Below are positions 1 to 64,000 of a stretch of DNA of 64,000 bases, one piece after another. The notes beneath the pieces were generated by a model. That model ran no database searches. It was given only the letters and a program-made list of their open reading frames with translations, and was not told the origin of the DNA. The DNA lies in the NCBI GenBank assembly GCA_009859145.1, contig VRVR01000008.1, positions 323,693 to 387,692 on the forward strand. The letters are read 5' to 3'. Numbering within the stretch: position 1 is the stretch's first letter; every line of letters begins with the position of its first letter. Origin of the DNA: Andalucia godoyi And28 (lineage: Eukaryota; Protista; Jakobida). The position numbers and the translations under genes were made by a program.

Positions 1-40
<40 letters not shown>

Positions 41-154
41 ACAAGTAGATAAAAATGCGGAATGGCAATAAAAGAAGCTCGTTGAAATCCCTGGTTTTTT
101 CTCCTGGTTCCCAAGGTCAGCCAAATGTTTGGAGAGAGGTTTGGATTGGAGGGT
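1..154. mobile_element. Right arm of a MITE-like TIR element (copy A, cut by the window edge)
   Basis: (GA)18 is followed by sequence matching 38332-38415 and 38570-38606, with about 4 differences. It ends in TTTGGATTGGAGGGT, a one-mismatch version of the right TIR at 38592-38607. It lacks the 154 bp at 38416-38569. Confidence 0.8.
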
Positions 155-177
155 AGTACCCGGACATACTGATCCGT

Positions 178-1254
178 TTACGAGAGGAAAGGAACAGAGG
201 CGGTGGAGAGAGCTTCGAAAGCGGCGATGGTGATGGCGGTACCTGGAGCGATCCAAGAGATGCGCGCACCAATCCCGCGGGTAAATCCTCTCCATCCGTG
301 TCTGGCGTAGAGGATTTTTGCGACATTCCATGCGCTCGAGTACGTTCGTCCAGCCTCTACCTGCAGCTGCGTTTTGATGACGTCCAGCGGACAAGTTGCG
401 GCCGCAGCGACAGCACCCGCTACAAACCCACAGCCCATACTCGCGACTAACGACAGATCTCTGCCGGCTTGGACTTGGACTTGGACTTGGACTTGGTCTT
501 GCTTCCTCCTTGCTCTGGCCTCCATGGTAGCATCCACAGTCCTTCGCTTGGCAAGTTCGTGTTTGAGCTGCTCGTAGACGACAAAGTAGAGGGAGGCAAA
601 CGGACCGTAGGTGACCACGGCGACCCAGAACCCGCGGAACAGCCCGCGCAGGCCCTCCGTCTTCCACACTCCTTGGAGAGCCTCTCTTGACGACGCATAC
701 ACATTCGTCTGCACTTTCTGCTTGATGACGTCCGCCGGAACCCACACCAGGGCGCCTCCAAGCTCCGCGACGAGCCCCGACACTGCGTGGTCCATCCAGT
801 CTCCTCGGTGCGAACCAGCCGCCGATGCAGAATTGGATCCGGCAGGGCGTCGGAGGTCGACAAGGTATGATCGCGAGAGTTCGTAGCCCCCGAAATAGAG
901 TGCGTGTGCCGGGACCGTGCCGAGAATGGCTGCTGCGAACCCGCGATACAGCCCTCGAATGCCCTCGGTTTTCGCAAGACTTACAAACGACGTTACCAAC
1001 GTTGGCTTCCTTAACATTATTGATGATGACGACAACGACGACGAGCTTGGGATGGTCTGCAACGTTTGTAGTCGAGCTCGGATGGTGTCGAGGGGATGCG
1101 TGAAACAGTCCGCAATCGCACCCGCACCGCCACCTGCCACAAGCTGCCGAACCACCGTCCAGCCCGTCATTCCACCACCTCCACCACCATTATTACTGTT
1201 GCTACCACTACCGGTGGCAGCGGTTTCCCATGCAGCCGCCGTTGCATCACTCAT
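178..1254 (-). CDS. Mitochondrial carrier family (SLC25) protein, mitoferrin/SAM-carrier-like, 358 aa
   Basis: Three PX[DE]XX[KR] signatures (PLDTIRARLQ, PADVIKQKVQ, PLDVIKTQLQ) and PAHALYFGGYE. First ATG is at 1254. Confidence 0.9.
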   Translation of the reverse strand: MSDATAAAWETAATGSGSNSNNGGGGGGMTGWTVVRQLVAGGGAGAIADCFTHPLDTIRARLQTLQTIPSSSSLSSSSIMLRKPTLVTSFVSLAKTEGIRGLYRGFAAAILGTVPAHALYFGGYELSRSYLVDLRRPAGSNSASAAGSHRGDWMDHAVSGLVAELGGALVWVPADVIKQKVQTNVYASSREALQGVWKTEGLRGLFRGFWVAVVTYGPFASLYFVVYEQLKHELAKRRTVDATMEARARRKQDQVQVQVQVQAGRDLSLVASMGCGFVAGAVAAAATCPLDVIKTQLQVEAGRTYSSAWNVAKILYARHGWRGFTRGIGARISWIAPGTAITIAAFEALSTASVPFLS

Positions 1255-1295
1255 GTCAGCACGAAACACCCCTAAAGCCTACAAGTCCTTTGATA

Positions 1296-1296
<1 letters not shown>

Positions 1297-1331
<35 letters not shown>

Positions 1332-1358
1332 TCACTCTCACACACACACACGCGCGCG
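1297..1358. repeat. (CA)n/(CG)n microsatellite
   Basis: Directly visible, upstream of the carrier gene. Confidence 0.95.
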
Positions 1359-1624
1359 CAAAATAAAACTAATTATACAAACAAATAAATAAAAATTACC
1401 ATTCGAGTTTGGATGCACTACATGCTCGCTGCTTTTTGGCTTCCGGAAGGCTTTGTGCGAAATTACAAGGGCCCAAGTTGAGGCGTTTGTACCTGCTGTA
1501 AATGCGATTCTTTCACGAGCCGAAAAAGTGGGCGTCAAGTCGCTAGTCCGCTGTTTCAACGGTCGTACTTCATTACGGGCCGCTTGCGATGGATGGCTGT
1601 TTGAGTTCGTTTATTAAAAAAGCA

Positions 1625-1668
1625 AGGCAAAGTACAGCAACGGCAGAGGCAAAGTACAGCAACGGCAA
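1625..1668 (+). repeat. 22-bp tandem duplication AGGCAAAGTACAGCAACGGCA(G/A) x2
   Basis: Units start at 1625 and 1647, and a partial third unit starts at 1669. Confidence 0.9.
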
Positions 1669-1770
1669 AGGCCAAGCAAGGTCGGAAAGGAAGTACCCGG
1701 TACGTGAACGGGAGTCTGCTTGGTGCCTACGTGAAGAAACGGGAGTGCACTGACCTACGATAGCTGGCTG

Positions 1771-3219
1771 ATGAAGATTGGATATGTGTTGTGTGTGGAT
1801 GCGCCGGATCCCGACAACCCGCTGATGGTTCTGGCAGCGCGGGCTTTCTTATTGGACACTACAGTCGTTGGAGCTGCGACGCATTTGCACGTCATCGTAA
1901 CGGGTCGTTCAGTCGATCTCTCTGCGGTTCCTTCCTCTTCTTCTTGTGCTTCGTCGTCGTCTTCCAGAGCAGTGGCGATGGCGGCAACGGGTAATATCTG
2001 CGGTGCTTCAGAAGAACCCGACTTGGAAAGCGAGTGTCGGCTCGTTACGCAGTCCAGTGTGTTTCGATTTGCGCTCCTTTTGCAGAGCCACATCGCGAGT
2101 CAGCATCGGCTTCACCATCTCGCTTCTGACTGTGCGTCCATGAGGGGAATGGGAACAGAGCAGGCGTCGGGGACGGGGACGGGGACGGTGTTGCTGTATG
2201 GCGGACCGACTGCACCGAGTGCTGCACCGATCTCCCACTGCATGCACGCGCTGGATTTCGTGATGCATCGGAAGGATCTGCTGGGCGGGTGCTATGGCGA
2301 CCAGCTGACGCCACAAGAGTATTTCGCGGTTGTGGACAACCTGCGAATGATGGGGTCAGCGAGTCAGCGAAGAGCGTTCTTGACGGATGCGCTTGCGGCC
2401 GAGCCTGCGCTTTTTGCACAGCAGCAGCAACAAAAGCAGAAAAATGAGAGTGAAAGGGGGGAAATGGGCGAGGCGTACGAGGTTCGAATTCGGGAGGATC
2501 TGGTGGGGGATTTAGTACAGGAAGAATATGACGAGATTCATGTGCTGTGTGGCGGACCGCTTCATGCGCTCTCCATGCTTTCGGAACACCTGACGCTGCG
2601 AGACCGAGTCAGAGTGGTGTATGCCATGTTTGGGGCCTGGACAAATGCCACTGCCAAACAGCAGACGCTTCTTCGAAACAATTTCAATGTCGAGTGTGCG
2701 CTGGAAGACGCGTTCCGGTTTACGTGTCCGCACTTGGCTCGGCAACAGTTTCCTAATTTGAAGGAACTGGTCCTGGTTCCCACCGAACCCTGCAAGGACG
2801 CCAGACTGTGTTTGTCGATGCGCCAGGAAAAGCTGGGATGCGAAGCGCTGTGGAATCTCCAGGATACGTGGACGCAGTTGCACGGGAAGGTGCAGCCGCT
2901 GTTTGATGTGTTCCCTGTCGTTTCGTACGCCGTCAAGCACCTTGCCAAGTTTGCAAGGTTCAGAGACTCGTGGATGCGCACCGTGCCCGTTGATGTTCTT
3001 CGAGTGCGGCAATCGAGCGTCGATACTGGTGCAGAGACACTGTCCATGGAAGTCCTGGACTGGGCATCCGGACCAATCTACAGGATTGTGCAGTGTGCCG
3101 CAGCGTCCAGCACTGCGTCTGCACCTCCGCATTTCACGTTTGCTGTCGAATACCCGCTATCAAATATCGACGACATCGTCTCAACCTATATGTTCATGCT
3201 TTCGCTCGCCCTTTCATGA
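1771..3219 (+). CDS. Divergent inosine-uridine nucleoside-hydrolase-fold protein, 482 aa
   Basis: Motifs occur in NH order: VDAPDPDN (Asp-rich N-terminal motif), IHVLCGGPL, VYAMFG, NNFNV, LVPTE, PLFDV. Confidence 0.55.
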   Translation: MKIGYVLCVDAPDPDNPLMVLAARAFLLDTTVVGAATHLHVIVTGRSVDLSAVPSSSSCASSSSSRAVAMAATGNICGASEEPDLESECRLVTQSSVFRFALLLQSHIASQHRLHHLASDCASMRGMGTEQASGTGTGTVLLYGGPTAPSAAPISHCMHALDFVMHRKDLLGGCYGDQLTPQEYFAVVDNLRMMGSASQRRAFLTDALAAEPALFAQQQQQKQKNESERGEMGEAYEVRIREDLVGDLVQEEYDEIHVLCGGPLHALSMLSEHLTLRDRVRVVYAMFGAWTNATAKQQTLLRNNFNVECALEDAFRFTCPHLARQQFPNLKELVLVPTEPCKDARLCLSMRQEKLGCEALWNLQDTWTQLHGKVQPLFDVFPVVSYAVKHLAKFARFRDSWMRTVPVDVLRVRQSSVDTGAETLSMEVLDWASGPIYRIVQCAAASSTASAPPHFTFAVEYPLSNIDDIVSTYMFMLSLALS

Positions 3220-3408
3220 ACAAAAAGAACAATAGTACATTGCAATAAACCTCATGATCCTCCTTCTTCGATGTCTTCTCCATCGATATTCCGAGTCTTT
3301 ATGCAAACAAAGCCAAAACCAACCCAAAATCAAAAACACAGACAAACAAACAAAAAACGAAAAACATTTGAAACGGCCAAAAACGACCGCGCGGCAAGCC
3401 GTATCGCT

Positions 3409-6400
3409 TTACTGCTGACCAATCACCACATCCTCGTCAAGCTTGAATGCAACGACCTGACCATCGATATTAACCTCGGACGAACCACGTTCCACCAACT
3501 CACGCTTGAGAGTCTCATAGCTGCGAATGCAGATCACTCCTCGCAGCTTGGCTGCAAACTCGGCGGGAAACTTGGTCAAGAAGGAGTCCCTGGCGTGCAC
3601 GGCAGCCCGGGTCAGGACAATTTTCGCCTTCGAGGCAACCGCATCTTCGACGGTTGACACTTCGAGTTCAACGTCTTCCTCTCCAATAGTGACAGCATAC
3701 GCCGGCTTGGACGCCAGGGCGCTGACGGGTGTTCTCAGAACAGACCGCAGCGACGCCTGCTGATCGCGGACAAAGTCATGGACAGCAGAGTCCTGAGCCG
3801 AATAATAAACCTCAATCTCATCAGTCACCACCAGACCAAGCTTCTTGCGGAGTTGCTGGACACGAGACGCAAGCTCGCGAGCAGCCTTCATCTTGAGCAG
3901 TTCTGCATCTTGACGCACATCAAGCAGCACTACCACGTCCCCATTCGACTGGGCTTCGTACTTTTCCATGCCAGGCTTGGGCTTTCGGACAACCGAAACC
4001 TCGTCAATCTTGATTTCCTCTCCTTCAACAATGATGGATCCAGACTTGTGGAACTGCTCAACTTGCGATGCGGACAACGCAACAAGAGCAGAAGTCACAG
4101 CAGCCAACTTCTTTCCCAGCTTGCGACCAAGAGCTTTCGGGTCCGGACTGACAGTCAAGTCAACAAACTTGGCTTCTTCGTCCGAAGCCTTGACTTCGAT
4201 GACATTCAGTTCTGTTGCAATGTACTCTTGCAATTGCTGAATATCACGCTGCGTGTTCTTGTTGCGCGTAATGACAACAACTTCGCGCAAGGGCATTTTC
4301 AACGAACGCTTGGCTCGATCACGAACATTCCGACCAAGCTCAATCACAGAAATCATCGTGCCAACAGCAGTCTCGATCTCAGCACCAAAGAAGGATGCAT
4401 CAGGTTCTGGGATCATGGCAAAGTGCACAGACGGCTCTTGCTGCGATGCGGGCAGCAGACGCTTCAGGTTCTGGTACATGTGCTCGGTCAGGAATGGCGT
4501 CAGCGGCGCCATGGCATAGCAAGACGTCAGCAGAACTCGGAACAATGTCGACAGGGACGTGTGCGCAGTTTGGACCTCAGAAGACTTCAGACGCGGACGA
4601 TTCATCCGGACATACCAATTCGTCAAATTGTCCAGGAAGGACAGCATCTTCGGAACAACATTGTAGAGCCGGTACCCTTTCATTTCCTCATGGATGTCAC
4701 GCAAAAGAGTCTGCGTTGCCGCCAAGATCCATTGATCCATAACGTTATACTCTCCAGCAGACATTTTCTTGTCTTTCTCAAGCAGCGGAACAAAGGGCTG
4801 CTTGAATTCCGCTTCAAACCGCTGAACGTTCTGCACAAAGAAGCGGTATGCATTGAACCACGGCAGGAAGACATCCTTGATGACGTCCCGAACACCAGAC
4901 TCCTTGAATCGCAGCGGTTCGGCACGGACAACAGGCGAGTTGATGAGATACAGGCGCAACGCATCTGCACCATATTGGTTGATGACATACACTGGATCCG
5001 GATAGTTCTTCAATCGCTTGGACATCTTCTTTCCATCTTCTGCGAGCACAAGACCGTTCACGATCAAGTTTTTGAAGGCTGGTTTGTCAAATAGCGCAGT
5101 GGACAAAACCATCAGAGTGTAGAACCAACCACGAGTCTGATCAAGACCTTCTGCAATGAAATCTCCTGGGAAGCCCGCCTCGAACTCCTTGGAGTTCTCA
5201 AACGGATAGTGCCTATGGGCATAGGGCATAGAGCCCGACTCAAACCAGCAATCGAAAACCTCCGACACTCTCTTCAGCGCTCCCTTGCCTTTTTGTGACG
5301 GAATGGTAATCTTGTCGACGTTTTCGCGATGCAAGTCTGTGATGGAAGCGGCATCCAAGCCAGAGAGCTTCGCCAATTCTGCAATCGAGCCAACACAGAC
5401 AATCTCCTCAAAATCGTCTGATGCCCATACGGGCAGCGGCGTACCCCAGTAGCGATTGCGTGAAACTGACCAATCGCGAGCATCTTGCAGCCAATTGTGG
5501 AATCGCTTCTCCTTGACGAAAGACGGAACCCAATACGTCTGCTCATTGTTTGCCAGCAGCTTCTCCTTGATCTTCTCGACAGCGACAAAGAACGAAGGCA
5601 CAGCACGATAGATGAGAGGAGCCTCTGATCTCCAGCAGAAAGGATACGAGTGGACGATGGATCCAGCAGAAACCAACCGCCCGTTGGCCTTCAAATGGGC
5701 CTGGATTGCCTTGTCGGCATCCTTCATGAACATGCCCTTGAAATCTGTCGCCGGTTCAATAAAGAATCCCGACTCGTTGACCGGATCTGGCAGAGCTTCG
5801 CCGGCCAGAACGACGCCATTTGCCAAGCACACGCGGAAATCGTCCTCTCCATACGTCGGGGCCTGGTGAACAATGCCAGTACCGGATTCGGCAGTAACGT
5901 ATGAATCTGCAACGACACGGAAGGCTCGAGATCCATATCTCGCGCCAAAATAGTTGAACAGCGGCTCATAGCGCAGACCAACCAGCTGAGATCCCTTGTG
6001 CTTCTCCAAAATCGTATACTTTGTCGCTGCTGCATCCTTCTCCTTCTTTGGGGGAGGAAAGAGCTCCGTCAAGCGCGCTTCCATGATGATGTACACGTTT
6101 TTTGTTGCTTCGTCTCGCACCGTGACGTAGTCCATCTCGGGGTTCACGCAGAGCGCCAAGTTGGACGGCAATGTCCAGGGTGTTGTTGTCCAGGCAACAA
6201 GAGCTGCTTTCTGCGCATGTCCTACCACAGGGAACGAGACGACAACCGCGGGATCCGAGACATCCTTGTAGTTCATGTTTGCTTCAAAGTTCGAGAGCGG
6301 GGTTGTGCATCCGACAGAATACGGCATGACCTTGAAGCCACGATACACAAGACCCTTATCAAACAGCTGTCGGAAGACCCACCAGACGGACTCCATATAC

Positions 6401-6858
6401 GGAGTATTCATGGTCTTGTAGTCGTTGTCAAAGTCAATCCAGCGACCCATGCGCGTCACCGTTTTTCTCCACTCCGACGAGAATCGCATCACGATTGATC
6501 TGCATTCGCGATTATAGTTCTCAATTCCAAACTTGAGAACATCGTCTTTGGTCTTGATGCCCAATTGCTGCTCAATCTCGAACTCAATCGGGAGCCCGTG
6601 GCAGTCCCAACCAAAGCGGCGCTCCACATAGTGGCCCGTCTGATGCGCGTATCGAGTCACAATATCCTTGATGGTTCCCGCAAGAATGTGTCCATAGTGT
6701 GGAAGACCTGTCGCAAATGGCGGTCCATCATAAAACGTGTATGGCTTGCGACCCTCCGAGCGACGCAGAGACTCTTTAAACGCATCAATCGATTCCCAGT
6801 ACGCAAGAATCTTGCCTTCCTCTGCAGGAAACGACAGGTTATCCGGAACGTTCTCCAT
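3409..6858 (-). CDS. IARS1: Cytosolic isoleucyl-tRNA synthetase, 1149 aa
   Basis: DGPPFATGLPHYGH (HIGH), GWDCHGLP, EGLDQTRGWFY, KMSKR, and a eukaryotic C-terminal extension. Confidence 0.98.
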   Translation of the reverse strand: MENVPDNLSFPAEEGKILAYWESIDAFKESLRRSEGRKPYTFYDGPPFATGLPHYGHILAGTIKDIVTRYAHQTGHYVERRFGWDCHGLPIEFEIEQQLGIKTKDDVLKFGIENYNRECRSIVMRFSSEWRKTVTRMGRWIDFDNDYKTMNTPYMESVWWVFRQLFDKGLVYRGFKVMPYSVGCTTPLSNFEANMNYKDVSDPAVVVSFPVVGHAQKAALVAWTTTPWTLPSNLALCVNPEMDYVTVRDEATKNVYIIMEARLTELFPPPKKEKDAAATKYTILEKHKGSQLVGLRYEPLFNYFGARYGSRAFRVVADSYVTAESGTGIVHQAPTYGEDDFRVCLANGVVLAGEALPDPVNESGFFIEPATDFKGMFMKDADKAIQAHLKANGRLVSAGSIVHSYPFCWRSEAPLIYRAVPSFFVAVEKIKEKLLANNEQTYWVPSFVKEKRFHNWLQDARDWSVSRNRYWGTPLPVWASDDFEEIVCVGSIAELAKLSGLDAASITDLHRENVDKITIPSQKGKGALKRVSEVFDCWFESGSMPYAHRHYPFENSKEFEAGFPGDFIAEGLDQTRGWFYTLMVLSTALFDKPAFKNLIVNGLVLAEDGKKMSKRLKNYPDPVYVINQYGADALRLYLINSPVVRAEPLRFKESGVRDVIKDVFLPWFNAYRFFVQNVQRFEAEFKQPFVPLLEKDKKMSAGEYNVMDQWILAATQTLLRDIHEEMKGYRLYNVVPKMLSFLDNLTNWYVRMNRPRLKSSEVQTAHTSLSTLFRVLLTSCYAMAPLTPFLTEHMYQNLKRLLPASQQEPSVHFAMIPEPDASFFGAEIETAVGTMISVIELGRNVRDRAKRSLKMPLREVVVITRNKNTQRDIQQLQEYIATELNVIEVKASDEEAKFVDLTVSPDPKALGRKLGKKLAAVTSALVALSASQVEQFHKSGSIIVEGEEIKIDEVSVVRKPKPGMEKYEAQSNGDVVVLLDVRQDAELLKMKAARELASRVQQLRKKLGLVVTDEIEVYYSAQDSAVHDFVRDQQASLRSVLRTPVSALASKPAYAVTIGEEDVELEVSTVEDAVASKAKIVLTRAAVHARDSFLTKFPAEFAAKLRGVICIRSYETLKRELVERGSSEVNIDGQVVAFKLDEDVVIGQQ

Positions 6859-7284
6859 ATCTTCCTCTTCCCCTTTTTCTTCCCCTTTTTCTTCTCCTTT
6901 TTCTTCCCCTTTTTCTTCCTCTCCTTTTCTAGGGTTTCAAGAAGATAATCCAAAACAGAAGCGAAGCAAACACAAATAGAAAACGAGTTTGGTGAACCAA
7001 TTGGAAAGCCCTTTCTTTTATTATGCATTTTGCCTTTTCTGTTTTGTTTCGTAACCCTACTCTTTCGCCGGGTTCAAGAGCACGCAGCCCTAAATCGTTC
7101 CTGTCCTCATTCCGGACGCATATAACAGTAACGAAACCGGCCTCATTAAAACTCTCTTCTCTCTGTCTCTGTCTCTCTCTCTCTGTCTCTTTTTCTTTTT
7201 CTTTTTCTTTTTCTTTATATTCTTTGTATTATTATTTATTTGCTAATTATTATGATTATTACTAGCGATTGAGGGGAAGAAAAA

Positions 7285-8667
7285 ATGGAAGGATCTGCTC
7301 CTTTAATTCAGTTTGATGGCGTGAAAAACCCAGAGTTTACTCTTGAAAACGGACTTCGAACGCTCGCAAGGCGGTTCCGAAACCAGTATCGACTGGAAAC
7401 GAACCGCCATGATATTTCATATGATTCGCTCTCTCGAGGGCTGATCTATGTGTTTTGCAATCCTCAGTCGAAATTCACGACTTCCGAGTTTTCTGCGATT
7501 CGAGAGTATCTCGCGTCGGGCGGATCGGTGTTTTTCTGTCTTTCTGACAAGGCTACGGAGAAGACAAACACGAATTATCTGACAGAGGAGTTTGGAATTG
7601 CGGCAAACAACGACCAGGTCTTGCGCCAAGTTCCTAAAAAGTCGTATTTCTATCCGCAGGAAGCGCAGATCTCTGCGGGTGTGGTGAACCGAGAGATCAA
7701 TCGAGCGGCGGGATTCAAGGTTTCTTCGTCAACCATGCATGCCAACTCGGCAGATCGGCTTTTCGCGTCGCATGTGGCACATGCAGAAACGTCTCTTTCG
7801 TTTGTGTATCCCTTTGGATGCACGCTTAATGTCCAGAAGCCTGCGATTCCCTTGTTGGCAACCAGTCATGTGTGCTTCCCGCTGAACAGACCCGTGTGTG
7901 CGGTGCACGCTGGGTCCACACCAAAGTCTGGACGACTGTGTGTGCTTGGCTGTGCAAGACTTCTCTCTGATGCGTATGTGGACAGAGAAGACAACATCAA
8001 ATTGCTGGATGTCCTGTTTCGATACTTGAGCAGATCATCGGAGGTTCGTCTGAACGCGATTGACGCAGAGGACCCGGAAGTCAACGATATGAACTACATT
8101 CCAGATATTGGCGCGCTTGCAGAAACAGTGCAGTCGTGTTTGCAAGAATCAGATTCCATCAATCCGGACTTTTCGTCGCTTTTCAAAGATGCGTTGCATC
8201 GTCTGTCTACCGACAATGTGCCAGCCGTTGTGAGTGCCTTCCATCGCCTCGAAGTGGATCACAAGCCGCTTGGTCTGATCCCTCCCGAGTTCGAGACTCC
8301 GCTGCCGCCTTTGCAACCTGCGGTGTTTCCGCCATCCATGAGAGACTTGCCACCACCACCTCTCGATTTGTTCGATTTGGACGAACAGTTTGCTTCTGAG
8401 CGCGTTCGATTGGCGCAACTCACCAACAAGTGCACGGATGAAGATCTTGAATATTATATTCGTGAATGTGGAGAGATTATCGGCGTGGCATCGGAGCTGC
8501 CTGCGGACCAGCGATCTGCAAAACATATTCTGTCTTTTGTGTTGCGACAGATCGTCAACTACAAGAGACTAAACAGCGTCTCCGAAACTGCGCAGCCTCG
8601 AAACAATACGCCAGAGAAGGGATCTTTGTTCGGGACGCAAGGAAATGCAGAGATGCTTTCGTTTTGA
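7285..8667 (+). CDS. IFT52: Intraflagellar transport protein 52, 460 aa
   Basis: N-terminal GIFT-like domain, a proline-rich PPEFETPLPPLQPAVFPP segment, and C-terminal LDLFDLDEQFASERVRLAQLTNKC...DLEYYIRECG. Confidence 0.93.
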   Translation: MEGSAPLIQFDGVKNPEFTLENGLRTLARRFRNQYRLETNRHDISYDSLSRGLIYVFCNPQSKFTTSEFSAIREYLASGGSVFFCLSDKATEKTNTNYLTEEFGIAANNDQVLRQVPKKSYFYPQEAQISAGVVNREINRAAGFKVSSSTMHANSADRLFASHVAHAETSLSFVYPFGCTLNVQKPAIPLLATSHVCFPLNRPVCAVHAGSTPKSGRLCVLGCARLLSDAYVDREDNIKLLDVLFRYLSRSSEVRLNAIDAEDPEVNDMNYIPDIGALAETVQSCLQESDSINPDFSSLFKDALHRLSTDNVPAVVSAFHRLEVDHKPLGLIPPEFETPLPPLQPAVFPPSMRDLPPPPLDLFDLDEQFASERVRLAQLTNKCTDEDLEYYIRECGEIIGVASELPADQRSAKHILSFVLRQIVNYKRLNSVSETAQPRNNTPEKGSLFGTQGNAEMLSF

Positions 8668-8880
8668 AAGAACAGAGCAGCGGCGGCGAATCCACCCGAG
8701 TTCGCTGGGATTTTGGAAGGTGTTTTGGGTTTTGTATAAAGGCACGAACGAAGCTGCAAGTACGCCATTTTCACAGAAATTCGATATGTTTTTAATATCA
8801 TTTCGCATCACATACGATTATTATCATTGGTACATATATACCTTTTCTTTTTGTAATTCTCGTGCCCGTCGATGCCCTTG

Positions 8881-10581
8881 CTACCTGACGGACTTCGAAG
8901 ACACTGGACGTTGAGTGGATGACGATCGCATGCCAGCAACGCTTCGCGGTCTTTGCGTTGCGGTGGGAGACGTTTTTTCCAAGGACATCTTCGTCCCGCT
9001 GGCATGGATGGCAGCAACTGCAGATTCTCTGCTGGATTCCCTCTCGCCACTTGCAAGCATCACCTTTGTGAACATTTTGTTCATTTCTTGTGAAGGGATG
9101 TGAAAGAGGGCCGTCTTTCGCATGGCTTCTTTTAGTTTCTGTGGAGACAAACTTGCTTCCATGTTCGACAGGGGATTCTTAAGGTTTCTAAGCTTCTGCT
9201 CAAACGTCGGTTCTTGATACGCATATTCCTTTTCAATCGAGTTGTGGAGATCACGTTTCGCAGACTGATGTCCTCGGACGGATGCCTGCCTCAGAGAAGA
9301 TGCGCTTGAACGGCGACGCACGTCTAGTGTTGGTACGTTTGCGTTTGCGTTTGCGTTTGAGTTTGCGGCTGGCGCTTGCAGTTCTATGAAGTGACTCGAT
9401 CCTGGGGTGGTGTCCGTCCGTCCGTTCTTGAGCAGGCTCCTTGTTTTCTCTGCTGCCTTGTACCTTGCACTTTGCTTTTGCAGCCTCGCATTGGCAACGG
9501 ACATCCAGGTTTGCGCCTTTGGCTTTAAGTCCAAGTCTTCTCCCCAGCTGGCGCTCAGCGAGTTATGCTGGATTCTTGGAGGGATGATTGGCTGTGCGAA
9601 CTGGATGTCGTCGACGTGAATGATCTTTCCAACCTTGTCCAGAGAATTCTTTGGTGTTATCGATGCGCGCCGAACAAAATTCAGCAGGTCCCTGTTGTTC
9701 TCGATCTTCTTATCCGATTTTGGAGATGTGGCCGCACCGAATTGAGAGTTCAGATCCTGCAAGAAGCTTGATTGTGACGACAGTCGATCTGTCATTGTTT
9801 TGGAGGTTGGAATAGGCGTGGGCTGTACCGATCGAGCAGTCGATAGTTTCGAGCCTCGATCGTCATTCTGCGAGATCAGGTCAGGTATGGAATCTCCCTG
9901 CACGACCAGGTCGTCAAGCACTCCTGGAGCAAAGCCCAGACTTGGAACACGCGATGCTGCTCCAAAAAGAGAATCGATTGCAGTGGATTTTGGATGATAA
10001 GCACCCGGTCTTCGGAAGTTTCTTCTTTCAATGAGACTGGTGATATCCGCATGTCTCGGCTCACTGTGCCAGTCAATTTCTAGCATGATGCTCTTTGCCT
10101 CATGCGGCTGCAGCGGTTGACTCTTCGACTCCACTCGCCTGCTGTCCGCGTAGCTTCCCGCCGCCGATTTCGAGCGCATGGACTCCCAGGCTCGAGCACT
10201 GTTCCGAGACCCAGGACGCAGCTGCGCAGACTCATTTTCCGAAGCCATGAGTTCTAGTCTGTCGAATTCGGGACGAAAAGAAATCACAGTAGATGTCAGC
10301 GAACTGAGAATGTCTTGCGGCGTCGGTTCCCCCAGTTCTTGTGGTTCCTCTGAGGCCTCCACGGCTCTGCGAGAACCTTTTTTGCCTTTTCTTTTCGGCT
10401 TTGACGATGTGGCACTGGTTGACAAGGATGACACCGGGCGAGCCGGCTGATGGTGAGACTGGGCACGACTATCTTCTGAAGGTGGACTGCTGGTCTGCGA
10501 TGGTCCGCTATGGGTCGGATGTGTCTTTCTCTCGAGTTGCGTTCGAACGTCTTCCCACGCTAATTCATGAGTTGAAGCATC
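8881..10581 (-). CDS. Uncharacterised low-complexity Ser/Lys/Arg-rich protein; 5' end unresolved, probably spliced
   Basis: 517-aa ORF from a GTG. The frame stays open upstream to about 10587. Candidate acceptors lie at about 10582 and about 10560, and a GTATGT donor at 10705. Confidence 0.6.
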   Translation of the reverse strand, partial: DASTHELAWEDVRTQLERKTHPTHSGPSQTSSPPSEDSRAQSHHQPARPVSSLSTSATSSKPKRKGKKGSRRAVEASEEPQELGEPTPQDILSSLTSTVISFRPEFDRLELMASENESAQLRPGSRNSARAWESMRSKSAAGSYADSRRVESKSQPLQPHEAKSIMLEIDWHSEPRHADITSLIERRNFRRPGAYHPKSTAIDSLFGAASRVPSLGFAPGVLDDLVVQGDSIPDLISQNDDRGSKLSTARSVQPTPIPTSKTMTDRLSSQSSFLQDLNSQFGAATSPKSDKKIENNRDLLNFVRRASITPKNSLDKVGKIIHVDDIQFAQPIIPPRIQHNSLSASWGEDLDLKPKAQTWMSVANARLQKQSARYKAAEKTRSLLKNGRTDTTPGSSHFIELQAPAANSNANANANVPTLDVRRRSSASSLRQASVRGHQSAKRDLHNSIEKEYAYQEPTFEQKLRNLKNPLSNMEASLSPQKLKEAMRKTALFHIPSQEMNKMFTKVMLASGERESSRESAVAAIHASGTKMSLEKTSPTATQRPRSVAGMRSSSTQRPVSSKSVR

Positions 10582-11110
10582 CTCCAGTCAATCATACACA
10601 TGCATGCAAAAAAGTATAAGTAAAACCATGCTTTGTGCAGGCTGACACCCGTTTTTTGCACCTGGTCTTTGAAGCAAGAATAAGAAAAAGGAAGACATGA
10701 CATACGCGACAGGAAGTCTAGAGCAACTCTCATGGTGGGATAACCCAGGTTTCCCCTGCTTTTGAGAAACAGAATCGTAATGCACGAAGAAAGCTCGATT
10801 TGTGAATACGTACGGGCACACTGATGATGGTGCTACTATTCCTGAAGTACTTTGCATATGCTATTTGGGATGCTTTGTGAGGCTGACGAGACTGATGTGC
10901 AGAGCGTCCCGGTTGGATCGAAACCCCCCGCGTTTGCAACGGCAACAGCTGTACGTTTCGGTCCCGAGTACAACACGTGAATCATGAATTTCTTTCAGCA
11001 TTGGTTTTATTACAGAAGGAAGGCGCTGGGTCGGGCAGGAAAAGAGGTCATATATATACATAAGAATAATAAAATAAAGACAATGTACAGTAAGATGGAG
11101 GAAGGGAAGA

Positions 11111-13897
11111 TTACAAGATGATTTCGCGGGGCTTGGGCTTGTGGAAGAACCGCAATGCTCCTGTAGCGCCCTCCTTGGTGTCAGCAGGTCTATACGGCGC
11201 AGTCCCGCCGTACGGACGGGGCAACCCAAGATCGTCGTCTGGGATATAGGCGTTCGGTCGGGGCTCCGCGGTGGTTCTCGTGATGGTTGCTGGAAGATTT
11301 CGCTCTGCCTCAAGCTGTTTCTTGCGATCCAGCAGCATTTCCTGTCTTCGCAGCCTGTCCGTCATATCACGATAGAAACCATCTTCAGCATCGTCCGTTG
11401 GAGGCTCGCCGATCGCAACCCTCTGTTCGGCGTCTTCGACGGTCTTCTTGACTTCGTCACGCTCAAGCTGGAGCTTCATTGCCGTAGCCTGGACCATGGA
11501 GAGCTCTGCAACGAGCGCCATCATCTTCTTTGTCTTGTCGCGCAGGGCGGCCTGGTATGCGTTGATCTGCTGGGATACGGCAAGAGCAGGCTCTCGAACC
11601 CGCTGTGCGTCCCCACGCAGCTTGTCGATCGCTGTGTTGACTTCGTCCGCAACAAGTTGCTTTTCGAGGAGCTTCTCCTTGGCCGCATGAATTCGTTCTT
11701 CAAGGCGCACCACCTTGGCGGACAGTTTCTCAGGAGGATCGTCATGACCTCCAAGTGCACGCCACCGCGAGGTGTTGGAGGGTGCGTCAAGGGCTTTCGA
11801 GAGATACTCTGACAGGGCGCGCTCCATGAGAAGTTCGTTTTGGAACTGGATAACCTGGTGTCGAAGATCCTCAAACTCGGGCTCTGCACGACGCGTATTC
11901 TCAAGAGCTCGAACAAGATCGCTTGTCTCACGCTGCAGATACTTGAGCTCCTCCTCTCTCCTGCGCAGTGCCATCTCACCTTCGTTCAAAATAGTTTCTT
12001 GGATGTTGTTCTTTTCGTACAAGATGCACAATTCATCATTGCGATCAATGAGAGCAAGACCTGCAAAGTTTCGATCTGCAACAGCACGCTCATAAGACTG
12101 CTTTAGTCGCAGCATATCCTCTTCGGCATTTTCGATCAGGCTGTGAAGCCGTTCAATGTTCGCGAGTTGCTCATCCAACACGGATTTCCGCTGACGATAA
12201 ATGACCAAGAGCTTGTTGGCCTCTGATCGAAGCGTCTCGCGGTTTCCAAACTTTTCCTGCTGATCTCGGCGCTCCTTCGTGAGCAGAGAGTCCTTCGCGG
12301 ACGATTTCCTTCTCAAGACATCCAATTCGTTATCCAGAATACCGTTCTTCTCCTTGATTTCCGCCAGTTTCTGCATGGAAGTCTGGATCATGGTTGAATA
12401 CTTGTTGCGCTCCGTCTTGAGTTTTGTGTACAAATTTTCGACAAACGTGACGCGACCCTTGAGTTCATCTTCCTGGCGCTCCATTTCAGAAATGTGGATC
12501 TGTTTGACCTTCAGCGTGTCGAGCGCCTCTCGCAGTCTGGCCTTTACCTTCGCAGCATCCCGGGACGCACGTTCTCTGATCGCGGAAGCTTTCGTAATGT
12601 CGTTATTGAGTTGTCTTTGCTCATCGACCAGCGTCAGCAAGTCATCTTCCATTTGCTTGAGCTGATCCTTGACGGCCTGGTACTGTCCGATCGAAGTCTT
12701 TTCCACGCCTTCCTGCTTCAAGAAACTGTTAATCATGATGTCCACTTCACGCTTCAAATCTTCCATCTCGCGAGCGTTCTTTTTCCGCAAGTTTTCCAGT
12801 TGTTCCAATTGCCGAGTGGTCAGATCATACTGCGTTGCGAAGTCCGTGTGCTGCTGCTTTGCAATGCCAATCGAGTTCTCCAGCCGTCGAATCGTCTTGA
12901 GCATCGTATCCTTGTCCTTGAGCAACTTGTTCAAGCTGTCTCTCTCGCGGTGAGCTTCTGCATCGAGCGTGTTTTCGCGAAGTTCCAGGTCCATTTGCCC
13001 CGCCACCAGTTCCATCTTGCGCTCCTTTTCAATCTCAATATTCTTCTCGAATTCATCGAGTTGTCGTTGTTTCTGCTCAATCGCAGATCTTTGAGACTCC
13101 AGTCCAATCGATAAATCGTACCATTCTTTCTCGATGCGTTGCTTCGAAGAATCTTGTTCTGCGGACATGCGATCATACTCCTTCCACTTTTCTTCGAGCT
13201 TCTTCAGATCAGAGTCCATGGCTTCGTTAGCCTTGGACGCAACGCTGACCTGTTTTCTCATCTTTTCCGGGTCATTTTCGATTCTTCTCAAGTGCTCCTT
13301 TTCTCGAGCGTAGTCCTCCTTGAGATTCTCAATTTCATGACGAAGTTGCCGAATTCGAAGATCCGAGCTCGACCGTTGCTCATCATATTTCTGATCTTGG
13401 TCGTTCAGCCTCTCAATTTCTTTTTTCAAGTCGTCGATGCCCGATTCCAGCTTTTCAATCACAGGCTTCAGAGCTGCAATGCGCTTATCTTCCTCTTCCT
13501 GGATCTCGCTCTGCATGTTGTCCATTTGTCGCTCAAGTTCTGCCTTTTCAATCGACAAGACCGCTTCTCGTTCCTGACACTCTGCAAACTCCAACTCTGC
13601 CTTTGCCTTGTCGGATCTCAGGCTCTCCATAACTGCATCATCCTCCTTGGCAGATGCGTCGTACCGACCCAGCTTCTCTGCCAAGACATCAAATTCCTGC
13701 TTCAGCGACCGTCCCTTTGCCACAAGCTGAGACTCGTGCTCATACGTCTTGACGACCATTTCTTGCATTTTCTCGTACTTTGAACGCAGCCATTCAGCAC
13801 GCGTAGCATCAATACGACCACAGGAGAGTAGCTCGTCAAGTACGCCTATTGCAACCGAGTTGGACACATCGGCCACAAACTCGTCCGACGTCGACAT
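11111..13897 (-). CDS. CCDC146: Coiled-coil ciliary protein CCDC146/MBO2, about 928 aa
   Basis: Long coiled coil with the diagnostic C-terminus RTTAEPRPNAYIPDDDLGLPRPYG. First plausible ATG (MSTSDEF) is at 13897. Confidence 0.85.
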   Translation of the reverse strand: MSTSDEFVADVSNSVAIGVLDELLSCGRIDATRAEWLRSKYEKMQEMVVKTYEHESQLVAKGRSLKQEFDVLAEKLGRYDASAKEDDAVMESLRSDKAKAELEFAECQEREAVLSIEKAELERQMDNMQSEIQEEEDKRIAALKPVIEKLESGIDDLKKEIERLNDQDQKYDEQRSSSDLRIRQLRHEIENLKEDYAREKEHLRRIENDPEKMRKQVSVASKANEAMDSDLKKLEEKWKEYDRMSAEQDSSKQRIEKEWYDLSIGLESQRSAIEQKQRQLDEFEKNIEIEKERKMELVAGQMDLELRENTLDAEAHRERDSLNKLLKDKDTMLKTIRRLENSIGIAKQQHTDFATQYDLTTRQLEQLENLRKKNAREMEDLKREVDIMINSFLKQEGVEKTSIGQYQAVKDQLKQMEDDLLTLVDEQRQLNNDITKASAIRERASRDAAKVKARLREALDTLKVKQIHISEMERQEDELKGRVTFVENLYTKLKTERNKYSTMIQTSMQKLAEIKEKNGILDNELDVLRRKSSAKDSLLTKERRDQQEKFGNRETLRSEANKLLVIYRQRKSVLDEQLANIERLHSLIENAEEDMLRLKQSYERAVADRNFAGLALIDRNDELCILYEKNNIQETILNEGEMALRRREEELKYLQRETSDLVRALENTRRAEPEFEDLRHQVIQFQNELLMERALSEYLSKALDAPSNTSRWRALGGHDDPPEKLSAKVVRLEERIHAAKEKLLEKQLVADEVNTAIDKLRGDAQRVREPALAVSQQINAYQAALRDKTKKMMALVAELSMVQATAMKLQLERDEVKKTVEDAEQRVAIGEPPTDDAEDGFYRDMTDRLRRQEMLLDRKKQLEAERNLPATITRTTAEPRPNAYIPDDDLGLPRPYGGTAPYRPADTKEGATGALRFFHKPKPREIIL

Positions 13898-14413
13898 TCG
13901 TTTGTCCCCACTCTTCACCTCTTGAAAGGGGGGGAAGAAAAAGGAAAAAAGAAAAGGGGGGAAAAAACCAATCCGTCCCAAAAATGCAAACCTATCAAAA
14001 CTGGTTAAAACAAGAAGAGGATGAAGGAGACAATCCAAAAGAATGTGCAGTGTCACAGAGAAAGACAAAGAGAAATTTAATTAATCGTCTTTATTTTGAG
14101 AAGATAAAATCATCATCATCATCATCATCATAATGCAGAAAAAGGCGTCTGTTTGCGTGTCTCAGGAAAGGAAAAAATTGGACGGTTGGCTCAATGGACT
14201 ACAGCCGCCGGTGGTGGTGTTTTATTTTTTTTGTGCTGTTCGCCTACAGTCAGCGAAAAATCAATAATACCCAGAAGGTCTTTTTGGGCGAATTAACAAA
14301 GTTTCAATTGCTTTTCTTTTTGTTGATTGACGCGATCTGCATCGTACGAATCTCCGGGAACAACAGAAACGCGAAAAAAGAATAATAATATAATACTCAC
14401 AAGACAACGAGTA

Positions 14414-14805
14414 ATGGCCCTGACCAAAGAAGTAGTGTGGGGAAGTATAGTTGCAATGACATGCATTGCAATCGGTGCGAAGTGGGTATGATCTTTCTCC
14501 TTTTCCCTGCTCGTCGTTTCCCCAACCCGTGTTTTGTTCTGTGTGGCTGAGTGTGGGCAAGCACCTTATTTTACGGCCCATTCTTGTTTTTTTAAATTTA
14601 TTTTTAAATTTATTTACTTACTTTGGGAGTTTGGATGTTGTAGATTGAGAACCGATATGAATTGGATGTCTTGAAGAAGAGGACCGATTTGCGGATAAAG
14701 GAAGCCAGCATGTATCGAGACGTTATTGTCCCGAGAGATGTATGGGAAGCGACTCGCGGTTTGGAAAAGCCGAGCTGGATCGATGAAAAACCACGAAAGC
14801 CTTGA
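14414..14805 (+). CDS. Two-exon microprotein, 77 aa, with one N-terminal hydrophobic segment (absent from the ORF track)
   Basis: Exon 1 is 14414-14485 (MALTKEVVWGSIVAMTCIAIGAKW). The intron is GTATGA...TTGTAG, 14486-14643 (158 nt, phase 0). Exon 2 is 14644-14805 (IENRYELDVLKKRTDLRIKEASMYRDVIVPRDVWEATRGLEKPSWIDEKPRKP*). Confidence 0.75.
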
Positions 14806-14933
14806 AAAACTGTACATTCTGAAGTTTTTCTTTCTATCCGTTTGGTTATTCAATATTATTATTGTGATTATTATTATTTTTTGTAACTGTTCTTGGTTTC
14901 TCTGCGTCAAGTCGACAGTGCTTTTTGATGGCA

Positions 14934-16805
14934 TCAGGAATGGCTGGTGAGAGACCACGTGCGAACGGAGCCGTCGGAACCGGTCGCGATGAGAGTGCCT
15001 GGATTGGAGTGCAAAATGCTGATTGCGTTCACTCGTCCTCCACTCCCGGCAAGGATATACTTTCGCGTGATTTTGCATGCCGAGGTTTCTTGGTCGCCTC
15101 TTCGCTTTGAAAACATGGAATCGTTCAGATTGTCGATGGAAGCATGGGAATCGATGATAGAGCGATCGAGGTTTGCAGAACTGGCGGATGTGTCGCACTC
15201 CTTGCCGCTTGTTGAAAAGTCGATGACGATGATATCGCGATTCACGACGTATAGTAGAGAATTCGCACATGTGCGAACGAGATGTGCCGTAAAGCCAGCT
15301 TCTGCTTTCTCTCGAATCAAGCACTTTTCCGAAGACAGATCGAACAGCGCAATAGATCCATTGACAGATGACGATGCGACGTACCGGTAGTTCTTCGCAT
15401 CAAAGTGAATCGCAGTGATTGATGATGCCTGCTCCTCGGACGAGGACATTGTCATTTCTCGCTGGCAAGCCAGAGTACGGAGATCCCAGAAGCGCACGGA
15501 GCCATCCGATGCCCCCGTCACAAGTGCGTATTGCGCACTTTGGAAGCATGTTACCGCAACCCCTTGCGGATGCTCCAGGGATCCAACGCGACTTAGTTGA
15601 AATGGTTTTCCAGAGTCTGCACCCACTTGATAGACATCGACAGCGCTCTTTCCGTTCAGGAAAACAACAATGTACGCTGCATCTCCAAACGAGGCGTACT
15701 CAAGGCCGCAAATCGCATGCTTCCCCATGGGAAATATCCCAACGAGTTTGTACGAGTGATCACCGGAGTCAGCTACAGACACTGCACGAAATCGATCTGG
15801 TGGTGATCCAGTCTGTATCGATTCTGCACAAGCGGATGCATCCGTGAATATGTACACATTTCCATTTCCACAACCACAAAACATCGTCAGCCCATCCTCA
15901 GAGACGGTCATGCAACGAACGTATCCTCCTTCGCAGAAGCCGACGACAGGCAGCACAGAGTCTTGTAACAGCCCAAACAGAGCCTGCTGCTCGATCCCAC
16001 CACTCCTGGACTGGGATGTAAGATGCAGGTTCCCAGAGCCTCTGAATTTCTGTCGTGTAACATCATAGCGGACCATGCGAACGCGAGAGTCTTCGCCAGC
16101 CATGATAAGCCGTACGGAATGGTCGCCGGGCACCTGACTTGGCGACAGTTCACGCAAACACGTCTGGTTGCCTCCTGATGAGAACATGGAGTCCAAAGGA
16201 ACGTTTCTGAAGAGCCGCATTGTTTCTTTGCGAAGACGTGAGCGCGACGGAGTGTTTGCAACGGATGCACCTGTTCCTCCTAGTGTTGAAGCATCCATTT
16301 CGGACTTGATCTCATTCTCGTTTGCACCATTCTTCTCGGTCTTTCTGGGAGAAACCCCAATGTTCTTGACCAGCTTTTCAAATGAAAGGCTCTGTTCACT
16401 GATTTCAGCGAGTCGATTATCGAGAACTGCAATTCGCCGGCGATCCTCCTCTTGTCGTTTGGACAACGAGACGACTTTTCCTTCCAAAGTCCGTCGCTTT
16501 TCAAGCAATTCCATGACAGTTTCATCGATTTTTCGGACCTGGCGCATGCACGTAAGCTTTTGTCTGTGACTCACGTCAATGGAGTCGTCGAGAATGGATC
16601 GCTCTTCAAAGAGTTCTGCCACAATCCGCTGGATGGACGTCAGAGACGCTGGCAGAACTTCTCGAAACTTGCATTGTGGATCCGTAGAGAGCGGCTTGCC
16701 ACCAGCTGCTGTCGGAAGACTTTGATGCCAACGATGATTGCTGCTGTTCTCAACATGCGGCGACAGGACGTTTTTGTAAATCTCGCTCTCCAAGGATGAA
16801 TTCAT
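14934..16805 (-). CDS. Coiled-coil plus WD40-repeat protein, about 623 aa
   Basis: N-terminal heptads and WD repeats (TGASDGSVRFWD, SSSVNGSIALFD, TGSDGSVRTWS). First ATG is at 16805. Confidence 0.8.
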   Translation of the reverse strand: MNSSLESEIYKNVLSPHVENSSNHRWHQSLPTAAGGKPLSTDPQCKFREVLPASLTSIQRIVAELFEERSILDDSIDVSHRQKLTCMRQVRKIDETVMELLEKRRTLEGKVVSLSKRQEEDRRRIAVLDNRLAEISEQSLSFEKLVKNIGVSPRKTEKNGANENEIKSEMDASTLGGTGASVANTPSRSRLRKETMRLFRNVPLDSMFSSGGNQTCLRELSPSQVPGDHSVRLIMAGEDSRVRMVRYDVTRQKFRGSGNLHLTSQSRSGGIEQQALFGLLQDSVLPVVGFCEGGYVRCMTVSEDGLTMFCGCGNGNVYIFTDASACAESIQTGSPPDRFRAVSVADSGDHSYKLVGIFPMGKHAICGLEYASFGDAAYIVVFLNGKSAVDVYQVGADSGKPFQLSRVGSLEHPQGVAVTCFQSAQYALVTGASDGSVRFWDLRTLACQREMTMSSSEEQASSITAIHFDAKNYRYVASSSVNGSIALFDLSSEKCLIREKAEAGFTAHLVRTCANSLLYVVNRDIIVIDFSTSGKECDTSASSANLDRSIIDSHASIDNLNDSMFSKRRGDQETSACKITRKYILAGSGGRVNAISILHSNPGTLIATGSDGSVRTWSLTSHS

Positions 16806-16837
16806 GACTACCAAATCGAACCCAATTTAAATTAAAC

Positions 16838-16838
16838 C

Positions 16839-16889
<51 letters not shown>

Positions 16890-16907
16890 AATAATAATAA
16901 TAATAAT
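16838..16907. repeat. (CAA)n(TAA)n microsatellite
   Basis: Directly visible. Confidence 0.95.
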
Positions 16908-17209
16908 CACTGGAATAGGTATGCTCTGTTGATTGAATTCCAATTTCAAAAAGTAAATAAATGAAAACAAAACAAAGTGTCAAAAATCCTATTTGGATAC
17001 TATTCATTTTCCTTCTCTCGGATTTTTTTCCCAATCGCGCAAGCTGAATGATTAACGGTACAAACTTCTGCCCGATTCTGTGCTCCTCGAGTCCTTCTCT
17101 TATCAGCTGCTGTTCGCTGGCAAACTTGGTGTCTCCACTCTGTTCTGCTGAGTTTTTCGTTTAATTTTTTCCCCATATTTCTTGTTTGGTTTCACTGATT
17201 GAATTGTCA

Positions 17210-17325
17210 GTACTATTACTGTTATTACTATTACTGTTATTACTATTACTGTTATTACTATTACTATTACTATTATTATTATTACCATTATTATTATTAT
17301 AAGTTATTATTATTATAAGTTATTG
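17210..17325. repeat. Compound TAC/TAT/GTT trinucleotide tract with a 15-bp higher-order unit
   Basis: ACTATTACTGTTATT repeated three times, followed by (TAT)n. Confidence 0.9.
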
Positions 17326-17351
17326 CAAGGCTGGGGGGTAGTAGGAGTGAT

Positions 17352-20300
17352 ATGGGTATATTTTCAAAGAGTGCAAAGGAGACGTCATCGGCGGCGGTGT
17401 TTGGAGTTGCGCTGGAAAACTTGCCGAGGCCCAAAGACAAGGTGGTTATTGCGTCCATTCCGACGTTTCTTGCTCGGTTAATAACGGCGATTCATGACAC
17501 AACACTTCGGTTTCAAGGGTCTGTAGATCCTTCGATTTTTGATTTTGACTTTGCGTCTACTCGGCCTGATGTTGCGATTTTGATGACGCGGTTGAACGAA
17601 GGTCACACCTCCAAGATTGACTTTGCTAATTATTCCATTGTCGTATTATGGGGGACGTTGTACAGGTTCTTCGAGGAGCTTCCGCAGCCCATTGTGTCGG
17701 AACTTGACACAAAAAGACTGATTCAGAGGTGCCAAAGCATGTCCCCAGGACCGCAGCAGAAACGAAGAGCGTTGGTTTCGTTTTTTGCCGATGTTCCCGT
17801 TTTGCACGTTGTGTTGATCCATTGCGTTGCTTCGCTGTTTCGGAAATTCATAGAGTCTCATGAGTCCCTGCGTTTCGCTTCATTTGCTCTCGCCAAGATG
17901 CTGTCAAGCTCCAAGAGAAGTAGGTTTATTCGGCAAAAGGGCATGTCGCCTGTACGAAAAAGAGCGTCATCCTCAGCAGCCCCAGCCTCTGCTTCCTCTT
18001 CTTCGTCGTTTTCACTGTCTTCGTCCTCAACCTCGCCTTCTCCTATGGTTTCTGTCGGGAAGATCCCGGATGAGAATAGCCAGCTGGCCGCGTTAATGAA
18101 ATCTGCGCTGATCGATCTGCCGAGCGTGATTCCTGCCACACTGTTGCCAGTCGCGTACCTGGATTCATGCACGTTCTTGCCGTCCAAAGTGACTGCAGGA
18201 CCTTCCTTTGCCTTCTTTGCATCCAGGAACGCGAGCCAGAATGACGCAGTTCCATCAGAACGAGACCGAGCGGTGTCTCCAGTGTCTCAGCGTTCGGTGC
18301 TGTTCTCTTCCGCTGTGGTGGGTCCTGAAGCGCTCTCGAATGCCTCTGAAATAACGGGAAGCGGGCTCAGTACGACCTTACCGATCGCAGAAGCCGATGC
18401 GTCCGTGCCCGTGGTATCTGTGAATTTGGTCGGGGCACAGAACGGAAATCCGGACGCCGGCGGCCCCTCCACTCTGTCGCACCCAACGCATTCCGTGGAA
18501 TTTATAGCCGAGATTGAGAACTCGCTTTCGGAAACAGAGTCGGTGTTGGAGGACGCGCAGAAAAAGACAAGAGTGAACATCGAAAGAGAGTCGCAGCGCC
18601 AGAAAAAGCGGAGCGACTCCACGAAAAAGACACCGCGGCGCACGGAGCCCTTTTTTTCTACTGCTGGTTCATCTTACAGTGCAAAACATCGCAGTCAATC
18701 GGCACTGTCTTCTTCGTTGAACAAGAAGGATTTTCTGCTTAAGTTGAAGGAGAAAAACTTGGAAGACCTCCGGAGGTTGGAGAAGGAAATTGCAGCTGCT
18801 TCGGAATCCCCGTCTTCGTCAAGACAGAAACGGTCACCCAGCCCCTCACCCGCAAATCCCCCTCTACGGTTTTCATCCCCTGCTCCACGAAAGTCGCCAA
18901 AGAAGCCCACGGAATCGGCGTCCAAAAAGGCTAAAGCCAGGAATCGGCGATACAGGAGGAGAGAATCTCTCGACTTTCGGACGCAAAAGGCTCTGGAGTC
19001 TCGTGCAACTGCTACAGCAAGCGCTTCCGCGGATGCTCAGACAGATGCAATTTCAGCAAAGTCACCAGTGCCAGTCATCAAGTTTCCTTCGTCAATGTTC
19101 GACAGTCGTGACAAAGAGTTGAATGATTCACTTGTGTCGTCAGACGAAGACTTGTTGAACTCAAAGCTTTCGAACAGCGAGACTCGGACTGCAGATGGAT
19201 CTTTCAGTAGCAACATCTCTGCAATGGAGAATTCGAGTGAGCAAATAGCGGTGGAAAAACTGCTTGCAGCGGACGACAGCGCTGGCTCTTCGAATGTCGT
19301 AGGACCCGAATCTCAGATTCTTGCGTCTAGAAATGAGGACCAGCGACCGAAAAAGAAGATAGATGGTGCCGTGCATCAAGAATCCGAAGCAGGTAACGAG
19401 GACGGTGGTGGTGGTGTGCCGAGGAAGGCTGGGAAGAAGATGCGGAAATCGCGGACACCTTCGCCGAGTTTCGGTGAACGTCTGTATCTGCAGGGATTGG
19501 AGAGCAAAAGGAAAGTAGAGCAATTTGCGGATCAAACGATCTTACAGCGCAGAAAAGAAGAAGAGGAAAATGCGGATTGCACATTCAAGCCGCAGATCAG
19601 TGAGCTCGGTAAGCGAATGCATCCCGACTTTGGGGCGATCATCAGCGAGAAAAGAAGGGCGGAAATCGAAACGTTGCATCTGGAAGAGCAGCGAAAGCTT
19701 CGAGAACAGTGCACATTCAAGCCGCACATCTCATCCAAGTCGCTGCAGCTTGCTGTTGTTGCCCGAAAGCGTCACGCGTCGGTTGAAAGGGACCGTTTTG
19801 AACATGTGCAACAGAACGAGCCTGAATCCGTGGAGCAGTATCGGGATCTTCAGAGGAAAGACCAGGACAGGGTAGTTCAGCGCAGTGCATCCGCGATGCG
19901 GAGTCACCATGCAAGCTCCAGCTCTGCCGTGAACTCCCTGTCGGAAACACGATCCGCATTTTTGAATCGCCTTGTGTACTCGAAGCAGCAACAGGAGGCT
20001 GCATTGGAGCGTATCCGCAAGCAGGTGTGGAAAGTTGACCCTGCTACCAACCACGAGTTTTGCAAGCCTGCAGTCAACAAGGCTTCGGAGAATTTTGCTC
20101 GTGGTTTTACTGTCAAACGGCAAAAGTCTATTGATAGCACGCCGCCGAAATCGTTCAGAGCATCGACAAGCATTTCTGCAGAGCTCGGCCGAGACAGGCC
20201 TCTGGTGCCTGTGGAAACAAAAAACAAGGAGAATGTAGTTCCTGTTTATGCTTCGAATGGAAATCCAGCGCCGAATTCCATCCATGATGTCCTTTATGAA

Positions 20301-21557
20301 GAATCTAAATCCCTAAATTTCGAACGATCGCAACGGGAGAAGTTTATAGAAGAGATGAGACAAAAGGCTGCGACTGTGCTGATTGATGACAAACACACAT
20401 CCGAACTGGCGCATCAGCGACGCAAAAAGCTGTGGGAGAATATCTGGGCAACGCAAGTTTTCCCGAAAAGCATTCGAAACATCGAAGGCGTAGGCCGAGT
20501 GGAAGTCGTGAATCTCCATGATCTCGATATGGAGGCTCTGCATCCTGATCTGCGAAGCGACTTCAGGGAAGTTCTTTCCTCGATAACTGTGAATGCGGAG
20601 ACATTCTGGAAATTCGATGATTTCTTTTCATACATGGAGACCTTCATCAAGAAATCGTACTTTGGGCCTCGGCAGTATCTGTACTCTGGAGCAAAGAGTC
20701 TTAATAGGGATGCCGACAAGGCCCAGAAAAGAGAGAAGAGCCCAAGTTTAGGAATCGTTGAGAGGCTCTATGAAAGAGAAGTGGCTCGCCGTCGGTCGTT
20801 GTCAGAAGCTCGAGCAACAAAGCTCGACGACTTGCTAAAACAGTGCACGTTTCGTCCCCGATTGTTGCCGACTTCGCGGGAGTTCCAGCATAGTCACGGC
20901 ATCCACAGTAAATATAAGGACGCACGGGGCGCGGCCGCTGTCCCGGAGCCGAATCGCTCCGACTTTCTTCGGCGAATCCAGGAAGGAGAAGAGGACGATG
21001 GCTGGATCTCGGATTTTGGCCAGCACCCGCCTGGGGGAACGGATCATGCGAAGTCTGATGTGCGGTTTCCCATGCAATCACTTGCTTTTGCCAAGCACGA
21101 CTGTGCCGTGGGCTTGTCTGCTACCCAGCTCGCGGTGCCCCATGGCCCACCCGTCGACGAACCACTTTGCATTGGGGACCTAACGTCGTTCCGCAGTGCC
21201 GCCGATGCAGTCAGTTCCCAAAATGGGTCCATTCATGCCGGACACGGAACAGAAGAACTTGGTGATGATGATAGCTCTTCTGCTGTGCAGCCAGTGCGAG
21301 AAGTATTGTTATCCGTTTCTGAGAACTTTGATTATTCGTCTGAGCATTACCCTCGAAAAGAAGATGCTGTTCTCCAAGCTGCTTACGCAACAATGGTACG
21401 CTCCTCTTCTTTTGAAACGAAGAGAGAGGAGGCACGAGGATTTTCCAACTCCCAGCCTGCTGCTGCCACATCTGGATCATATGCATGTCGATTGCAGCCT
21501 GCGCAGGCCGCGTTGTCTCGGTCACTGATTGCAGCATCCCATTCATCAAATAACTGA
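17352..21557 (+). CDS. 1401-aa protein with a degenerate RhoGAP-like N-terminal domain and repeated CTF[KR]P motifs
   Basis: VFGVALE...IPTFL...LYRFFEELPQPIV resembles the RhoGAP fold. CTFKPQI, CTFKPHI and CTFRPRL occur in the C-terminal half. Confidence 0.65.
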   Translation: MGIFSKSAKETSSAAVFGVALENLPRPKDKVVIASIPTFLARLITAIHDTTLRFQGSVDPSIFDFDFASTRPDVAILMTRLNEGHTSKIDFANYSIVVLWGTLYRFFEELPQPIVSELDTKRLIQRCQSMSPGPQQKRRALVSFFADVPVLHVVLIHCVASLFRKFIESHESLRFASFALAKMLSSSKRSRFIRQKGMSPVRKRASSSAAPASASSSSSFSLSSSSTSPSPMVSVGKIPDENSQLAALMKSALIDLPSVIPATLLPVAYLDSCTFLPSKVTAGPSFAFFASRNASQNDAVPSERDRAVSPVSQRSVLFSSAVVGPEALSNASEITGSGLSTTLPIAEADASVPVVSVNLVGAQNGNPDAGGPSTLSHPTHSVEFIAEIENSLSETESVLEDAQKKTRVNIERESQRQKKRSDSTKKTPRRTEPFFSTAGSSYSAKHRSQSALSSSLNKKDFLLKLKEKNLEDLRRLEKEIAAASESPSSSRQKRSPSPSPANPPLRFSSPAPRKSPKKPTESASKKAKARNRRYRRRESLDFRTQKALESRATATASASADAQTDAISAKSPVPVIKFPSSMFDSRDKELNDSLVSSDEDLLNSKLSNSETRTADGSFSSNISAMENSSEQIAVEKLLAADDSAGSSNVVGPESQILASRNEDQRPKKKIDGAVHQESEAGNEDGGGGVPRKAGKKMRKSRTPSPSFGERLYLQGLESKRKVEQFADQTILQRRKEEEENADCTFKPQISELGKRMHPDFGAIISEKRRAEIETLHLEEQRKLREQCTFKPHISSKSLQLAVVARKRHASVERDRFEHVQQNEPESVEQYRDLQRKDQDRVVQRSASAMRSHHASSSSAVNSLSETRSAFLNRLVYSKQQQEAALERIRKQVWKVDPATNHEFCKPAVNKASENFARGFTVKRQKSIDSTPPKSFRASTSISAELGRDRPLVPVETKNKENVVPVYASNGNPAPNSIHDVLYEESKSLNFERSQREKFIEEMRQKAATVLIDDKHTSELAHQRRKKLWENIWATQVFPKSIRNIEGVGRVEVVNLHDLDMEALHPDLRSDFREVLSSITVNAETFWKFDDFFSYMETFIKKSYFGPRQYLYSGAKSLNRDADKAQKREKSPSLGIVERLYEREVARRRSLSEARATKLDDLLKQCTFRPRLLPTSREFQHSHGIHSKYKDARGAAAVPEPNRSDFLRRIQEGEEDDGWISDFGQHPPGGTDHAKSDVRFPMQSLAFAKHDCAVGLSATQLAVPHGPPVDEPLCIGDLTSFRSAADAVSSQNGSIHAGHGTEELGDDDSSSAVQPVREVLLSVSENFDYSSEHYPRKEDAVLQAAYATMVRSSSFETKREEARGFSNSQPAAATSGSYACRLQPAQAALSRSLIAASHSSNN

Positions 21558-21586
21558 TTTATTAAACAAACAAAATCTCGCTGGCT

Positions 21587-21850
21587 CTAGACAGGACGGA
21601 GAGCTGGACAGTCCGAAGACAGCAACAACTCGCTAGCTGATCCAGGTTCTTCATTAAACTGTTTTGTACTGGATAGATTTTGCGCGAGTGTGAATTGTGG
21701 TGAATTGACTGAGGCAACCGGGGTGGAAGGCGAAGCTACTGAAGCAGATGCGGGCGACGAAGACAATGGTAAATCAGAAACTATCGGGGCAGCCGACGAC
21801 GAAGAAACAGCAGCTAGGGTAACAGACGAAGGCGCTGATGATGATGATAA

Positions 21851-21883
<33 letters not shown>

Positions 21884-24800
21884 AGAAGAAGAAGAGACGG
21901 CTTGGGGAGGCGCAGCAACTTCCGACTTGATCCGAATCGAAATAGTCCTCTCTGAAAGGGTGGAACCAGAGTGCGAAAGCGAAGAAGCTCTCGAGTGGGA
22001 AGAGCCAGCGACCATCACTGGGATATCAGCAATCGTCGAAGGAACCACAACAGCAGTGGAGAACGAAGGATTGGGATCCAAGAGCAAAGATCCAGCTTCA
22101 AACCAGAGATGGGCACGCCGCTCCAACACCTCCGCACACGATGCATGCACAAGAGGATCACTCCTGTCCAGCATGTTGGCAATAAACGGAATCGAAATCA
22201 AAGACGAAGCATCAAATCCCACTTGGAAAATTGCAGACATCAGATGTAAATCGTCTTGTAAAAACCGGAAGTGCGAAACGAAACCAGGATCAACATCCCG
22301 TCTGGATGTCTTGATCACGAGCTTCAAGCAAGACAAAAAGAAGGGGCGCAGAATGAACGATCCCTGCTTGTACATCGAGCCCGGGAGAAATCGAAAGTTC
22401 AGTCCAACCTCTGGAAGTTCATCAATGGCCGGTGGGGAAACATCAACACGAGCGCGACGAATATCTACCACGAATGGAAACACATACCGCCACATGCGAT
22501 TCATGAACAACACTCGTCGAAGCCACTCATGCGGGGAGCCCATAAACGACACATGAACCGTCGGAACTTTCCCCTTCATAACAATCTCAGTCGCGTCGCG
22601 CACCCAGTTCTCAACAATAAACTTCTCCTGCGAGACCGTCCTCAAAGCATTCAAGTGTGATTGGATTTTGCTGAAAAGCAGCTCGAACTGCGGTCGTCCG
22701 GCAGGATCCTCGCACAATCCCCAGAGCTCACAGGCCCGCCATAGTGCTTTCAACTCCTTGGGACCCCACTTGTACAAATTACTGTCTACCAACGATGAAG
22801 GCGTTTGAGACCCAGCAGCAGGCAGAGTCAATGCGGAAGCCCCTGTTTTCTTGAACGCGGGAGTCGCATTCCGAGCATGCTGCTGCTGGTTCGTTGGCGT
22901 ACTGAGCGTATCAACGGCGCCGGAATCGCCTGCAGGCGCTGCTGCATTTTGATTGGCATTGGCATCGATGATTCGCTTTAAATTCTTCACAGTGATTCGC
23001 ACAGAAGGAGATCTTTCCTCAGGCGCTACACCAGCCGCGTTCGAACCTTGGTTGGACAATTCCACCGGCGTTTCGGCAGCAGCGATTGTCGACAAAACAT
23101 CCAAGCCTGATGCAGGGAATTCCTCACCAGTGCGAGCACCAGCAGTCTGCAAATTTCGGAAAGTAGGTTGCACACCAGACAACAATGTGGCTGCCAGTTG
23201 TCGGTTCGCAGCAGCAGTGATGCGGCGGTTGATAGAAGATCGAAGAGTAGGATCCAAAACAATGGCATCATCGTCCCAACAGCGAGCTTTGCAAGCGCGC
23301 CCAACAACACGACAAAGCCGATCAAACAGCTGTTCTGCATGAAAATTGGCAAGGGATACGCCTTCCGGAACATTCGACAAATTCATTTCCGCGGGCTGTA
23401 CTACACCAGCTTCATGAATCACAATCAGCGCTTGTTTGTCATGCTCCGAAGTCCACCATGGATAATGGGCAATGGCGTATTCTATGACAGGCAGCGTAAC
23501 TTCTTCAATCACGGTTCCCAGCACAAAACGGCGCAGCGCAGCAAACTGTTCAATTCGCAAGAGAATGCGGGCGGAAACAGGAGATGTCGAATCAAAAACC
23601 GCATTCGTATCCAACAACGGCAGTTCCCTGACATTCTGCAGCAGACAGGAACCCAGAAGCTGGCCATTTTCCTTATCCCAGGCCTCGATCACCAGGGTCC
23701 CGGCGATTCCCGGAAGAACGAATTCCACGGAACAAGCATCCAATACTTCGTGGATACGCAAAACGCTGTCCTCCCATTTAATGACAAGCACGACACAGGC
23801 AATAACGTCCCGCGAAGGCCAGCCACACCAGAATGGCATGCACGTGATATACTCAATCGTACGCACAAGAAGAGATGTTTGCACTTCTGGGATTTTGAAT
23901 CCGTATGAGGCATACTGCGTCTGCAAGTGAGGATTGACCAACAATTGTTTCAACAGAAGAGTGGGCTGCTTCCGGCGCTGAGCCGTCACCAAACGGAAAA
24001 TAACGGCCTCCATAAGGCACCGAAATCGCTCCTTTGATGGGCAGTAAGCGAGCTGTGTCTTGTAGCGAGTCACCAGAATTCCAAAATGGACGTTCAGCAG
24101 AAACTCATTTGGGTCGCCCTCCATGTCAATTACGGATTTTGGAGGACTGTAGGAGAAGCCGAGAGAAAACAACTGACTCTTCGCGTAATCGATATGCGCT
24201 CGCTTAATTTCCACCGTGTCCGAGACAAGAGTCCGGTCCTTAAGACTCTCTTTCTCCTTTTCTTTCTCTTTTGAGGTCATTGGAACCTCTGTATCTTCCT
24301 TTTTCACAGCTTTTTTCAGCTTGGAAGCATCTTCATCATCCTCACCGTCCGAGGCGTTCGCTACAGGCAATCCAGAATGGGACGACGGCGTCGTGCGGCT
24401 TCCGCGCTGTCGAGCTTTCCGCGCACGAACAGAATTGAAATTTTCAGATAGTGTGTGCACATGAGAACGAAGTTGTTCATGCTGAGACAAAGCGGTTTCC
24501 AAAACAGCGAGCAGATGGTTCATAGCTTCCACTTCGAGCATGACTGTTTTGGAGAATCTGTTGGCATCTACTTCCTTGCGCTGGACAAGATCAGTACTTG
24601 TCATCTCAACATCTGCTACGAACTTCTTCACTTCTGCGACCGCGGCTTCCTCGGAGGAGACAAAGTCAATCGATTCCAGACGCTTCTGCAATTCCTCCGG
24701 AGTGGAAATCGTACGGGGCAGAACCCTTTCCCAAAAGTCAGACGCATTGACATCCACCGTTACATCACCATCATCCGCCACGAACGATGCTTTCGCAAGC

Positions 24801-27718
24801 AGATTCCGTTGTGGACCCGACCCGACCCGCTCTTCATCGTAAACAATCTTCCGCGAAGAGGATTGTAGAATCTCATCAATGCTTTTGGACGCCATTTCGA
24901 AGCCTTGGTCTGCACCAGTGGCATTGAGCTCATACGCTCCGAAGCGCAAAAGACGGTCAATCATCTTCACGCGCTCCCTATCGGACGCCGCGGACGCCAC
25001 AGCATTGGTGGCGTCCTTCGCAGATTCTTCAAACCCCATGCGCTGCATGACGGCCTGCTCAAGTCCCAGTTTTCGGCTCGCAACTTCGAACATATACGAT
25101 TCATACGTGTTCTTCGTAACCAAACGATAGATCGTCACATCCTTGGTCTGTCCAATACGGTGCGCGCGTGCCTGAGCTTGCAAATCGTTTTGCGGATTCC
25201 AATCTGAGTCATACAAAATGATGGTTGATGATGACGTCAAATTGATACCCAGCCCTCCTGCCTTGGTTGACAGCAAGAACACGAATACATTACTAGACGG
25301 ATTGTTGAAAGCGTCGATTGCTTTTTGACGATCACGACCGCTAATGTTCCCATCAATTCTCACAAACGTGTATCCCATGAAACGCATAAACGTTTCCAGC
25401 TTGTCAAGCATTCTCGTCATCTGGGAAAAAATGAGCACCTTCTCTCCAAGCGGTTTCAACTTTGCCAGCAACTTCCCAACCAACACCATTTTGCCAGAGT
25501 GGTTCACGAACAGCTGTTGCGGATCAGAACCTTGAGGAGCTGTCGAGGCAAGTTTTGCCTCGATGCCATCAATCAGATATGGGTGATTGCAGACTTTGCG
25601 CAGCTGCATTGCAATGTTTGAGAGCCGAGGGGCGGTGGATTTGATGTCGCCCTTTGCCACATTGTACGAGACCAAGAAGTTTCGGTTCTTCTCGTAAACG
25701 GCACGGTAAATGGTCTTTTGCGGTCCTGTCATCTCGACTTCTATCAGAATTTCCTCCTTTTTGGGAATGCTCTTTTCCACATCGTGTTTGAATCGCCGGA
25801 GCACGAAAGGCCGCATCTCGTTCTGCAGTGCATCAACACGGTCGGCATCCTTCATTTCACCGTAAACAGCCGAAAAATCCTCTTCACGAGGATACAAGGA
25901 CGGATTGAGAAAATGGAACAGGGCCCAAAGTTCTACAATCGAATTCTGCAACGGCGTACCCGTGAGCAGCAGCTTTCCTGGAGCACGGATCTGATTGAGC
26001 AGCACATCATAGAGCCGCGACTGTTTGTTCTTCAACCGGTGTCCTTCATCGACGACCATATACTGGAAATGGATCTTTGACAGACTTGCGGTTTCTGCCA
26101 GACACATTTCATACGTAGTCAACATTACATTAAATTTAAGCAGCTGAGTCTTGTCGGTCTTGGCAAAGTAGAATTCAAACTGTTTGATTTCATCTCGGCT
26201 CTGTACTGTCCCGATGTATGAGATCACATTCATTTCTGACCACCGCTCAAACTCGCGCTCCCAGTTCCCAAGTGTCGACAGTGGCACGACAATGAGGTAA
26301 GGTCCCCAAAACCCGTTTCGAAACATGTGCTCCAGAAATGCGACGGTCTGGATCGTCTTGCCCAGTCCCATCTCATCCGCCAGCAAACAGTTCCTTCTGT
26401 GCATCCAATTGAAAATCAAAAAGTTCAATCCCTCTAGCTGGTACTCGAATAATCTGTTACCGTTCTTAAAATCTGGGCTCTCCTCAAGTTTGCGAAACGA
26501 CGACGGTGGTGGAATGGTCTTTGCGATTTTGTACGTCTCAAACCGCTTCTGCCGCACACGGAACTCTTTGAGCTTCACTTCGTACGTGGCGCATCTATCG
26601 AGCAGGATGGTTTCAAACTCCCAAGTGGAGTCAACATAATTCTGATCGCACCACTTGACAAAAACAACACGTCCATCCGGTCCGCTGTGCTCTGCAAGAA
26701 TGCGATCGATTTGAACAAACATTGGATCAAAAAAGTCTTCATCGTCTTCGTCCGTTGCATTCACTCCCTCGGCATCCACGCCGATGGCATTCGCTGCTGC
26801 TTCTTCCGGCACAAGATCGAGGAATCTTTTGAGCTTGCCCCTTTCTATGGACCCTTGGGCGACAATCTCCTCCTTGGAAACGGCAGCGCAATGAAGATAC
26901 GACATTCCCTTGAATTTCACAATGAACTTGCCATCCGAACGCTTCCTAAAGATTCGATCAATACCGCACGCAAGCAACTCTTTGCGTTCCCGTCTCGAGA
27001 CATTGAATCTTCTCTTTGTGCCTTCTTCTTCTCCCGCTCCTTCACCATCATTACCATCATCATGATGATCGCTACCATGATCGCCATCGCCATTGTTACT
27101 ATCTGCAACAACACCAGCGCTGCTCTTCTCGTTACCCACGTTCGAATCACCAATGCCGCTAGCTGCATATCCTGCCGAACTAGAACTTGACGATTTTGAC
27201 CTCTTTGCGGATCGTCGCTCGGCCCTTGTTTCTGCTTGCTCGTCGTCTTCAAGATCGGAAGAGCCAAGTTCGTTGTCGTACTTGACACCAGCAGGCAAGC
27301 GAGACGCCCGAACTGGTCGTTTTGGAGCAGAGTCCGAGTCCGAGTCTGCTGATGCTTTGGGAACCACTGGACCCGAGGATGCACTCGGTGCTGAAGGCGA
27401 TAATGAAGATGAGGCCATCGTCAGAGACGCCGGTTTGCGCTTAAGTGCCGGTTCGCTAGAACCAGCCGCAGACGAGGATGATCTTTTTCGAGCGCCAGAA
27501 GAAGAGGAAGGAGCAGCTGACGATGACGATGACAAAGAAGACGCATTAGTGTCGCCCGGACCCGTGGCCGAGGCCCCGCCACCGCCAGCTGAGATGCTCT
27601 TGTCAGAAGATGGATGCGCAGCTTTGGAGGACGACTTCACGAGCTTGAACACCCGTTCGTCATCGCTGCTAACAGCATACTCGTCAATGTCATCTGCGTC
27701 TTGCTGAGGCGGTTTCAT
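21587..27718 (-). CDS. Chromodomain-helicase-DNA-binding (CHD, Snf2-family) chromatin remodeller, about 2043 aa
   Basis: Tandem chromodomains, LADEMGLGKT, VVDEGHRLKN, LSTKAGGLGINL and DWNPQNDLQAQARAHRIGQ. First ATG is at 27718. Confidence 0.95.
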
Positions 27719-28302
27719 GAGTGGAGCGATGTCGTATTGGTATGGTTGCGCGAGCGGACACGAAAACCCACAAGCCCAAGAACGCCGCCCTTCCCCGTAA
27801 ACAAGTTGAAGAATCGAGGCTCGCTCGGATGCATTTTGTATTCTGCCACACCGCTTGTCTTCCTGCTCACGCGAAACACGGCTCGCTCGGCACACATACA
27901 GCAGTTTTCTTCCTTCCAGGACGGACCTTTTTTTTTTTTTGTGTTCTTTAAAACATTTGACGCAGATACACTGACGTCGACTACCCGAGTGCGCATTGGC
28001 CAGAAACGAATAATTTCATTTGGTAAAGCCGGTCTCTCTCAAAACAAAAATCATAACCGCGAGGGACTCCATCTGAAAAACGTACAAAGGCATCATCTCG
28101 ATGGATATCCCCTGTTCTGACTGCCGCCGATAAAAAGTGCATCTTCTCCGTCTGTTTTGTTTTTTGTTTTGCTTGGAAATTACTGTTCATGACAAATGGG
28201 GAGCGGAACTAGCAGAGAAAATCGTATGTGGATTACTGAGATCTTTGGTTTGACTTTTGCAGCAGCAACAACAACAGGAAGAGAAAAGAAAAGAAAAAAG
28301 AA

Positions 28303-31300
28303 ATGTGTATCGGTATTAATAATAGCAATAATAACCAACTAGGCTTTGAGTCGGTACTGAAGCTCTCAAGCTCCTTGGATTCGCACAAACAGCTGGAAAG
28401 TTTGCAAATTTTCGAAGACATTCTGCTGAAACCAGTTCTGAAGGACATTCAAAAGGAGTCCGTGGTCATTATATTCCAGAGACTGATGCACAGTGAGCAG
28501 CGGTCTGTTGTTCAGTGGACTTCAAGGCTGCTGGCGCCGGCAGTGAAGCACGAAATTCTTGTCCCGCTGTTCTTCAAACAAATGGACCCGGATCAGAACG
28601 TGTTCATATACTTCGTGCAGTTTCCAGACGAAGTTGTGGTGTTCAGCGGACTGCAGGCCTTGCTGCTGGTCTCCGCAGATGCCATCCACAGAAATTTGAT
28701 TCTTCATGAAGAATTCGTGAAGTATGTAGACTATCTCGCGCAGTCCGGGTCCGTCGTTTGTGCCAGGCTTTGCTGCTCCATATTCGCAAACCTCTGCAAG
28801 ACAGGTACGTTTTTCCGTCATTTTTTTCGAGTTCGTTCTTGTTCTTTTTATTTTATTTTAAATGTTTAATATGGTGTATTGGTTGTCGTTGTACTAAACA
28901 AAAATGACGTTCCTGTTCCTGCAGACGAGGGTAAGTCATGCATTCTTGCGAAACAGTCTCGAATTACTTCGATGATTTTTACCCTTCAGGGATCTTCGAA
29001 GGCGGAGGACATTGCCACGTATTTGGATGCGCTGCGGAGCTTGTTTCTGACGGGTCCGAGGGGAGAGAAGGTAGTGGATCTACTGTTTTCGTGCATTACG
29101 TTGGATGAGCTGTTGCACCTCTGCAGCCACAGCGACGCTCGTGTTCAGATGACAGCATATAGTCTGGTATCGAGCTTTGCGGATGGAGACGTTGCCAATC
29201 TTCCGCAGTTCCGGTATGAAGATGCCGAAGCTGGCGATGCATTCTTCGAAAGGCAGACAGAAAGAGCCGTGCAGACGTTTTCTCTCGGAATTGTGAAGCG
29301 GATGATGGGCTCACTGCGTAAGTATCCAAACAACCCAGGTCTGAGTTCATCTGTTGCAAGTTTGTTCTGTTCGTTGTCAGTCGAAGTCTCGATCATCAGT
29401 GACTTGTATAATGTGTATGGCCATGCTGTCATCAAGCTGCTGCTGAAATCCACGGAAGCGGCCACTCTCAAGTTTTTGTTTGTGGCCTGCCGAAACGTTC
29501 TGCAGTTTTCTTCAGTTCGTATTGCATTTGAAAAAGACGGCCTTCTGAAACCACTTCTCGCAAAAATTCGAGCGTTCATTGCACAGTGGCAAGACAACAC
29601 TGGTATGTATGAACAGTGCTTGCATATTGTCGCACTCTTGTGCGATGAGAAATCGATTTTCCCAGACATCATGGAGTCCGGAATTATGGACGCTGTCGGC
29701 AATGCTTTTCAGAAGTTTCCATCCGAAGAGACGAGGTTGACCGCACTTCGATGCTTGGCGCTCGGTGGTGGATCGGAATCGCACATGGAAACCATGTCCA
29801 GCAGAGTTGGGGCTGAGGGATTTTACCAGCTACTGTCTCAACAGCAGGTCCAGTACACGTTGCCTGCGGCGTCTCTGCTAGCAAAAGTTACAGATCCTGC
29901 TTACTACGCGTCGGCCCGGTTTTCAGAATCGTTCTGCGAGCTTGATGGCATTCGTGCTCTCTGGGAGATAATCGATCGCGATCGTGACGACTTTGGGCTG
30001 CTCCTCAGTTGTGTTGCCTGCATTGCCAACATCTCGGACACAGTTTCCTGCCAGAAGAGCGTTATGAGCGTCGTACCTCCCAAGTTTTTTGTCGATCTCT
30101 TGCTGCGACCGGAGTCCAGTCTTCGGCTGCTGGGCACCCGTGCCCTGCGTTCTCTGAGTCAAGGAGAAGCCGAATTAAAGACACTCATCGTGGAAAACGG
30201 TATTCCTGCGATCTGCGAGTACCAAGAAAAACTTGACGAAGGTATGAACGAGCACGCTACCGCGGTCATCCGCAACATTGTGGACGACCCAGCCCTGATC
30301 GACTCCGCGATTGAGAAAGGCGGTCTCGAGATTCTCCAGCGCTCTCTCTTTCGAAAATCCCAGGTCACGGCCTCCTGTGCGCTCGAATCCTTCGCAATCA
30401 TCACTAGTCGATCGGATCTTCAGTCCCTGATTGTCGGTGACTCCTTCGGTCAAATTGTCGAATGGTCTCTCACACCACGGCTCTCTGTACGGTTACCCGC
30501 AGTTCAAACACTTGCGAACTGCCTTCTCAACGACAGTTCCTTTTCTATTTTCGGAGAGACGTGCCACCCCAACGTGGACTGCTTTTTACGCGGAGAAGTC
30601 CTGGAGAAGCTGCTTCAGTTCTTTTCTCATGACATGCACGAGAGTGTGGCCGTGCAAGAATCCCGCATTCTTGCTTGTCTGTCCCTTTCACCGAATTTCG
30701 CTGCGACTGCCATCGAGAACAACTTGATTCCGGAGCTTTGCTTGTTTCTTCAGCAGGCTTCGACTGTGAATTCGACACTCCTGTTCAACATCGGTCTATC
30801 CCTAGGCAGAATACTGCGAGCTGTCGCAAAGCCGATTTTGGAAAACCCGTATTCCACTCAAACCGCAAAAGAGAAAGAAATGCTAAAAGAGCTTCAGGAA
30901 GATCGAGCGGACGAAGCACTCTTCAGCCTTTTCTCGACGTGCAACGACTCGTCTCTGACGTTCTTCGCTCTCCAAGCAGCCTTTTCCACCATCCAGATTT
31001 CTGATCTTGCACTGGATCGATTTCTCAAAGCTCAGGGCCTGGAGTTTCTTATTGACGCACTGAACAGCGAATTCAAAGGAATGGAGACTCTCTGTGTGGA
31101 AGTTCTTCGGTACATTTCTTCCGTTGCGTCGGACGAAAGACGAAGAATTATGATGCGGACATGGGGTGAGAAGCGATTTGTGAACTGGATCGTTCGCACA
31201 AGGTCTCGGCCGTTTGCTTGGAGGGCGTACGACATTTTCATAGACTTTTGCGAGCTGGTGAAATGGCATCTTTCTGCATCCATTGATTTCCTCTTTTCCC

Positions 31301-34300
31301 TGCTGAATGATCGCGAACAGTTGAAGATCAACAGCACCCTGTTTTCGACGCAGCAGTCCTTGTCGTCGTCTCCGCGGTCGGCTTCCTCTCCTTCACCCTT
31401 TACGATATCCGGGTCTCACAGTTCTCCCGGAGATTTCACGCCATCTCCTGCTGTGAATGACGGCACGCAGCCGGGGACATCGACGAACATGACGTTCGCA
31501 ACGTCGTCAAGCGCACAGTCTCCTGGAGCTTCCACTCCGGGGTCCGAAACTCCGGTACAGCGAGAAGCGCGACCGGTGGACGCCGCAAAGCTGAGATGTA
31601 CGGTTGTGCGGTACCTGCACATCTTTGTACAAAAGGATCTTGGACTCGAAAGATTCCGTGTTCCCACGCACATCAGCAGTCTGGGAAATTTTCTTCTGAC
31701 ATCAAAAGAAGAAGAGGGAAAGTTTTACGTCGTTGACATGCTTCGCCTGCTTTCGAAGCACGAACAGTTTCACGAGGAGTTACTGACGTCCTTTTCTCAG
31801 AATGCATTAATTATTGCGTCTGTCATTCGTAATCCTATGCGTACCCATCGCTCTTTTGGATTTTTTCTTTTGAATATTATCAGCAACAGCGACGTTGCGG
31901 TGAAAGTTTGTTCCCCATACATTGTCCGATGCCTTCTGGATCTTGCAATGGTGTGCTTGAGAGATCTTGACGAAGAGCAAGCAGCGGAACAGTGCATCAG
32001 CTCCTTGACTCGTCTGTGCAAAGGAGAAAATGGAGAAGAAGCCCTGTCTCAGGTAGACATGCTGTTTACTGTCCTCGCACAACTCACGCACGAATTCTTG
32101 CACATCGAAGACTTCTTTGAAGCTGTTGTCGAATTCTTCTACGCCGCCTTTCTGAAGAGAAATCTTCGAGAAAAAGCCCATAAAGAAGGTGCGGCATTGT
32201 TTGTCCTGCGGCTGGCCCAAAGAAGACCCGAAATTCGGAAGATGCCTGTGCGAGCGACTTTGCTGGAAACCGTCTACCAGCTGTGGCTCCCATTGCAGTT
32301 TCGTAGCCTATTTTACGGGAGGCACCCGCCTGTCCAGCTCGGCTCCTTGACGTTGCCCGACTTCTCTGTGACGGACACAATCTGGAACTATGAAAAGCAT
32401 GGCCATCTGCGAGAGCGCTGCGTTGCTTGTCGCATTCTTGGTGAAATGTCGAGTCCTTCTGAGGAAGTGATTACTCGCGGAGCACACGAATTTGATGCGG
32501 CAGTTGCGGCCGTTCCGCCAGACAAGGTTTTTAGGGCTTGTTTTGAGCTTGCTACTGGAAATGAACGTTCTGGAATCCCAAGAGAACCTGGACGGGATGC
32601 TTCATTTCAGTGGGAAGGAATCCGGTCCGCCTTTCGAGTAATTCAGAAGTCTGCCGAGCAATGTGCAAGCCTGCAAGAAACCCGTCTTCTCATGTATATT
32701 TGCTTCAATGCAGACCGAGACACGTTGTTTTGGGCCATCAAGTTGACAGAGGCTATGCTGGGCAAGTCTGCCTTCATTGAGCACTGCAGAGACGTGCTGT
32801 TATTTTCTGGGATGTTCAGTTGCTCGTTGTCCCAAAGCGAAGTTCTACAGACAGTCGGACGGCTGGCGCTCTTAGCGACACCTGCAGATTCGCACATCTG
32901 GATCCAAAGACAGGTTCTGAACTACGGAAAACTTCTCAAGAAGAATGATGAACAACTGGTGTCGCACCTTCTCCAAGCACTTCCCCACATGTGTAAGAAA
33001 CTGTCGCTGCATCCGTTTGTCGGCAGGTCCCACATATTTATGTTTCTTGAAGAGAAAAAACAGGCTTTATCGTCGCCATCTCTTCAGGCGATTGCCGTCG
33101 CTCTCGCTCGCATTTCGTCACAAGGAAAGCTTGTGGACAGCATTGTGTCCGACAATGGCATCTTTCTGCTGCGTTACGTGGTCGATCACTGTGAGACAGA
33201 GGAGTCGCGGATCTCAGTCATACGTGTGTTGTATGACTTGTGTCATCACGGCGACATTGGAACGCATCTCCAAATTATCCGATTGCAATTCATCTCATGG
33301 CTGTCGATACAGTTCCGAACGTTTGCGGAAGCGGAACCTCGGAAGCAGATCTTGCAAATTTGGGCATCGCTCTGTCGGTATACAGAATGCATCACACAGT
33401 GCTCGGAGGTCAGCTTTCTGCACGGAACATTTGCGGAATACGTATGCTCGTCTCCAGACGTTCCCGTGCGGCACATGACCTTGATATCCGAAATGTATGA
33501 GAAACTGGCGTACTTTCCTGAGCTCTATTCCGGTTTGTTGACAGGAACGTCCATGCAGGCACTAAAATCCTTCTTGACGCACAAGGCCGCGGATTCGAAA
33601 GAGAGCATCTTATCTGCGCTCTGCACTGTGGCATCCGAGGCCGAGTCTCACAGGTTTCTGTGTTCCGACGAACAGTTCATATCCATTATCATTGAAAAAC
33701 TTACGGTGCCCACGGAAAGTCACGCACATGTTCTGGAGATTATTGGGCATCTCACATGGAAAAGCCCGCACACACTGAAGTCGCTGCTGAACAGGAATGT
33801 TTTGCATTCACTGATGCTTCTGATTTCTTCACCAGAGCCACAGATCCGATATGCTGCCGCAAAGCCTCTTGCAAGTGTCTGTGAGGTGGCTCCCCATGAT
33901 GTATTCATGCGGGGCGGTGCGCACGAGCTGTGCCGCGTCCTTGCTGGGGGCGTTGCGGACGACCAACCGTCGGTAATTTTCCATGCTGCACGCGGCATTG
34001 CTGCTCTTTGTCGAAAATTACCGGTGGTCATCCCCATATTCATCAAGCAGAATGTCCTGGCAATGTGCACACACATTCTGAAAAGACACTTTAAGTCGCT
34101 TGATACATGGAGAGAGGCTTTGCAAATTGTTCTGTTCCTGATCAAGGAGGACAACGGGGTTCTTGAGGAGTTCTTTCAAGCAGAAGGGCCTTCACTTGTC
34201 CTACGCTGCATGCCTGATATACTTGACCAGGCGCCTGCAGGAAATGCACCGGCGGCAGACAGTCTCATCATGTCCTATTTTCGTGCCTCGCATACCCGAG

Positions 34301-35640
34301 AAGCGTGGTACAAGCATCGCCATCTGATCAAGTACGCTTGGGCAAAGGAAAAGCTGGTAGGGTATTACAAGCAGATCCCAAACGAGAACGCCACAGAACC
34401 CCCGAAGCTTTTCAAGCCCCGGAGTTTGAGTGATTACATGAATCTCGACGCGGATGCGGGGATTGTTGAATTTGACCCTGAAACTGTTGAGCAAGAGGCT
34501 CAGAGACTAAAGAAAGAAAAGCTCCGGGCCTGGAGAGCAAAGTACAAAGAGGTGACAAAACTCCAGCGTCCAAGCAAGGAAATCGGCAAAGATCAGGAAA
34601 ATGGTCGCAGCAACTCGAACGCAAACGTGCACTGCGCATCTGGAATTTCGGACGAGGAAAAAGAAGACATCCCAACCTACATGCGCGTCATATTGCGCGT
34701 TCTAGATGACAGGTGGATCAGCACGCCAATCTACGAATCTTCCTTGTTTGAATCACCGCAAACCGTTCCGACAGTGCGAGAGACCGGGGATGAGCAATGG
34801 TTCGTGGAGCCGGATCCCGACTTGTACTCGATTTTCGCCTCCACAACAGACATTGTGGAGCACATTTGTTCGAAGAAAGAACGCGCAAGGCTGTCGTTTT
34901 CCACGGACAAGCGGGTACACGACTTTCTATGTTGGGTATTCAGAAATTGTGGCGGCATTGATACCCTCACGTCGGCTGCCAAGTGCGTGGCACACATAAC
35001 CGAAAATGAAGAGGCAGTCTTGCATTACATTGACGGAGGATGCCTTGAGCCACTCTGCGTTTGCGTCAACTTGTCTATCTATTTCGAGGCGTTTCCGACA
35101 GAGAAGCGACTTCCTGAGCTTTTTCTCGCGCTGCAACGGGCATCTGTCAAGGCTCTGGCGAACATTCTTGTGGAAGAGAGAGGACGGGATCTTGTTGTGG
35201 AAGACGATGTCTTTGGTCTTGAGCTGCTTACATTCACGTCAAAAGATAAGGTTGTCTCGACCTATGCATCGATTGGTTTGGCGAATTACCGGATGGACTC
35301 CATTTATCTCCGAACGTCTCTTGCTGTTCGACGGCGAAAACTGTCTACCAGAACTGGAGTCCCAGTGCTCGTTTCTACGGACAGCTTCTGCAGCGATGTC
35401 GATGCACGATCGCCGAGGTCCCAGCCGTCTTCACAACTGGAACATACGCTCGACGGCGATCGCACGTGGATGGCCAACCAAGAGGCAGTCCATGAATCGC
35501 GGCACGAAAAGCAAGATCTCGTTACAGACATCTTACCGCCAATTTCATCATCCCCACCACACGAACAGCCGCCAAACGACTTTATCCGGCATTGGAGCGA
35601 AGAACTGCGACACCATCGAACGTCACCAACCGATGTGTAA
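28303..35640 (+). CDS. Large ARM/HEAT-repeat protein, about 2405 aa, two exons
   Basis: Exon 1 is 28303-28804. The intron is GTACGT...CCTGCAG, 28805-28924 (120 nt, phase 1, with a TACTAAAC branch-like motif). Exon 2 is 28925-35640 and joins in frame. Amphipathic helical repeats run throughout. Confidence 0.8.
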
Positions 35641-35730
35641 AAATGCGGAGAACTATTCGAAGCGAAACCAACGCGCATGCGCGGCGCCCCGGGTAAGCAC
35701 TACCGGTATGTACAGGTACATAAAGAGCTA

Positions 35731-36387
35731 TCAATCCGGGAGGACGATGACGGAGCATACCGTGTCGCCTTTCAGAAACACCCACGACAGATTCCGTTGT
35801 ATGTTCTTCAGAAGCTTCTTGCCTTCAGGCTGGTGCGGATGCTCCGGTACGTTGTCCGTGTATTGCTGTACGCAGTTTCGAAGAATGAGGTTGCAGTGCT
35901 TGTCGAATGCCTCGAGGTAGCCAACAATGCTCCCAAACAACCTGTCGACCTTGCGAATCTTTACGCAGACCTGCTTTTTGCCGCGAACACACTCTTGCAG
36001 CAGCACGAACGGACCAAGGGCATCTCTTGCTTTCGCCGACTTGTCATGCACCAACTTGCCAAATGAATTCCAGGCCGTGGGCTGATTGCGGAGTCTTTCT
36101 TCTGCTTCCTTTTCTTTCTGAATCCGTCTGCGCGTCTGTTCCTCCTGATACGCCTTTGCATGCTCAACGCGGTTCTGAAACTCCGCCGATTCCAAATATT
36201 CTGTTTTAGCAACAGATGCAGCTCCGTCAATGCGATTCGGGTCACTTGGAGGCAACAGCATGCGACATTTCGACAGGTTGTCCAACGGAGCCACCGCCCG
36301 ATTCGGAACGTGCACTCTCGCCGCATCCGGTTCGCGCAGACACTGCAAAAAGTCACATTCCGAAGACGTCAAATCCAGCTTGTCCAT
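35731..36387 (-). CDS. LSM11: LSM11-like Sm-fold protein, 218 aa
   Basis: N-terminal LDLTSSECDF...PLDNL segment, GPFVLLQECVR...YLEAFDKHCNLIL (Sm1), and VFLKGDTVCSV (Sm2) after a long insert. This is the LSM11 architecture. Confidence 0.7.
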   Translation of the reverse strand: MDKLDLTSSECDFLQCLREPDAARVHVPNRAVAPLDNLSKCRMLLPPSDPNRIDGAASVAKTEYLESAEFQNRVEHAKAYQEEQTRRRIQKEKEAEERLRNQPTAWNSFGKLVHDKSAKARDALGPFVLLQECVRGKKQVCVKIRKVDRLFGSIVGYLEAFDKHCNLILRNCVQQYTDNVPEHPHQPEGKKLLKNIQRNLSWVFLKGDTVCSVIVLPD

Positions 36388-36909
36388 CAGAAAGAACAAA
36401 ACCAAAATAAAATAAAACAAACACAAACAATAAAACAATAAAACAATAAAACAACAACAACAACCCCACTCACTCTCCGTCTTCTTCCGTTCCTCACGGC
36501 CGTCGTCTAGCGTTGAGCGTTCCCTTCTCTTCGTGTTTTCACCAACCAAAAAAATAATAATGAGGACGCTTCCATAAGATTCAATTCAGAAATTCCAGCA
36601 GTTCCTCAAATCGGTCTTCTTTTTCCCCTTTCCGTTTCTCTCTCGTTTCCTTTTCCCTTTTGTCTGTTATCCGCTGTCTGTCGTCCCTTGGATTTTGTTT
36701 GTTGAACCCATTCCCCTTTTCCTTTTTCCCTTTCTCCCGTTTCACCTTGGACTTCGTTGTGTCACATAAAATTTTGAATAAAAGCACTGCTGTGTTCGTA
36801 TTTTGATGTTTCACCGTGTTTATTTGGCACCACATCCTCCTCGCACTTCGCCGCACGTTGTCGGTTTGTCTATTTCGTCTGTTTCATACTTGTACATTTT
36901 CAGAACCCG

Positions 36910-38000
36910 ATGGTGCAGGTGGTGAAAGCTGCGCTCCGAGAGCGGCTGCGCCATCCCGATCTGCACGATGCCCTCCTGAGTTGGGTGAGCGATTTGCCGT
37001 TCATCACGTGGCGCGGCGCACTCCTGCTAAACCACTACCTCGCCCTTGTGTTGGAGAATGACCTGCCCTTTCCCGATTTCAAGGATTCGTTCTTGATGAA
37101 TGCATTTACGTTTCCGGATGGCCGCATCATTGTTACTTCTTCCGAGTCCGTCCTTGCACTCACCGCCTTTGCGGAGGAGCATTGGGACAACCATCCGCGG
37201 CTGCAGGGAGTCGGGTACAGAGGGGAGTACTGCCAAGCGTCGCGGTATCTTGCGAGAGAATGCCAAACCAACATGGCGAACGGCTTCAAGTTCGGTCTTG
37301 AGGCGAAGCTGCGTCGCCATGTCTTCGCATCCATCGCATCCATTCCCGCAGACGGCGTGCGGCTGACGACGAGATGGTCTCCAGAGAGCCAAACCCCAGG
37401 AGAAGGCGCGGAGCAGCGGGGCGCGAGGATCAGCAGCAGCAGCCGCGTCAGGTGCCGGCGGGCATGACGCTTGTCGGGATCGACCCAGGGCGCGCAAACA
37501 TCTTGACCGCGTTCGACGGGACTGCCGTGCGCAGCGAGATGCGCAACCAGTGGTATCATGCCACTGGTGCAAATGCGGAGCGCAAGTGGATGGAGCAACG
37601 CAACGGTCGTGTTTGCGAGATTCTGGATGAGTTGTCGGCGCTGCTGCGGATCAGTCAAGAGGCCGACTGGCTTCCGCATCTTCATTTCTACAGGACGCAT
37701 GTCAATGCCCTTTGGAGTCATTTCACGAACCACCAGGGGCTGAGACACTGCGCCACAGTGAACTGTCCATCTGACCGCCGGTGCGTGGGCCGCGATGCCA
37801 ACGCCACGATGAACATTCGTCAGTGCTGGCTCAGCCGACCGCGGTTCTTGTGTCGGAATCCACGCGGTATTCCCAGTGCAAGCGAGCTGGAGTCCTCGCG
37901 TGAGGCACTCATGAAGATTGAACACGTCTGGTTCTGCCGGACATTTCACGCCTCCCGTTCCAACTTCCGACTACGACAGGTGGAATCGAAACTGCTGTAG
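36910..38000 (+). pseudogene. Degenerate Fanzor1 (TnpB-derived RNA-guided endonuclease), frameshifted and internally deleted
   Basis: ORF 36910- shows the Fanzor1-type N-terminus (VVKAAL...RGALLLNHYL...LPFPDF, YLARECQTNMAN) and SIPADGV (the TDGV motif). The frame shifts at 37372-37373. The second frame has RuvC-I LVGIDPGRANI (Asp 37482), Zn knuckle GLRHCATVNC, RuvC-III RDANATMNI (Asp 37794) and terminal RPRFLCR. RuvC-II is absent. Confidence 0.88.
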
Positions 38001-38022
38001 ATGCATTATGTCGGAGACCAGA
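37875..38022 (+). ncRNA. Candidate Fanzor omegaRNA scaffold
   Basis: Hairpin AGTGC/GCACT plus GCGAG/CTCGC at 37875-37909. A 15-bp stem with three 1-nt bulges pairs 37927-37944 with 38008-38022 and encloses a hairpin at 37971-38000. The region follows the last conserved protein motif. Confidence 0.55.
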
Positions 38023-38079
38023 AAAAAAAAATTAAGGACAAGAAATCCTTGTTCGTGGTTTGTATTTCTTTAATGTTAT

Positions 38080-38607
38080 AACCCTCCAACCCAAATATCT
38101 GGTGGACGGCTGTGAATGTATATCATTGGATAGTATGGCTGAGTTGGCAGCCGTCGACATTACCGTTGAATGAAGGCCGGCCATTTTCCCCCTTGCAGAA
38201 TGCTGTTACCAGTGGCGGCAGGTCGAGGCCCAATGCGACACTGTCAGCCGATTCCTTGTAATCGATGATTTCTCCGCCACGGGGCCTCTCTCTCTCTCTC
38301 TCTCTCTCTGAGAGAGAGAGAGAGAGAGAGAAAGAACAAGTAGATAAAAAAATGCGGAATGACAATAAAAGAAGCTCGTTGAAATCCCTGGTTTTTTCTC
38401 CTGGTTCCCAAGGTCCATTTGGTTCTAACGAATGCACTCATTGATCAGTTCGCGAGCTCTGAACGAAACTATAATAGGCTGTTTCCGTTTTGGGGTGCGC
38501 ATGGGCGCTGATGCTGACTGTAAACGTCAACTTTTTACCCCAAATAGTCTGTCTGAGGCGCAGCATGCGAGCCAAATGTTTTGGAGAGAGGTTTGGGTTG
38601 GAGGGTT
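38080..38607. mobile_element. Non-autonomous TIR element (MITE-like), 528 bp (copy B)
   Basis: Perfect 16-bp inverted repeats AACCCTCCAACCCAAA (38080-38095) and TTTGGGTTGGAGGGTT (38592-38607). A second copy lies at 1-154. No convincing ORF and no clear TSD. Confidence 0.82.
38286..38331. repeat. Palindromic microsatellite (CT)12(GA)11
   Basis: Directly visible inside the TIR element and self-complementary. Confidence 0.95.
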
Positions 38608-38683
38608 CCTACTTAAATTATTAATCAAGAGAAAAGAAAAAACAAGACAGAAATAACAAAATAAAAAGGAAACAGAAGAAACG

Positions 38684-40087
38684 ATGCGGTTCCAGGTAGC
38701 TTTGTGTGTGCTTCCGCTTCTGTTCTCCCTTGTTCTCAGTGCACCGGCGGCATCACATGCGCTCCCAAGGCTGCAAGTCTCGGGCGACTTGGTGCAGAAA
38801 GTTGTGGTTCGGACGATCGAGGCGTCGAATTCACTGATCCGGTCATCGGTACGCATCAAGTTTGAGAACAAAGGATCATCGACTGCGACTGAATTTGCGT
38901 TTATTCTCCCCAATGACCAAGCTTCCCGACTTGCGCTTCTCGAGCCGTCGCAGAAAAAGACAGTTCTGCCTGTTTCTGGACCGTTTTCCATCGATTTGCA
39001 GCCGGATTTTGTCGCATTTAAAGTTTCCGGGATCAAGATCAGCCCCTCCGAGACACAGGAGGTGACTGTGAAGCTGTCTTTCACGGGCCGTCTTCGCCCT
39101 GAGCCAGAATTGACTCCGCAAGAGTCGCTGCAGTACGTCATCTTGTCGGATTCGCATCTTGTTGCATCGCCGTACAAGACGGAAAAGCAGTCCACGCGCA
39201 TTAAGCTGGGTACAGATCGCGTTGAGTCGTATTCTGAGCTGAAGCCAATGTCCTTTGCGGACCGCGAGTTGTCGCTTGGACCATATGCGGATGTTGCGCC
39301 GTTCTCGGTCTCGTCGCTGCAAGTCCATTATGCAATGCAGGCAGGTCTTGTGGACATTGAAGAGCTTGTGAGGACTGTCGAAGTGTCGCATTGGGGATAC
39401 GTTTCTTTCACAGACGACTACAGAGTCCGCAACAATGGAGCCGGTCTCAAGGGCGAGTTTTCCCGACTGGACTATGTGAGAAAGCAAGCATTTGGAAACT
39501 CGATTGCTTCGATGGATGTGAACATTCCGTATTCTGCTGTTGACATGTACTATCGCGACGAAATCGGAAACATCTCGACATCCAACTTGTTCCGCTACGA
39601 CGACCACATCCATGCGCAGCTGATGCCGCGATTTCCGCTGTTTGGACACTGGCAAACGGTGTTTACGTTCGGCCATGCGGTGCCGCTCAATGTCCTTGGC
39701 TCATACACGGAGTCCGGAAAGAGACAGGTGGTGTTCTCGCTGTGGCCCGGCATGGAAAATGTGGGGCTGAAGAAAATGACGCTTAAGATCATGCTTCCAG
39801 AAGGAGCAACGGGCATTTCGACCATGGTTCCTTACTCGACCTATAAGGATGTGGATATCCGACAAGAGTCTGTTGCAACATATCTTGATGTCGGTGCCGG
39901 GAGACCAACGGTGGTTATCACGATTGAGAGTCTGACTCCGGAAATGGATTCTCTCGTACAGATCACGTACGACTTTGCTGCAATCAGCATGTTGAGAGAA
40001 CCGTTGCTGCTGATCTTTGCATTTTTTGTCCTTCTCGCAGTAGGAATCTGCGGTTCGCGACTGTCTCTCAAGATCAAGAATGATTAA
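38684..40087 (+). CDS. RPN1: Oligosaccharyltransferase subunit ribophorin I (RPN1/OST1), 467 aa
   Basis: Signal peptide, VEVSHWG, YYRDEIGNISTS, PRFPLFGHW and a C-terminal TM helix. Short form lacking the cytosolic domain. Confidence 0.93.
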   Translation: MRFQVALCVLPLLFSLVLSAPAASHALPRLQVSGDLVQKVVVRTIEASNSLIRSSVRIKFENKGSSTATEFAFILPNDQASRLALLEPSQKKTVLPVSGPFSIDLQPDFVAFKVSGIKISPSETQEVTVKLSFTGRLRPEPELTPQESLQYVILSDSHLVASPYKTEKQSTRIKLGTDRVESYSELKPMSFADRELSLGPYADVAPFSVSSLQVHYAMQAGLVDIEELVRTVEVSHWGYVSFTDDYRVRNNGAGLKGEFSRLDYVRKQAFGNSIASMDVNIPYSAVDMYYRDEIGNISTSNLFRYDDHIHAQLMPRFPLFGHWQTVFTFGHAVPLNVLGSYTESGKRQVVFSLWPGMENVGLKKMTLKIMLPEGATGISTMVPYSTYKDVDIRQESVATYLDVGAGRPTVVITIESLTPEMDSLVQITYDFAAISMLREPLLLIFAFFVLLAVGICGSRLSLKIKND

Positions 40088-40457
40088 AAATAAGAAGGGG
40101 GAAAAATGGTAGTGTAAGTTCGAAACTTGATTTTTGCGATTGATCAATTTGATCAGTTGAACCAAAGACTCTTCTTGACCGCAGCATCTTCAAACGTCCA
40201 GCAGCAAAACACAACCATAATGCACTCGCACCCTCACTCTCACTCCGGGACGGCCAGAAGGGGGCGTCTGGACAGCGGAGACAGCTTTGTGCGTCACCGT
40301 TGAACATCAAACAATACGATTTTCTTACCGTCGTCAAGTCCAGAATTTCTTCATTCTTCGCTTTTTTCTTTCTTTCTGTTATTTTCTGTTTGCTTTGTGT
40401 TTTTTATAATCGAGCTTTCAAGCACCTTTCATCAAAGACAAAACACATCTCATGGCT

Positions 40458-40493
<36 letters not shown>

Positions 40494-40515
40494 TCCCAAC
40501 AAACTCAAACCAACC

Positions 40516-43500
40516 ATGCCCGAAGATACCGAGAACCAAGAACCCGTTGATTCCCTTCTCGTCCGAGGCAGAGAGACCAAGAACGCAAGCGGTGGTGTGC
40601 CCTTTGCACTCGTTCACCTTCCGTAAAAAAACCCAACAAGACCATTTCCCCCTTATGCCGCCTTTTTTGGGTTCTATTTACGAAACCGTTTCACTTTCTT
40701 GAAATTTGGTAAATGTCTATATCGAAAGAGATACATAGAGATATAGTGCGTGGTTTCTCCCCTCCCCCATTAACAACGGCGTTTTGTTATTCGTCTTCAT
40801 GATAGGTTCTGCATGTCGGAAATCAATTTAATCGATCATCACATTCGTGATTTGAACAGCATTGAATTGGATCCGCGAGCAAAGTCTTTGAATTTGCACG
40901 GAAATCATATCGCGACGTTGAAAAATGCTTCTTTGGATCTGCGATTACCAAACATCCAACATCTTAATTTATCATCGAATATACTCGTATCGCTCGACTT
41001 TTTGGCGAATCTCTCCTTCTTGCGTGTTTTGAATGTCGCGTCGAACAGAATCACGTCGTTGTGTCCCATTCATCATTTGCAAAATCTGAAAATTGTCGTG
41101 CTTTCATTCAACAAGATTGGGCAACTGAGCCCGTTTTCCAGCGGGTCGGCGTCTGTGGAGATCCTGGATTTGAGGGGAAACGTGATTTCACAACTTTCGG
41201 AAATTTCACATCTGAGAGAGTTTACCCAACTGCGAGTGCTGTGGTTTCAAGTCGACGGAATGCATCGAAACCCTGTATGTGCCGATAGTCAGTATTTGCA
41301 GACGGTGCATCGATGTTGTCCGCATGTCGAAGCTCCGTGCCTGGACTCTGGTCTCATGGACGAGGATTTGAAAAGGGAGCTTGTGGACGACTACTTGATT
41401 GAGAAGTATTCGAATTTTCCGGATGCTCACTCGCATCTGGATGAAGCAGACGATGGATGTGAAGATGACTTGGGCGACTGGAAGCTGGATTCACAAGGAA
41501 TGGGCAGCACTGGTGAGGATACGATGATTCCGTCGCCATCATCGAGCATTGCCTCGTCGATTCCTTCGCTTCCTGTGGTCCGGCACCTGGCAACTCCAAG
41601 AATTGACAGTGTGCTGCAGCAGAGAAAGCCAACAGCAGCAGCTCGTGTAAAGGAGGTGCCCAAGGGCGATCACCGAACCTCTGTCAAGGAAACCGGCGGC
41701 GTTACCGCCGATGCGTCCGACAACAGTGTTCCTGTTCGTGAACCGCCGAGAAGCAGTGAGCGACCTGCAGTAGTCGCAAAAGACAGTCCCACTGCACCAG
41801 AGCCCAGGCCCCGGGAAGAACGGGCGGAGGTGGCTCCAAATCGTGCGTCTGCGCAGAGTGAAGAGACTGCTGCAACATCCACGAAAAAGAGCTCCGCAAG
41901 CCCGGATGTGAGGCTACGAGACGAGCATGTGATAGTTGAGGGGCTTGAGCGAGAAAAGGGGCTTCGGCGATTAGTCGAAGAGCTGCGTGGACAATTGGAA
42001 GTTTCGGAATCTCGGGTCCATAATGCAGAGTTTGCGTACCACAAGAACTCGCAAAGGTTGCTGTCCCAACTGGAGGAGGCTCGTCAGGTGATTGCAGAAC
42101 AAGATGCGCGGCTGTCCGAGGAGGTGCGGCGACGGAGTAATGCAGAAAACAAACTGAAGGAAGCGAAGGAGTTTCTATTGGAGCGTGAGCAAGTTGTGCA
42201 GAAGCTCAGGGCGCAAAAGATTGAAATGGAAACGTCAGTTGCGTCATTGGAAGATCAAGTTAAATCGATTTCTCTGAGTTCTGACGAGGAACGAAAGAAT
42301 CTGGGTCATCAAGTCGACAGCTTGTCGATGGATAACGGGAAACTGAAGAGGCTTGTTGCAGAAATGAATCGGCGATATGAAGGCATGGCCCAGGATCAAA
42401 GACGAACCATAGAGCGATTGGAGCAGGAGAACAAGGTGCTTCGCGAAGATGCTGTCCAGTACAAGTTGAATCTGGATCGCAGAGAAGAGGAACTGGGAAA
42501 ATCGGAAAGAGGTCGATTGCTTGCCGAAGAAAAATCTTCCAACCTCAGCCAAGAGAATCTTCATCTTCACAAGCTCGTGGTGGATCTCCAGGGTGTGAAG
42601 GACGCGAATTTTGAGATCTCGAAAGAGAATGCAGTCTGTAAGGAGCGCATGGCCAATCTCGAAGCAGAACTGGGGAAGGAGCATGAAAAGTACGCATTGT
42701 TCTTGCAAGATCACAGCAAGCTCCTTCGCGGAGTTGAAAAGTTCCGAAACGAGGTTCATCGCCTGCAGTCTGTCCTCGAATCCAAGGACGCATTGGTGAA
42801 ATCCAAGGAGGATGAGTCGAACCGCTTGAAAGCAGAAGTAGGCCAGTTGAAGGCGGAGCTTGCAGATGTCAAGCTTCAGGTGTCGCAATCTGTCCAGGAT
42901 TCCACAAAGGCCTCGCAGGATGGTGCCCAGGAATGCCAATTTTTGAAGAAGACCGTGGCGGAATTGCAAGACTGTCTTCGACGAGTCATTGCGAAGCATG
43001 AAGAGACAAAGAAGTCTCTGGATGATGAGACGAAAAAGAATGCCGAGATGGAGGCGGTGCTCAAGACGTCGGTCCAAAAGGTGGAACTTGCAGAAAAGCA
43101 ACGCGCGGAGCTGGACGCGCTAACGTCGGAACTGAAACGCAGAGACATGGAGCGCGTCACATCTTATCAACAGCTGGCCTCTCAGTTTGACCAGCAGTTG
43201 TCGAAACTGGTGATTGAGAACACAACACTTAAGGCCCAGTCCTCGGCGCTGCAAATGCAATCCCAAGATGATGTTGTTCAGCGACGTCTCCTTTCAGAGA
43301 AGGACAGCGAGCTGGATCGCATGGCGGAGCGTCTCGAGATCTATGAAAAAGAAATCAAGAATCTTCGTCGCATCGTTTCGGACAAGGATTCAAAACTGGA
43401 AAGCAAGCGGAATGAATTACGAGATGTACAAGAGAGTCTTGGGAAATACAATTCTGAAATCGAGAAGCTTCGAAAATCCGTGGAAGCCGAACGGTCAGAG

Positions 43501-43830
43501 TCTGCTGACCAGGTGAAAGTCCTTGAGAAAAAACTGGACGAGCAAAGAAAGGCAGAGGATGCTCTGCGTCGTGAACTGGAATTGAAGATCTCTGAGAAGC
43601 AGGGTGTCCTTGCGGATCGCGATCTGGCGATTGCAGGGCTGCGAAAGGAAATTGAAGCGCTGAAGGAACGAATGCTCCGCAACGATGCAGAGACGCGTGT
43701 TCTTCTGCAGGCCATTGACAAGCAGAAGCGCAAACTGGAAGAGAAGGAAGAGCACATCCAGCGATTGCAGAACGCATTTCGAAGCGTTCAAACAGAGGTG
43801 TTTTCGCCTGCGAACTATCGCCGTGAATAG
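40516..43830 (+). CDS. LRR plus coiled-coil protein, LRRCC1/VFL1-like
   Basis: N-terminal LRRs (LNLHGNHI, LNLSSNIL, LNVASNRI, LDLRGNVI) with an NPVC cap, then a long coiled coil. A predicted exon 1 at 40516-40622 and intron 40623-40805 (GTAAAA...GATAG) join in frame to the 40813 ORF. Confidence 0.7.
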
Positions 43831-43952
43831 ACATGACCGGCACCTGTATTTATTCGATCACGCAACTTGTACAATTTTTTCTTTTAATTTAAAACCCGCC
43901 AAAGATGATTTCTTCTTCCTTTTTCTTCTGCTTCTGCTGTTCTTCGAAACAA

Positions 43953-46900
43953 TCACCGCGAATTCGTCGTTGTGCGGAAGTCTCGCAGTCCTTGGAGAAA
44001 GTCGTCGCCCAAAATGAACTTTAGATTGTACTTCAGGTAGAAAAGGTGTTTCTGGTGCTTGATAAGCAAGTCAATTCCCCCGAGCCAAGCATTCATGATA
44101 TTCTCGTCCAAAACAAGGAAGTCCAGCGGCTTGTCCTTGGTGACGATGACGAACACGAAGCCGAGAAGCGCAGTCCCATCCGCCGACTTTGGCCGCAGGT
44201 CAGAGGCACCCTTTTTTTCAAATATCTTCACAATGTGATCGATCCGAATATACGACTCCGGGACTTTTTTGGACGGATCACGGATCTCGAGACGCGTCAG
44301 ATCCGAAGAGACGGAAAGAACCCGCTCTTGCACAGGAAGGACGGACCCTTCCAGCATCATGTATTGAGAACGCTTGGCGGGAGGGACCGAGGAGATGGAC
44401 GTCGGTGTCGCAGACGAAGCAACCGATGATCCTGATCCTGATCCCGATCCCGATCCCGGACCATTCACCGTTCTCTTAAACACCAACAAACCTTCAAGCA
44501 TGTCGACTAGCAATGTCTGCAGATTCTCCAAGTCATGCAACGACAGAGGATCTGCATACGGACCGAATACACGTCGGTCCGCAATCTGAGCAGCATGGAC
44601 CGTGATGCGGCGTTCGTTATTGCCAACAAAGCGCCCCACAACAGATCGTCCTGAACTCGCAGTTATCACAGGGGCGGACGAGGAGAACATCTTTTCGACC
44701 ATCTTCGAGTGCTGATCCTCCTTCAATGACTTCTGCGACGAAGGAACAGGACTTTCGTCAAAGTCATCCAGGTGCAGTGCAAGGTTCGACGAGGATCTTC
44801 GTGCCACAGTTTCGGTCCTCGATGCAGATGAAGACACATCGGACCCACGTTTCGAGAAGGGCAGGCGAGAGAGCCCCCCATCCGCGGAGGCGTCGTTTCT
44901 CGGAGAAGTTGGAGCAGAACCGCGGACAGAGCCAGTTTCTGACGATCGCTCCAGCCATTCCTCTTCGTGCGCAAGTTCCTGCTCCAGTCTTTGAACCTGA
45001 GCCTGTAATTCTGACCGTTTCTTCGAGGTGGCACGCAGCAAGGTCTTCCGTTGCTGATCTTTGACTTGCTCATCCTGCTCAAGATCTTTGCTGAAGGACT
45101 CAACAGCCTTGTCCAGCTCTTTTCTCTTATCTCGAATTTCGGCTTCACGTCGGTCAACTTTTGCTTGTGCAGCATGAAGTCTGCCCTCAAACTGCTTTCG
45201 GAGCTCCTCCATTCGAGACTCTGCACCACGAACTTGCTCTTTTGCTTCCCGTAGCTTGTTCTGGATCTTGGAAAACTCCTTCTCCACAAGACTGGCCCGT
45301 TCAACCGCGTCCTTATACTGCGACTCGAGAGCAGCCAAAGAACGTCCCGCATCGAGCTGGAACTTGCGAATTTCTTCTTCAATGGCAAACTTTTCTTTCG
45401 TCAATGCGTCCTCTCTGTCAGATCGTTCACCAGGGGTACGCTGTTTCCTGTCCCCCAATCGAGTTTCCTCTGCAACGACTACCTGGTACTGCGACTCATA
45501 CTGCTGCAACTGCAAAACCAAAGATTGCTGCTGAGTCCTCGCTTCCTCTGCAGCTTGGACAAACAGCTCGCGATCGCGCTTCCAGGAGTTCCAAATGTCA
45601 ATGCGTCTTTCGTGAATTCGCTTCAAATGGCCGTGAAAACGCGTGCGCAGGTGCGACAATTCCTCCACAAACGAATCCATTTCCTTCTTGGAAACTTCAA
45701 CCAACCGCGGAACTTCGTCGTACAAGCGCCGGCGCACTTGTTGGAAGTACTTTTGCCGCTCGGTTACTTGTTGACGGTAAATCCCAACCACGCGCTCCAT
45801 ATGCTGCTGAATAAGGATTTCTGCTTGTGCCTCGCCGTGTGACTTTCTCCAGGTATCAAACGTAGACAAATACTGTCGACGGTACTTATCCATCGCGTCC
45901 CGTTCAACCTGCGACAGCCGTACATCCAGAGATGCAGTCGCGATTCTCCTTGCTTCTTCCATTGCTCTATTCTGCTCCACCATCGACGCCCACTCTTGTT
46001 GTATCTTCTTTCGCTTCTCCAGCAAGACTGCCAGCTGAGCCTCAATTTGTGCAACATAGGCAGAAAATGCATCCAATCGGGCTTTCTCAGAAGTTACCTG
46101 CAGTTTCCACTCCTCTTCAAGACGGTACAGCGAACTTGCGGAGTGATTCTCAGAACGGCCATCCGGATGGAACGCCGCCTCCATCTCGTACAGCTTGGAT
46201 TTTTCTTGCTCAAAGCGTGCATGCTGCGCAGCACGTTGCACAGCGACTTGCGTTGCCTCGGCAGCATTCTCCTCAGCAGCATGGGATCTCCAGCGATCCA
46301 TGAGTCTCATCTTTGCCTCGTGGTCCAAAATGGACTCCTGCATTTGCCGCAGCAGCATCTTTTCCTCGCCGCAGAACGACTCCCATTGATCCACAGCTCG
46401 CAAAGCAGACGCAGAGGACGAAGCAGAAGGTGAGTGGCTGCCTCCCTGTGAGGCACTCGAATGTGACCCTTGTTGTTGTTGTTGTTGCTGCTGCTGCTGC
46501 AGGTTGTCCACATGCGGCGCAAGCAACCGAATTTCGGACTCAATGGCCTCCGCTTCCAACGCCAGCCATTCCGCCTGGAAAGACGCCAAGGACATTGATG
46601 CGTAGCCAATATCGTTGAAGCGATCATCAATGGTTGATTCTGAAATGTGATTGTTCAAGAGGGTTTGATCGTCTACCTGTTGCATATGCAAGAGCCGAGC
46701 TTCCTCCGACAGACGGACCACGGATGTTTGCAGTTCTTTCAGCTCGGACTCAACTTGCTGCTGCCGATCGACATCAATGGTCCCTTCTGCAGAGTACGTC
46801 GAGAGAACTTCTTGCATTTGATTCTGCTTCTGCACCAGTGCCTCCTGCTCGGCAGCGAGGAGAGACCGAACCCGGTTCCGCTGCTGGACAAGACCTTCAC

Positions 46901-49136
46901 AATGTTCCTGAAGTCTTGTCAGCCACGACCTTCGCCGTTCTCGGAGGGTTTTTGACGACTGCATGTCACCTTGAGAGAGGCCGAAGAAAGAAACCAGCTG
47001 CGCATATAGTCCTTTCCTGTTTGATACTGCACTTCGCAGATTGCCCTGGCTGATTCTGTAGTCATTCTTCCAGGACGAATCATACTTCTTCTGTTCCGCA
47101 TCCACCCACCGTTCCTGCTTCAACAATACGCTGAATCTCATCTTCTCCCGAGCATCGCTGGCTTTCAACTGCTCCGAAAGCTCTGACACCTTTTGCTGCT
47201 GTGCCGAAAGGTCCTCTTGGCGAACGGCAACCATCACTTCCCCATATGCACGGTCTTGGGTAAGCTTCAATCGAGATTCCTGGTACTGGCTCTGCCGGTG
47301 CGTGAAGTTTGATTTGCGTTCTTCATTCTCCAATGCTCGTCTTTTCAAGTCATTACGCAGTGTCTCCATTTGGCTGTCGAGCTGTTTTCGCTGAGAACCG
47401 AGTGCGTCTTCCTTTGCCATCATGGAGGCAGAGCGGGCTTCCCAATCTAAAATTTCGCCAGCAGACTCCCACTCGACAGAATATTCCCGTGCATATTGAT
47501 TGATCTTTCGCTGCAGCTCGGACTGCTCTTCCATCAAAGAATCGTGGTTCTTCCGTGCAGCTTTGAGTTTCTGCTGCAACTCTCGATACGACTGCCTATC
47601 AAGCACCAGTTGTGCATCGCCGTCTGACAGCAAATATGCCGTCCATAGTTCGTCATCGTTTTCATCAATGGTCTCGAGACCAGAAGAACTTGCAGAGTCG
47701 TCAACATCTGCGAATTTCGGTTTCTTCGACTCGTGGCTTTCCATTGCTTCTTGTGCTTCTTGCACAGACAGTCCAGATCTCTTGACTGCTGCCCTCAGCT
47801 TGCTAATTTCACTCTCCAGTTTTCGACGTTCGCGTTCCAGCTTCGCTCTTTCGTCCGAGTGCCGTCGTTCGGACTCCAAAGCATCTCTCTGGAGGGCAGC
47901 AAGATCACCCTCGACTTTCCTTTTGCTTGAAACAAGTCGCTTCTCCTCGCGGTCTCTTTCACCAAGTTTGGTCTTCAACGAGAATTCGGCTTCCGCGCGG
48001 ATGTGCATCACATGCTTGTACTGCGCTTCCACTTGACCGTGCTCATTCATGATATCCTCAACTGCAGCACGCTTCTCTGCAGCGAGCCGAGAACACTCAA
48101 CGTCAGAAGTGTGCCATTCATGTTCAATCTCTGCACACTTTCTCCTGAGCACCGCCAATCCCTCTTCCATTCTTCGCAACTCGGAAACAGAATCCAATTG
48201 CCACTTTTCAAACCGCACTCGACGCTTCTCCTTGTCTGCTTCGTCCTGTGCAGAGAGGGATTTGACAGTTTGTGCAACACCGCGAGCAGCCGCAACTTCA
48301 TGCGACCGCAGCGTCTCCAAGTGCTGTCTCTGTCGCTCCACCTTCATGGACAGCTCTGCTGCGCGGATAGTCGTTTCCTTGTTTTGCAGCTTTGCAGATT
48401 CCCTCAATTTATGCTGACGGATCCGCTCCAATGCCTTCTGACGATCCTCCGCAGTGCTTCCTCTGGCCGACATCGTATGCCCTTCGCCGACTGATACATT
48501 GGGAGACAACAAACGTGCCGAGATGCCCGGCGCGCCGCCTTGCTTTGCATTTGACGACGACGAAATCTGCTTGAGCTCAAGCTTGGGAACGGCTGGGCGC
48601 CTTGTTGCAGATCCAGCAGATATCGGCCTCTTGCTCTTGTCCTCTGATGCGTTTGGAACGACCGCAACACCACTACTCCCCGAAAACGACGAAGCCGAGA
48701 CACTCAACGCGCCCTGTTCGTTATTGTACACGGGTTGCCGCGATACCTGCATTTCGGCATTCGACGCAGAAAAAGGTCGGTTCAGAGCGCTCCCTGGAAC
48801 CGAAGCGTCATTGCTGGATCGCAGCTTTGCAAGTTGTTTCGCTCTTTCCAAAAGTCTCTAAACCCATTACTCATCACAACAGTAAAGCCAGCATACGAAA
48901 AAGACACACACACCCACACAAAGAGAAAACAGCAATAACAAACAACGTTAGTCCATCCAGAAACAAAATCAATCGAGGAAAGCAACAATAAAGAAAGATG
49001 GATAGATGGATAGATAGATAGATGGATAGATGGAGAGAGGTCCGGAAATGAGAAAAAGGATAGGAAAAAAGCATGCCTTTCGGATATCATCTGTGGATTC
49101 CGACTGCGACTCTGTTTGGATTCCGTCTCGGTTCAT
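43953..49136 (-). CDS. Giant coiled-coil protein with a C-terminal PH domain, about 1654 aa, two exons
   Basis: The 1632-aa ORF ends in a PLC/Num1-type PH-like domain (ERVLSVSSDLTRL...AWLGGIDLL). A predicted exon 1 at 49136-49077 joins via a GC-AG intron (49076-48858). Confidence 0.75.
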
Positions 49137-49604
49137 TGCACGGGAAACTATACGGGTAAGTGAATAATTACGAATTGTCCAAAAAACAATAATTAATTTA
49201 TAATTATTATTTTCCTGCGTTAAAACAAAATTTAAAATAAAATAAAATAAGTACGATAATTGGAAAGCCAAAAAATTTGGGAGAGAATAAGAAATTCCAC
49301 AGCTTTTGCAGAAAAGCAATGAAAGACGGGGACGAGGTCGGACCTCTCAACTCGGGAAGGCAAAAGAAACAGCAGTTTGTGGCGCACTAAGAATTTTGCA
49401 TCAATTGATGCTTTCGAAACCGACACCTTTTTGGTCCTTTGGTTTTTATCGTTATTTTCTTCTCGACAAGCCGTAGTAAAAAAACCAGATATGACAGTTC
49501 AGTTCGTCAGTTAGTTTGTTAATCAGTTGTGTTTGTGAGGGATAAGGTGGAATAGAGAAAAGAAAAGAAAAGAAAGAAAAGAAAAGAAGGAAGGAAACAT
49601 AAGA

Positions 49605-51119
49605 ATGTCCAAGCCGACCTTGAACAGTGCCGGTCCTGTGGCGAATGCGTCGTCGGGTGCGTCGCAATCGGTGCCTTCGAAGGACTTTGAGAAGCGAGTC
49701 AAGGAGCTGGAGACGGAGCGCGAGTTGAATTTCTATTATGTGGATAACCTAAAGAAGCGGTATGAAGACGAGCTTTCTGAACTCCAAAATCAGCTTAAAG
49801 AGTCGAATGCCAAGCGGGTTGCAATGAATGAGAGGCTTGAGAGAGTGAAGATGGTGGAGTCTGCAATCTTTGCAATGTATATGGAAAATGTGGTTCCGGT
49901 TCAGACAGCGCGTCGTCAGTTGCAGGAGGGAGAGAACCCAATGGTCATGCTTGACCAGCTTCGGGCATACATCCGATCTCTGCAGTCGTTCCAAGACGAC
50001 TTTGAAAACGAGCTTAAGAGCCGCATCGAAAAGCGCAGAAACGAGACCGAGGAAGAGCTGCAAACGACGAAGTCCAGGCTGAGTCATTTGGAAAACATGA
50101 TTTCGATGATCACACATCAAAAACAGTCTGCGGAGGCCGAGCGAGACCAGGCGTTGGAGGAGAAGGAGAAGGTGGAGACGGAGGCCAAGAAGATGTTTGA
50201 TGCCATGAAGGATGATCAGCTGAAGTTGGTGGCGTTGCTGCGTGAACAAGAGAAGGAAATGGACGAGTTGCATCAATCCGTAGACCGTCGAGACCAGATC
50301 TTGCGACACAAGGAGATGAAGCTGATGAGGATAACACAGCTTGAATCCGAGATCTCGCGCAATCGAGCGCGACACCAGTTTGATCTCAACCAAATGCGAG
50401 CACAAAGCATGAAGGCTGTCAAGGTGTATGATCGAGAAATGTCTGCTGCAAACAAGATTGATGCAGAGAAACGCGCCCTCGAAGAAAAACTGCGTAGAGC
50501 CGAGATGCAGCTGAATGCATTCAAGAATGATGCGAACCGTACGCGTGCCGCAGAGCTCGAGCGGAAGGTGGAAAAGACAGAGCTGATGCTGAAGACAAAG
50601 GAACAGGAGTGCCGCAAAGCCAGCGAGGAACTGTCACAGAATAAGCAGAGAGTGCAAGAGCTGGAGAGACGAGTGGTTGCCATGAAGCTCGAATACGATA
50701 AGATCTTCCTCGCCGCAGAGCGCGAACGGAGAGCAAAGCGGTCCGTAGGATTTTCTTCGGGTTCCTTTGGTTCCATGGGCGGAGTCACGAGTGCCATGGA
50801 CTTCTCTGACGATCCCGCTCTCGCAGCTGCAACTGCTTCGTCGGGTGCAATGGCTGGCGTCGTTTCGGTGTCTGGGAGCCAGATGCAACCAGATCAGGAA
50901 TCGCTGCATTTTTATCGCCAGAAGCTCAAAGAGCGTGACCGCGAAATCGCAGACTTGTCTCGAAAGATAAAGCGCATGCTCTCGCTTGAAAAGGATTCAA
51001 AGGGAGATGTGCTTTCATCAAAGTCATCGTCTTCGCCCAGTCATCGACCTTCGGTGTTCAACAGTCCTACAATCCGCCAAGGCCGGGAGGCCGACGCAGA
51101 CGCCGACGCATTGGACTGA
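49605..51119 (+). CDS. Uncharacterised coiled-coil protein, 504 aa
   Basis: ATG-initiated ORF with continuous E/K/R/Q/L heptads. Confidence 0.8.
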   Translation: MSKPTLNSAGPVANASSGASQSVPSKDFEKRVKELETERELNFYYVDNLKKRYEDELSELQNQLKESNAKRVAMNERLERVKMVESAIFAMYMENVVPVQTARRQLQEGENPMVMLDQLRAYIRSLQSFQDDFENELKSRIEKRRNETEEELQTTKSRLSHLENMISMITHQKQSAEAERDQALEEKEKVETEAKKMFDAMKDDQLKLVALLREQEKEMDELHQSVDRRDQILRHKEMKLMRITQLESEISRNRARHQFDLNQMRAQSMKAVKVYDREMSAANKIDAEKRALEEKLRRAEMQLNAFKNDANRTRAAELERKVEKTELMLKTKEQECRKASEELSQNKQRVQELERRVVAMKLEYDKIFLAAERERRAKRSVGFSSGSFGSMGGVTSAMDFSDDPALAAATASSGAMAGVVSVSGSQMQPDQESLHFYRQKLKERDREIADLSRKIKRMLSLEKDSKGDVLSSKSSSSPSHRPSVFNSPTIRQGREADADADALD

Positions 51120-51301
51120 GCATGCTCAGTATTTTGGTTTGTTTTTTAATTTTTGTCTTTCTGTTTTGGTTTTCATTTTTGTCGCCGATCAAGGCGAAAC
51201 CTGGCTGCGCAGCTGTCGAGTCAAACTGGAAGGGGGAAGGGAAGTGGATTTAAGTTATGATTAAAATTTAAAAAAGTGAAAACACAACAAAAACACATCT
51301 G

Positions 51302-52759
51302 CTACGTCTCTGGCCAGCTGCTTGAAGCTTCAGGAATGTTGAACACGCGCCGCAGATGCGAGTTGAGGAAGATCCCGTGCGGATCGAGTTGCTGGCGTGC
51401 AGTCTTGAATCCATCCCAGTTCGCCGCGCCGTACATTCTTCGAAACTGTTCCCCGCGAGCACGATACAGTTTCGCCCAGTGAGGTCTGCCGTCAAATGAC
51501 AGCATCATATCTTCAAAGGCGTCAAAAAACGGTCTGTACTCAACATCCTTCATGAAAGGTCTGTAAGCAATGATGCCGATCAAGCAAGTATCTCGACCGC
51601 TACACATGCTGAGTGGAATATCGTCGCCCTTGACGAATCGAACCTCGATTGGAAAATGCGCCTTGAATCCGCGCTCCACTATCATTCTCCGAAGAGTTTT
51701 CATGGCCTCAGCACACCTCTCAAATGGAATCGCCCATTCTGCAACGTATTGCCGAAACAAACAATCAAAATTGAAAATTCGGAATGAGTCATCGATGCGC
51801 TCCCGTTTGCGCCGAAACAGTGTGTACGCATACAACCGGTTGATCCAGGGAACGAGCGCAGGAAAGATTCTTGAAACGTACAACAGCATTTCAAGAAAAT
51901 GGTAACCGAACGCTCGATCCCGCAGCAGTCGTCCCGCGACAAACAGGGGAGACGACGACGGTCTTTTGGGAGAAACCATGGTCCGGTTGCACTCCAGAAT
52001 CTCGCACATGTTCGTGTGTGGAAACCACCAAACTCTCCAGTGTTCCGCAGAGCGTGCAGCTTGCGGTAAACTGCTCAGCACATCCTCGAAGGTCTTGGAA
52101 TACCGCACTTCATGCAGACGAAACGCCCGTTCCACTTGCATTGTTGCCGTGATGATGATGCCTAGCGCACCCAAGCTGACTCGAGCATAATCAAACAGCG
52201 CCGCGTTCTCCGATTTTGAGCATCGCAAGATGGTTCCGTCCGCAGTCAGCAGTTCCAACTCCACAATCTGCGACGCAATGCACCCAAACCGCGCTCCCGT
52301 ACCGTGCGTTCCCGTCGCAATTGCGCCCGAGATCGACTGTTCAGAGATAGCACCGAGATTTGAAATTGCAAGACCGTTCTTCAACAATTCCGCATTCAGT
52401 GTCCTCAGTCTGCATCCTCCTTCGCACTTGACCAGTCCTCGATCCACGTGGATCTCGAGAATTCGCGATACCTTGTCGAGCGAAACCATGTGTCCGGTGG
52501 TGAGCGCAATTTCGTTTGGCGAATGCCCGGCACCGACGACTTTGACACTTTCTTTCCTGCCTGCAGCATACCTAACAATCGAAATAAGCTCTAATACGGA
52601 TGACGGTTGGTGGTAATACGCAGGCACACACCCCGCAGTCTGTGCCCAGTTGCGCCACTTCACACGATTTGGCGGATACGGCAAAACCGCGGTGGACGAT
52701 GAGTCGTGCGCAATCGTGCCTGCAGTCAAGTGCGATGCTAGCACCGTTGCCCGATTCAT
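51302..52759 (-). CDS. L-gulonolactone / D-arabinono-1,4-lactone oxidase (aldonolactone oxidoreductase), 485 aa
   Basis: NWA...P, VGAGHSPN (FAD-linking His), SISGAIATGTHGTG, FPIEVRF and GRPHWAK. First ATG is at 52759. Confidence 0.92.
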   Translation of the reverse strand: MNRATVLASHLTAGTIAHDSSSTAVLPYPPNRVKWRNWAQTAGCVPAYYHQPSSVLELISIVRYAAGRKESVKVVGAGHSPNEIALTTGHMVSLDKVSRILEIHVDRGLVKCEGGCRLRTLNAELLKNGLAISNLGAISEQSISGAIATGTHGTGARFGCIASQIVELELLTADGTILRCSKSENAALFDYARVSLGALGIIITATMQVERAFRLHEVRYSKTFEDVLSSLPQAARSAEHWRVWWFPHTNMCEILECNRTMVSPKRPSSSPLFVAGRLLRDRAFGYHFLEMLLYVSRIFPALVPWINRLYAYTLFRRKRERIDDSFRIFNFDCLFRQYVAEWAIPFERCAEAMKTLRRMIVERGFKAHFPIEVRFVKGDDIPLSMCSGRDTCLIGIIAYRPFMKDVEYRPFFDAFEDMMLSFDGRPHWAKLYRARGEQFRRMYGAANWDGFKTARQQLDPHGIFLNSHLRRVFNIPEASSSWPET

Positions 52760-52825
52760 GATCAGCACAGCGTCTTTGGCTCTCGGTTCTCGGCTCTCGC
52801 TAAAAGATGCACAGAATCTAAATAG

Positions 52826-52859
<34 letters not shown>

Positions 52860-52969
52860 CGGAAGCAAGATATTATGCGTTTTTAATTTAAATTCTTAAA
52901 AAAAAATAGAAAATAGTAAAACACCTTTATGTTGTTGAACGACAACGAATCGACGGCGGTACAGTCATT

Positions 52970-53872
52970 TCATACCGGAACGTAGACGGACTTCTTGCGC
53001 TTGATGAGCATGTAGACGAATGCGGATACGATGCACAGCCCGAGCAGCGATCCAAAGACGACTGTCAGGACTTTGTACGAATCGCACTTACCGCAAGTGC
53101 TGTGACTATCATCGCCGTTGTCGGACAGCTTTGGGGACGCCCAATAGTCGAGGACGATGACACCGTTGGCCCCGCCATTCAAAATAGGTCCCACAAACGC
53201 CTTGAATGCTTGATGATGCGGTTCGACAAAGACGTAATTGTCTCGATCTGCCTGTGACGTAAACGTCACTTCAAACCCATGCGAGAAGTTTCCGCTGAGT
53301 CCTTCCGGCGAGTTGTTGACTCCAGACGCAAGGTTTTGACAATATGCAACTTCTGTTCGGAGTGCACGGAACAAGCCAGTTGTCTGCTGCACCACCGTCG
53401 CAAGCGCGTCTGGCCGATAGTCAAACAAGACAATGTGCCGGAGAAGCTGGTTGTCGTTGGATGCGTAATCGGCAGCTGAGTTAACTGGGTCTGCATAGTC
53501 GGCCCACATGTCAAAGAGAAACACATTCGACACGATCGTCAGCGCATACGCTTTAAACGCCAGATGGTGCGGATCATGGAATGCGTAGAAGTCGCGATCC
53601 GCAGTCGAGGAGAATACGACTCGGAAGACATGCGTGAACGACTTGTTCAGTCCCTCTGGAGAGTTGTTGATTCCGTTTTCGAACGCCAAAACATATGGAA
53701 TCTGGTTCTTCAGATCGCGGAACTTGTCCACGACGCTCTGTATGGAATCGGGCGACGTAGACGCACTGAACGAGAAGAACACAAAGTGATGCAATGCAAG
53801 CATTGCGCTCGATGTCTGCAAGAAGACCGCAAAGAACACCAGCGCCGCAGCAACTGCTGCAAAACACCTCAT
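52970..53872 (-). CDS. Type I membrane protein with tandem Dabb (stress-responsive A/B barrel) domains, 300 aa
   Basis: Signal peptide, two copies of H.V.F...G.NNSPEGL..F[TS]H.F.V.F...ADRD.Y....PHH.AF, a TM helix, and tail KRKKSVYVPV. Confidence 0.85.
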   Translation of the reverse strand: MRCFAAVAAALVFFAVFLQTSSAMLALHHFVFFSFSASTSPDSIQSVVDKFRDLKNQIPYVLAFENGINNSPEGLNKSFTHVFRVVFSSTADRDFYAFHDPHHLAFKAYALTIVSNVFLFDMWADYADPVNSAADYASNDNQLLRHIVLFDYRPDALATVVQQTTGLFRALRTEVAYCQNLASGVNNSPEGLSGNFSHGFEVTFTSQADRDNYVFVEPHHQAFKAFVGPILNGGANGVIVLDYWASPKLSDNGDDSHSTCGKCDSYKVLTVVFGSLLGLCIVSAFVYMLIKRKKSVYVPV

Positions 53873-54210
53873 GATCCTGCAGTAGCTCTCGTGAGTTTTT
53901 GCGAATGCAGCACGAGGGATGCACAAACAAAAAAATAAAAAAACAAAAACGGAAAAACAAAAACGAAAAAAAAAAAACTGCAAGTCGTCGAGGCAGAAAC
54001 GATAACGGGGAAGAGAGGAACAGAAACGCAGCTTGTGGAAAGAAGAACGAAGGTAGGAGACAAGAGTTGGAATCGCTTGTTCTGAACAACAAGATTCTTT
54101 TTAATTAAAACATGGAGGGACTGGAAAAGAGAAGAAGGGAGAGAAAGAAAGTAAGAAAAAAGAACGCAAACTATGAAACGCACAACTGGGAAAACGAGAG
54201 TCCAGAAAGA

Positions 54211-55968
<1,758 letters not shown>

Positions 55969-56490
55969 TCAGAGATGTCCCCAAATTAAAGAAAGAATGA
56001 AAGAAAAGGAAATTAATAAAACATCCAAACAAATAAAAAACCATTTAATGATTCCGGAAAGTCGACGAGTCTTTGAATAACAAAAAGCATCATTGCAATT
56101 GGAAACCGCGTCTGTCTGTGCTTGGAGAAGAGGACCGGCGGTTGCATCACGTGAGTCCACCTTTTGGCCTCACCCGGTCTCCTTCAGCATTGTCTTTTTC
56201 CGCCAGCTGGCAGCTGTCAGTCCCCCAGTGACACTTGTGTGTGTGTGTGTGTGTGTGTGTGTGTCATTGCTGCAGATCCCAATGACGCTTTTTGCATTAA
56301 CTCAGTATGAGAAGCAGCCTTTCCCCCATCTTTGCATTCGATGATTATGTTTTAAATAATAAATATTATTGGTTTTGGTTTTGTTGGTTTTGTTTTTCCC
56401 CTTTCACTTTTGCAGGTTGTTTTTCGTTTTTGATTCGTATTCTCTCTTTTGCAGTCCGGTTGGATCGTTGAAGGGCATACTGTGTTCACC

Positions 56491-57039
56491 ATGAAGCGTC
56501 GATCGTCTTCCAGCAACAACAGCGGCAACAACTCCAGCAACATTGATGATCTTCCCGAAACTGGAGCAGATCGAATTGAGCGAGTGACCTCGGCCGAGAA
56601 GCTGATTTTCATCCTTTCTGCTCTTCTTGTGTCGTCGATTCCGCTGTATGTGTACCAAAAAATTTTCTTCGTTCCGCTTGAAACGTTCGCGCTGCTGTTC
56701 CTTGCAGTGACCCTTGTTTCCACTTTTTTGCTGTACACATCGTACAACATGCATGCGGCAGCCAAGGTGGATGCTGTTGGCGGCCAGATCCGCACTTTGG
56801 TGCAGGAGGGGAAGGCATCATTGGACGGCATCGAAGGATTCGTCTCTGCATCGCGTGTCAGACTGGAGGCTACTCTCTTTTCGCTTTTCGCCTTGAACTC
56901 TCTCTTTGTCGTTTCGTACATGTTTGTCGGATTCTATGCTCTGGCTCGCGCAAACGAGGCAGTCAACTACGCAGTCGCTGTACCCGCCGCTGCATTAGTC
57001 ACGTTTGCATTTGCATACGATGCACGCTCTAGAGCATGA
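56491..57039 (+). CDS. SSR3: Translocon-associated protein subunit gamma (TRAP-gamma), 182 aa
   Basis: Four hydrophobic segments with VSSIPLYVY, TLVSTFLL, EATLFSLF..N and VNY motifs. ATG is at 56491. Confidence 0.8.
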   Translation: MKRRSSSSNNSGNNSSNIDDLPETGADRIERVTSAEKLIFILSALLVSSIPLYVYQKIFFVPLETFALLFLAVTLVSTFLLYTSYNMHAAAKVDAVGGQIRTLVQEGKASLDGIEGFVSASRVRLEATLFSLFALNSLFVVSYMFVGFYALARANEAVNYAVAVPAAALVTFAFAYDARSRA

Positions 57040-57489
57040 TGGGTCTCAACACTCGATGCAATCGCTTGGGCTCGTCCAGACGTCGGCCCTCCTGCACGTG
57101 CATTATCAATCTGGTGACGACGGCAAGGATTGGAGCGATGATGATTGATGACTGATGGCTGATGATTGATGATGATGGATAAAACGGAGGATCTGATTGA
57201 AAATGTACCAGTATGGTGTTAAATTGTCGATACGGGGGGTAGTCGCTGCCATGGAAACGTTGGTTTCGTGATGCACAGTGTCGGTTTGCATGTAATACAA
57301 GAAGAAAGAACAACGTATTATTTTGCTTTTCTCCCCCCCATTTTTTAATAATTTGTTTGTTATTAAAACAAAACAATAATCTGCTCTTAATTCACTAATT
57401 GGTGGACGCGAGCCGCAATGTCCATGTGTGGACGGCAGAGATGCATTCAAGGAAAAACATGAGCAAACATCAACGGAGCGCTCTCGCCG

Positions 57490-60400
57490 CTATTCTTGAG
57501 CATCAAGTAACTGCAAGATCACGCATTGCTCTTCAAACTCTTCATCAACTTCTCGTAGGCGTCCCAGTGTTCGCAAGAACCGCGTGTGTGTCACGTTCAG
57601 ATCCGCATGGGTCGTTTCGGCATCCTTCTTGTACAACGCCGCCGCCAGCCGCAACTTCTTGATACTCTCGTTGAGGTCCGTTACAAGTGGACGAAGTTTC
57701 TGTGAAACAAGAGTAGAGCACTGGTCAAACCATTCCGCCGCCGCCAGGCCTTTCGGATGCTCGATGCTCTGCGCACCATCCGGCAGCATGGAAACCAGCT
57801 CATTGAAAAACATGACATACGCCGTTTCTTGAATCTGCGCAGGATCGTGCTCTTTTCGCATTTTGTCTGCGACATCCAGGCTGTTACTGATCGCCGCCTT
57901 GACAATAGCTTCGAAGGACGATCTGATATCGTCTCCGGTTGCAGCCATGGTCTGTGAAAAGAACAGCTCAAGCGTTTTCACATGATTAGGTAGACTGACC
58001 GTGGACAATTCGTCCAATTTTGCTGACTGCGATTGCACCTGCGGAGCAAGCGACTGGAGGTGTCCCGTGACTTCCTTGGACAGGGAAGAAATCGCAGCGA
58101 TGCACTCTGCTCGCAGTACCTCAAGGTCAGCGTCGACGTGAACGGGTTGTGGCACATCGACAGCGGCGAATCCCTTGCGGATAACTTCTGATTCCTCCGC
58201 AATCAAATCGCGAACAGAGGAGAGTAGGCGGTCGAACGACGACTGCGTTTCCTTCTCCATGCGGACAACATCGGCTTTCACTTCTTCCAATGATTGCGCT
58301 GTCGTGGAATGCTGCAGACGAAGCGTCTCCGACAGGACTTTGAACAGCCCTTCCTTGGAGTCCGTGAGCCTTCGTAAACCCGAAAGATCGAATGCGTCTC
58401 GAACACTGCCAATACTCTGATGCAACTCTGCCAGCGTGGAGGACACTGTTGTGATGCCGTCCTTCGTTGCACCACTCAGAGAGGCCAATTCTCTACGCAC
58501 AGACTCGTGCATCCTCCCTTCGATCTCCGCAAGAAGCGTCGATATTTCCGCCAACGAAATGTCTTCGCGATGAAGCAATTGATGCAGAGGATGAATTTCC
58601 TTCACAAGATTTGTCGTCTGCTCGGCAATGCGATTGGAAACAGACTGCACGGCATCCAGCAAGCATTGCTTCTCGCTGCTGAATGATGCAGACCAAGAAG
58701 CCTCCGTGGAACTTAAAGTTCCTCGGACGTCGCTTCGAACCTCTTCTAAAACCTGCATGAAGTCAACCATTTCCGTCTTGAACATAGCCGCCAAGTCACG
58801 AATCTCGGCTCGAATGTCGCCTATTGCGAACGCCGTTCCCGAACCCTCGCTATGAACAGAAGTGTCAGCAACACACGTCTCCTTATCGACTACCATGGCC
58901 ACGGACAGGTCGGACAGCTTTTCATTCAGAACATCTCGGAGTTCATGATTTGAGACCCCACGATGTTCCGCCCACGACCGCTCCAGCGATCTCAGCTGCT
59001 GCGCCAGTCTCTCTCGATCTAACAACAAGTCCGATTGAATCTTACTCGTGACGGCTGGCAATCCGTCCTCGATCGCCTTGCTAGAGGTCAATGCAGACTC
59101 GTGTATGAGCTTGGACACCGTTTCCAAGATCTCATCGTTGCGTTTCGACAAGGAGTGTCTTGTCAGATTCAAGGCATCCAGGATGGCTGCGTGCTGCGTG
59201 GAACATGTCGAAGCTTGCACGGCAATGGCCTCCTTCATGTCGGACAAAAGATCCGGAACAGCAACAAGCTGAGAAATGTTCTCTGCGACCACATGCAAAT
59301 CCGCATGGAGGGCTGCCGTGTCAGAGCCTTGTTTCTCAGCAATCGTCTTGAGATGCGCCATATGGTCTTGGAAAACGGTTGCGAGCCCCCTTTCAACACT
59401 TGCAGACAGAGTTTTCTGCGCAGACTCTACTGAATCCGACATCTCCAATTTCAGCATCTCACCCAGCGTTGAAACGCACTGTTTGGCCGATTCCTCCCAT
59501 GCACTCGAACCAAAGTTTGCATTCCTGGTCAGGTCAGCACTGAGGGAATGAGAAGCGGTCTCCACGCTCCGCTGCGCCTGCGCCACTGCATTGGCAATCT
59601 CGACCTTGACAGCGGCATCTGATGCAGAGAGATCGTCTCGAATGCACTCCGCAGATTTTCCAATCCACTGTTTCACTTCATCCATCGCAACCATGAAATC
59701 GGTCTTGAGTGCGGCATGCGAAGCTGCGAAGGCCGTTTGCAGAGTGTCGAGAGACGCATCCCAATCGCGTCTCATACCATCCGAAGCCACTTGCATACCT
59801 TCTAACTTGGCAATGACCGTCTCCGTCTTTTCAGCAATGGCATTTCGATTCTCAATCACCGCAGACGTGAAATCGTGCGCTTGATCTCGGGCAGCCCCCG
59901 TAGAGTCAGCAATGCTCTTCTGCACAACACTGGACAAGACTTCTGCCGAGTGGTGTTGTGCGTCTGTTAGCGCAGTCAGCTTTTGATGCAGCAGTTCCAT
60001 CAACGCATTCTGGTTCTTCGTGTTCGCATCCACGATCAAATCGGAAGAACGGGAAACAGCAGATAGTTCCGTCCGAAGAAGCTCAGCAGACGACAGTGAA
60101 TCGCGTTTGACCTCCTGGAGAGACTTCGAGAAATCGTGCGCTGCAACGTCAACAGAAGCAGTGATGTGCTCGCGCACCGCATCCCCTGACGCACTGATTG
60201 CCTGTTTCAAGCACTCCACCGAAGAATGAAGATTCTCGATGATGGAAACAACTGCCCGCGCATCAGATTCCGCGCTTTGCTTTGATCGACTATCTGAGCC
60301 ACTGACCTCCAAACGCAGGGTCGACAGATCCTGTCGCAGTGCTGCCACATCTTCCTGGCAACAAAGATCGGCCAATTTCTCGAAAATGTCATTGCGAAGC

Positions 60401-63400
60401 TCCTTTCCGTGACTTTCCACATCCTGCAGTATTGCTTTGATTTCCACTATGCCATCGGAGACCAGCGATGTGGACTTTGCCTCTTGCACTGCCGCCAGCA
60501 GACGGCCCTCAATTTCAGAAAACGTACCAGACGAAACGGAAACTGCGTTGGAAAGGTGCATGACCTCCGCAGACACCTTTTCCGTCATTTCGCTGACTGA
60601 GCTTCGAAATTCTGAAAACACCGTTCTCAACCGCATCATGTCGTCGTCGACGCTGAGCTGCGTCTGCAGACTTCGTGCTGACATCCCTATCAGCTCTGTA
60701 ATCTGCAGCTGAAGTTTGTCAGCAGACGCCTCAAGAGCCTGAACATCTGATTTTTCTGCAACAGAGGCCGACGACCGCTCCATCAAAGTGTTCACCTGCA
60801 ACGCAACCTCGCGAAGCGAAGTCTCGAAAGCAGCGAATTGTGACAGTTGGGCGCTGGATTTCAAGTAGTGATTTTTGAATTCCTCTGCATCCATAGCTTG
60901 CTGCTTTGCTAGACCGCGAATCTGGTCGCTAATATCGTTCTGACACACGCCATCAATAACGGAGGCGATCTTCAAGAGGTCATTTAGACGGTCGCTCAAT
61001 GCTGCAAAAGCATTTTCCCAGCGAATATCCACCGGCGAATCGCGCTCTTGAACAGCGTGCGCAATAGTTGTACAGTGCTCCTCATGCGATTTCCGAAGGC
61101 CCTCAAGATCAACGGTTACCGTTTCTGCGAGCGATTTGAAGGAACTCTGTAGGGCACCACTGTCCTCCAGCAGTCTCGACGTATTCTCTGCGATCACGGA
61201 CTCCAAAGCATCCATCCTCAAAACCGTAGCGTCGACAGTCATCCGAATCGCAGCGGCCTCGTCTCCACCGATGGAGGGCTCAGCCTGTGTCGTTTTGCAG
61301 TCAATAGACTTTGCTACATCCAGATTCTCAACCATCCGCTCCATCAAAGAATCAAGACGGCTTGAAACACTGGACGTTGTTGTCGACAGAGAAGCCGATA
61401 GGGAATCCATCAAACGGTTTTCCTGGTTCGAGAGTCGCACAAGAATTTCGCTGGTCTTTTCTCCAACACAATTGGACAGCGCGTCCACAACTGTTTGTTG
61501 AGATGCTGAAACAAGCTGCAAGGTCTTTTGTACCTCCAAAATCGAATCCTGCACGACGCGGACGTCCCCGGAAGACGCATGCACCAACTGAGCAAGTTCG
61601 CTGGAAAGACTTTCTGTTTCGTGCTGGACACGCCGTCTTGACTCCGCGCCGGATTCCTGAATCAGCGGGCACAGTCGATCTTCAAGTCCCCGAACCGACT
61701 GCTCAACCGCAGATCGCAGTTCTTCGCTTGCTGCTCGAGCTTGGGCAACCGTCATCGCGCTATCCATCTTGCTTCCGAGCACGTCGATAACATTTCGACT
61801 TTCCTTCTCAACCAGGTTGTTGCAACGTTCCTGCATAAGCACAACATGCAGACGAACTTGATTCCAGTGCTCGGAACTGCGGTCGCTGACTAGGTCAATG
61901 CGCGGTACCAGAGACTTTTCCATGGATTCGAGCGCGCTCTTCCATTCCGAAGCGCTCGATTTGAGGAACTCGGTCATTTCTGACCGTGATTCCCGCATTT
62001 CCTTCACAACACTTTGATTGACATCTAAAAGCGCGCCGTTGCTCGTCTTCAACGCGCTGTAGTCGCTGCGCAATTCAGACACGACTCGATTCATTTCAGC
62101 AAACCTGCTGGCCAAATCCCTTGACAATTCATCGACAATCGCGGCCTGCAACCTCTCAAATGACGATTCCATCAACGAAAGTCTCTTGTCCTGGGACCCA
62201 AAGCCTTCGCCAAAAGATCGGTTCACCAACTCTGCAATCGAGCTCTGTTGCGCAGACAGATGTGAGCTGTGCGAGCTATGCGAGCTGATGATTCTTTCGG
62301 TGGCGCTCGTAATCGCGTCCACGGTTTTTTCTGTGAACTCCCGGTACTTGTCTGCATGTCCACCGACCAACGAGAACACTTCCTCCATCTTTGGTCGGAT
62401 ATTCGTGTTGAGAATGTCTGACACATTGCGACAAACCTGCGTTTGGACTGCTTGGACGCACTCCTGGACTTGGGCGTACAGTCGTTGACGACAGTCGTCC
62501 GCAAGTCTGCTCATGCGTGTCTCGCAGTCGTCAGATGTCTTCTCGTGCAGCGCCGCCGATTTGCCGAGGATGTCGTCCCGAGCAGAAGCAACGGCGGACT
62601 GCAAGTCTTCCCTGGTAAGCCGATTCACGATCGACCAGTGTTCTGCGAGTTTGCAAGAGGCGGTGTCGGCTATGCTGGACATTTCACTAGACAGGAGAGC
62701 ACGCATATTTTCAAGAGCAGTCTCAATCTGCACCGTCCACTGTTCGCTCGCTTGCGCAGATGCCTGGGCAGCGGCCAATGCATGATTTGCGTTCGACTTT
62801 TGCACAGAATCCGTTATTTTTGATTCGGAGGTGCCGACAACTTTGGCAACGGTCGAAGCGACGGACTCGAGGTTTGCAGCTGCCGCAAGAGACATCTTCT
62901 CCTCCAAAGCCCCAAGAACAGATGCCGTGTTTGTCTGAATTATGCTCGGCAGTCCCTGCGTAGCTGAAAACACATCATCCACGTTCTGGCCAATTACATC
63001 GAAGCGGTTCTCCACAGTTCGACTCAGTTCTGCAAGTTCCACGTTTAGCTTTTCGATGGTTTCTGCCAGCTTATCCGAAGTAGTCGTGCGAGACGCACTG
63101 AGTATGGACTGGATTTGCGACATTGAATCGTTCAAAGAGGCAAAACCTGCAGAGAAGCGATCGACATCCAGTTTGGTTCCAATGCTGCGAAGCTCTTGAT
63201 TCAAATTGTCGTAGTTTTGCGAGGAAATCTCTTGGAACATGTCAAACGAGCGGGACAAGCCGTCCAGCTTCAGTTCCGTGTCTTCGGAAAATTTGACTTG
63301 AAAATCCTGAATGGAAGACACTGCGGGACGCAACTCACTCAAAATGGACGAAGAAATGGACTGCACCAGCTGTTGTGACACACCCGGGGACAATGCATAT

Positions 63401-63999
63401 TGCATTGCGCTTTCCGCGGAAATAGCCAACAGGCCGCGATTCATTGCCGCGCAAACCTTTTTGGCATCCAGCTGACTGTGCTCATCGCAAACATCCTCTT
63501 TCGAGATACCGCACGTGTCCAACATCTGATTCATCACATCCTGCAGTTCCATTTTGGACTTCAGAACATCCTTGAGCAGCGCATAAGTTGTGCGGTAATT
63601 CGATTCCAGGTCGTCGAAATAGTCGCAAAACCGCTGCAGCTCGCCCTTCATCAGCACAACTTGATTTTCATCCAGCTCAAATTGCGTGGGGGCATCGAAT
63701 GCGTCCGCATGAGCACCGGTTGTTTGAGGGGCGCTAATGGTCCACACCCTGAGTACCTTCTCCGAAGTACCCACCCAAATGCGATATCGCGAGTCCATTG
63801 TCACTGCAATCTGACGAATGGACCCACTGTGACCCTTGAGAGATTCGACAAAATCGCCTGATCGAGAGTCCCACACGTAAAGAACCCGGTCTTGGCCACC
63901 AGAGATCACAAACGGACCAAGCGAACAAAGAGAACTCACAGGAGAGTTTCGCTGCGTATTCAGGTGCTTCAAGCAGGTGAATGTTTCCAAGTCCCACAT
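57490..63999 (-). CDS. Giant protein (>2169 aa), N-terminal WD40 repeats plus a long helical/coiled-coil body; 5' end lies outside the window
   Basis: SGGQDRVLYVWD and KGHSGSIRQI WD repeats. The frame is open to the window edge. Confidence 0.8.
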   Translation of the reverse strand: MWDLETFTCLKHLNTQRNSPVSSLCSLGPFVISGGQDRVLYVWDSRSGDFVESLKGHSGSIRQIAVTMDSRYRIWVGTSEKVLRVWTISAPQTTGAHADAFDAPTQFELDENQVVLMKGELQRFCDYFDDLESNYRTTYALLKDVLKSKMELQDVMNQMLDTCGISKEDVCDEHSQLDAKKVCAAMNRGLLAISAESAMQYALSPGVSQQLVQSISSSILSELRPAVSSIQDFQVKFSEDTELKLDGLSRSFDMFQEISSQNYDNLNQELRSIGTKLDVDRFSAGFASLNDSMSQIQSILSASRTTTSDKLAETIEKLNVELAELSRTVENRFDVIGQNVDDVFSATQGLPSIIQTNTASVLGALEEKMSLAAAANLESVASTVAKVVGTSESKITDSVQKSNANHALAAAQASAQASEQWTVQIETALENMRALLSSEMSSIADTASCKLAEHWSIVNRLTREDLQSAVASARDDILGKSAALHEKTSDDCETRMSRLADDCRQRLYAQVQECVQAVQTQVCRNVSDILNTNIRPKMEEVFSLVGGHADKYREFTEKTVDAITSATERIISSHSSHSSHLSAQQSSIAELVNRSFGEGFGSQDKRLSLMESSFERLQAAIVDELSRDLASRFAEMNRVVSELRSDYSALKTSNGALLDVNQSVVKEMRESRSEMTEFLKSSASEWKSALESMEKSLVPRIDLVSDRSSEHWNQVRLHVVLMQERCNNLVEKESRNVIDVLGSKMDSAMTVAQARAASEELRSAVEQSVRGLEDRLCPLIQESGAESRRRVQHETESLSSELAQLVHASSGDVRVVQDSILEVQKTLQLVSASQQTVVDALSNCVGEKTSEILVRLSNQENRLMDSLSASLSTTTSSVSSRLDSLMERMVENLDVAKSIDCKTTQAEPSIGGDEAAAIRMTVDATVLRMDALESVIAENTSRLLEDSGALQSSFKSLAETVTVDLEGLRKSHEEHCTTIAHAVQERDSPVDIRWENAFAALSDRLNDLLKIASVIDGVCQNDISDQIRGLAKQQAMDAEEFKNHYLKSSAQLSQFAAFETSLREVALQVNTLMERSSASVAEKSDVQALEASADKLQLQITELIGMSARSLQTQLSVDDDMMRLRTVFSEFRSSVSEMTEKVSAEVMHLSNAVSVSSGTFSEIEGRLLAAVQEAKSTSLVSDGIVEIKAILQDVESHGKELRNDIFEKLADLCCQEDVAALRQDLSTLRLEVSGSDSRSKQSAESDARAVVSIIENLHSSVECLKQAISASGDAVREHITASVDVAAHDFSKSLQEVKRDSLSSAELLRTELSAVSRSSDLIVDANTKNQNALMELLHQKLTALTDAQHHSAEVLSSVVQKSIADSTGAARDQAHDFTSAVIENRNAIAEKTETVIAKLEGMQVASDGMRRDWDASLDTLQTAFAASHAALKTDFMVAMDEVKQWIGKSAECIRDDLSASDAAVKVEIANAVAQAQRSVETASHSLSADLTRNANFGSSAWEESAKQCVSTLGEMLKLEMSDSVESAQKTLSASVERGLATVFQDHMAHLKTIAEKQGSDTAALHADLHVVAENISQLVAVPDLLSDMKEAIAVQASTCSTQHAAILDALNLTRHSLSKRNDEILETVSKLIHESALTSSKAIEDGLPAVTSKIQSDLLLDRERLAQQLRSLERSWAEHRGVSNHELRDVLNEKLSDLSVAMVVDKETCVADTSVHSEGSGTAFAIGDIRAEIRDLAAMFKTEMVDFMQVLEEVRSDVRGTLSSTEASWSASFSSEKQCLLDAVQSVSNRIAEQTTNLVKEIHPLHQLLHREDISLAEISTLLAEIEGRMHESVRRELASLSGATKDGITTVSSTLAELHQSIGSVRDAFDLSGLRRLTDSKEGLFKVLSETLRLQHSTTAQSLEEVKADVVRMEKETQSSFDRLLSSVRDLIAEESEVIRKGFAAVDVPQPVHVDADLEVLRAECIAAISSLSKEVTGHLQSLAPQVQSQSAKLDELSTVSLPNHVKTLELFFSQTMAATGDDIRSSFEAIVKAAISNSLDVADKMRKEHDPAQIQETAYVMFFNELVSMLPDGAQSIEHPKGLAAAEWFDQCSTLVSQKLRPLVTDLNESIKKLRLAAALYKKDAETTHADLNVTHTRFLRTLGRLREVDEEFEEQCVILQLLDAQE

Positions 64000-64000
64000 A

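Follow-up and report, generated by a model that had tools for sequence, protein, structure and literature searches.

A probable Fanzor1 pseudogene in Andalucia godoyi, a jakobid with a compact nuclear genome

The locus and its retained parts

The window analysed here, a stretch of 64,000 nucleotides (64 kb), comes from the very compact, 20-Mb nuclear genome of Andalucia godoyi, a member of the jakobids, which form a deep-branching group inside Discoba. Two open reading frames (ORFs) on its forward strand, ORF1 (36910..37467, 185 aa) and ORF2 (37374..38000, 208 aa), lie in adjacent frames, overlap by 94 nt and carry parts of what is probably a Fanzor1 gene. Fanzor1 proteins are eukaryotic, transposon-borne, ωRNA-guided RuvC endonucleases that descend from TnpB and are related to CRISPR-Cas12. 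The coding sequence of the remnant is spread across three reading frames, and ORF1 runs on from its Fanzor1-like part through out-of-frame sequence to a stop codon at 37465-37467. EukProt contains an identical 185-aa ORF1 protein as an annotated gene model, together with the neighbouring ribophorin I sequences. The remnant sits alone between two host genes, encoding an LSM-domain protein and ribophorin I, and the remaining large ORFs of the window are likewise host genes; neither a transposase nor further copies of the remnant were found elsewhere in the 64 kb.

About half of the protein has been kept, namely the N-terminal ~140 residues, a linker, RuvC-I with the helices that follow it, the second zinc knuckle and RuvC-III (Table 1). 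These parts were compared with P0007, an intact relative of 687 aa (source SRR12487036; contig L001), with annotated A. godoyi paralogues and with L002, the genomic locus of the paralogue P0006 in assembly GCA_009859145.1. A sequence-only reading of this DNA had listed a Fanzor1-like series of motifs, all of which were found in the order it gave, with RuvC-I, the CxxxxC knuckle, RuvC-III and the terminal RPxxLxR motif present at the positions in Table 1. Residues 343-402 of P0007, a Lys/Arg-rich linker, are collinear with the linker of the remnant, as is the linker of GtFz1, and GIDPGR aligns to the invariant D406-P407-G408-R409 of a 12-member family alignment. The helical segment is 86% identical at the DNA level to L002 positions 10017-10213, while 37737..37858 aligns to the invariant C617, R632, D633, N635, N639, I640 and P648 of the family. 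The zinc finger is reduced to its second knuckle, C-ATVN-C, and lacks the full C4/TNB arrangement (PF07282).

Table 1 Features of the probable Fanzor1 remnant, in window coordinates
Feature	Position	Strand	Basis or detail
N-terminal (REC/WED-side) Fanzor1 part	36910..37326	+	ORF1 frame; hhalign, tblastn
Tandem duplication of 9 nt (TCGCATCCA x2), window-specific, at the old junction	37325..37342	+	Sequence read directly
Deletion zone 1	37327..37358	+	tblastn with P0001 and P0007
Basic, Gln-rich WED-to-RuvC-I linker (RRRAADDEMVSREPNPRRRRG...QQQQPRQVPAGMTLV)	37359..37475	+	ORF2 frame
RuvC-I, GIDPGR	37476-37493	+	Catalytic Asp 37482-37484
Post-RuvC-I helical segment (QWYHATG...LHFYRTHVNALWSHFTNH)	37494..37735	+	hhalign, family columns 344-~445
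Deletion junction 2	37733..37737 (~37735)	+	315 nt (105 codons) missing
Second zinc knuckle, GLRHCATVNC	37737-37766	+	tblastn, family alignment
RuvC-III, RDANA	37791-37805	+	Asp 37794-37796
C-terminal RPRFLCR	37838-37858	+	Family alignment
1-nt indel, extra C relative to L002	37894..37895	+	DNA alignment, GAGTCCTCG versus GAGT-CTCG
Last block shared with L002 (GTCTGGTTCTGCCGGACATTTCA, 23/23 identical)	37926..37949	+	blastn, MAFFT

One member of the listed series proved to be something else. The PADGV string, previously taken for a TDGV-like motif, lies in the ORF1 frame, whereas the family's TDGV strand would be read in the ORF2 frame and has been lost by deletion; the pattern [TS]DG[VTI] is absent from all three forward frames. 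Paralogues P0001 and P0002 keep this strand (KTDGV.VSF), and its D321 and G322 are nearly invariant in the family. A second family motif is also missing. The relocated RuvC-II Glu motif of Fanzor1, DE[FY]x[ST][ST], precedes the first CxxC by six residues. None of the window's three forward frames contains it, whereas P0007 (VDEFRSTMLCCDC) and the L002 copy (IDEYCTT) both keep it. The Fanzor motif of Bao & Jurka, D-X(125,275)-[TS]-[TS]-X-X-[C4 zinc finger]-X(5,50)-RD (PMC3627910), occurs in P0007 (D406...S571-T572-ML-CCDC...CKTANC...RD) and not in the window, where 104 residues separate the RuvC-I Asp from the Asp of RD, with no [TS][TS]-xx-C4 between them.

Deletions, frame changes and loss of activity

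The sequence-only reading had joined the two ORFs by a 1-nt frameshift at 37372-37373. The ORFs are present as described, but the junction between them combines an older out-of-frame deletion junction with a window-specific 59-nt deletion, and hence is no plain 1-nt slip. The older part, at ~37327-37343, joins the equivalent of approximately residue 178 of P0007 to approximately residue 314, with the sequence that immediately precedes the TDGV strand on its 3' side. The younger, window-specific deletion, between 37357 and 37359, took out the TDGV strand itself. In tblastn, P0001 residues 3-10 map to 37334-37357 (frame 2) and residues 31-209 to 37359-37895 (frame 3), so that the 20 intervening P0001 codons (KTDGVLVSFGPEYETMCRPR) answer to a single nucleotide of the window, which gives the 59-nt deletion. 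Together these events removed ~160 REC/WED residues, the TDGV strand among them, and tblastn finds no counterpart in the window for P0007 residues ~185-342; the REC/WED deletion that had been proposed near 37325 is real. The tandem duplication at the old junction is visible in frame 2, where the window reads MSSHPSHPFPQ versus MSSHPFPQ in P0001 and P0002. As the MSSHP start of P0001 and P0002 is the +1-frame reading of HVFAS in ORF1, the older junction is common to all three copies, an argument drawn from the P0001 and P0002 protein models, in which some splicing may be a prediction. Because of this common out-of-frame junction, the first deletion appears, from sequence comparison, to be older than the copying that gave rise to the window, P0001 and P0002 copies.

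The second internal deletion, previously placed near 37727 and here located at ~37735, is demonstrated directly, since the L002 copy keeps the missing 315 nt. Window positions 37540-37736 correspond to L002 10017-10213 and positions 37733-37918 to L002 10529-10713, and L002 10214-10528 has no equivalent in the window. The lost DNA encoded the RRFR...KKQQ helix, the AYGD strand, the RuvC-II Glu (IDEY.TT) and the first zinc knuckle (CxxC); in hhalign the same event appears as a 107-column gap over AYGaAkf...idEfrTtkmc. P0001 carries an identical junction (HFTNHQ|GLRHC). Further downstream, the indel at 37894 falls within a short C run and changes the C-terminus, which reads ...ELESRVG(H/R)(S/P) in P0001 and L002 and ELESSREALMK... 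in the window; because of this frame change, ORF2 overruns to a stop codon at 37998-38000 in flanking DNA.

The position of this indel in a C run, and an assembly built from 454 reads polished with Illumina (PMC7050145), would suit a reading that puts the frameshifts down to errors in sequencing or assembly, with a locus more intact than it appears. We give this reading almost no weight: the 315-nt, 59-nt and ~400-nt deletions are too large to be homopolymer errors, two of the three recur in independent paralogues, and repair of the frame would still leave the catalytic Glu and the first CxxC missing. With both of these gone, the earlier description of the copy as nuclease-dead agrees with our results. 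As its catalytic Glu, first CxxC and REC/WED residues are lost and its frame is broken, the window copy is, judged by its coding sequence, unable to make an active nuclease.

Relationship to Fanzor1

Direct searches returned little. A Pfam search with ORF1, ORF2 and the joined product found nothing, nor did phmmer against the PDB with the same three queries. The NCBIfam model NF040570 (guided_TnpB) gave a weak, sub-threshold match of 14.7 bits against a cut-off of 100, covering 32 residues at profile positions 357-388 of 389, the RuvC-III end. In a word-indexed homologue search, the joined protein matched no more than two A. godoyi fragments, P0007 matched itself alone, and the gene next to P0007 matched nothing. 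The top PDB match to a small profile of the A. godoyi fragments was GtFz1 (E=0.21), which is not significant alone. Because the direct curated searches are not significant, the assignment to Fanzor1 is a two-step chain through uncharacterised intermediates, both steps of which are highly significant.

The first step links the A. godoyi fragments to full-length relatives. A HMMER search of 1.84 billion representative proteins with the fragment profile recovered 16 proteins at E<=1e-3, including the intact P0007 (E=7.5e-22), which is 33-60% identical to the remnant depending on the segment; P0008, P0009, P0010, P0014 and P0016 pass the gathering cut-off of PF07282 (Cas12f1-like TNB). With hhalign, ORF1 residues 3-139 align to positions 20-154 of the full-length family profile (P0007 residues 38-176) at E=1.3e-10 and a probability of 96.9%, bearing out the Fanzor1-like N-terminus that had been proposed, and the RuvC-I/helical and zinc-finger/RuvC-III parts in the ORF2 frame align to the same family at E=3.3e-25. 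When P0007 was used as a tblastn query, the region returned three collinear pieces: the N-terminal part (P0007 residues 40-192, 33% identity, E=4e-23), a further piece (E=1e-18) and the C-terminal part (residues 608-654, 60% identity, E=7e-13).

The second step links these relatives to characterised proteins. A profile of the full-length relatives (A2) matched SpuFz1 (E=1.8e-26) and GtFz1 (E=1.9e-12) and no other chain in the PDB, with no TnpB, Cas12 or Fanzor2 chain at E<=1. The top seven Foldseek matches to an AlphaFold model of P0007 are all Fanzor1, with ~680-800 aligned columns and E-values of 1e-10 to 1e-7, whereas Fanzor2, TnpB and Cas12f match over the RuvC core only (~260 columns). 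Thus the profile comparison and the model both lead to Fanzor1 alone, and neither profile nor structure gave a better match to an unrelated RNase H-fold transposase, the outcome named beforehand as one that would count against the assignment. By full-length sequence similarity and predicted fold, taken transitively through A2 and P0007, the remnant is a Fanzor1.

A different proposal that these searches address is that the sequence derives from a prokaryotic TnpB, acquired recently from food bacteria or present as a contaminant, or else from the Fanzor2 of a giant virus. The only direct curated match is to the TnpB model described above, A. godoyi is a bacterivore cultured with bacteria (PMC7050145), and the other Discoba Fanzor that Saito et al. 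2023 name, that of Naegleria lovaniensis, belongs to Fanzor2. However, eukaryotic host genes flank the locus on the same contig, the family profile matches neither TnpB nor Fanzor2 at E<=1 although the PDB holds both, their structure matches extend over ~260 columns as opposed to ~680-800 for Fanzor1, and the N-terminal region homologous to ORF1 is collinear with SpuFz1 and GtFz1. We therefore consider such an origin extremely improbable. In A. godoyi nuclear DNA, 36910-37949 (+) is very probably what is left of a Fanzor1 gene, a non-functional pseudogene.

Copies, history and comparison with known systems

The remnant sequence is multi-copy in the A. godoyi genome. At least five copies exist, including that of the window, and all are degenerate; the other annotated copies, P0001, P0002, P0005 and P0006/L002, are fragmentary in four of four cases. 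L002, for example, is 5'-truncated and frameshifted, yet keeps AYGDT and IDEYCTT. All close homologues are named ANDGO_ / Andalucia godoyi and the copies are annotated as 'hypothetical' or, in one case, as a 'putative mitochondrial protein'; no intact close copy was found in the HMMER search of 1.84 billion representative proteins. The idea, raised in the sequence-only reading, that this genome may contain an intact copy elsewhere gains no support from these fragments. The non-homologous middle segments of P0002 and P0001 in alignment A1 were left out of the interpretation.

The ends of the element are less clearly marked. Similarity to L002 stops after 37949, which sets the 3' limit of the repeat, and the last shared block may be a remnant of the right end or of an ωRNA scaffold. 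A small hairpin occurs there, but the fold of the region is no better than that of shuffled sequences (z=0.01), the two available sequences of the 3' region show no covariation, and Rfam returned no match apart from low-complexity hairpins. No terminal inverted repeats were found around the remnant, and positions 36734-36748 and 37952-37966 form an imperfect direct repeat of 15 nt, a putative but unconvincing target-site duplication. A 21-nt inverted pair downstream was considered as the element ends and rejected, as it belongs to a separate MITE-like element.

Window and L002 differ at 17.5 synonymous and 18.5 non-synonymous positions (dN/dS ~0.27; binomial p against neutrality 2e-4 to 8e-4). 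This Ka/Ks suggests that the family was formerly active in the A. godoyi lineage, but a value below 1 could also mean residual constraint on the fragments. A rival reading is domestication, in which nuclease-dead products of ORF1 and/or ORF2 type (~130-215 aa) would be expressed and kept by selection for a host function such as nucleic-acid binding. The same Ka/Ks of 0.27, and the annotation of ORF1 and four paralogous fragments as genes, would fit such a function. Nevertheless, domestication seems highly improbable, given that truncations, deletions and frameshifts differ from copy to copy, so that no common product is preserved. Moreover, the junction from ORF1 to ORF2 is out of frame and the C-terminal tail is shifted by the 1-nt indel, the short forms have no homologue outside A. 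godoyi among 1.84e9 representative proteins, and a low Ka/Ks is expected if the copies descend from different, once-active master elements.

The preferred reading, a decayed family of once-active elements, is also informed by the deletions. The second deletion is common to the window and P0001 only, and the shared junctions imply that elements already defective were copied; either mobilisation in trans or segmental duplication could have spread them. A further suggestion, which we consider unlikely, is that A. godoyi harbours, or very recently harboured, an active and divergent Fanzor1 subclade resembling P0007, whose identity to the solved Fanzor1s is only ~16%. Its seat may be the subtelomeric 'transposon/viral-like' scaffolds omitted from the published assembly, and the nested junctions of the window, P0001 and P0002 may then be those of deletion derivatives mobilised in trans. 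If true, Jakobida would gain its first Fanzor1 system, which would also offer compact RNA-guided nucleases from a new eukaryotic source.

Andalucia is not mentioned in the accessible portions of the text and supplements of the Fanzor survey papers, and Fanzor1 has apparently gone unreported from jakobids, to which its known host range now extends. The copies form a small, formerly unrecognised repeat family in the A. godoyi genome, and their 'hypothetical' and 'putative mitochondrial' labels need correcting. The Ka/Ks and the nested deletions, as signs of activity and of copying after damage, bear on how Fanzors spread and die in small protist genomes. Because the copy is dead, the locus has no direct use as an editor; practical value hinges on an intact relative, for which P0007 is a candidate.

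An intact ancestor would have been a protein of ~640-690 aa functioning like SpuFz1 and GtFz1. Its WED/REC lobe would bind an ωRNA whose template is the element's 3' end, and its RuvC site would cut TAM-flanked DNA complementary to the guide. Three residues would make up this active site: the GxDPG Asp, the relocated Glu in DE[FY]x[ST][ST], directly ahead of the zinc finger, and the RDxNA Asp.

Among known systems, SpuFz1 from Spizellomyces punctatus (PDB 8GKH, 9CEU-9CEZ) is the family's best match by both profile (1.8e-26) and structure (1.2e-10, ~686 columns). The two share an N-terminal helical region with Y..TN, the TDG strand, a G/A-x-DPG RuvC-I, DE[FY]xTS followed by CxxC, an RDxN RuvC-III and a C-terminal RP..(L/F).R, and the second knuckle is C-TNPN-C in SpuFz1 versus C-ATVN-C in the window. 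In contrast, P0007 and SpuFz1 are only ~16% identical, and the window copy has lost roughly half of the protein, together with the counterpart of the SpuFz1 catalytic Glu, E541 (PMC10432273). The Spu-1 element is defined by 30-nt inverted repeats and an ωRNA (PMC10432273), features that were not found at the window remnant. GtFz1 from Guillardia theta (9CER) and PpFz1 from Parasitella parasitica (9CF0) are full-length structure matches to P0007 (6e-9 and 6e-8, respectively), and GtFz1 aligned with the fragment profile over F....TDGV.(I/V)SF, the basic linker and G.DPG; unlike the window copy, both are intact and biochemically active, with known ωRNAs. The N-terminal region homologous to ORF1 is collinear with the N-termini of SpuFz1 and GtFz1.

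In genomes studied for Fanzor1, incomplete Fanzor genes and 'ghost' elements that lack an ORF are common, S. punctatus being an example (Saito et al. 2023, PMC10432273). There, degenerate Fanzor1 copies are scattered alongside or after active ones, much as A. godoyi holds at least five fragmentary copies; A. godoyi differs in that no intact copy or flanking inverted repeats were seen and in that nested deletion junctions are shared among copies. Within Discoba, the sole Fanzor named in the accessible parts of the surveys is the Naegleria lovaniensis Fanzor2, NlovFz2 (Saito et al. 2023), a short form resembling IS607 TnpB, whereas the jakobid family is Fanzor1 by profile and predicted fold, although both belong to the same superfamily. 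Another Fanzor2, ApmFz2 (9B0L), matched the P0007 model in Foldseek at E=9e-4 over 265 columns and was absent from the profile search. More distantly, ISDra2 TnpB (PDB 8H1J, 8EXA) and Cas12f share the RuvC/TNB core (Foldseek ~3e-3, ~260 columns), and canonical TnpB differs from the jakobid family in its N-terminal half and in the position of the RuvC-II Glu.

Genomic setting of the remnant

The stretch is nuclear DNA of the jakobid Andalucia godoyi, since EukProt contains exact copies of ORF1 and of the neighbouring 467-aa ribophorin I, close homologues of the window's ORFs are all filed under ANDGO_ or Andalucia godoyi identifiers, and the paralogous locus L002 comes from assembly GCA_009859145.1. 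The A. godoyi genome is compact (~20 Mb) and almost without introns (PMC7050145), and the window (GC ~50%) is densely filled with long intron-free genes. The remnant sits in an unusually long spacer (~2.1 kb) between an LSM-domain gene and ribophorin I, and its two ORFs, confirmed as the sequence-only reading had described them, lie in adjacent frames with a 94-nt overlap. All remaining large ORFs of the 64-kb window are host genes (mitochondrial carrier, class I tRNA synthetase, IFT52, CFAP58, WD40, RhoGAP, CHD-type SNF2, ARM-repeat, LRR, ALO oxidase, Dabb and RuvB-like TIP49), with no transposase among them and no second Fanzor piece elsewhere in the window. An antisense ORF spanning nearly the whole remnant found no support and is probably a by-product of GC-rich coding-derived sequence.

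Features of the remnant, its surroundings and related loci (window coordinates unless L001 or L002 is named)
Feature	Positions	Strand	Remark
ORF1	36910..37467	+	185 aa
ORF2	37374..38000	+	208 aa
LSM-domain gene	35731-36549	-	neighbour of remnant
Ribophorin I	38684-40087	+	neighbour of remnant
Antisense ORF	37035-37949	-	304 aa
Tandem duplication	37325-37342		9 nt
Indel	37894-37895		1 nt; gives a C-terminal tail unlike those of L002 and P0001
Conserved 3' block	37926-37948		holds small hairpin
Direct repeat, upstream	36734-36748		CTCCCGTTTCACCTT
Direct repeat, downstream	37952-37966		CTCCCGTTCCAACTT
MITE-like repeat	38080-38607		528 bp; perfect 16-nt terminal inverted repeats, AACCCTCCAACCCAAA
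(CT)n(GA)n palindrome	38286-38334		central in MITE-like repeat
Second MITE-like copy	15-154		internally deleted; 15-118 ~ 38310-38415 (97%), 119-154 ~ 38570-38606 (95%)
Further (CT)n/(GA)n spacer tracts	1-40, 7157-7196, 40459-40490
P0007 gene	L001 2173-4236		Logan contig SRR12487036_21605; 687 codons, uninterrupted
P0006 gene model	L002 10001-10516		contig VRVR01000063.1
Segment missing from window	L002 10214-10528		315 nt
RING-finger ORF, small	L002 9706-10023	-	abuts truncated 5' end of L002 remnant
PAS/adenylate-guanylate-cyclase piece, left	L002 8488-9435	+	ends 44 residues into cyclase domain
PAS/adenylate-guanylate-cyclase piece, right	L002 10795-11475	-

Assignment of the family to Fanzor1

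From direct library searches alone a Fanzor1 assignment would be unproven: Pfam gave no match in ORF1, ORF2 or their joined product, PDB phmmer gave none for the window ORFs, and the sole NCBIfam match was to the end of guided_TnpB, in the RDANA region (32 residues, 14.7 bits; cut-off 100). A word-indexed search yielded two A. godoyi fragments, P0001 (ANDGO_03127) and P0002 (ANDGO_05534), and a profile of these and ORF2 produced 16 matches at E<=1e-3 in a HMMER search of 1.84 billion representative proteins. The matches added the A. godoyi fragments P0005 (ANDGO_02339) and P0006 (ANDGO_04702, KAF0852141.1), the intact 687-aa protein P0007 (E=7.5e-22), and proteins of 360-1366 aa from metagenomes, one transcriptome and the aphelid Amoeboaphelidium; five of these relatives exceeded the Pfam gathering cut-off for the Cas12f1-like TNB (OrfB zinc-ribbon) domain. 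Among intact proteins, P0007 is the nearest to the A. godoyi fragments, at 33-60% identity depending on the segment. It carries the full set of catalytic and zinc-finger motifs, and its gene adjoins a SPRY-domain gene in DNA of ~54% GC. The aphelid protein P0017 (KAI3659768.1, Amoeboaphelidium occidentale, 1366 aa) contains the Fanzor motifs twice (SDGV and TDGV, GIDPGK and GLDPGR) and looks like a double Fanzor1 gene model, either tandem or fused.

Across A2, the alignment of 12 full-length-type relatives, the invariant residues are the RuvC-I D-P-G-R, one Glu, one second-knuckle Cys, the RuvC-III R-D-x-N...N-I and one C-terminal Pro. The A2 profile matched exactly two PDB chain sets at E<=1, both Fanzor1, namely those of Spizellomyces punctatus (8GKH and others; E=1.8e-26) and Guillardia theta (9CER; E=1.9e-12), whereas no TnpB, Fanzor2 or Cas12 chain was matched at this threshold. 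When an AlphaFold2 model of P0007 (pTM 0.58; RuvC core pLDDT ~80) was compared with the PDB by Foldseek, the top seven matches were to the Fanzor1 structures SpuFz1, GtFz1 and PpFz1 (E 1e-10 to 1e-7, ~680-800 columns, TM 0.43-0.52), while the Fanzor2 ApmFz2 (E 9e-4) and TnpB and Cas12f (E ~3e-3) aligned over ~260 columns, in the RuvC core only. The best PDB match of the small fragment profile was also GtFz1, though weak (E=0.21), with F....TDGV.(I/V)SF, the basic linker and G.DPG aligned. Judged by profile matches to Fanzor1 chains only and by a modelled fold that likewise resembles full-length Fanzor1, the family of P0007 and the A. godoyi fragments is Fanzor1, which supports the origin first proposed for the remnant.

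Deletions and boundaries of the window copy

ORF1 residues 3-139 correspond to family positions 20-154 and P0007 residues 38-176 (hhalign E=1.3e-10; 33% identity to P0007 by tblastn, E=4e-23), and the ORF2 frame corresponds to family positions 344-590 (hhalign E=3.3e-25), with a 107-column gap exactly at the AYG(A/D) strand, the idEfrTtkmC..C block and the zinc-finger spacer. By tblastn, P0007 residues 343-500 (29% identity) and 608-654 (60%) were matched in the window, and residues ~185-342 and ~501-607 were without counterpart. Across all three forward frames of the window, GIDPGR, GLRHCATVNC, RDANA and RPRFLCR were found, while [TS]DG[VTI], AYGD, DE[FY]x[ST][ST] and the first CxxC were missing. 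The motif series of the sequence-only reading therefore holds for RuvC-I, the second knuckle, RuvC-III and RPRFLCR, but not for PADGV as TDGV.

Both internal deletions it had proposed are real, the first being the unmatched P0007 ~185-342, yet the ORF junction is not the simple 1-nt frameshift it described. P0001 and P0002 start MSSH(P/S)FPQTAKTDGV.VSF..., in a frame continuous with RuvC-I, and the corresponding window DNA reads MSSHPSHPFPQTACG and then a stop in frame 2 and ...RRHVFASIASIPADGV, the end of ORF1, in frame 1. Comparison of these readings shows that the N-terminal region (to ~P0007 residue 178) was joined out of frame to pre-TDGV residues (~314), and this older junction is probably common to at least three copies because the P0001 and P0002 models open with the same alternate-frame reading. 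Furthermore, P0001 residues 3-10 align with window 37334-37357 and residues 31-209 with 37359-37895, so that 20 codons face a single nucleotide, the result of a further, window-specific 59-nt deletion with loss of KTDGVLVSFGPEYETMCRPR. PADGV was rejected as the family's TDGV strand, as it is an ORF1-frame reading across the deletion scar.

The second deletion is evident at the DNA level. L002, the genomic locus of P0006, aligns with window 37540-37736 (86% identity) and 37733-37918 (91%), and the intervening 315 nt kept by L002 are missing from the window. This segment encodes ...RRFRGRVKKQQ..., AYGDTSF and, past a frameshift, IDEYCTTKKCC, and carries the relocated RuvC-II glutamate and first zinc knuckle. 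The resulting HFTNHQ/GLRHC junction is the same in P0001 and the window.

DNA shared with L002 stops at 37949, and the final 50 nt of ORF2 are therefore flanking sequence. No terminal inverted repeats were found flanking the remnant. Because the conserved 3' block region is no more stably folded than its shuffled versions and gives no sign of covariation, no ωRNA is claimed. An imperfect 15-nt direct repeat (87%) brackets the remnant, its downstream copy beginning 3 nt past the last L002-shared base; it may reflect target-site duplication or chance similarity within a pyrimidine-rich spacer. The MITE-like repeat, 130 nt downstream, does not enclose the remnant and is absent from L001 and L002; Rfam miRNA-like matches on its palindrome were sub-threshold and low-complexity. 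The (CT)n/(GA)n tracts seem to recur in A. godoyi intergenic DNA.

A decayed family and its known counterparts

All five visible A. godoyi copies are defective, each with its own damage. P0001 has both window junctions but retains TDGV; P0002 and P0005 have the first of the window's junctions but differ in internal losses (as protein models, with predicted splicing possible); and the frameshifted L002 copy is cut 5' at the equivalent of window 37540 but retains the segment lost from the window. These nested junctions suggest that already-damaged copies were duplicated, which could have occurred by mobilisation in trans or segmental duplication. Over 345 aligned coding nt, the window and L002 differ by 17.5 synonymous and 18.5 non-synonymous changes (dS 0.27, dN 0.07, dN/dS 0.27) against a neutral expectation of 78% non-synonymous (binomial p 2e-4 to 8e-4), and much of this divergence therefore probably arose under purifying selection, in once-active lineages. 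No intact close copy was found in the HMMER search, but one may exist outside the published assembly, from which subtelomeric scaffolds rich in transposon/viral-like sequence were deliberately left out (PMC7050145).

NCBI, UniRef and EukProt all label the P0006 gene model 'putative mitochondrial protein', very likely through an annotation artefact. What it represents is a Fanzor1 remnant, truncated at the 5' end and frameshifted, in which AYGDTSF falls in one frame and IDEYCTT...GLRHCATVNC...RDANA in another. ANDGO_04702 does not appear in the supplementary material covered for the genome paper (PMC7050145). The oppositely oriented cyclase gene pieces around it suggest local rearrangement or inverted duplication around the insertion.

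By analogy with characterised Fanzor1 proteins (Saito et al. 2023, PMC10432273; Bao & Jurka 2013, PMC3627910; Yoon et al. 2023, PMC10711439), the ancestor, when intact, would have been a transposon-borne RuvC endonuclease guided by an ωRNA and dependent on a TAM. The window copy cannot be an active nuclease, as it has lost the counterpart of the catalytic glutamate E541 of SpuFz1, one half of its zinc finger and the bulk of REC/WED, and what is left is spread over three frames; this bears out the nuclease-dead status assigned earlier. The earlier reading of the locus is thus supported overall.

The literature search found no paper linking Fanzor with Andalucia in the material covered, and Andalucia and jakobids are absent from the main texts of three Fanzor surveys and from the supplementary text covered for two of them; as a Discoba example, Saito et al. 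2023 (PMC10432273) name the Fanzor2 of Naegleria lovaniensis. What is new here is limited to the jakobids as an apparently unreported Fanzor1 host lineage, a small decayed family now recognised in A. godoyi, the annotation correction for its copies, and P0007 as a divergent intact relative. The locus itself is a Fanzor1-derived pseudogene, a non-functional copy of a widespread element and a known kind of object: S. punctatus abounds in partial Fanzor genes and in 'ghost' elements that lack an ORF (Saito et al. 2023, PMC10432273).
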